A stretch of 64,000 bases of DNA from positions 22,444,001 to 22,508,000 of the forward strand of contig NC_043022.1 of NCBI RefSeq assembly GCF_006345805.1, given 5' to 3'. Source of the DNA: Octopus sinensis. Its lineage: Eukaryota. Numbering within the stretch: the first letter of the stretch is position 1; each line of letters opens with the position of its first letter. The position numbers and the translations under genes were made by a program. Below the pieces are notes generated by a model. That model did no database searches. It was given only the letters and a program-made list of their open reading frames with translations, and had not been told where the DNA came from. Positions 1 through 64,000 of this stretch are shown here, piece after piece.

Positions 1-1013
1 ACACCAATCCACATACACCCGCACTCTCTCTACCGGCCCTTGAACAGAAGACACCCAGGAACGTGTGTTAATGATAATAATATGCACATGCTCTGCTACA
101 CCTTCAACAGAGGATCTCAATTAGTGTCTGCTAACATACACCCTTGCCATGAACAGTGTTATATATATTTTTGAATTTTCTTTGCCAATGGAACAACAAA
201 AAAAAAAAACAACACAACAGCTAGTACAAACACACAACACATATATAACTAAAATGATATAAATATGAACACAACACAACACACACACACATATATACAA
301 TATACACAGAGTTTTTCATCCTGTCAAAGAAATCAATTTAAAATTTAAAACTGTACACATTTTCATTTATATATTTTTTGGTGTGTGAAAGTATATATTT
401 GCATGTTTGTGAAGTCTGCTAGAACATACCTCAACAATTTAGCTGTAACGAGATTCAGAACATGGGAATAATTGAGGGTTCTTTTAAACAACAGTTCTTT
501 ACCAATAACTCTGTGATCGGGATTTTGAGAGAAAAGATTCTTCAGACAAGAATGCCATGAGGTGGAAGCTATGATGAGAAAAAAAAAAAAAAATTAATAC
601 TGAAATTTCTGTGATGAGGAAGGATGCTGTGACACTGATTCTGCGACGACAATTACATCAGCCAATGTCCGTAGCCTGATAGTAACACCGTCTTTAGGTG
701 CTCAAGTGATAAAGTGGGGTTTATATATCCTTGTCTGTGTGAGTGTGTATGTGTGTGCATATGTATCTGTGTGTGTGTGTGTGTGTGTATGTGTGTATAT
801 ATAAAGAGAGAGGGAGAGAGAATAACGCAGATAAATAAAACTGCTTGTTTATTTGCATAATTATCTCCATATCTGCTCACCTGGATTCCTCTTATAGCCA
901 CTCTTTACCCTGTGGAATTAGCCCTTGATAAAGATTTTGGAGGGTGAGTTCAAATTATCTGAGTGCTACTAAGTGTTTTCTCTATTGAGCATCTTTGGGT
1001 CTTATCTATTGAG

Positions 1014-1019
<6 letters not shown>

Positions 1020-1047
<28 letters not shown>

Positions 1048-1452
1048 CATATATATATATATATATGTGTGTGTATGTATATATTTATATATAATAATTT
1101 GTATATGTATATTTATATATATGTATGTATGTTTATATATATACATATTATGTATATTTATATATATATTATATATATATATATGTATATTTATATATAT
1201 ATACATATATATATGTTCATATTTATATATTTAAATATATATGTTTATATATGTCTATACATTTAGTTGTGTATATATATACATACATACATATATATAT
1301 ATATATATGCATGTGGATATTTGTGTGTATGTGTGTGTCTGTGTGTGTATATGAAATGCATGCACAAGTGTATTTATATCTAGGTGCATGTATGTATATA
1401 TATATTTCTAAATGTATGTGTTTGAGTTACATGAGTGTGTATGTGTGTGCTA
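1020..1452. repeat. (TG)n/(TA)n/(TATG)n compound microsatellite
   Basis: Low-complexity dinucleotide and tetranucleotide runs; the overlapping Y/I/C/V/M-rich ORFs are artefacts of it. Confidence 0.95.
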
Positions 1453-1547
1453 GATAAGCGGTGTGCCAACAAAACACTATTATATAGAAAGTAACAATGC
1501 TTCCATAAAATACATATCTTTGTTCTCTTTCAGTTGTTGTTGTTTCA

Positions 1548-1815
1548 TTACTCCTCCTGCTTTTCCCCTATCTCTCCTCTCCCATTGTTTGTTGGCCCAG
1601 TAGCCACTCTAGAGCAGCCAACATTTAATTGTTCATGTGAGAAGCATAACTCGTCCAATTGAAGTCCTATTACAGACAGTGTTTGACCCTGAGATTTATT
1701 GATACACATTGCAAAGTTGATGCAAATAGGAAATTGCACTCTTCTGAATGAAAAAGGGATTTCTGCTACCAATGGAACGAGAGGAATTCTGGGTATGAAA
1801 ACATCCTCTTATTTT
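1548..1815 (-). mobile_element. Helitron RepHel PIF1-family helicase C-terminal remnant
   Basis: Minus strand reads EDVFIPRIPLVPLVAEIPFSFRRVQFPICINFAMCINKSQGQTLSVIGLQLDELCFSHEQLNVGCSRV, matching PIF1 motifs QFP..FAMTINKSQGQT and FSHGQLYVA.SRV. Confidence 0.9.
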
Positions 1816-1819
1816 CCAC

Positions 1820-2168
1820 ATCCAGAGACTGACTTCCGTGCCGGTGGCACGTAAAAAGCACCATCCGAATTGTGGCCGATGCCAGCGCTGCCTTGGCTGG
1901 CTTCCGTGCCGGTGGCACGTAAAATGCACTAATCCGATCGTGGCCATTGCCAGCCTCACGTGGCACCTGTGCAGGTGACATGTAAAAAGCACCCACTATA
2001 CTCACGGAGTGGTTGGCATTAGGAAGGGCATCCAGCTGTAGAAACACTGCCAGCTCAGACTGGAGCCTGGTGCAGCCTTCTGGCTTCCCAGATCCCCGGT
2101 CGAACCGTCCAACCCATGCTAGCATGGAGAACGGACGTTAAACGATGATGATGATGATGATGATGATG
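1820..2168 (+). mobile_element. RTE LINE 3'-end copy with (GAT)n tail, inserted into the Helitron remnant
   Basis: Tandem GGTGGCACGTAAAAAGCAC units then ...CATGGAGAACGGACGTTAAACGATGATGATG; the same units continue from RTE coding sequence at 14995-15200 and 37258-37890. Confidence 0.85.
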
Positions 2169-2169
2169 A

Positions 2170-2482
2170 GAGAGGATGGTGGCTTCAATAACATGTGGCA
2201 TCATTTTCTTTACCACCAGGCATGTCCCATTGCAAAATGTTGGCGGATCCAGTTCCTCAATAACATTACTGGAGTTCTCACTTTAAGTTCCTCTCTGTGG
2301 GGAGGTAGTCCTGGAGGCTCCAATAAATTGAGAAATTCTGTTGGATAATTTACCACCTCTTCTGGATCTGGGATTGTATCAATTGTCTGATAGATGTGAG
2401 GACTTCGAGGAAGGTACTGAAGCAGCTGCTCATTAATTTTACTTACAGTACTGTTTTTTGGAGCCAGTATGTTCATCCACAT
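2170..2482 (-). mobile_element. Helitron PIF1 helicase central remnant
   Basis: ILAPKNSTVSKINEQLL...YPTEFLNLLEPPGLPPHREELKVRTPVMLLRN, then (frameshift) DPPTFCNGTCLVVKKMMPHVIEAT: typical PIF1/Helitron helicase segment, collinear with 1548-1815. Confidence 0.9.
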
Positions 2483-2712
2483 GGCAAGCTGGCAGAAACG
2501 TTAGCACGCTGGGCGAAATGCTTAGCGGTATTTCGTCTGCCATTACGTTGTGAGTTCAAATTCCGCCGAGGTCAACTTTGCCTTTCATCCTTTCGGGGTT
2601 GATAAATTTAAGTACCAGTTACGCACTGGGGTAGATGTAATCGACTTAATACCTATGCCTGTCCTTGTTTGTCCCCTCTATGTTTAGCCCCTTGTGGGCA
2701 ATAAAGAAATAA
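2483..2712 (+). mobile_element. tRNA-derived SINE, family A
   Basis: A/B-box-like head (GGCAGAAACGTTAGC...GAGTTCAAATTCC), central GAGGTCGACTTTGCCTTTCATCCTTTCGGGG block, tail GGGCAATAAAGAAATA; many near-identical copies in the window. Confidence 0.9.
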
Positions 2713-3264
2713 GTATGTTCATTCACACAGCCAATTGAGATTGTGATAATTTTTCAACCAATGGAGGATCTCCTCTTTGGATACATTATGTCAAGAAATA
2801 TGATGAAATAAAACAAGACAACAAATGTGCATTGATTATGAAATGACAATAAAAAGAGCTAAATAATATCAATATCTTAACAAATTTTAAGAAATACATA
2901 CAATGAACTGAAATGACACTGGTATGTTGATAATTGTCAATAAAAACATTTTTGTCCATCAGATGGCCCCGGCTGAGATAATGGTTGCTAACCCATGAAG
3001 AAGCACTAATCTAATCTTAGGTATTCTGTCGCATACTCTGACTACCTCGATTATCTTATCCACTCATTTCTCCACAAGAAGTATACCCACACCCCCAACC
3101 CCGTCAGTGTTTCCTGCTCAGAAAATCTTGTACCTGTGTTCTTTGCCTGTGAGGAACCTAGCGGAACCTCCTCTCCACCTTACTTCTTTGAGACGGCATA
3201 TATCGACACATCTCTGTTCAAGCATCTCAACAATCTCACCAGACCTACCTTTCAGGTGAAATGC

Positions 3265-3452
3265 TCAGCAGTATTTCGTCTGCTGTTACGTTCTGAGTTC
3301 AAATTCCGCCGAGGTCGACTTTGCCTTTCATCCTTTCGGGGTCGATAAATAGAGTACCAGTTACGCACTGGGGTCGATGTAATTGACTTAATCCCTTTGT
3401 CTGTCCTTGTTTGTCCCCTCTATGTTTAGCCCCTTGTGGGCAATAAAGAAAT
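3265..3452 (+). mobile_element. SINE family A, 5'-truncated
   Basis: Same central block and tail as 2483-2712. Confidence 0.85.
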
Positions 3453-3685
3453 ATATATACACTTATATATACATACATTTGTAGGTATATATATACACAT
3501 ACTATATATATGTATATACCCACACATACATATATGTATATACACACACACACATACATATATATACACACACACACATACATTTTTATATATATATATC
3601 TAATGTAGGATAAAATTTTTTTCCAAAAAAAATTTTATCAATGGCCAGCATATTAAAAAATACCTTTAAAGGTTAAATTTATAAA

Positions 3686-4103
3686 CAATTCATAAATAAG
3701 GGCAAACGAAAAAAATTCTAATGCCAAAAAATTGGACATATTGTCCATTAACCATATAATTTTTTCACAATACGCACGCTACACAAAAAAAGGTCGACAG
3801 AAATTTCTAAAAAATTCCATTATTACCATATCGGACCGATTTCAGGGTTAGCTTATAACAGCCCTCCCTTCGTCAGTGATACATGTGGCAAAAGAAATAA
3901 ATGAGATACTTACTCATACCCATGGAAGAAGCAAACACTAAGTCATGAGCACAATTAAGTACCCCAAATACATCCAAAATAGAAATAATTTTTTCGAGTA
4001 GCGTGCGTATTGTGAAAAAATTATATGGTTAATGGACAATATGTCCAATTTTTTGGCATATTTGGCATTAGAAATTTTTTCGTTTGCCCTTATTTATGAA
4101 TTG
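3686..4103. repeat. ~100-bp inverted repeat pair (3686-3782 / 3998-4103) enclosing a hammerhead motif; Penelope pseudo-LTR-like
   Basis: Left arm CAATTCATAAATAAGGGCAAACG...CAATACGCACGCTAC is the reverse complement of the right arm apart from a 9-nt indel. Confidence 0.85.
3824..3881 (-). ncRNA. Type I minimal hammerhead ribozyme (Penelope-type)
   Basis: Minus strand: UAUCA-CUGACGA-AGGG(18 nt)CCCU-GAAA-UCGG-U-CCGA-UA|UGGUA. Conserved core is intact; stems I, II and a palindromic stem III can pair; AUA triplet, predicted cut between 3829 and 3828. Confidence 0.8.
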
Positions 4104-4391
4104 TATATATATATATATGTATACATACACACAGACACAAACACACATACTAGATATACTCACCTATGTTGTAGTCTGTATATGATCACACAACTTACAA
4201 AAAATAGCAGCCAATCTTTACATTTACACTCTGTGATTGTGAAAGAATGAAGTACTCATTGGATAATGACATTCTAGATACACTATGTGTGATTGAAAGC
4301 ACAGGATGGTCATGTCTGGAACATCTTTGGCTATACACCTGCAAGAATAGCACTGACCAGTGACTGAATAACAACAACAACATCAATGGTT

Positions 4392-4667
4392 TTAGCTCTG
4401 CTTTGGAGAAACTTTGCTTGTTAGAAATTTATATCCGTTTTTAGTCATTTCAAGAAAATAATGGAGTATTTTGAGTAGACCCGTGTATTGTTTTTCTCGT
4501 GCCCACATTCCAACACCCTTCTTGTCAGCCTGTGTTTCAAACTTGATAAGATTTTCAAGATATTTGGTCTGTTTTGGATTCAGAGAGACGTTTATGTTCT
4601 CTTCAAGCTTGCTGGTCCCAGTAACTACCATTTTCTCATTGATGTTCACCTTTCTCCATAGGTAACC
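4392..4667 (-). CDS. C3orf33: C3orf33-like protein, exon 5 (last coding exon)
   Basis: Acceptor TTTTGTAG|GGT, phase 0; GYLWRKVNINEKMVVTG...LIKFETQADKKGVGMWARE resembles the recalled human C3orf33 segment NLNEEILRRG...LLKAELTALKKGEGIW; ends at a stop. Confidence 0.85.
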   Translation of the reverse strand, partial: GYLWRKVNINEKMVVTGTSKLEENINVSLNPKQTKYLENLIKFETQADKKGVGMWAREKQYTGLLKILHYFLEMTKNGYKFLTSKVSPKQS

Positions 4668-4878
4668 CTACAAAATGATAAACATCAAGAATGTAAACAA
4701 TGGTATGAACATCATGGAAGAACACACATTATAACAATGATAATAATGATGACAATGATAATGATTATACTTGATATGGGTACCACCAAATGTAGATAGA
4801 AAAAAACTGCTTTACAGACGGACCATGTACACTGCGCCTATTATTGGCTAGTTAACCTCATTTACATAGCATCTCTTC

Positions 4879-5195
4879 AGAGGGACGCAAAGTTTTGTTT
4901 GGAGACAGAGGGGCACAAAGTTTTGTTTAGGGACAGAGGGATGCAAAGTTTTGTTTAGGGACAGAGGGACGCAAAGTTTTGTTTAGGGACAGAGGGATGC
5001 AAAGTTTTGTTTGGGGACAGAGGGACAAAAAAAATGGTAATGAGGTTAAACAGGCCACAAACAAGCAAAGTTTTGTTTGGAGACATAGGGATGCAAAGTT
5101 TTGTTTGGGGACAGAGGGACGAAAATATGGAAATAAGAATGAGGAGAATTAAGCAAGTAAAGTTTTATTTGGGGACAGGAGGACGAAAATATGGG
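4879..5195. repeat. ~28-bp minisatellite (GGGACAGAGGGACGCAAAGTTTTGTTTA)n
   Basis: About five tandem copies at 4879-5027 plus degenerate copies to ~5195. Confidence 0.9.
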
Positions 5196-5559
5196 AATAA
5201 GAATGTGAATTGGAATGAGGAGAAACAAGTAATTATCTTAACGAAATTACGAGATAAAACTAAAATTAAAATTATATTTGAGGGAACATTTTCAATGTTT
5301 AGCTCATGAAAACAAGCTGTTAGTAAATAATACATTTAAAGTGTTGGTGGCGAATGAAGTATGAGGGATAGAAAGAAAAAACAATGCCAGAATAAATCAT
5401 TCTTTTATGAGAAGAGGTTCTTGTCCTTCAGCTATCTTGTCACCATTTTGGGGGAAAATGATGCTGTTAGGGATCTACCACTTTTTTCATGGCACAATGT
5501 AACCAGTTGAAAGAAAGAGTGAAAGCAAAAGAATTGACTCCAGTACTTGATAGGTAAAT

Positions 5560-5870
5560 CCAAGAACAATGCCAGCAGCAGCTGACCATTGAAAACCAAG
5601 TCTGGCAGCGCAGGCTACAGTGGTTTGACCATGTATGCAAGGTGAGCACCGCAAGACTACCACACCAACTTTTATGGCAGTAACAATCCATGCACTGGAG
5701 AACCCAGCACAGCAGACAAAGAAGACATGGGTGAAACAAATTGAGGAAGACCTGAAGTTGCTGCAATCGACTTCAAGCATGCTAAGGGCCAGCACCATGG
5801 ATTGGAAAGCATGGAATAACATCATCACCAGAGTCTGTCATCCAGTGGCACTCACAGCAGTGTACTGGGA
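5560..5870 (+). mobile_element. RTE-type LINE C-terminal remnant
   Basis: ...NPAQQTKKTWVKQIEEDLK...MDWKAW resembles the RTE C-terminal GRP.KTW...D motif; degraded. Confidence 0.55.
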
Positions 5871-6187
5871 GAGAAGACAGCAAATATATATATATTTGTG
5901 TGTGTCTATATGTATGTGTCCCGCCTCCGTCACTTGACAACTGGTGCTTGTGTGTTTACGTTCCCCTTAGTCGGCGAAAGAGACCAATAGAATAAATACC
6001 AGGCTTAAAAAAGGGAAAAATAAGTAGTGGGGTGGGGTTGGTTCATTTGAGCAAAAATTCTTCAAGGCAGTATTCCAGCATGGCCACAGTCTAATGACTG
6101 AAACAAGTAGAAATAAAAAGAAAAACCATAATATATATGAAAACAAAACAAAATCAATATAAAAGTCAACACAGAAATGAGTCTCAC

Positions 6188-6342
6188 CTTTGTGTACACA
6201 ATGCAATCAATTGATAGACCTCCATTTGAAATTCTTACTGGCTGGAACCAAATGTGTTTGTCCAATACATTCTTCAATAACCAAAGTCTACTCTGTGGAC
6301 TTATTGATAGAAATGCTAACCGAACGGGGAGGCATGGTTTGT
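6188..6342 (-). CDS. C3orf33: C3orf33-like protein, exon 4
   Basis: TTCTTCAG|AC acceptor, AAG|GTGAGA donor; (D)KPCLPVRLAFLSISPQSRLWLLKNVLDKHIWFQPVRISNGGLSIDCIVYTK; phases 1/0 fit neighbouring exons. Confidence 0.85.
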
Positions 6343-6799
6343 CTGAAGAAATAATGAGAGAAAGAAAGATTTAGCTTTAATCTTTTATTTGTTTCGGGCA
6401 TGGCTGTGTGGTTAGGGAGCTTGCTTCCCAGCTACATGGTTTCGGGTTCAGTCCCACTGCGTGGCACTTTGGGCAGGTGTCTTCCGCTATAGTCTCGAGC
6501 CGACCGGAGCTTTGTGATTGAATTCGATAGGTGGTAGTTTCTGCCGTGTGTGTATATGTGCGTGTAGGTGCTTGTGCCTCTCCGAAAGAGAGAGAGGGAG
6601 TCATTAAACTGTCGCCATGCAGAGCACCACCTTGGAGAAATCTTGAGTCAAATGAATTGATCCCAGTACTTACTTTTTTCATTTTTAAGCCTGGCACTTA
6701 TTCTATCTTTTGCTGAACTGCTAAGTCACAGGAATGTAAACACAGCAGCAATGGTTGTCAAGCAGTAGCCAGGGACCAAACACAAAGACACATACACGC

Positions 6800-7240
6800 A
6801 CATATATATTGCTGAACATTACCTTCTCTGGGTGTGCAAGGAGGGCATCTTTTAGTGTCTTGAGGAATGCATGTCTTAGCTGGCTGCTGGGTTGCAGTAA
6901 CATTGATATGCTACTTGCCTGGGGGCTTGGTGCAATGCATCATTTTTGGTTGGAGTTTGAGATTGCAGCAAACCAGGGAGTGGTCTGTGTCAGTCACCAC
7001 TCTGAAAAGACTGAGTCAGAAGCACATTCCTCAGGTATTTGTGTCTTGTAATGTTCTGATCAATTTGGTGCCAGAGCCCTGAGCGAGGGTGATGCCAGGA
7101 GACCCTGTGTTGAGCTTTAGCTTGGAAGTACTTAATAAGCAGCATGGCTAATAACAAGAGTTGCTTATTTGGATGACTGTTGACTCTTCAGAATTCATCT
7201 GTCCTTTGACAGGTCTTGTATTTAATTCTGCAGGGTGACT
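6800..7240 (-). mobile_element. RTE (BovB-like) apurinic endonuclease remnant
   Basis: YFQAKAQHRVSWHHPRSGLWHQID...DTDHSLV matches the RTE-clade endonuclease C-terminal motifs (SWRHPRS, DTDH); frameshifted. Confidence 0.75.
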
Positions 7241-7769
7241 GATGTAGCCAGTTTGAAAGTGAAAGGGTTAAATCACCTGTCAAACAAGTGCGAGGGAGCA
7301 TCAGTCTTTGATCAGTTGGCCAAGCTAGTGAGAGATGGCAACAGTCCTTAATCAACCTATCTTTGCATTTAATTATTCCATCATTGCAAGTGAGAGGTGT
7401 CGATAGTCACAGACATAGAAATATAACCAAAATTTAAAAGCATCCTTCTCTCATGTTAAAGCAAAATTTTGAGACAATGAGAGAGCCTCCACTTAACCTG
7501 ATAGAAATAGCAATTAAATTTTCCTTAAATCACACCATACCATGATAAAGAATTGGACACACTGGAAAATGTAGTTCTTTAGAGAGTCTCTAAAAAACAA
7601 GTCAGGGTGGTCATGGCTGGAATGCCTTTGAACATAAATATGCTCAATTGAGGTTAAACAATAATCATGATATCTCTTTAAGCCAAAAGAAGAAAAAAAA
7701 CATTTTCTTCTCTGGTGCATGTAACTTGCTAATCCCTTCAACACCTAATATAGAATCTTTCCCACCAAC

Positions 7770-7914
7770 CTTGATGCCATGGCAGACGGACAATTGGTTC
7801 ATGATCAATCAATAGCTTCCCTTTCTCTTCAATTTTCTTCACTCTTCCCTGGAGTGTCACATTCTTCTGGATAAACTTTAATGGCACTTCTTCCACCTTA
7901 GAGAATTTGGAAAA
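7770..7914 (-). CDS. C3orf33: C3orf33-like protein, exon 3
   Basis: TACTTCAG|TTT acceptor, CAAG|GTTGGT phase-1 donor; FSKFSKVEEVPLKFIQKNVTLQGRVKKIEEKGKLLIDHEPIVRLPWHQ resembles human KFTSSSDIPVEFIRRNVKLRGRLRRITENGLEIEHIPI. Confidence 0.9.
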
Positions 7915-8070
7915 CTGAAGTAAATAAAATATTATTATTACCATCATCATTATCACAATTGTTACTGCATGGACATTTTTTCTAACAAATTTTCGGATAG
8001 ATAAATAGATAGGTACATAGGTAGATAAGGAGATAGGTGATAGATAGGTAGATAGATAAGATAGACAGAA

Positions 8071-9470
8071 GGTGGCAAGCTGGCAGAAACGTTAGCATGC
8101 CGGGCAAAATGCTGAGCGGTATTTCGTCTGCCGCTACGTTCTGAGCTCAAATTCCGCCGAGGTCAACTTTGCCTTTCATCCTTTTGGGGTCGATAAATTA
8201 AGTACCAGTCACGCACCAGAGTCAATGTAATCGACTTAATACCTAAGCCTGTTCTTGTTTGTCCCCTCTATGTTTAGCCCCTTGTGGGTAATAAAGAAAT
8301 AGGTATTTCGTCTGCCGTTACATTCTGAGTTCAAATTCCACCGAGGTCGACTTTGCCTTTCATCCCTTTCGGGGTCGATAAATTAAGTACCAGTTATGCA
8401 CTGGGGTCAATGTAATCGATTTAATCCCTTTGTCTGTCCTTGTTTGTCCCCTCTATGTTTAGCCCCTTGTGAGCAATAAAGAAATAAGATAGACAGACAG
8501 AAAGACAAATGGATTGATTGTCCAATCAATAGTGCTTATGTGGATTTTCATATCTTCTCAAGAATCAAATGTTTCAGAAAAATATAAAATTTTCAAAATA
8601 ACCATGGAATTTCCATGGCTACAGCTAGTAGTAGTTGTTGTTGTTGTTATTGTTATTATTATTATTATTAAGGCAGTGAGTGGGCAGAATCATTAGCACA
8701 CTGGACAAAATACTTGGAGGTATTTTGTCCATCACTACGTTCTGAGTTCAAATTCCGCCAAGGTCGACTTAACCTTTCATCCTTTTGGGATCGATAAATT
8801 AAGTACGAGCGAAAAACTGGGACTGATGTAATCAACTTATCCCCTCCCCACTAAAATGGCTGCTCTTGTGGCAAAATTTAAAACTATTATTATTATTATT
8901 ATTAAGGTGGTGAGCTGGCAGAATCATTAGCACGTTGGACGAAATGCTTAGCAGTATTTCGTCCATTGCTCTGTCCCAAGTTCAAATTCCACCAAGGTCA
9001 ATTTTGCCTTTCATCCTTTTGGGGGGAGGGTCGATAAATTAAGTACCTGTTGAACATTGGGGTCAATGTAATTGATGCATCCTCTTCCCACAAAGTTGAA
9101 GCCTTGTACCTCCAGAAGTAAGGATTATTATTATTATTACTATTATTATCAATGCAGCGAGCTCACTGAACCATTAGCATGTCAGGCAGAATGCTTAGCA
9201 GCATTTTGTCTGTCTTTATGTTCTGACTTTAAATCCTGCTGATTAAGTACCAGTGAAACACTAGGTCCAATGTAATCGGCTAGACCCCTACCCCCAAATT
9301 TCAGGCCTTGTGCTTATAGTTGAAAGGAGGAGGAGGAGGATTCTTCCAGAATCATTAGCACATCAGGCGAAATTCTTAGCAGTATTTCACCTGTCACTAC
9401 ATTCTGAGTTCAAATTCCACTGAGGTCGACTTTGCCTTTCATCCTTTCAGGGTTGATAAATTAAGTAATT
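8071..9470 (+). mobile_element. Head-to-tail cluster of six family A SINE copies in C3orf33-like intron 2
   Basis: Copies start near 8071, 8302, 8670, 8905, 9150 and 9345; all on the plus strand; several separated by (ATT)n. Confidence 0.85.
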
Positions 9471-9895
9471 TAGAAGATTGATGGAAGAGTGGGTGTTAGA
9501 AGACGAGCTGTGGGGGACGCCTTGATAAAAGTTCAATTCTGCTGAGATGGATAGGTTTTCTCAAGCACAACATATCACTGTTCGTTTCAGTACCCTGTCA
9601 TCTCCACCAAGAGGCTTAGCAACTTGAGATCAGCCTTCACTGATTCATCTCAGAAAGGATTTATTTGTTTGGTATTTCTAACAGGTTAGTGGTAAGAGGA
9701 ACAGCAGTATTAAGATTTGAACTGTTGACCATGCAATTAATAATCAGTCAATGCATTAATTATAGAGCCCACAACTCTCATTGTATTTCAATTAATAGAA
9801 GAAAAAGTCATCAAAAAAACAAGTTAATTAAAGAATGAGTAAAAAAATGTATAACAATGCAGAATCGTTGGCAAATTTGATTGTGGAATACTTAC

Positions 9896-9955
9896 AGGCC
9901 TCAAACTCCGTAGACAAAGAATCACTCCAAATGTTCCTATGCAATAAATACCAGT
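9896..9955 (-). CDS. C3orf33: C3orf33-like protein, exon 2 (60 nt, hydrophobic helix)
   Basis: CTCTTCAACAG|ACT acceptor, CCT|GTAAGT donor; TGIYCIGTFGVILCLRSLRP resembles human NISTGMAIAGIMLLLRSIRL; phase 0/0. Confidence 0.9.
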
Positions 9956-10406
9956 CTGTTGAAGAGAAGAGTAAATTTTGAGTTACAATATGTTATGGGA
10001 GTGTAAAAGTGCTAGAGAGGTACAGTATCTTTGGTAGAGTTCCTATCAAAATAGCTCACCTGGTACCCAGCTCTCATGTCTCCATGAATTGTCCATATGC
10101 AACAGAGAGCAACCTCCTGGCCAATGGCATTGGTAGGTTGGGTAAATCAAGTTATTGATAGCTGATCGATTTTAAACTCCTACCTAAATTCTTTAACCCT
10201 TTTGATACCAACCCGGCCAAAACTGCCTCTGGCTCTGTAGTACAAATGTCTTGTTTTCATCAGTATCAAATTAAAATCTTGCACCAAAATCTACTTATTG
10301 CGTAGGAGGGCTTTTCAAAAGCCTGATGTCTGTGAGAAAATACATTGAAATAAAAAAAGGTGAGAGTCCTTGGTACGATACAAACGAGGGTTGCTCTGAC
10401 AGGCAT

Positions 10407-10533
10407 GCTGGCCATAAAGCACAACAGCAAAATAAAAAATTTTTTAAAAATTTCCCCGCGAAATTGGGAGGCTGGCCATAAAGCACAACAGCAAAATATA
10501 TATTTTTTTAAAATTTCCCCGCGAAATTGGGAG
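10407..10533. repeat. 64-bp tandem duplication
   Basis: GCTGGCCATAAAGCACAACAGCAAAA...TTTCCCCGCGAAATTGGGAG occurs twice in tandem. Confidence 0.9.
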
Positions 10534-11503
10534 CAGTCTGTATTTCGGAGTCAATAAAATAAGGACCAGTTGAGTAGTGAGATCCATGTATTCGGCTAGC
10601 CCTTTCCCCACCACAGTTTCAGGCCTTGTGCCTATAGTAGAAAGGATGATGATTATTATTGTTTGTTGGGTTGTTACAATTTGGGTTCAAATCCCACTGA
10701 GGTCAACTTTGCTTTCATCTTTCCAGAATCGATAAAATAAAGTATCAATCAAATACTAAGGTCGATTATATTGACTACTCCCCTCCGTTCAAAACTAGTG
10801 ACCTTGGCCTCAAATCAGAAATTATCATTATTATTTGTCTCTAGTTCTTATCGTATCATGACACAATCTCCGGGACAACCTAGTTTAGGTTTTCCGGTGA
10901 AAACAAACTAGACTTTGGCGATATATTTGATAAGAGTTTATGGACAACCATAAAATCTGAAGCCCCTTCGTCATACACCAATGACCTTAACTCTGCGGGC
11001 AGAGGGTGGACAGCGAGTTATTAATTTTGTTTATCCACCACCCCTGTCAGCACTGACCGAACAAAAGTGTTCAAGCAATGACTATCACGTCTTTTATTCA
11101 GACAGAATATACCTGGGACTATATTATCCAATCTGTCCTTCTCCACCACCATAAGATAATACGGTGTGCTTTGAAGGAAATTTAACTGATATTTTTAGCA
11201 GGTCAAGCTGCCACGCAGAGGCTTTCCGGACAGTGGCTCACAGAATAAGTGGTTTTGTCAAGGACATAGGTGATAAAAACGATCCCAAATGACAAACGAA
11301 AGCAGTTGCTCTTCGGGATACAAATATTACTCCAAATAACCATCAGAACAACATTAGAGACAACAATAAAATATAAGATATTTACATAATTCCATTTTCG
11401 GAAGTGAAACTTAACGCATAATAACAATAAATAATTCTGCAAAACAAACTAATAACCAACTTTATAAAAATAACAAATAGCTAATTATTTCAGAATATCT
11501 TAC

Positions 11504-11587
11504 CCTGATTTCAGTTATATGGGAATCGATGTAATTGTGAATATCGACCTTTTTGACGGGGAATTTGTCTGGTAAATTCAGAGGCAT
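11504..11587 (-). CDS. C3orf33: C3orf33-like protein, exon 1 coding part
   Basis: AAAATGC start; MPLNLPDKFPVKKVDIHNYIDSHITEIR then AGG|GTAAGA donor; IHNYIDSHITEIR resembles human ISQWADDHLRLVR. Spliced CDS is 720 nt with no internal stop. Confidence 0.85.
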
Positions 11588-11710
11588 TTTAACCGAAGAC
11601 AGTAGCACACATTGACGCTGAAGGATGAAATGTGTCACGGAGAGCGAGGGGAGGTAACTCTAAATATTTACTCTGACGGTTATTGCTTCATATACATTAT
11701 TTCTCGGTTC

Positions 11711-12085
11711 GTGGAGGCGCAATGGCCCAGTGGTTAGAGCAGCGGACTCGCGGTCGTAGGATCGTGGTTTCGATTCCCAGACCGGGCGTTGTGAGTGTTT
11801 ATTGAGCGAAATCACCTAAAGTTCCACGAGGCTCCGGCAGGGGATGGTGGTGATCCCTGCTGTACTCTTTCATCACAACTTTCTCTTATTTCCTGTTTCT
11901 GTTGTACCTGTATTTCAAAGGGCCGGTCTTGTCACTCTCTGTGTCACGCTGAATATCCCCGAGAACTACGTTAAGGGTACACGTGTCTGTGGAATGTTCA
12001 GCCACTTACACGTTAATTTCACGAGCAGGCTGTTCCGTTGATCGGATCAACCGGAACCCTCGTCGTCGTAACCGACGGAGTGCTT
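11711..12085 (+). mobile_element. tRNA-derived SINE, family C (CpG-intact copy)
   Basis: tRNA-like head GGAGGCGCAATGGCCCAGTGGTTAG...GGTTTCGATTCC, body and (TCCA)n tail; near-identical inverted copy at 28897-29280. Confidence 0.9.
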
Positions 12086-12139
12086 CCATCCATCCATTTC
12101 TCGGTTCCTTTGTATTGACATTCACACAGACACGCTCGC

Positions 12140-12930
12140 GCGACGACATAATCGCCCCACGGTTAAAAGTGATGCCCGTTATGGAGTACTGCTCCCACAT
12201 CTGAGCGACAATGCTGATTCTTTATTTTGGCACTCAGGCCACTTAACACAGAGGGGACACAAGGACAGACACAACGCCACAGTGGGGACAATAAACATAT
12301 AACGAATGAATATGAATTATATAAAAATGTAAGATGAATGGCTGCATGGGCCCCACTCCTCATACAGTACCATTTGAACATTAGTACAAACTGTTCTTAC
12401 AATCATGTTATATTGTCTGTTGTTTTTTTCTTAATTATCGTTTTTTTTCTCTTTTTCCTTCGAAGCACTTTTTTCCTTTTTTTAAACAAAGTAACTTTAC
12501 TTACTCTTTTTTTCCCCTCCTTTTAATGCTTCATATAAGGCTCCAGATCTGTAAGTTCGATTACTGAGCGGCAAGGCAGCTGTTACGCAGTGAGATTCTG
12601 TATTTTATCCTGAGACAAGCCACTCGGCTGATAAACACTTGCATCACAAACGGTCACACTCCAACCGCTGACCAACAGGCGTACTCTCTCCTGTACGTCT
12701 TTTTTTTCTAACGCTGTCTGGTCTCGAATCTCCGCCACTCATGAATCCCGACCTACTTGTCTCTCCACCACTCAAAACCCATGGAGTGTCCAAACTCCAT
12801 TTTCTCTACCCTAACTACTAGGCCCAGTCTGTCATTTCCAGAACATAATATCTGTGGAATCTTCTGTCTCTCGTATCCTACAGGTGTTGACTTGCAACAA
12901 TTCAAACAGAACATTAATAGTCTCACACTA
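12140..12930 (+). mobile_element. CR1/Jockey-like LINE 3' remnant
   Basis: PVMEYCSHI and ...FPEHNICGIF...YPTGVDLQQFKQNINSL resemble the CR1/Jockey-group C-terminal region; heavily degraded. Confidence 0.55.
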
Positions 12931-13196
12931 CCAATATTGGAGAGCCTGCAAAGGCCATGGGCATGGACCCTTCCTCCAAACTCAGAATATAAAAGATGTG
13001 TGAGAAAAGAAAATCAACAGAACAGCCCACAGGCATGGCTGTATAGTAAGAATATTGTTTCCTAACCACATGGTTCTGGATTCAGTCCCACTGCATAACA
13101 CCTTGGGCAAATGTCTTCTACTATAACCCTGGGCTAACCAAAGCCTTGAATGGATTTAGTAGATAGAAACTGAAAGAAGCCTGTTGTATATTTATA

Positions 13197-13590
13197 AGGC
13201 GCAGGAGTGGCTGTGTGGTAAGTAGCTTGTTTACCAACCACATGGTTCCGAGTTCAGTCCCACTGCATGGCACCTTGGGCAAGTGTCTGCTACTATAGCC
13301 TCAGGCTGACCAAAGCCTTGTGAATGGATTTGGTAGACGGAAACGGAAAAGAAGACCGTCATATATATGTATATATATATGTGTGTGTATGTTTGTGTGT
13401 CTGTGTTTGTCTCCCTAGCATTGCTTGACAACCGATGCTGGTGTGTTTATGTCCCCGTTACTTAGTGGTTCGGCAAAAGAGACCGATAGAATAAGTACTA
13501 GGCTTACAAAGAATAAGTTCTGGGGTCGATTTGCTCGATTAAAGGTGGTGTTCCAGCATGGCCGCAGTCAAATGACTGAAACAAGTAAAA
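13197..13590 (+). mobile_element. Bipartite tRNA-derived SINE, family B, with internal (TA)n(TG)n
   Basis: Head GGCGCAGGAGTGGCTGTGTGGTAAG...GGTTCAGTCC, GGCACCTTGGGCAAGTG core, microsatellite linker, tail ...GACTGAAACAAGTAAAAGAG. Confidence 0.9.
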
Positions 13591-14204
13591 GAGTATATGT
13601 ATCTATATGTATGTGTTTGTCTCCTACCACTGCTTGACAACCGGTGTTGGTGTGTTTACATCCCCATAATCTTGTGGTTTGGCAAAAGAAACTGATAGAA
13701 TAAGTACCAGGCTTTTAAAGAAATTATGTTATGGGGTTGACTCTTCAAGGCATTGTCTCAGCCAGGCCACAGTCTAATGACTGAAACAAGTAAAAAATAA
13801 GAGTTGGGAATCAAATCTTGTACCTACTGCATTCCAGACAGCTGAGTTACTAACTGCACCAAAGAGGCTCTCAACAAACTAAGCTTTCGAATTAGTATAT
13901 ATAAATATTTTGCTGGATAGGCCAAGTGTATTTACCTCCTCTCATATCATAGGAGGATCATAAAGCATTGTTGTAGTCAGCCACCATGAGAGAGACCAAT
14001 ATTGTTTAAGACAGTCCCTATCTAAAGGATTCTTCCAACCAGTGGTGCCAAATATAAACAGGATATTGCTTGACATTTCCTGAAAAGAACTTTGACATTC
14101 CTTTGCACCATTGATACTACCAAGGAATGCCAAGGTTCTTTTGCCCCATATTGTAGTGTGGATACTTTTTCCTTTTGTTCTCTATGTCACCACCATATTA
14201 AACT

Positions 14205-14420
14205 ATTTCTTTATTGCCCACGGGGCACAAACAAGGACAGACAAAGGGATTAAGTCGATTACATCGATCCCAGTGTGTAACTGGTACTTAATTTATCTAC
14301 TCCAAAAGGATGAAAAGCAAAGTCGACCTCGGCGGAATTTGAACTCAGAATGTAACGGCAGACGAAATACTGCTAAGCATTTTGCTCGATGTGCTAACAT
14401 TTCTGCCAACTCGCTGCCTT
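14205..14420 (-). mobile_element. SINE family A
   Basis: Reverse complement of the family A consensus. Confidence 0.85.
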
Positions 14421-14424
14421 GAAA

Positions 14425-14993
14425 ATCAGAGATACCTGCTTAGGTAGAATGGTTATGTGGGGAATTAGAAGGGTGTGGAAGCTTAAGACTTCTTTGATTA
14501 GTCAGAGATTTAGAGACATCCTAAATGAAGCATATGATAAGAAGGAAAAGGAGTTACAGACTTGTAGCATAGAAGCTAAGTGAAAGTTCCTATGGGACAA
14601 CTTGCTGAGTGCTGCAGATCAAATTTGTGGTTGGGGCAAAGTCCCAGCCAAGACTAAGGTGATATGGTGATAGAACAGAGTAGTCGAAGGGCCATTAGAG
14701 AAAAGAAACAGGATTGGAAGGGTGGTGGTATCAAGGAGTTATATCAGGCAGCTAGAAAGGAAGCTAAGAAGCTGGTATACTTAGCCAGGAGTGAAGCAGA
14801 AAGAGAGAAGTTTACCAGTGTCTTACAGCACGAGGACTATAGGCTTGAAATGATTTGGCTTGCAAGACAGTGTGCCAGGGAAAATTGTGATGTTATGAGA
14901 AAGAAGTGTATTCACATGGATGATGGTTCACTTGCAGTTAGTGACTCTGCAGAGAAAGAGGCTAGGAAATGTCACTATGAAAGGCTACTAAAT
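14425..14993 (+). mobile_element. RTE LINE fragment, endonuclease-RT linker
   Basis: ...RAIREKKQDWKGGGIKELYQAARKEAKKLVYLARSEAE...MDDGSLAVSDSAEKEARKCHYERLLN is typical of the RTE pre-RT region. Confidence 0.8.
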
Positions 14994-14994
14994 C

Positions 14995-16567
14995 GGCCAC
15001 GTTCGGATGGTGCTTTTTATGTGCCACCGGCACAGAAGCCAGTCGAGTCGGCGCTGGCTACGGCCACGTTCGGATAGTGCTTTTTATGTATCACAACTAC
15101 TATTTCCATTGATATTTATTTCGATGTTCATGTTCATGTTCATGTACTTGACTCAACAGGTCTCCTCAAGCACAGCGGGACATTCTGGGATCCAGGGTAC
15201 TTTGAATGGGCAGGGGCTATGCGGAACTGGTGCAGAAAGCAGCCCGGGTCTTTGCAGTCACAGCATATCTCCAGAGATCTCGGTCCTTCGCCATTGCCTC
15301 AGTGAGGCCCAACGCTCTGAGGTCATGCTTGACTACCTCATCCCATGTCTTCCTGGGTCTACCTCTCCCCCTGATACCTTCAACTGTTTGGGAGTGGCAC
15401 TTCTTCACACATCTCTCCTCATCCATCCGCAGTACATTACCATACCATCGCAAGCGTCGCTCTTGCACACCACATCTGATGCTTTCTTATGTCCAGCATT
15501 TCTCTCAGGGTGCTTACACTCTGTCGTGTGTGCACACTGACATTACACATCCAGCGGATCATGCTAGCTTCATTTCTACGCATGTCCTCTGCAGTCACAG
15601 CACATGTTTCACTACCGTGAAGCATGGCAGTTCACACACATGCATCATACAATCTACCTTTCACTCTGAGCGAGAGACCCTTTGTCGCCAGTAGGGGTAG
15701 GAGCTTTCTGAACTTTGCCCAGGCTATTCGTATTCTAGTGGTGATACTCTCTGAGCATCCACCTCCACTACTAACTTGGTCACCCAGGTAGCGGAAACTA
15801 TCAACTACTTCCAGTTTCTCTCCCTGGAGTGTGATGGAATCTGTTTTCTGAGTGTCTGTGGTGTCTATTGTCCCTGTGCATCTGCCGCACATGAAAGCTA
15901 TCTTATCAGTTAATTTCCCTTTAATGTTGCTGCACCTCTTATGCATCCATAGCTTACATTGGGTGCATCTTATGGAGTTTCTACCTACACCTTTTCTACA
16001 GATCGAGCAGGGCCACCTGCCCGAGGGTGTGTGTCCTGAGTTCGCCTTTCTGCTTACTATAACTTTGGTCTTTGCTACATTTACTCTAAGGCCCTTTGAT
16101 TCTAACCCTTGCTTCCACACCCGAAATTTCTTTTCTAGTTCCGGTAGTGATTCTGCTATGAGAGCCAGGTCATCAGCATAGAGGAGCTCCCAGGGGCATC
16201 CTGTTTTGAATTCCTCTGTTATTGCCTGGAGGACTATGATGAATAAAAGGTGACTGAGGGCTGAGCCTTGGTGTACACCTACTTCTACCCGGAATTCTTC
16301 ACTATATTCATTGCCAATCCTAACCTTGCTGACAGCCTCTCTGTATAGAGCCTGTACAGCTCTTATTAGCCATTCGTCAATCTCCAGTTTCCGCATCGAC
16401 CACCAGATAAGGGATCGGGGAACCCTGTCAAAGGCTTTCTCCAAGTCCACAAAAGCTATGTAGAGGGGTTTATCTTTAGCTAGGTACTTCTCCTGCAGTT
16501 GTCGGACCAGGAATATAGCATCAGTGGTGCTTCTACCTGGCACAAAACTGAACTGCATCTCATCTAA
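14995..16567 (-). mobile_element. RTE LINE: reverse transcriptase, C-terminus and 3' UTR (5'-truncated, frameshifted)
   Basis: 308-aa ORF with QFSFVPGRSTTDAIF, FVDLEKAFDRVPR, GVHQGS, LLYADD; downstream RLRWYGNVLRM...GRGRPRKTW. Confidence 0.97.
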
Positions 16568-17519
16568 GCAACAAAAAGAGAGAGAATTTTCCCCACAGTA
16601 ACTGCAGTGAATTTGCCTTGTAGCAGTTGAAATATATCACAAATATATTTTAACTAACCTGCTATAAAACAGTGCTTGGTTAATATTAATGCTAAAACAC
16701 TGATTGGCACTAATATGGTAATTTCCATATCCTTAGCAGGCTACTGTCACAAATCAGTCAATGTTGTTGAAGCTATAGCTTTGATAAGGTCTGAACAGAG
16801 CTGCCTCCCTTAGATATTTCCCATTGATAATGGCTAAAGAGCAAGAACCATCGATGTCTGGGAATCCTGACAGGGGATGACATTGAACAGATGTGGTGCT
16901 TTTAAACCTCTTACTATAAGAGAGGGGGGACAAACACAGACACACACATACGACGGGCTTCTTTCAGTTTCCGCCTACAAAATCCACTCACAAGGCTTTG
17001 GTCGGCCTGAGGCTATAGTAGAAGACACTTCCCCAAGGTGCCACGCAGTGGACTGAACTTGGAACCAATGTGGTTGGTAAGCAAGCTACTTACCACACAG
17101 CTCCGTTGGGGGTGGGGGGGTGAACCCCACTGTACTCTTTCACCACAACTTTCTATCACTCTTTCTTCCTACTTCTGCCGCAAAGCAGAGGAACCATGGT
17201 GTAACCCACTATGGTGTGATAAACTTTCAGACCCTAGTCTAGATTGCGAATCCTCTGTACTCCAGGATGGATTCAGCTCTCCACCCGTTAAAAGCCACCG
17301 TTTACGGAATGAGGATAACAACGTAGCTTTCACACCCATGCAACTGCGAGTCTATCGCGTGTGGTGGGTGGATCTTCAAGTTGCCACACGCATTCTTAGT
17401 AGCTTAGAGTAGGCTCGAATTAGAGATTATTCTTTGTGGCTAAAGGCGTGAGTCCTGATTGGAAGAAGAAGACACCAACAGACACTAACAGCAACACCAA
17501 CAGACACAGCACCTCAAAA

Positions 17520-17960
17520 ACTCGACAATGGAGATACAGTGGTTGCTCTGGTAACACATTCAAACAACATCTCTCCAACCTGAGATTCTCCTTCAGGATG
17601 CCGGAAAGAAAATACGATACGTCACTAGCCAGCTGAAAAACAATGAGATTCCATACACAATTTGGAGAATCCTAGAAAATCCAGGCTCCCACATAAACTA
17701 GGCATAGCAGATGGGTGAGGCTTCTAAAGGACTCCCTCGATATGGGGAATATCCTTAACTCCAGAACGGCCTATTGGAACCCACAAGATAACAGTGTCAC
17801 TTGTTATTGATACTGTTGTTGATATTGAGTAGCGAGGTCCTTTTCTCCTCCATATCCTAGAGAAGCCACTCGCTAGAGAGGCCTTAAGCATGTTTGATGA
17901 TATGCCGTAAAGCCGAGTGCTTTATGGACGTGAAACCCAGAGTAATCCCATGAACCGGCC
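17520..17960 (+). mobile_element. Penelope-like GIY-YIG endonuclease remnant with a degenerate hammerhead-like end
   Basis: RYSGCSGNTFKQHLSNLRFSFR...YDTSLAS / LKNNEIPYTIWRILE / ILNSR matches the Penelope EN pattern (YIG.T..FK.R..H..SF...T.LS...W.IL); TTGATGA...GAAA at 17894-17935. Confidence 0.6.
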
Positions 17961-18514
17961 TTATCTAACATTTTTATTTACATACTGCTCTATTACTTAG
18001 AATGTGCTTTTTTTTTACGGATTTATGTTTTACAGACGATATAAAACTAACTTTCTTTCCGTGCCTGAGCGTCTGTTAATACTTTGCTTGCAACACATCC
18101 TCGCGTTGTTGTTTTTTCCTTTCTTGTGTTATTTCTTCGTTTTTGTTTTTTTTGGGGGATTAACTATATCTCTATAAATATATATATATATATATACACA
18201 CACAAGTATATGCGTGTATACCTACATTTATATGTGTGTATGTGTATTTATGTATATATATATTTATTAAACAGCTGTGGTGGACTGATTTCGGCGATTA
18301 TTTTAAGTGGTCAGCGACATTAACTCTTCGTTTTGCAAAAGTTGACCTAATTTGTTAATAAAAATATATAAAAGAAAACAACAAAACAAAATCAAGCGTC
18401 AAAGCAGGTCAACAAAAGTTATCTGCTCCTGACTTTCCCCCTCCCTCTCTCTCTTTCTCTGCCTGTCTGTCTATCTGTTTTCTCTCTTCCGTGTGTCGTG
18501 TGTTTGTCCGCTAG

Positions 18515-18739
18515 GTGACGCCTGTAGTGACAACTTCCTCAGTTAAACTATAGACTGGGCTGCCATGTTGATACTTGTCCAGTCTGCCTCTCCAGAGACG
18601 GCAATCCCATCGACCACAGCCCTACATTTATAAACATTTTCATTGGACTTTCATACACATACATATATAAATCTGTGTGTGTGTGTGTGTTGTACATATA
18701 TAGATATATATACTCTCCCAATTCCATACCTTTACATAG
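18515..18739 (+). other. Candidate non-coding exon (possibly WDR33 5' UTR) containing a 22-codon ORF
   Basis: Pyrimidine tract plus CTAG| acceptor at 18514 and AG|GTGAGT donor at 18740; GCCATG ORF 18565-18633. No transcript evidence. Confidence 0.25.
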
Positions 18740-18789
18740 GTGAGTATTTCTACACTTTACTAATGACTGTTTTGTGTGATTGAATTCAA

Positions 18790-18995
18790 TCATCCATCCA
18801 TCTTTCTACCCGTCTACTTATTTATCTACCAATCTGTCTATCTATCTATTTATCTATCTACTTATCTGTCTATCTATATGTCTATCCATCTATCCCTCTA
18901 TCTATCTAAGTATCTATCTATCCATCCATCTATCTAAATATCTATCTATCTATCTGTCTATCTCTGTCTGACTATCTATCTATCTGTCTGTCTAT
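18790..18995. repeat. (TATC)n microsatellite
   Basis: Tetranucleotide run. Confidence 0.95.
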
Positions 18996-20121
18996 AAACG
19001 GGAGAAAGACTACTGATTCCATGGAGTATATAGTTTATTTATTCGTTGCTCGTTGGTGAATCACTTCGTCAGTTACTCAGAGTTTCTGAGAGCTTAGATA
19101 ATGCGATTGAGCTTCAAGCGCCAAAAGATTGTGTTCTGTATTAATCCTCTTGATCTTAATTTATACTTGGCATCGGTACCAAAAAGAAGTCCTGCAGATA
19201 TATGCACCTAAAGCCAAAAAAAATCACATAAAAAAAGATTAAAATAATGAAAAAGAAACACCATATATTCAAATATTTAGTGTGTACATACTAATATATT
19301 GCATACTTCGTTGTCCTCACCATCACCTCGTATACATCCCGTTATTTACGAGTTTTGCTTTTTGTTCTTTTGTTACTTCATAAAAACAAATTCTTATCTG
19401 TGAATAAATATGAATATCGATCTATCTATCTTTCTTTCTTCATACATATACGCTTTATAGTGATCGAACAGAAGAGCAATCAATAATAATTTTTCTATCT
19501 GCTAGAAATCTCGGGTACCGACGAATTCTGATTGTATTTTACTCCCCCCTCCCTCTCTTTATCTATCTATCTCTATCCATTGATAGATAGATGTGTATTG
19601 TATACTCTCTAAGTATTGAGTCCTTTCTCATTTAGTCATCGTTCGTTGTTTTTCTATATTTATAAAGTCACTAGAGTAAAAGTACATATATAATACATAA
19701 ACACAGCAACGGGAGAAAGAAAAAAGTGCCTTTACAAGCTTGTTATTCACCCCGTAAGCTACTCATTCTTTTCGCTCAAGACCATTCATTGAGCGAAAAA
19801 CTCCGAGTAGCCACAGATTGAATCAGCTGTTTGGAACATATGTACCATTTATTTCTTGACCTACTGATAATAAAAGTCATATCTTAAAAAAATCACATCC
19901 CTATAATGTGTAAACGAAACATTGTTGGAGGGCACATTGCATAATGTAATCATTTTGTGTAGGTGTTAAAATACAATCTTCCATGTTGTTGAACCCTTGG
20001 TCAGTTTTAATTGATAGGTTAGACCTGTTTATCTAGGGTATTCCCATCGTGACCATCATCTTTTCAGTTTTTTTTTTTGTATATAGTGGAATGCATTGTC
20101 AAATGTGTCCTTTATTTAGAT

Positions 20122-20435
20122 CAGTGGTTCTCAAACATTTTTTACCTATGGACGCCTTTGATAACTTGTTCTAGTGGACTCCCATAGCTATTCGATGTTT
20201 AAAAACTAATCCTATAGCTCCTTCTTTCAACATTTCTATTTTGTTATTCACTCATTCACTTGTGTAGGTTAAACTATGTAAAATGTTAGAGAAAGAAACC
20301 TAGTAGTTTCTTGCAACAGATACATTTAAATCAAAACTTTTCATGGCCCCTTAGAATACTACTGTGTCCCCAATTTATTATTTTGCTAGTGTGGACCCCT
20401 AACAGTCTTGTATGGACCCTGGTTGAGAACCACTG
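20122..20435. mobile_element. hAT (Buster/Charlie-type) MITE
   Basis: TIRs CAGTGGTTCTCAA / TTGAGAACCACTG; 8-bp TSD ATTTAGAT / ATTTAGAC with central TA. Confidence 0.9.
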
Positions 20436-21261
20436 ATTTAGACGATAGTGTGCGACTTAGCTGCCATTTCTAGCTGCTCGAACAACCACGTAGAAGCGCC
20501 TTCGTTGACTGTTATAATACTGCTGTCTCGACGGGTAACATGTTCTGTACTCTTGACCTGTCTTTACATCTCCTCGCTTTTAAATATTAAGCAGATAACC
20601 ATTTCTTCATATTTGGCGGGATTAGAAACTCTTTAAATTTCTAGTAGTGTAGTCCCAGTTCAGCCGTTAGCGAGTAAGACCCCGGATTTCAACCCCGACC
20701 ACGATGTTTTTTTTTACATAATTCAATTCTTTTTTTTAATGATCGTGGGATTGTGATATGAAGATTTGATTGCTATTTTTAGTAGTTCAAGCGACCACTT
20801 AAAGGATTACTCCCTTGTTCCGGTTTTTGTTTTCTGTGCCTTTCTCTGTATAGCTCTCTCTACTATCCGTTTGTTTCCCCTGTTTTTCTGTTCATATATT
20901 GTATGTCTTCGTATCCCATATATATATATATATATATAATTATATCTACGGATATATTAATTTGGCTGATATTTTCTGTATCTAAGTATGTTGACACAAC
21001 AGAGACGACGATCGTCGGTATTGTATTGTGTAATCACCAATTACAGATGTGATTTTTTTCGATTCCAATTTTTGTTTTCTTATGCTCCGAATTTTTTGAA
21101 ATTCCAAACGATATTGGGATTTACGCATCGTACATGAGGAATTTCCTTGGATGTTTATTCCTACTTGCATTTATTGATGCCTGATGGTTAAGTATAGTTA
21201 ACCAAATTCGTTTAACATAAAATGTTTTATTAATGGTGTCTAGCTGGACTTTTTAATCCCT

Positions 21262-21297
<36 letters not shown>

Positions 21298-21319
21298 ATA
21301 TATATACATGTATATATAT

Positions 21320-21485
21320 AGGAGTGGCTGTGTGGTAAGTAGCTTGCTTACCAGCTACATGGTTCCGGGTTCAGTCCCACTGCGTGGCACCTTGGGCAAG
21401 TGTCTTCTACTATAGCCTCGGGCCGACCAAAGCCTTGTGAGTGGATTTGGTAGACGGAAACTGAAAGAAGCCCGTCGTATATATG

Positions 21486-21544
<59 letters not shown>

Positions 21545-21740
21545 CTGTGTTTGTCCCCCTAGCATTGCTTGACAACCGATGCTGGTGTGTTTACGTCGCC
21601 GTCACTTAGCGGTTTGGCAAAAGAGAGCGATAGAATAAGTACTGGGCTTACAAAGAATAGGTCCCGGGGTCGATTTGTTCGACTAAAGGCGATGCTCCAG
21701 CATGGCCGCAGTCAAATGACTGAAACAAGTAAAAGAGTAT
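21320..21740 (+). mobile_element. SINE family B
   Basis: Full bipartite copy with a long internal (TA)n. Confidence 0.92.
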
Positions 21741-22634
21741 ATTTATACACACACGCACATTCATTATAATCATTGTTAGTATTCTTGTCGATCTAATACT
21801 ATCTTTACAGCTTTATTATTAGCCTTGTTTTCTTCTTTTTTTCCCATCCATTCAAATCAATATGCTACGTATCAGTTCATAAAGAAAAATATACATTCTG
21901 TTTATAGATCCATCGTATAACCATATGTATATAAACACCCCTCTCGTGTGTGTATGTGTAACATTCTAGGGATATTACATCGCAGTGACATTTAGTTTAT
22001 AGACATGTTTATAACACTACTCTCCTAGATATATTACATATACGTGTAACATGTCTAAGATAATTTTTAGGGATATATATATATATATCTTTGTAACATT
22101 ATCATATAGACGTGGACAACACGACATGCACGTACATGCATAAGCACTTATACATGTGAGCACACAGGCATATATAGGTAGCTGGATCTTTGTTTTGATG
22201 AAGATTCATTTATTCGATCCACTGAATTACGCACTCATTGAGTTAGCTTGTAAAATAGCTGTGCATTCCACAGATATTTGTATCTTTTGAATTACTTGTA
22301 TGATCCATCTGATAAGCTTGTCAGGTTTTACCCAATTTTCACTTAAGAGAGTAGAAGGTATGGGCGAACCCTAAGCGATAGGAAACGACATTTGCCCTAG
22401 ATACCATGCATTGGGATTTAACCCAGGAACTCATGGTTGTGAAAGGCTTCTATAAGTCACATGAGACTCGGAAAGTGTAGAGTCAAGCTCTAAATGGCAG
22501 TCCAGGAATTGCCCAAGCTCTCTTGGTTCTCTTCTGATTGTCTGCATTCATTTCCAACACATGAATCTTTTCCCCACACAACTGTTGCCAACAGCAACTA
22601 CCTGGTCATTGGATCTAATCTTTCACTTTCTTAA

Positions 22635-22854
22635 CCCTTTAGTATTCAGATTATTCTGGCAAAAATGATGCTTGTTTATTTATATTGTGCTGAATTAATC
22701 ATCTATCATCTTGTAGTTTACAGATTTCAATTATGTGATTGTTTAGTTCTAAAATGACATTGTAGGGTAGGTGTGAGAGGCCTAATCTGCTCAGTTTCAA
22801 TATAAAACTGGGGGAATATTTTGGCTGGATATGGCCGGTTTGAATGCTAAAGAG
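22635..22854. mobile_element. piggyBac-type MITE (TTAA TSD)
   Basis: TTAA|CCCCTTTAGTATTCA...TGAATGCTAAAGAG|TTAA; related copies near 30920, 40490, 45380, 56260 and 63189. Confidence 0.8.
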
Positions 22855-22879
22855 TTAAAGCACTATTCGTTTGCTCCTT

Positions 22880-23740
22880 AGTACTTCTTTCAGCTTTCCA
22901 TGTTATAGCTGATCGTACACACTTCATTGGTATTGCCAACATATGGGTATCCTCATCATATGCTCCAGCCACTGCAGTTGGCACTGGGTGATGATGATCT
23001 CAGCTCTTTTGCAGTTGGTCTCTGCAAGCATTACACACTTGTGTTAGGTAATTCCCAGATGCAATGGAAATGACTTATGTGGAAGAGCCCAAGGACTTGA
23101 TGTGACAGCTGTAGACCACATAAGCTTCACATCTGTATAGGGCAGTGATATAGACTGCATTATTATATAGTGACCTTTTGTGGAGGTAAAAGACGCTTAT
23201 GTAAAAGTCTGCATTAATGTCTCCAAAAGACAGTTGATGTCTGTTTAATACAGGTCTAGATGTTAGTCATCAGTGCTATCATCTTCAGAGACATCATCGC
23301 TCCACAAATATTTGAAAGCTGTTACCACTGACAGCTGTTCATTACCAACAGTAAAAGTATAGAGAGTGAGTGAGATTCCATTGGATGATCATTTTAGTCT
23401 TGTGGTATTGATAGATAACCCTATGCTACTGTGTTTTCACTACCACGGCTAGGACAGCCTGAAGCTTTTTCTGAGTAAGGGCCACAAAAACAGAGTGGTC
23501 TGCATATTGCAGCTGTTAGACCTGTTTTTTATGGAATTTGGTAGTTGTATGGCGCTTGTTAGTGTTATGGTTGCCTTTTTGTTTGAAGCTCATTGCTGTG
23601 CTGCTAATTCTGTGCATATGTGAAATCTTGAACTTTTTTATGGCCATCTGTGCAGACATTCTATTGTGTAACCAGCAGAGCTCTCTTTGCCCCATGACAC
23701 TTTTCCTGAAGCTGCTGGGCTGTGCAAATTGTTAACTATA
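22880..23740 (-). mobile_element. Highly degraded LINE RT remnant
   Basis: Minus-strand YADHSVFVALTQKKLQ...KTKMI resembles the YADD and downstream RT motifs; many stops. Confidence 0.45.
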
Positions 23741-23949
23741 CTCATCATCATCATCATTTAATGTCCGCTTTCCATGCTAGCATGGGTTGGATGATTTGAC
23801 TGAGGGCTGTAGAAACTCTGCCAGATTAAGATTGGAACCTGGTGCAGCCATCTGGTTTGCCACTGAATCTATATTGCAATTCATCCAAACATCAGCCAAG
23901 GCTGGGGCAATGGAGTAACTGCTACTCGCTACATCAACCAAGTGTTGAG

Positions 23950-24260
23950 GCCTCATATTGTCATACTTTGCCTGTCATTGGAATCACGTGTTCCAACACA
24001 ACACCTGTGCCCATACTCCAACAGCACAGCATCCAGACACTGCCATGGCCTACCCTAAGTCCGGACTTGAACCCCATAGAGTACCTGTGACACGAAATTC
24101 AAAGAAAGCTATATGACATCTGCAGCACAACTCACTGCAAGTTTTAACAGTGTGTGGGCTGCTATCCCCATGGCCTTCATCAATCATTTGGTGCATTCAA
24201 TGTACAGAAGATGCCAGGCTGTAATTAACAGTAATGGTGGTCACACAAGATATTGAGTTC
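23950..24260 (+). mobile_element. Tc1-family transposase C-terminal remnant
   Basis: LPWPTLSPDLNPIEYL(W)...HLVHSMYRRCQAVINSNGGHTRY*: Tc1 SPDLNPIE and GG.T.Y signatures. Confidence 0.9.
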
Positions 24261-24399
24261 ATCTCTTTGGATCCAGGACACTCTGTCATCACCCTGTGAC
24301 ACCAGGTGATGTCAAACATGTTTCAGGAGATGGCGTTTTATCATTAGGAAAGAACACTTTCTTTCACTCTCATTCTCTCTCCACTCCTTTCATTCACTC

Positions 24400-25800
24400 A
24401 ATCTCTCTAAATCTTAGGGGCTCTCAAACTCCTGAACAAGCTGCATCCAGGCGAGCATCAAATGCTCTTGGCAACAGGAAAGAAAGGGCATTAGAAACGC
24501 CTGAACAAGCTGAATCTTGGAGAGCTTCCAAATGTAGTCAACATGAGAAGAGTAAGGGATTCAGAATCACTAGGGCAATCAGAAACCAGGAGAGCTTCCA
24601 GTGTTGTCCAGCAAAGAAGATCAGGACAGAATGCAATCCAATTTGAGAAACTTGCTTTTTGATATGAAACCAATCAAGACTACTCCTCCCTACCTATTGT
24701 AATTGTTAGGGAGCTAAACAAAGAATGCAGCTATTGTGGAGCATTGAAGTTCAAGGATGAATCTCAAGGCCTTTGTTGCTCCAATGGAAAGATCAAGCTC
24801 CAGGACTTTCCAGCTCCACCAAAACCATTCAGATCATTGTTGGTTGGATCCACCCGCGAGTCCCAGGATTTCCTGAAGAAGATTAAAGCTTACAACAACG
24901 ATTTCTTTTGGAGCAAATAATGCAGCTCTGCCTGAATGGCAGACCACATTCAGAATCCAAGGACAAGTATACCATCGGATTGGCAGTCTGCATACTCTGC
25001 CAAATGAACCCCAGAAGTTTTTCCAAATCTATTTTCTAGGTCACCAAGTCCAAGCTGGGACAAGAAATAATCTCTTTTGGGATTTGAAACTAAGCACAAT
25101 TCTGGAATTACAGGAATTTCTTCACCAAAGAAATCCATATGTTCAAGAGTCCAAATCTGCTCTCCAGAGAGATGGACTGGAGAACTGTTGGAGAGCATGA
25201 CAGAAGATTCAATGCACTCGCTACCAATGAAGTATCAGTACTCATTGCAGGTCAAAACTTAGAAGAAAAGAGACATAGTGATAGAGAAACAAAGTGGATC
25301 CCAAAGGAAAGTTGCTGAAACTCACAGGAGTTATGATGCTCTCCAGTATCCACTTAATTTCTGGCAAGGGCAGGATGGCCATCACTTCCTTCTGAAGCAA
25401 TTAGACCCTGAACCTGAGGAAACTATAAGAAACATAGTTTTAGCACAAGACTTCTATTGCTACAGAATCACGTTAAGAGTCAACAACCTCAATCACTTAC
25501 TGAGATGCAAGCATCTCTTCAACCAGTTCTTGGTTGATATGTATGCAAAACTCGAAATGGAGAGGTTGCTCTCTATCACATGCCACCAATAAGAACTTTA
25601 AGGGGAAAGCTGCATTCACCTCCAAGATGCTGTTCAAAATGATGGCAACCTACTCAATACTGGAAAGCAAGTCATTCTTCCATCATCATTCATAGGAGGT
25701 GACAAGTACTTGCATGAGAAGACTCAAGATGGAATTATATATGTCAGAAATTTTGGGAAGCCTGGCCTTTTCATTACCTTTACCTGCGACCCATTATGAC
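24400..25800 (+). mobile_element. Helitron RepHel N-terminal/Rep remnant
   Basis: ETPEQAES repeats, CSYCGALKFKDESQGLCCSNGKIKL, FRIQGQVYHRIGSL, ETHRSYDALQYPL, QFLVDMYAKLEMERL, ILPSSFIGG, LFITFTC; stops and frameshifts. Confidence 0.92.
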
Positions 25801-26188
25801 ATGACATAAATAGTAATTTGATAGAAGATCAATCTGTTATTGTTCAGCTTTAATAAAATTTAACACATTGAGTGCCATGTAGATAATATATGTATACACG
25901 GCACTTTACAAATGTGCTATATATATATATATATATATATTGTATACATGTTTTCTCATTGCAAAATGAACTGTATACAGCTACTGTATACAACTGAAAT
26001 ACTATACGAATTTGAAAAAACCCACATGTGGTGCACAGGACTGATTTACACATTACCCCTTGGCACTCAGTGTGTTAATTTGTACTCAATGCATGAATTG
26101 TCATTGTTGGGCCCAAGGCCCAATCAAGAACCCTTCGCAGGAGCTAGCTTACAAGCTGCCTGCTTGATATAGGGCAGCTTTTAAGCTA

Positions 26189-26392
26189 GTGTTATATACC
26201 CTTGAGTTAGGGAATGAAGCATTGCTACAATTTTCATTACTATTAACTTTCCATAAAAAATGGTAAACAAATAACTAGATAAGAAAGAAAGCAAAAGATG
26301 TTTTTCAGGGAAAGTGAATAGGAGACGGACAAAGTTAATAGTCATGAAAATTGTAGCAATGCTTCATTCCCAACTTGAGGGCATGTAACAAC
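26189..26392. mobile_element. Foldback/MITE-like element with ~62-bp inverted arms
   Basis: 26189-26250 is the near-perfect reverse complement of 26331-26392. Confidence 0.75.
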
Positions 26393-27857
26393 ATGACCGC
26401 CTAAACTTGGGATCTTTAGCGAGATACTACCTTATGTATGGATGCACCTGATGTGACTCAGACTGCAAAATGGATGCAACAAAACATGTAGAATGGAGTT
26501 CCACCCATAAGGGAAAATAGCAGGATGGGTTGAAATGATTGGTGTACAAAATAAAGATTAATACCAAATCCATCTTTTAGTTACTTAATCAGTTATCATT
26601 ATCTCGACTGCGATATACATGAGAAATATTTGAAGGATCTTGGGAATAGGAAATTCGCTAGCGGTCCCCAGCTAGTATATCCCTGTTGGGAGAACGTCTT
26701 GTTTGCCGTAGATTTTCCACAGACGCAGGGACAGGACGGGTTGAAGCCGCCGGTTGCCGGATCAGACGCTCCTGTTCACCAGAGCTCTGATACCTCAAAT
26801 TGCCAGGCCTGGTCGGCGTTTGTGAGAGATGCAGCATTGAGGATGAATGAAGCCAGCTCAACCCACCCCGGGTGAATGCTGAAGAAGAAGATCTTGACTA
26901 ACACTGCATAGTTCTTGAAGTAGCTCCAACGGAAATACACTCCAACTGTGGATGACACCAGATAGCCTAAACCGTGCCAGTGCTCTCTACTCAACATTTC
27001 AACAAACTAATCGACATATACCCATTAGTCCCAAATATTACACATACATATATATATATATATATATCAAATGAAGCTGATGATGGATAATTGTCAGCTC
27101 ATTAAAGCTGTTTCTCATGCATTTGTAATGGAAAAATGAGAATATAATTCCATTACAAAAAACTGTAATCATCAGATGAAATGTAATTTTACAAACAAAA
27201 GAATATCCTAAGAATACAGCCGGGATGTAGCTGAAGTCTGTCAAGGCTAACTATGAGATGGAGTAATGTTCTCATTCTTCTAGTAAAAAATGCATGAGGA
27301 ACAGCTGTAATAAACTGACAATTATCTATCATCTGTTATTATTCATTTGATTATAATACACCAAGAGGATTTACAATTTGTTGGGCACCCTAGAGTATAC
27401 CAACAACATACAATTCAGCATAATGTGTGCTTTGGACCAGCTCCTAAGTACTAAATATTCATAGGGTTGGTTATCTCTATGTACATAACTGGAATATCCT
27501 ATTTGATACTTAGCAACCATAGTCTAGAATCACGGGTGTATCCAAGCCTGCCTAGTGCAGCATATCATTTCAAGTACCCGATTCTACCTGAATCCTTATT
27601 TTATTATATACATACATATACATATTTACACACATGCATGTGCACACACACACCCAATTACATGTATGTAATATAATTTTTCTGAATCTTCAGATTTTAA
27701 TATGCTAGACCACTGGTTTTAAATTGATATTAATCAAATTAATATTTAATTTTTCAACCTTATTATTTTAAATTTAAATTTATATATACATATATATTAC
27801 AGACACACACATCATATGTGTGTATCCATTAAAGCAAAAAATAAAACAAAAGTGAAA

Positions 27858-28452
27858 TCAAAATTGCTGATGTGGTTGATGGCAGTACCGTCTGATTGAC
27901 GCTTGTGCCAGTGGAATGTTAAAAGCACATCCAAACGTGAGGTGTAACTGGCCCACTTGTGAGTGCCCCTCATTCATTGGACAATGAACTTTGCTTCTGA
28001 AGACCTGTTGAGACAAGTGAAAACAAGTGAAAATCACTGATGTGACCAATGACAGTACCGCCTGATTGGCATTCATGCCAGTGGAACGTTATAAGCACAT
28101 ACGAGCGTGATCGTTCCCAGGGCCACAGATTAACTCCTGTGCCAGTGGGATGTGAAAAGCACCATTCGTGCGTGATTGTTGCCAGTGCTGCCAGACTGGC
28201 TCCTGTGCAGGTAGCACGTAAAAAACACCTTTCAAGCATGGTCATTGCCCGGACCTCCTGACTGGCCCTCGTGTCAGTGTCATGTAAAAGCACCCACTAC
28301 ACTCTTTGAGTGGTTGGCATTAGGAAGTGCATCCAGCTGTAGAAAATTTGCCAGATCAGATTGAACCTGATGCAGCCTCTGGCTCACCAGTCCTCAGTCA
28401 AACCATCCAACCCATGCCAGCATGGAAAGCAGATGTTAAACGATGATGATGA
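27858..28452 (+). mobile_element. RTE 3' UTR-derived copy with tandem subrepeats and (GAT)n tail
   Basis: Multiple diverged GTGGCACGTAAAAAGCAC-type units and the terminal GTTAAACGATGATG. Confidence 0.85.
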
Positions 28453-28896
28453 CAATAGTGTTCAGTTGGGGAAACAATTTATGAATTTTACAAGGCTTGA
28501 GTGAACTATCATATTGTTGTATTTTGCTAATCTGGAATGTGTGGTGTGCTATGTATGGATTTATAGTTAGTCAATAATTGTTTAGGACTTAAGTGTTTTC
28601 TGTCTTAAGAAGGAAACCAATCCTTCTCTTTGCTGTTGTTCATCTGATATTGTGAACTTTGAGGATTCTTACTGATCTTCCATTTTTATTTCACGCAGTA
28701 AGACATAGCATTACTATGTCAGTCCTGATTCAGAAATATTCTATAGAATGGGTGTATTGTAAAGAAAATATGATTGAAGGAGAATTGGCTGCTACTTCTG
28801 GCAGGTCTAGCAACTATGTAGAGGATCTCATTTGTCTGTGTCAATGTTGTCATAATAATTGTATATGCAAAATATTCAGTGTATGAATGAATGTGG

Positions 28897-29280
28897 AAGC
28901 ACTCCGTCGGTTCCGACGACGAGGGTTCCGGTTGATCCGAATCAACGGAACAGCCTGCTCGTGAAATTAACATGTAAGTGGCTGAGCACTCCACAGACAC
29001 GTTCACCCATAACGTAGTTCTCGAGGATATTCAGTGTGACACAGAGAGTGACGAGGCCGGCCCCTTGAAATACAGGTACAACAGAAACAGGAAGTAAGAG
29101 TGAGAGAAAGTTGTGGTGAAAGAGTACAGCAGAAATCACCACCATCCCCTGCCGGAGCCTCGTGGAGCTTTTAGGTGTTTTCGCTCAATAAACACTCACA
29201 ACACCCGGTCTGGGAATCGAAACCACGATCCTATGATTGCGAGTCCGCTGCCCTAACCACTGGGCCATTGCGCCTCCACT
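28897..29280 (-). mobile_element. SINE family C
   Basis: Near-identical reverse complement of 11711-12085. Confidence 0.92.
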
Positions 29281-29344
29281 ATGAATGAATAGACATACGA
29301 GAAATAACAGCCAGATCTCTTATCAACAAAAGAGTACATATAAC

Positions 29345-30606
29345 CATAAAAACCCATGTAATTTATGCACTTGTTTTGCAAAAATAACAATAAACTTTAG
29401 TGGGTGTGTAAATTACATGAGCAGATCATTTCAAGAATTTTTTAGAAATTTTTTTTTGTTGAAAAAAGACGTACAAAGCTTAAACAGCCAAACCGGAAGT
29501 TGACCCATTTAATGTCAGAATAGGTTTTTACAGAAAAAAATAATTATAATGAAGTTGACTTTTATATATGCAGGACGATATAATGCTTACATTTTCTGTA
29601 TAAATTTACTAAAACCATTAAATGGTTAACTAATTTTTGAAGTCTCATGTGCATGCTGGTAAACATGGTCTGGGCCATATTTTACATTGCTTTGAGTTTC
29701 CACCTATCGCAATGGAGCACTATTGACATACATAGTGTTATGGATATTCCTGACTGAAAAAAAATGTTTTGATATGGGTAATCTTGATGTATCATTTTAT
29801 TTTTGCCTGTTTATTACTAGGCACAGTTTTTAGTTTGTTGTACTGTTTATCCCAATTTCAAACATTAGCTTCATTAACATTAAAATGCCTTCTGGCAGCT
29901 CTATTGCCATGTTCAAATTGCATATTCAGCATATCTAATTTCTCCTTTGCAGTAAATGATTCATAATATCTGCCCATACTGACAATAATGGTAATGAGAA
30001 ATTTTAAAGTTTGCTTGTCATTTTATAAGTGTGAAAGTGGTTAAAATTTCGATACCCCATATCAAAGGTTCCAACAAGAATAGGCAGAAAAGAATTCTTT
30101 TTACATAGTCAGTTTGATTGGTCACCTTCCTCTGTCAGTCTAGTAAAGTGTCATCCAAACTGATGTTTATTGGTAATTAAGCTTAATTTGCAACATCTGT
30201 GTGTATTTATCAGCTTTGGTAATTCTTAACAACTTTTCCTGTGATCGCAATTTGAGAAGACATACAGCAGTATGCTAAAGATCGAACATAATCTCTTTTG
30301 GGCAAGAAATGTAAAATAAAGTTTATTATAAATGACACAAACACTTTGTAATTTAATAGCTTTCAATGTGATACCTGTTAAACAGAAATTATTTTTATAT
30401 AATGAAAATTTAATAAAATCTAATCATAAGTGAAATTATGCTAAATACAACTAAATTGAAAACCTTTTTCCTTCTGACTATATCGGTAATTCTGAAAACT
30501 TTTGGGTACGAATTTTACATGAGCAGAAGCTTTTTTTAAAACAAATTTTATCCTGAAAATCACCTGGATAAAATACACAGGTGCACAAATTACATGGGTT
30601 TTTATG
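29345..30606. mobile_element. ~1.26-kb putative non-autonomous DNA transposon bounded by 26-bp inverted repeats
   Basis: CATAAAAACCCATGTAATTTATGCAC (29345-29370) versus GTGCACAAATTACATGGGTTTTTATG (30581-30606), one mismatch; no clean TSD. Confidence 0.5.
29493..29500 (+). promoter_or_regulatory. ETS/GABP-type motif CCGGAAGT
   Basis: Exact consensus match; a single short motif with no other support. Confidence 0.2.
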
Positions 30607-31989
30607 ATAACCCTTTAGCATTCAGGTTTTTTTGTTGAAATGTATTGTTTATTTATCTTTTACTTGTTTCTGTCATTAGACTATGGCCATGTTGGGATAC
30701 TGCTTTGAATTTTTTCTTTTTTGTTGACTGAATTGACCCCACTACTTATTGTTAAGTTTGGTATTTATTCTATCGATCTCATATGCCAAACTGCTAGGTT
30801 AGAAGGATGTAAACACACCAACACAGGTTGTCAAGTGGTGAAACCCAGGGGATGGTAGACACACACACACCTGGAACCATGTGGTTGGGAAGCAAGCTTC
30901 TTATCACACAGTCCCACATTGTTTTGAATTATACATTATCTTGTAGCTTCAAGATTTCAAAGATGTGTTTGTATATTTTTAGAATGACATTATAGGGTAG
31001 GTATGAGAGATTGACTCAGGTCAGTTTAAACATGAAATAGGTAGAATATTTGGGCCAGGTATGGCTGGATTAAATGGTGAAGTGTTAAATAATGTGGACC
31101 TAGATACACTGCATTTAATAAAAGGTAATTTTATGATGTTGCTATGAGTTTACCAGATCTCCCTTATCTGTGATATTTTGCTTTGACCCACTTTTAAAGT
31201 GTGGTTAGAAAGCCAGGCTGTATGAATGGACCATAAAAACAATGGATAGACTAAATACCATTTGATCTTTGTCTAAAAATAAAGTACCACAAAACACACC
31301 CAGCTTGCTTCACATGCAGGTATTTTAAGTCAAAAATAACTTGCGTGTGGAAAATGTCTCTACTTTGATGCAGTATGAAATTCTTGTACATATTGGCACA
31401 GGCGTGGCTGTGTGGTAAGAAGCTTGCTTTTCAACCATATAGTTAGTTCTAGGTTCAGTCACAGTGTGTGGCACCTTGGGCAAGTGTCTCCTATAGCCTT
31501 AGGCTGACCAAAGCCTTGCGAGTGGATTTGGTTAAAGGTACTTCTACATTATCGCTGTTACCGTTTCTCATGTTTAAGAGTTATTTCTTTGTTCCTGTAT
31601 GTTCGTTATCTGGGGCTGTAGACAAATGTGTATATATTAAAGTGTAATCACTTTTGACTAGAGATAATGGATATGTAGCTGTCAAAAGGTTTCTAGAATA
31701 TTCAGGAAATGTTAAGACCTAAACCTCACTGGCTTCCTGTAGCTGGATGATCTCAACTTCTAATACTTTACATTTATACACTTAGCCAACCAAAGCTGAC
31801 TACCTCAAAGGAGAGTGTATCCACCGACAGCTTTTCAGTGCGTTCAAAAATCACATACCATCACCCCCAACTTCCATGACAGATTAGGGCCTGGAATACT
31901 CCAAACAGAGGCATGACATGTCGCTTAGTTGAATTAGCCCATCATTTACTCCACAAATGTTTTGTTGTCAATGCTGCACTTTCCTGTAT

Positions 31990-32990
31990 CACGTGTTTCA
32001 ACATAACTGTAATATATATATACAAACTATGCCATTTTAACCCCGAGCAACACCTGATATCTCTGCTAGAAAATGATAATCAGATGGTGCAATGTCCTGT
32101 GAATATGGTGGGTGGGGCATCGTTTCCCATTCAAACTGCTCCAGCCTTTGGAAGGTCATCCTGGCTGCATGTGACTGAGCATTATCCTGATGGTAAAAAC
32201 ATCTTTCTTATTGAAACCAAAGATGGTAATTTTTCTTCTAGTTCTGACTTAAGCCACTCAGGCTGCTTGCACTAGATCTCTTTTATCATTTGGTTTGGGT
32301 TAAAGTGGACTAAACCTTTCATATCCCATCAAACAGATAAGAACACTTTACGTGGGTGAAGATCTTCTCTAGCCTGGGGTACTTCCTCTACCCACTGTCT
32401 TCGGTGCTTCAGGTATTTATAGAGAACCCATTTTTCGCCACCAGTCCCTATTTGGTCCAGAAAAGGTTTATTTGTGAGATATAACAGCAAAAAAGAGCAC
32501 ACATTCACTCTCTGTGCATGATTAGACTTAGAAAGTTTGTGAGGAACCCATTGACCCAATCTGCTGACTTTTCCGATGGCATGCAGGTGTCAATGAATGG
32601 TTGAATGACCAAATCCAAGCTTCTCTGCTAGTTCCTCAACAGTTACAATAGGATCTTGTTTCACCAGGGTTTGCAGGACATCCTCTTCAAGCTCTACAGA
32701 TCTTCCAGAACAAGGCTCATCTTCTAGGCTGTAGTTTCTGACTCAGAATTACTGGAACCACTGTTACACTTATTGTCCAATCCCCCTATACTGCATTAAT
32801 ATTCCTTGCACTTTTTGTTGCATTGTTGTCTTTATTAGACTCATAAAGCAAAATATGCTGAATTTACTCCTTTGTCATTTCCAATATAGCTTTGAAAAAA
32901 TAGCTGTTAAAATTGAACTGCTCGCTTCAAAACTTGCACTAAGAATAAGGACAAGGTAAAATTACTACCTGCAATTACTATAGCAAGTTG
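31990..32990 (-). mobile_element. mariner transposase remnant
   Basis: WVPHKL, FLDQIGTGGEKWVLY, LHPRKVFLSV, HQDNAQSH and HPPYSQDIAPSDYH correspond to mariner WVPHEL, TGDEKW, DNA and YSPDLAPSDY motifs. Confidence 0.93.
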
Positions 32991-34644
32991 ATGTAGGTAG
33001 ATTATCCCATCCCCTTCCGACTTTTAGTTCATGTAATTGAAGAAACCGCATTATTTATGGTATGATCAAATACTTAACTGGTGTTTTATTTTGTCCACAC
33101 TGAAAGGATGAAAAGCAAAGTTCACCTGATAGGGATTTGAGCCCAGAATGTAAAGATCCAAAAGAAATACTGCAAATCATTTGACTGAGATGCTAATTGA
33201 CAATGAAGGGATGAAAAGCAAAGTTGACTTTGGCATTTGAATATAAAGAACTAGAAATGTCACACTTAGACCCCTCTCTCTCACTATTCACTAGTTTTCC
33301 TACTATTCCTCATGATGGGGTGAGAGTAATAGTAGGCATAGAGATGGTGAGGACGGTGGTGAAGAGAGAGAGAAAGAGAGACAGAAATTTAGGGAGAGTT
33401 GGTGAGGTTTTATTAAAAGTAGTAGTGTTGATGAGGTTTTATTAAAAGTAGTAGTGTTGATGGTAGCAGTGGGAATAATAAAAGAGAAAGAGGGAGATGA
33501 TGTACAACTTTGTTTAATCAGGTCTCTTTGATAGAAATTCCTGTGGCCAACATAGTGAAAACACTATCATTTTTGTTTTATTTTTTGCTGAATCCAGACC
33601 TGCAATCCTGAAAGTTTGGATTCCTATGTTTTCATTACTGTGATTGTTTTCAGTGATTTTTTTTTTCCCTTCCCATGTGATTTTTTGCGATGAATATGAT
33701 CATCATTGGGATATGACTCTGGAGGAAGCAATTGCAACAGATTTTCCAGAGATCTGTTTGCAGATCTTCCCATTCTGGGTCAGTTGCTTAAAAGCTGCAT
33801 AGAAGCTTAAAAGCCACCTGATAAAGCGGCTCTTAAGCTAGTCACAAATATATGGAAAAATGTCTCATGCTGTGGATGTGTGTCTGATTACTGCTACTGC
33901 TTACCACACTGTAAATATGTCTTGCTACTACTGCTATTACACACATTTTAGATGTACCTGTTTGACAACTACTATTACAACAATTTTTAAGTGTGTTTGA
34001 CTACTTATTACTACAACTACTACTTCTACTACTACTACACACGGTGCTGATACATGTGCCTGTCTAACTACTTCTGCACACCGCATAAGAGTGTATTGTA
34101 ACACGTGTCAGTTTTCTGGTTGGCTGTATTGTTAGAGATGGTCGGATGGAGCAAGGATAACACAGATGTGATGGCTTAAGCCCTTAAGTGTGCTGCTCTT
34201 ATTTTTCGTCTAAATCTAATTTTTCCAATTACAACTATGTTGTTTTATTCAGTGTTCACCTAAGGAGTCATTAGATCTTTTTTGTTTTCTTCCAACCACA
34301 AATCTTAATCTGAAATTTAAAAAAAAAGAATGTACTCTTGATATAGTTTTGCATGCCATAACAACAAACTGTTTCATGTTCCGCTTTGAAGATGCTGGAC
34401 TTGTTTCATTGGCTAAAATTACACAACTTTAAATACATCTATCTTGTTAATTATTTTTTGAAAAAATGAGTGCAATTTTTGTTATCAGTTTGCAAGACTA
34501 CATCTGTGTGGAAAGTTTGAAAACAATTCATTGGTGATTTAAAACTTTTCAAGTGGTTAGATGAAAAGGGAAAAGATCTAAACCTTCTGCTTTTGGTTCT
34601 ATTTTACAAAACTGGGATGGATGAGGGTTTTCATGGATTAAGCA

Positions 34645-34990
34645 TCTTCATCATCATTGTTTAACGTCTGTTTTCCATGCTAGCATGGGTTGGACGGTTC
34701 GACTGGGGTCTGGGAAGCCAGGAGGCTGCACCAGGCTCCAGTCTGATCTGGCAGTGTTTCTACAGCTGGATGCCCTTCTTAACACCAACCACTCTGTGAG
34801 TGTACTGGGTGCTTTTTACGTGCCACCTGCACAGGTTCCAGGTAGCGCTGGCAACGGCTATGATCGGTTGGTGCTTTTTATGTGCCACTGGCATGAAGGC
34901 CAGTTGAGGCAGTGCTGGCAACACCCACTTTCGGATGGATCTTTTTATGTGCCACCGGTACTGGTATCATGACTACAATTTCCATTGATT
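34645..34990 (-). mobile_element. RTE 3'-end copy
   Basis: Reverse complement of the (GAT)n-tailed RTE 3' UTR. Confidence 0.85.
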
Positions 34991-37257
34991 TTTTGATCGA
35001 TTTCGATTAACATCAATATATATCGTTTGTCTGTTCTACCATCTTCTTTTAACCTTTTTTTTTACTGTATGCATGAATTTCAATTAATTTTGAAATTATG
35101 AAACCTTTGAAACAATTTATTAAGAACCAAAACACTTTAAGCAGGAATTTAGAACATAGCTTGACAAAAATTGTTCTTGCATAAAATTATGCTGGAAGTT
35201 TTAAATTTTAATATGGATGTTTTGAAGTAACCGGTTTCCTATTCTTGAATCAGAGCTGGTCTCCAGAAGTTTGGGAGTTGGGCTATCTTTAGAGTTACAA
35301 AAAATAGTTGTAGTGTTACCATATCACTGTTGGTAACCATTTCCTTGACTGTGTCTTCTGAAGTAGCTATGGTACAATAGATTAGTCTACTCATTAGTCA
35401 GTCTGTGTAGAATTGCCTCAGTTGCACTTTTATATTTACTTCAGTACTGTTTTTATATTTCTTGTGTGTTTTAATTTATTATTTACCTGCTTTGTGTTTT
35501 AATTTGCTTATATGGGTAGTATTTTATTTTTGAAGTGATGAGTCATTGAACAAATGGTTACACAGGTCTATTTTGGCTGCTCACAGCTAAAAATGATGTC
35601 TGCTTGGTTGGTTGGTTGGGGTATGTTGTACAGCTGCTCGTCTTGATTCTACCAGACATCTGTTTACAAGCTGCTCTACCACTCTGTAATGTTCCGTGAA
35701 ACTGAAATGATCTGTCAGCTTGTGTTTCACCTGATCACTCCTCTTCAGCTTAAGTAGTCTTTTGTCTCTGAAGTCTGCTATTGAGAGATAGTTAAGATAG
35801 CTAGAGAGGGAGAGATGTGAGTTTTTGCATAATATCAAATCTTTCAATTTATTTGAGAAAGATATGACATTTCTGCATGTTTCAAAAGCAGTAGCTAGCA
35901 GTTCCAACTGGGGACTGAACTCAATTTACTGGCTCATTTCAGCAAGAATTCCTATCACTCTTGTAATTTTAGTATTCCTAGCAGATCGACAAAAATAGTC
36001 CCAATACAAGTTAATTTTTCACTGATTTTAATCATTAGACTGCAGTCATGTTGGGGCCCTATCTTGAAGGATACAGTTTATTCCATTAACTTCACTGTAT
36101 GGCTGCTAAGTATTCTATTGTATCTAAAAGGATGGGTGGAATTTGTGCACTGAATGCAAAAGGACATAACCAAATGCCAGAAAGTATTCTTAACAATTCT
36201 ACATTATTTGCAGGAGATGATGTTAAAACTTAGGTAAAAATGTTATTTCTTATTAAATATAACTAGTCCGAGAACTTTTTGATACCACCTCATACATAGT
36301 TTAATGTAGATTTGTGATCTGGAACACCAGTTGTACCATTTTCAGCTGTATTGTTGGGAGTTATTTTAAATCAGGCAATATAATTAGACACTAATTGACA
36401 AGAATGGATAAAGAATTTACTTAGAAAGGGAGCACAGGGTCAAAGGGAGGAGTAGAGAGTAGATGAGATAGGCTGAGAGGTTAATGGTTCATATACACAG
36501 CATTGTGTTTATAATCGGTTTATTTGGTTGTAAATGTTTCACAAGATATGTATGACACTGTTGCTGTATGGGTCTTAAACAATTTTTTCCCAAATTAGCT
36601 TTTCATATATATTATGTTTGAAACCAGTTTGAAAAACAGTCTTGATTTGTTGCAAAGAATAAAAAAAAATAAACAAACAAAAATCAGTAATTTTGGAAAA
36701 TTGCTTGAGTGCTTCTTTGTCAAACATCTGACATTACCAAACATCATTAGCTTAGATTCTATTACAACTAATAGCAATAGATACTGCAGTGTCAGACTAA
36801 TATTGTGGTATAATTATTTTATTACCTACCTTACCAGCCACTCTAATGCAAGCCAAAGTGGAAATCTTAAGTCACTTCATCTGCTAGAAATAGCTGTCAA
36901 ATCTCTGTCAGTCTTCATACTTCTGTCTCTAAAAAGAATATATTAATGTTGTCTGTGATACATTAATTTTAAAATTAAAAATAGTTAGGTCAAGGTTTGA
37001 GTACCTTTTCAATCCTTCAACTGCAAATCTAAATTTCTTGGTTATTCCAGTAATGATGTTAACTACTGATTTCAGATTTTAGCACAAGGCCAGCAATTTC
37101 AGGGGAGAGGTTAAGTCAATTATATTGATCTCTTTGTTCAACTGTTACTTTATTGACCCTAAAAGGATGAAAGGCAAAGTCAACTTCAGTGAAGTTTGAA
37201 ATCAGAACATGAAATACTACTGAGAATGTGTGCTAACAATTGTGTCAGCTTACCACC

Positions 37258-61704: not shown

Positions 61705-61978
61705 TTGGTGTGATCAGTGGAACAGCCTGCTTGTGAAATTATCGTGCAAGTGGTTGAACACATGCACCGTTAATGCAGTTCTCAGGCAGATTTAGCATGA
61801 CCCAGAATGTGGCAAGGCTGGCCCTTTGAAATACAGGTACTACTTGTTTTTGCCAGCTGAGTGGACTGGAACAACATGAAATAAAGTGTCTAGCTCAAGG
61901 ACTCAACGCGTCGCCGGGAATTGAACTCATGACCATACATTCATGCGCTAAATACCCTGACCACTCGGCCACATGCCT
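61705..61978 (-). mobile_element. SINE with family D head/core and family C tail
   Basis: Core (TTGAGCTAGACACTTTATTTCATGTTGTTCCAGTCCACTCAGCTG) shared with 52352-52665; tail (CACAAGCAGGCTGTTCC) shared with 11711-12085. Confidence 0.75.
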
Positions 61979-63188
61979 AGAGCAGGGAAATAACTCAGAA
62001 AAAACAAGGATTTAAATGTTAATTTGGTTTTTGAGTAGGAGGAATGTTTGATAATTGCAGACTCTTACACCTCATCCATTTTCAACTGTTTCTTACTTTC
62101 TTGACATTGTAAGACTGGTCAGCGAAGGGTGTTTTGTGATTTTGTTGTTTGTATGGGACAAATCACAAAAATACACAAGTTAACTTAAAAGATATTAGTT
62201 ATCTTGTACAGAATTGGTTGACAGATAATAGTTGTCTTGTAGAGAATTGACTGAGAGGTACTAGTTGTTATCTTGTAGATAATAACTGTTTGATAAATGG
62301 CAATTATAGAATGGAATATTTATATTCTGTATGTGTTGTCTTCTCTTGACTACATTCACCCCAAAGATTGGTTGTAATGCTGTAAGACTTAGATAAATGT
62401 CTCTTTATTCATAGTAGTGAATATTGTTTGTCGTTAAATCTCTGAACTCTTTTAACTACAAGGGAGTTGGTTTCTATGTTGCTCTTATTTAATTTGCATC
62501 TTAGTCAATATCAGTTATATTCAAATTGCTACCTAATATTTCTCTCCCTCACTCATGTCTGTGTCAGAGTTGAACTTGTTTTCAGCCTTGTAGACTGTGC
62601 TGTCCAAGAACATGACACAAACTGTTGTGATGTGCATAACCAATAGTCCATTACTTTGCATCTTGTTTTGAGTTGTGGTTGGTCAGAATTTTCTCTGTAA
62701 ACATGTTCAGCTATGTCTTTCTGCTGGTCTTATATCTTGGATTGTTTCTATTTCAAATACTAATGGTACAAGAGAAGGTTGATTCATAAGCTACAACATT
62801 CACAGAAATAGATCAGTCTTCATTTTTTTTTGTTTTTTTGTTCCCCTCTGAATATTTTAGGGAATTCAATGATTACATTTTTTAAAAAATAGGTCACATG
62901 TCTGATCCTTCTGACATAACTCATTTTCTTTTATTCTTCCACAAAATTTTATCTGTATTTTGCTCTGCAAATTTCTGATTCTCTGTTAGTGGCATGGCCC
63001 TTAGTATTGATTCCCAACTTAAGTTGCCAATTTAGCTTTGAGGAAAAAAAAAGAAAAGGAATGAATGTCAACTCTTCAACTTGCTATTTTTTTTTATATA
63101 TATAATACTTTTTATAATACATCTTTGATCTTGTCCCAGAATAGAATCTCCAAGAAAACAATCCCATTTAATCCCTTCTTATGTTTAA

Positions 63189-63411
63189 CCCTTTAACATT
63201 TAGGTTACTCTGACAAATAATATCAAGCTTATTTTATCATATTATTTTGAATTAATCATGCATTATGTCATAGCTTGAAGATTTTGATGATCTAATTGTA
63301 TATTTTTATAATGACATTGTAGTGTAGGTATGAGAGGTTGGATCTGGCTAGTTTGAACATTAAACAAGTAGGATATTTTGGCTGGATATGGCCAGTTTAA
63401 ATGCTAAAGAG
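63189..63411. mobile_element. piggyBac-type MITE (family of 22635-22854)
   Basis: TTAA|CCCTTTAACATT...AATGCTAAAGAG|TTGA. Confidence 0.75.
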
Positions 63412-64000
63412 TTGAACTGGGTATGTGGTATGACAACAGTGGTGATGATGTTGAGGAATAAGTTTTATATTTCATTGTCCTGAACGTTAAGTTTTTACTA
63501 AACTGAAACAGGTGGATACTCTTGACACATTTCTTAGACATTTTAAGAAATCTTCACCTTATTTGAACTAAGAGTTGCTAATCGATGTTTGCATATCCTG
63601 CTGCTTGTTTTTTTCCTCTTTTTTTTTTCTTTGGCTTTTCATCTTTACCCTGCCCTTGTCCCAGTGGGCATCTTATTAATGATAAAGAGGAATATATATA
63701 TCCACGTGAAACTGAAACTGCTCTTTCAATAAACACATTCGTTCATCCTGTCAGAATGATTACCTGTCTTACTCTGTATGTTTGTGCATGTTCGCATACA
63801 CCTATAAATATTATATATATATAATATCGACTTTTGAAAAAGTCTATAAATGCAAAAAATACGAATTCAATGAAAATGTTAAAAAAAAAAAAATTTGATT
63901 TAATAAATATAAAAAACAACAACCAAATCAATGTTAATGAAAAGGGATATTATTGGCCTGTTTACACTTTCTGTTTCTATGGCAACAACTTAGTATCACT

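What the first reader, a model, noticed from the sequence alone, without database searches (positions are those of the whole stretch)
3824..3881. Intact minimal hammerhead ribozyme in sense orientation ~510 nt past the C3orf33-like stop codon
Seen: full core (CUGACGA...GAAA...UA), stem I AUCA/UGGU plus U-A, stem II AGGG/CCCU, palindromic stem III AUCGG-U-CCGAU, on the same strand as the mRNA. By eye I found no canonical AATAAA or ATTAAA between the stop (4392) and the ribozyme. Established: Penelope-like elements carry minimal type I hammerheads with palindromic stem III that often cleave as dimers, and a 3' UTR hammerhead is known to lower expression of rodent Clec2 genes. Inference: the host 3' UTR may run through it, making a transposon-derived ribozyme a possible cis-regulator or 3'-end former.
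Basis: partly seen in the sequence, partly recalled or inferred. Interest (0 to 1): 0.72.

Follow-up and report, generated by a model that had tools for sequence, protein, structure and literature searches.

The report
Transposon-borne hammerhead ribozyme motif beside octopus C3orf33
The hammerhead ribozyme motif is real, but it came in on a roughly 500-base mobile element that inserted downstream of the C3orf33 gene in the Octopus sinensis/vulgaris lineage only, and nothing suggests it regulates the gene.

Summary
A complete type I hammerhead (HHR) lies on the minus strand at 3881->3824, 511 nt past the C3orf33 stop codon. It is the only one in the window and is far rarer than chance.

The window is Octopus sinensis, and O. 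vulgaris carries the identical motif. The motif sits in the centre of a ~504-bp insertion (4103->3600). That insertion has 107-115-bp inverted arms that are ~97% complementary, an 85-nt tail on one side only, and a (TA)n/(TG)n microsatellite target.

O. bimaculoides has an empty site at the orthologous position, with an uninterrupted microsatellite. Inverted 5'-truncated twin copies, a one-sided tail, an AT-rich target and an HHR with a palindromic helix III together match the published signature of Penelope-like element (PLE) insertions.

Read-through by the host 3'UTR is plausible, because no AAUAAA or AUUAAA occurs before 1700, but it is untested. A regulatory or 3'-end-forming role is unsupported:
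- the insertion is young;
- the monomer HHR fold is predicted to be about 5e-5 of the ensemble;
- trans dimerisation has a predicted Kd of about 1 mM;
- no partner copy exists in the window;
- the 10.1-11.1 pair is A-U rather than G-C.

Verdict: a new member of a known kind, of low to moderate interest.

The parts
3824..3881 (-). Complete minimal type I hammerhead ribozyme motif: helix I 3881-3877/3828-3824, core CUGACGA 3876-3870, helix II 3869-3844, GAA 3843-3841, helix III 3840-3830, A17 at 3829
   Evidence: Sequence read. Motif scans found only this hit in the window.
3828..3829 (-). Predicted self-cleavage site, between A17 (3829) and U1.1 (3828)
   Evidence: Follows from hammerhead numbering applied to the sequence. 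Cleavage was not tested.
3830..3840 (-). Palindromic helix III, AUCGG-U-CCGAU. As a monomer it forms 4 bp plus a GUC triloop. In a dimer it forms a 10-bp intermolecular helix with a central U-U mismatch.
   Evidence: The dimer MFE forms exactly this intermolecular helix. There is no second copy in the window.
3989..4103 (.). Left inverted-repeat arm. In the PLE model this is the short, inverted, 5'-truncated twin copy read on the + strand. It carries a 9-bp duplication relative to the other arm.
   Evidence: the repeat finder pairs I1 and I2 and the arm alignment.
3792..3988 (-). Unique 197-nt centre of the insertion, holding the HHR: 107 nt upstream of the motif and 32 nt downstream
3685..3791 (.). 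Right inverted-repeat arm. In the PLE model this is the 3'-terminal part of the longer, HHR-sense copy.
3600..3684 (-). One-sided 85-nt 'tail' outside the right arm. It contains a 14-bp hairpin (3639-3609) and is part of the segment missing in O. bimaculoides.
   Evidence: Empty-site alignment and the fold of the whole insert.
4104..4150 (.). Upstream part (in gene sense) of the (TG)n(TA)n microsatellite that was the insertion target
3451..3599 (.). Downstream part of the same microsatellite. It holds a TATAAA at 3590 followed by a GU-rich repeat, which aligns with a TATAAA at L121 15710 in O. bimaculoides.
4392..4667 (-). Last coding exon of C3orf33 (SNase/TNase-like C-terminus), with the stop codon at 4394-4392
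   Evidence: tblastn of P0009 gives 100% identity. Pfam SNase scores 21.6 bits.

Best explanation
The motif is a genuine hammerhead-family sequence that arrived as cargo of a mobile element, not a host-evolved regulator.

A ~504-bp non-coding fragment inserted into a (TA)n/(TG)n microsatellite about 290 nt downstream of the C3orf33 stop codon. It came from a Penelope-like retroelement or a PLE-mobilised non-autonomous derivative. The insertion happened after the O. sinensis/O. vulgaris lineage split from O. bimaculoides.

Inferred mechanism of insertion: the PLE endonuclease cut both strands of the AT-rich target, and both 3' ends primed reverse transcription of element RNA. This gave two inverted, 5'-truncated copies that meet head to head.
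- The longer copy (3988->3600, minus strand) runs through the HHR and begins at the distal RT start, which explains the 85-nt tail.
- The shorter copy (3989->4103, plus strand) stops before the HHR.

In the parent element the HHR, with its palindromic helix III, is built to act as a dimer between tandem copies, possibly with protein help.

Here it is a single copy, buried in the loop of a ~115-bp RNA hairpin and out-competed by an alternative local fold. If the C3orf33 3'UTR does read through it, which is inferred and not shown, the ribozyme is expected to be essentially silent.

Shown: the motif, the inverted-repeat anatomy, the empty site, and the presence in the sister species. Inferred: the PLE mechanism, transcription through the element, and lack of cleavage.
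For: Motif anatomy and rarity:
- The motif is complete, unique in the window and rare by chance.

Insertion anatomy and age:
- The inverted arms 3685-3791 and 3989-4103 are ~97% complementary, with the HHR in the 197-nt centre.
- The window is 100% identical to O. sinensis CM016884.1. O. vulgaris (99.3% identical) has the same element and an identical HHR.
- The O. bimaculoides orthologous locus aligns at ~91% from the stop codon into the microsatellite and lacks the whole 504-509 bp. The joined flanks of the window align colinearly with it.
- The arms differ by only 1-3 substitutions and one 9-bp indel, whereas the flank differs from O. bimaculoides by ~9%. That fits an insertion after the split.

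Published PLE signature:
- Inverted 5'-truncated copies forming inverted repeats, an optional tail at one end only, and a bias for (TA)n microsatellites (PMC8557442).
- Cleavage and extension of both DNA strands at AT-rich sites, and two RT start sites that explain the tail. [quoted passage not shown]
- Short helix I, long helix II and palindromic helix III in metazoan PLE HHRs, most of them single motifs from truncated copies (PMC4209133; PMC6765202).

Predicted inactivity:
- The HHR fold is -10.9 kcal/mol against an MFE of -16.6, so P is about 5e-5, and lower with flanks.
- Dimer Kd is about 1 mM, so under 0.2% is dimeric at 1 uM or below.
- There is no partner palindrome or second HHR in 64 kb.
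- The whole insert folds into a 115-bp stem at -220 kcal/mol, z = -20.7.
Against: - No RT/GIY-YIG ORF adjoins the element, and no other copy could be retrieved: none in the 64-kb window nor in about 53 kb from O. bimaculoides and Argonauta. Family membership therefore rests on architecture alone.
- The tail is 85 nt, against the 30-40 nt described for PLEs.
- The HHR departs from the PLE consensus. The nucleotide after A9 can pair with a U before G12, so the closing pair of helix II reads A10.1-U11.1 instead of the conserved G-C with a bulged nucleotide.
- Long terminal inverted repeats and a TA-rich target are also what a MITE or foldback DNA transposon would show.
- Inactivity is predicted from nearest-neighbour energies. 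These ignore tertiary contacts, proteins and co-transcriptional folding.
Confidence: 0.62

Rival explanations
1. The C3orf33 3'UTR runs through the element, and the HHR self-cleaves as a monomer, as an intermolecular dimer or with protein help. This would lower mRNA levels or create the 3' end, analogous to the Clec2 3'UTR hammerhead.
For: - The motif is in sense orientation with a complete core.
- No canonical poly(A) signal lies between the stop codon and the motif in O. sinensis, and none lies before the microsatellite in the element-free O. bimaculoides locus.
- A conserved TATAAA plus GU-rich repeat just downstream of the insertion point would place the whole element inside the 3'UTR.
- HHR-bearing PLE derivatives that overlap exons in Xenopus are mostly in 3'UTRs (bioRxiv 10.64898/2026.07.22.740005).
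Against: - The insertion is lineage-specific and young, with an empty site in O. bimaculoides, so there is no evidence of selection.
- The active monomer fold is strongly disfavoured.
- Dimer Kd is about 1 mM, and there is no cis partner.
- The 10.1-11.1 pair is A-U.
- Metazoan PLE HHRs are inactive as monomers and weak as dimers in vitro. For one PLE no RNA-seq ends were found at the cleavage site.
- Non-canonical signals inside the element (CATAAA at 4098, TATAAA at 3683) could end transcripts differently.
Confidence: 0.07
2. The element is a MITE or foldback-type DNA transposon with ~110-bp terminal inverted repeats and a TA target. It happens to carry, or once captured, a hammerhead-like sequence. 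The 85-nt 'tail' would then be unrelated filler or a second event.
For: - The arms are long and near-perfect.
- The element is compact and AT-rich and sits in a TA repeat.
- The same microsatellite in O. bimaculoides attracted a different small palindromic element.
- No retroelement ORF or poly(A)/3' hallmark is visible.
Against: - The insert is asymmetric: the tail lies outside one arm only and is absent together with the rest from the empty site.
- The HHR with a palindromic helix III is a hallmark of PLEs and retrozymes.
- Unequal inverted twins with a one-sided tail are described as specific to PLEs.
Confidence: 0.18
3. The hammerhead is a chance match within an unrelated repeat.
For: - Loose HHR descriptors do hit random sequence: 16 hits per 136 Mb, which scales to hundreds per octopus-sized genome.
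- Rfam models do not score the motif.
- The G10.1-C11.1 pair is not conserved.
Against: - Stems of 5/4(+4)/5 bp with an 11-nt palindromic helix III were never seen in 136 Mb of random sequence.
- The motif lies in a mobile element whose architecture independently points to the one transposon class known to carry such ribozymes.
- Rfam also misses a textbook PLE minimal HHR.
Confidence: 0.05
4. If the region is transcribed, the feature that matters to the host is not the ribozyme but the ~115-bp near-perfect RNA hairpin formed by the arms. It could be a substrate for ADAR editing or for the small-RNA machinery. This does not exclude the best explanation.
For: The whole-insert fold is -220 kcal/mol, z = -20.7, with the arms fully paired. 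That cephalopods edit RNA extensively is established knowledge, not tested here.
Against: There is no transcript, editing or small-RNA data. Transcription through the element is itself unproven.
Confidence: 0.08

Closest known systems
Minimal type I hammerheads of metazoan Penelope-like elements (Cervera & de la Pena 2014, PMC4209133; reviewed in PMC6765202)
   Same: Type I topology, a short 5-bp helix I without a defined loop 1, an extended helix II, a palindromic helix III suited to dimer formation, occurrence as a single motif in a truncated element, and no loop-loop tertiary motifs.
   Different: Helix III is longer than usual: a 5+5-nt palindrome rather than 0-2 bp plus a small palindromic loop. 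The nucleotide after A9 is not bulged but can pair with a U, so the closing pair reads A10.1-U11.1 instead of G-C. No PLE ORF is attached, and no family of copies was seen.
PLE insertion architecture: pLTRs, inverted 5'-truncated twins, one-sided tail, microsatellite or AT-rich targets (Craig et al. 2021, PMC8557442; Frangieh et al. 2024, PMC11167929)
   Same: Inverted arms flanking a unique centre, an extension at one end only, a (TA)n target, and an HHR roughly 100-230 nt from the insertion's 3' end.
   Different: The insert is only ~504 bp with no RT or GIY-YIG coding sequence. The tail is 85 nt rather than 30-40 nt.
Metazoan non-LTR retrozymes (Cervera & de la Pena 2020, PMC7229834; Li et al. 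2026 bioRxiv 10.64898/2026.07.22.740005)
   Same: A short, non-coding, low-GC element carrying a type I HHR. These are thought to derive from PLE pLTRs, solo 'monomers' exist, and exon-overlapping copies tend to lie in 3'UTRs.
   Different: The defining tandem head-to-tail repeats are absent here. The copies here are inverted, not direct.
Discontinuous hammerhead in rodent Clec2 3'UTRs (Martick et al. 2008; cited from memory and from the reference list of PMC4209133)
   Same: An HHR in sense orientation downstream of a stop codon that could cut the mRNA.
   Different: The Clec2 ribozyme is split by a long insertion, has tertiary contacts, is efficient, and is conserved across species. This one is continuous, minimal, dimer-type and lineage-specific.
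SINE-like HHR elements (Schistosoma Sm-alpha) and the tRNA-headed HHR repeat seen here in O. bimaculoides (L121 16950-17260)
   Same: A ribozyme carried by a short non-autonomous retroelement.
   Different: The window element has no tRNA-like head and no sequence similarity to the O. bimaculoides repeat.

Membership tests
Hammerhead ribozyme (any type) | Conserved core C3-U4-G5-A6-N7-G8-A9 ... G12-A13-A14, A15.1-U16.1, H17 not G, and three helices around the core | tested here: met
   CUGACGA, GAA, A15.1-U16.1 and A17 are present, with helices of 5, 4(+4) and 5 bp.
Hammerhead ribozyme (any type) | A match to curated covariance models (Rfam Hammerhead_1, _3, _II, HH9, HH10) | tested here: inconclusive
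   No hit at the gathering threshold or at E<=10, even on 106 nt. A textbook PLE minimal HHR from O. bimaculoides is also missed, so the models do not cover this subclass.
Hammerhead ribozyme (any type) | Mg2+-dependent self-cleavage at H17 | not testable with these tools
   This needs in-vitro transcription. Thermodynamic prediction disfavours the active monomer.
PLE-type minimal HHR (Cervera & de la Pena 2014) | Type I, a short helix I (4-5 bp) and a longer-than-usual helix II | tested here: met
   Helix I is 5 bp. Helix II is 4 bp, a 2x2 internal loop and 4 bp.
PLE-type minimal HHR (Cervera & de la Pena 2014) | A palindromic 15.2-16.2 / loop 3 that allows a dimeric helix III | tested here: met
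   AUCGGUCCGAU is palindromic. The dimer MFE uses it as a 10-bp intermolecular helix.
PLE-type minimal HHR (Cervera & de la Pena 2014) | An unpaired nucleotide between A9 and 10.1, and a conserved G10.1-C11.1 pair | tested here: not met
   The sequence is A9-A-GGG...CCC-U-G12. Either the closing pair is A10.1-U11.1 with no bulge, or the A is bulged and G-C is kept but an extra U precedes G12. Neither reading matches the consensus.
PLE-type minimal HHR (Cervera & de la Pena 2014) | Many genomic copies forming consensus families with compensatory changes | not testable with these tools
   Only the orthologous O. vulgaris copy, which is identical, could be retrieved. No eukaryotic genome search was available.
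Penelope-like element insertion | An inverted 5'-truncated twin copy forming inverted repeats around a unique part | tested here: met
   Arms 3685-3791 and 3989-4103, with a 197-nt centre.
Penelope-like element insertion | An optional short extension ('tail') at one end only | tested here: met
   An 85-nt extension (3684-3600) lies outside the right arm only and is missing together with the element from the empty site. It is longer than the 30-40 nt described.
Penelope-like element insertion | An AT-rich or microsatellite target | tested here: met
   The element is inserted in a (TA)n run of a (TG)n(TA)n array that is continuous in O. bimaculoides.
Penelope-like element insertion | An ORF with a telomerase-like RT and a GIY-YIG endonuclease, or demonstrable homology to the pLTR of such an element | tested here: not met
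   The insert has no ORF. The only RT in the window (15632-16558) reads as LINE-type from its YADD motif, which is my reading and was not scanned against a family library. It is 12 kb away. Homology to an octopus PLE pLTR could not be searched. The insert is therefore filed as PLE-like by architecture, not as a proven PLE.
Metazoan non-LTR retrozyme | Head-to-tail tandem repeats of a 170-400-nt unit, each with a type I HHR | tested here: not met
   There is no tandem array at the locus apart from microsatellites. The window holds a single HHR, and the copies are inverted.
Host-gene 3'UTR hammerhead (Clec2 type) | Location inside the mature 3'UTR, and conservation across species beyond neutral expectation | tested here: not met
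   Conservation fails: the element is absent from O. bimaculoides and Argonauta, and identity with O. vulgaris is uninformative at a 99.3% background. Inclusion in the 3'UTR could not be tested.
MITE / foldback DNA transposon | Terminal inverted repeats at both extreme ends, flanked by a fixed-length TSD | tested here: inconclusive
   The arms are TIR-like, but the right arm is not terminal because of the 85-nt tail. A TSD cannot be read inside (TA)n.

The most novel reading that the evidence does not exclude
A recent PLE-type insertion has placed a working ribozyme in the C3orf33 3'UTR of O. sinensis and O. vulgaris only. The ribozyme could be helped by a chaperone or PLE protein, or presented in the loop of the 115-bp hairpin. 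This lineage would then have acquired ribozyme-mediated (and/or dsRNA/ADAR-mediated) control of the mRNA that O. bimaculoides lacks. That would be a natural before-and-after pair for studying how transposon ribozymes are domesticated.
Probability: 0.05. Interest if true: 0.6.

Novelty: new member of a known kind. Interest (0 to 1): 0.27.

Why it matters
On present evidence this is an ordinary consequence of transposon activity. Hammerheads are known cargo of Penelope-like elements and their derivatives, and such elements are already reported in 3'UTRs of other animals.

Its modest value lies in three things:
- It is a cleanly dated presence/absence case, with the element in O. sinensis and O. 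vulgaris and an empty site in O. bimaculoides. This shows the characteristic PLE insertion scars in a cephalopod.
- It offers a ready natural control for asking whether a single minimal hammerhead, or the long RNA hairpin around it, affects a host mRNA.
- It shows that Rfam hammerhead models miss PLE-type minimal ribozymes in octopus genomes, so Rfam-based counts of hammerheads in cephalopod genomes probably underestimate them.

Tried and rejected
- **Rfam.** The whole window at the gathering threshold, 3600-4150 at E<=10 and 3800-3905 at E<=10 gave no hammerhead hit, only microsatellite-driven miRNA look-alikes. This was judged uninformative after the control.
- **IMG/VR.** An exact-pattern scan for the core plus helix III gave 0 hits.
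- **Metagenome scan.** A slightly looser pattern gave more than 120 hits. All were bacterial protein-coding sequence sharing a ...VRKEIGPIA... peptide, with no helix I or II pairing. I read this as an acyl/acetyl-CoA-synthetase-like motif.
- **The search for homologous proteins.** The last exon found nothing. Exons of the neighbouring MFS transporter found nothing. That second search was an attempt to reach more octopus species through the convergent neighbour gene. The orthologues were reached instead through the full HMMER search and the cluster listing.
- **Splice-site idea.** The GTGAGT at 4161-4156 could have marked a 3'UTR intron. This was rejected because the hexamer is not conserved: O. 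vulgaris has GCGAGT and O. bimaculoides has GCAAAT.
- **Other copies of the element.** BLAST against the window and against L121-L124 found none beyond the orthologous O. vulgaris copy. Copy number is therefore unknown.
- **tRNA-derived SINE head.** None is present in or near the element.
- **Bacterial promoter/terminator scan.** Irrelevant for a eukaryote and at chance level.
- **Papers.** Supplementary HHR alignments of PMC4209133 are not held. Lunse et al. 2017 is not held.
Full report
**1. The observation**

On the minus strand, window 3881->3824 reads UAUCA-CUGACGA-AGGG-AG-GGCU-GUUAUA-AGCU-AA-CCCU-GAA-AUCGG-U-CCGAU-A-UGGUA. This is a formally complete type I hammerhead.
- Helix I has 5 bp, one of them G-U.
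- Both core boxes are present.
- Helix II has 4 bp and continues for 4 more after a 2x2 internal loop.
- The A15.1-U16.1 pair closes an 11-nt palindromic helix III.
- A17 sits before the predicted scissile bond at 3829|3828.

My own descriptor scans found it as the only full hammerhead in the window on either strand. That held when I allowed a bulged nucleotide, no helix III, or the U3-A8 core variant.

Chance does not explain it.
- Two of 300 dinucleotide shuffles of the window gave any motif with stems of at least 4/3/3 bp.
- In 136 Mb of Markov sequence there were 16 such loose hits and none with the observed 5/4/5 bp.

Rfam models do not report the motif at any threshold. The same models also miss a textbook PLE-type minimal hammerhead that I found in O. 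bimaculoides, so this negative result is uninformative.

The first AATAAA and ATTAAA on that strand below the stop codon are at 1700 and 1629.

**2. Host gene and organism**

The last-exon ORF (4392-4649) weakly matches the C-terminal half of the Pfam SNase domain. A full HMMER search found a 239-aa protein that is 93% identical, named by its sources 'protein C3orf33 [Octopus bimaculoides]'. Its 90% cluster also holds P0009, the C3orf33 protein of O. sinensis and O. vulgaris. P0009 is exactly the protein spliced from five window exons on the minus strand: 11587-11504, ~9958-9890, 7914-7771, 6346-6188 and 4667-4392.

Fetching the encoding contigs gave the following.
- The window is 100% identical to O. 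sinensis CM016884.1.
- O. vulgaris OX597839.1 is 99.3% identical.
- A convergent MFS transporter gene ends just outside window position 1.

**3. What surrounds the motif**

The hammerhead sits in the 197-nt centre of an inverted repeat. The arms are 3685-3791 and 3989-4103, about 97% complementary, with one 9-bp duplication in the left arm. On the right, an extra 85 nt (3684-3600) carrying its own 14-bp hairpin separates the arm from the flank. On the left, the arm abuts the flank directly. Both flanks are the same kind of (TG)n(TA)n microsatellite.

**4. Comparative test**

In O. bimaculoides the region from the stop codon into the microsatellite aligns at ~91%. The alignment stops exactly at the outer edge of the left arm. 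The microsatellite there is continuous, and neither the element nor the motif occurs anywhere in the 25-kb locus, nor in the Argonauta hians locus.

Joining the window flanks (...4104 + 3594...) gives a sequence that aligns colinearly with the O. bimaculoides site through '(TA)n-AAATGTATGTGT'. So ~504-509 bp (4103->3600: arms, centre and tail together) is an insertion in the O. sinensis/O. vulgaris lineage. The alternative, a precise deletion in O. bimaculoides, is much less likely.

O. vulgaris carries the element with an identical hammerhead and a single 4-bp indel upstream of it. At 99.3% background identity this says nothing about selection.

The two arms differ far less than the two species' flanks do. 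This fits twin copies made in one event after the split.

**5. What kind of element**

The literature describes a signature peculiar to Penelope-like elements (PLEs).
- Insertions are 5'-truncated.
- They are often accompanied by an inverted 5'-truncated copy, so inverted repeats flank a unique part.
- They carry an optional 30-40-bp tail at one end only.
- They prefer microsatellites such as (TA)n (PMC8557442).

Biochemistry of an Anolis PLE shows that the enzyme cuts and extends both strands of AT-rich DNA. It starts reverse transcription at two internal sites, and the interval between them is the 'tail'. The hammerhead cut site lies 26 bp into the ORF and RT starts 111-118 bp into it, so by my arithmetic the hammerhead is about 90 nt upstream of the RT start (PMC11167929).

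Metazoan PLE hammerheads are minimal type I motifs with a short helix I, a long helix II and a palindromic helix III. They mostly occur as solitary motifs in truncated copies (PMC4209133; PMC6765202).

The octopus insert shows all four architectural marks and carries such a ribozyme 143 nt from the arm end and 228 nt from the tail end. I therefore read it as two cDNAs primed from the two target strands.
- The longer copy (3988->3600, minus strand) starts at the distal site, which gives the tail, and runs through the hammerhead.
- The shorter copy (3989->4103, plus strand) starts at the proximal site and stops before the hammerhead.

Limits of this reading:
- No RT/GIY-YIG ORF is attached.
- No other copy could be retrieved, because no eukaryotic genome search was available.
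- The tail is longer than described.
- The helix II closing pair deviates from the consensus: A-U, or a bulged A plus an extra U, instead of a bulge plus G10.1-C11.1.

A MITE or foldback DNA transposon remains a live rival. The asymmetric tail argues against it.

**6. How it most likely behaves in the host transcript**

Whether C3orf33 mRNA includes the element is unknown. The element-free O. bimaculoides flank also lacks AAUAAA or AUUAAA before the microsatellite. A TATAAA followed by a GU-rich repeat lies just downstream of the insertion point in both species (window 3590, L121 15710). If that is the ancestral poly(A) signal, the whole insert now lies in an ~820-nt 3'UTR. This is inference. 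The element also brings CATAAA (4098), TATAAA (3683) and GATAAA (3639), any of which could end transcripts elsewhere.

Even if transcribed, the ribozyme is predicted to be nearly silent.
- The hammerhead fold costs -10.9 kcal/mol against -16.6 for a competing fold that sequesters the CUGA box. Its ensemble share is about 5e-5, and lower with flanks.
- The dimer that PLE hammerheads are built for does form in silico through the palindrome. Its predicted Kd is about 1 mM, which means under 0.2% dimer at 1 uM or below.
- There is no second hammerhead or matching palindrome in 64 kb.
- The arms are predicted to zip into a ~115-bp duplex (-220 kcal/mol, z = -20.7), leaving the motif in a multiloop.

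Published experiments agree.
- A metazoan PLE hammerhead was inactive as a monomer and weak as a dimer or trimer.
- The Anolis PLE hammerhead appears to be protein-assisted.
- No RNA-seq reads were found ending at that PLE's cleavage site.

These predictions ignore tertiary structure, proteins and co-transcriptional folding, so they lower the probability of activity but do not exclude it. If the region is transcribed, the long hairpin may matter more than the ribozyme, as a possible ADAR or small-RNA substrate. This was not tested.

**7. Comparison with known systems and verdict**

The motif works like, and most probably descends from, the PLE or retrozyme class of dimer-type minimal hammerheads.
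- It fails one sequence criterion of that class (the bulge plus G10.1-C11.1).
- It lacks the tandem organisation that defines non-LTR retrozymes.
- It is unlike the conserved, discontinuous Clec2 3'UTR ribozyme.
- HHR-bearing PLE derivatives in 3'UTRs have already been noted in Xenopus.

Read-through by the 3'UTR is plausible but untested, and a regulatory or 3'-end-forming role is unsupported. This is a new member of a known kind, with low to moderate interest. Its main use is as a dated presence/absence pair for testing what a solitary transposon hammerhead, or its hairpin, does to a host mRNA.

Noticed in passing
L121 (O. bimaculoides CM046626.1) 16950-17260, + strand: A SINE-like repeat in the same intergenic region. 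It has a tRNA-like head (weak Rfam tRNA hit, 14.3 bits), an (AAT)n run and a body. The body carries a textbook PLE-type minimal hammerhead at about 17175-17222: acac-CUGAUGA-A-GGCUGG...CAGCC-GAAA-CG-U-U-GUGUU. It has the bulged A after A9, the G10.1-C11.1 pair, the palindromic ACGU and a 5-bp helix I. A partial tandem duplicate lies at 17066-17126 beside an assembly gap. It is not present in the window or the other loci, and Rfam does not detect the ribozyme.
   Followed up: partly
window 1650-2480, minus strand: A degenerate Helitron/Pif1-helicase-like coding remnant (translated motifs ...SQGQTLSV...FSHEQLNVGCSRV...; my reading, not checked against a family library). It is interrupted by a repeat at about 1840-2180 that has several copies in the O. 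bimaculoides locus. The first canonical AATAAA (1700) and ATTAAA (1629) downstream of C3orf33 lie inside it.
   Followed up: partly
window 3260-3445 and 2490-2715 (minus strand); also about 8400-8530: Copies of a repeat, probably a SINE, that gives the recurrent spurious ORF '...QGAKHRGDKQGQTKGL...'. Together with the helicase remnant it fills the space between the microsatellite and the next block that is colinear with O. bimaculoides (window 1604->1).
   Followed up: no
L121 15971-16085: In O. bimaculoides the same microsatellite received a different small palindromic, MITE-like element (CACGAGGGGTGTATGAAG...CTTTTCATACACCCCTCGT), followed by further lineage-specific sequence. The microsatellite downstream of C3orf33 looks like a recurrent insertion target.
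   Followed up: no
window 15632-16558, minus strand: A 308-aa ORF with reverse-transcriptase motifs (…FVDLEKAFD…YADDLAL…) and a C-terminal cysteine-rich stretch. From these motifs I read it as a LINE-type RT, not a PLE. It was not scanned against a family library and is unrelated to the hammerhead element.
   Followed up: no
window 45900-46650 and 49000-51450: Very long TA/TG/CA-type microsatellite arrays, which give spurious ORFs of 150-390 aa made of Y/I/C/V/H/T repeats.
   Followed up: no
window 4156-4161, minus strand: AG|GTGAGT, a good 5' splice-site look-alike 230 nt past the stop codon. It is not conserved (GCGAGT in O. vulgaris, GCAAAT in O. bimaculoides), so it is probably meaningless.
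   Followed up: yes
window 43441-43857, plus strand: An exon-like ORF with a proline-rich stretch, an 18-residue polyglutamine run and '...[25 protein letters not shown]'. It probably belongs to another host gene and was not identified.
   Followed up: no
window 4089-4146, minus strand: Rfam mir-297/mir-466 look-alike hits (37 bits against a gathering score of 90). They are caused by the TG/TA microsatellite and are an artefact.
   Followed up: yes
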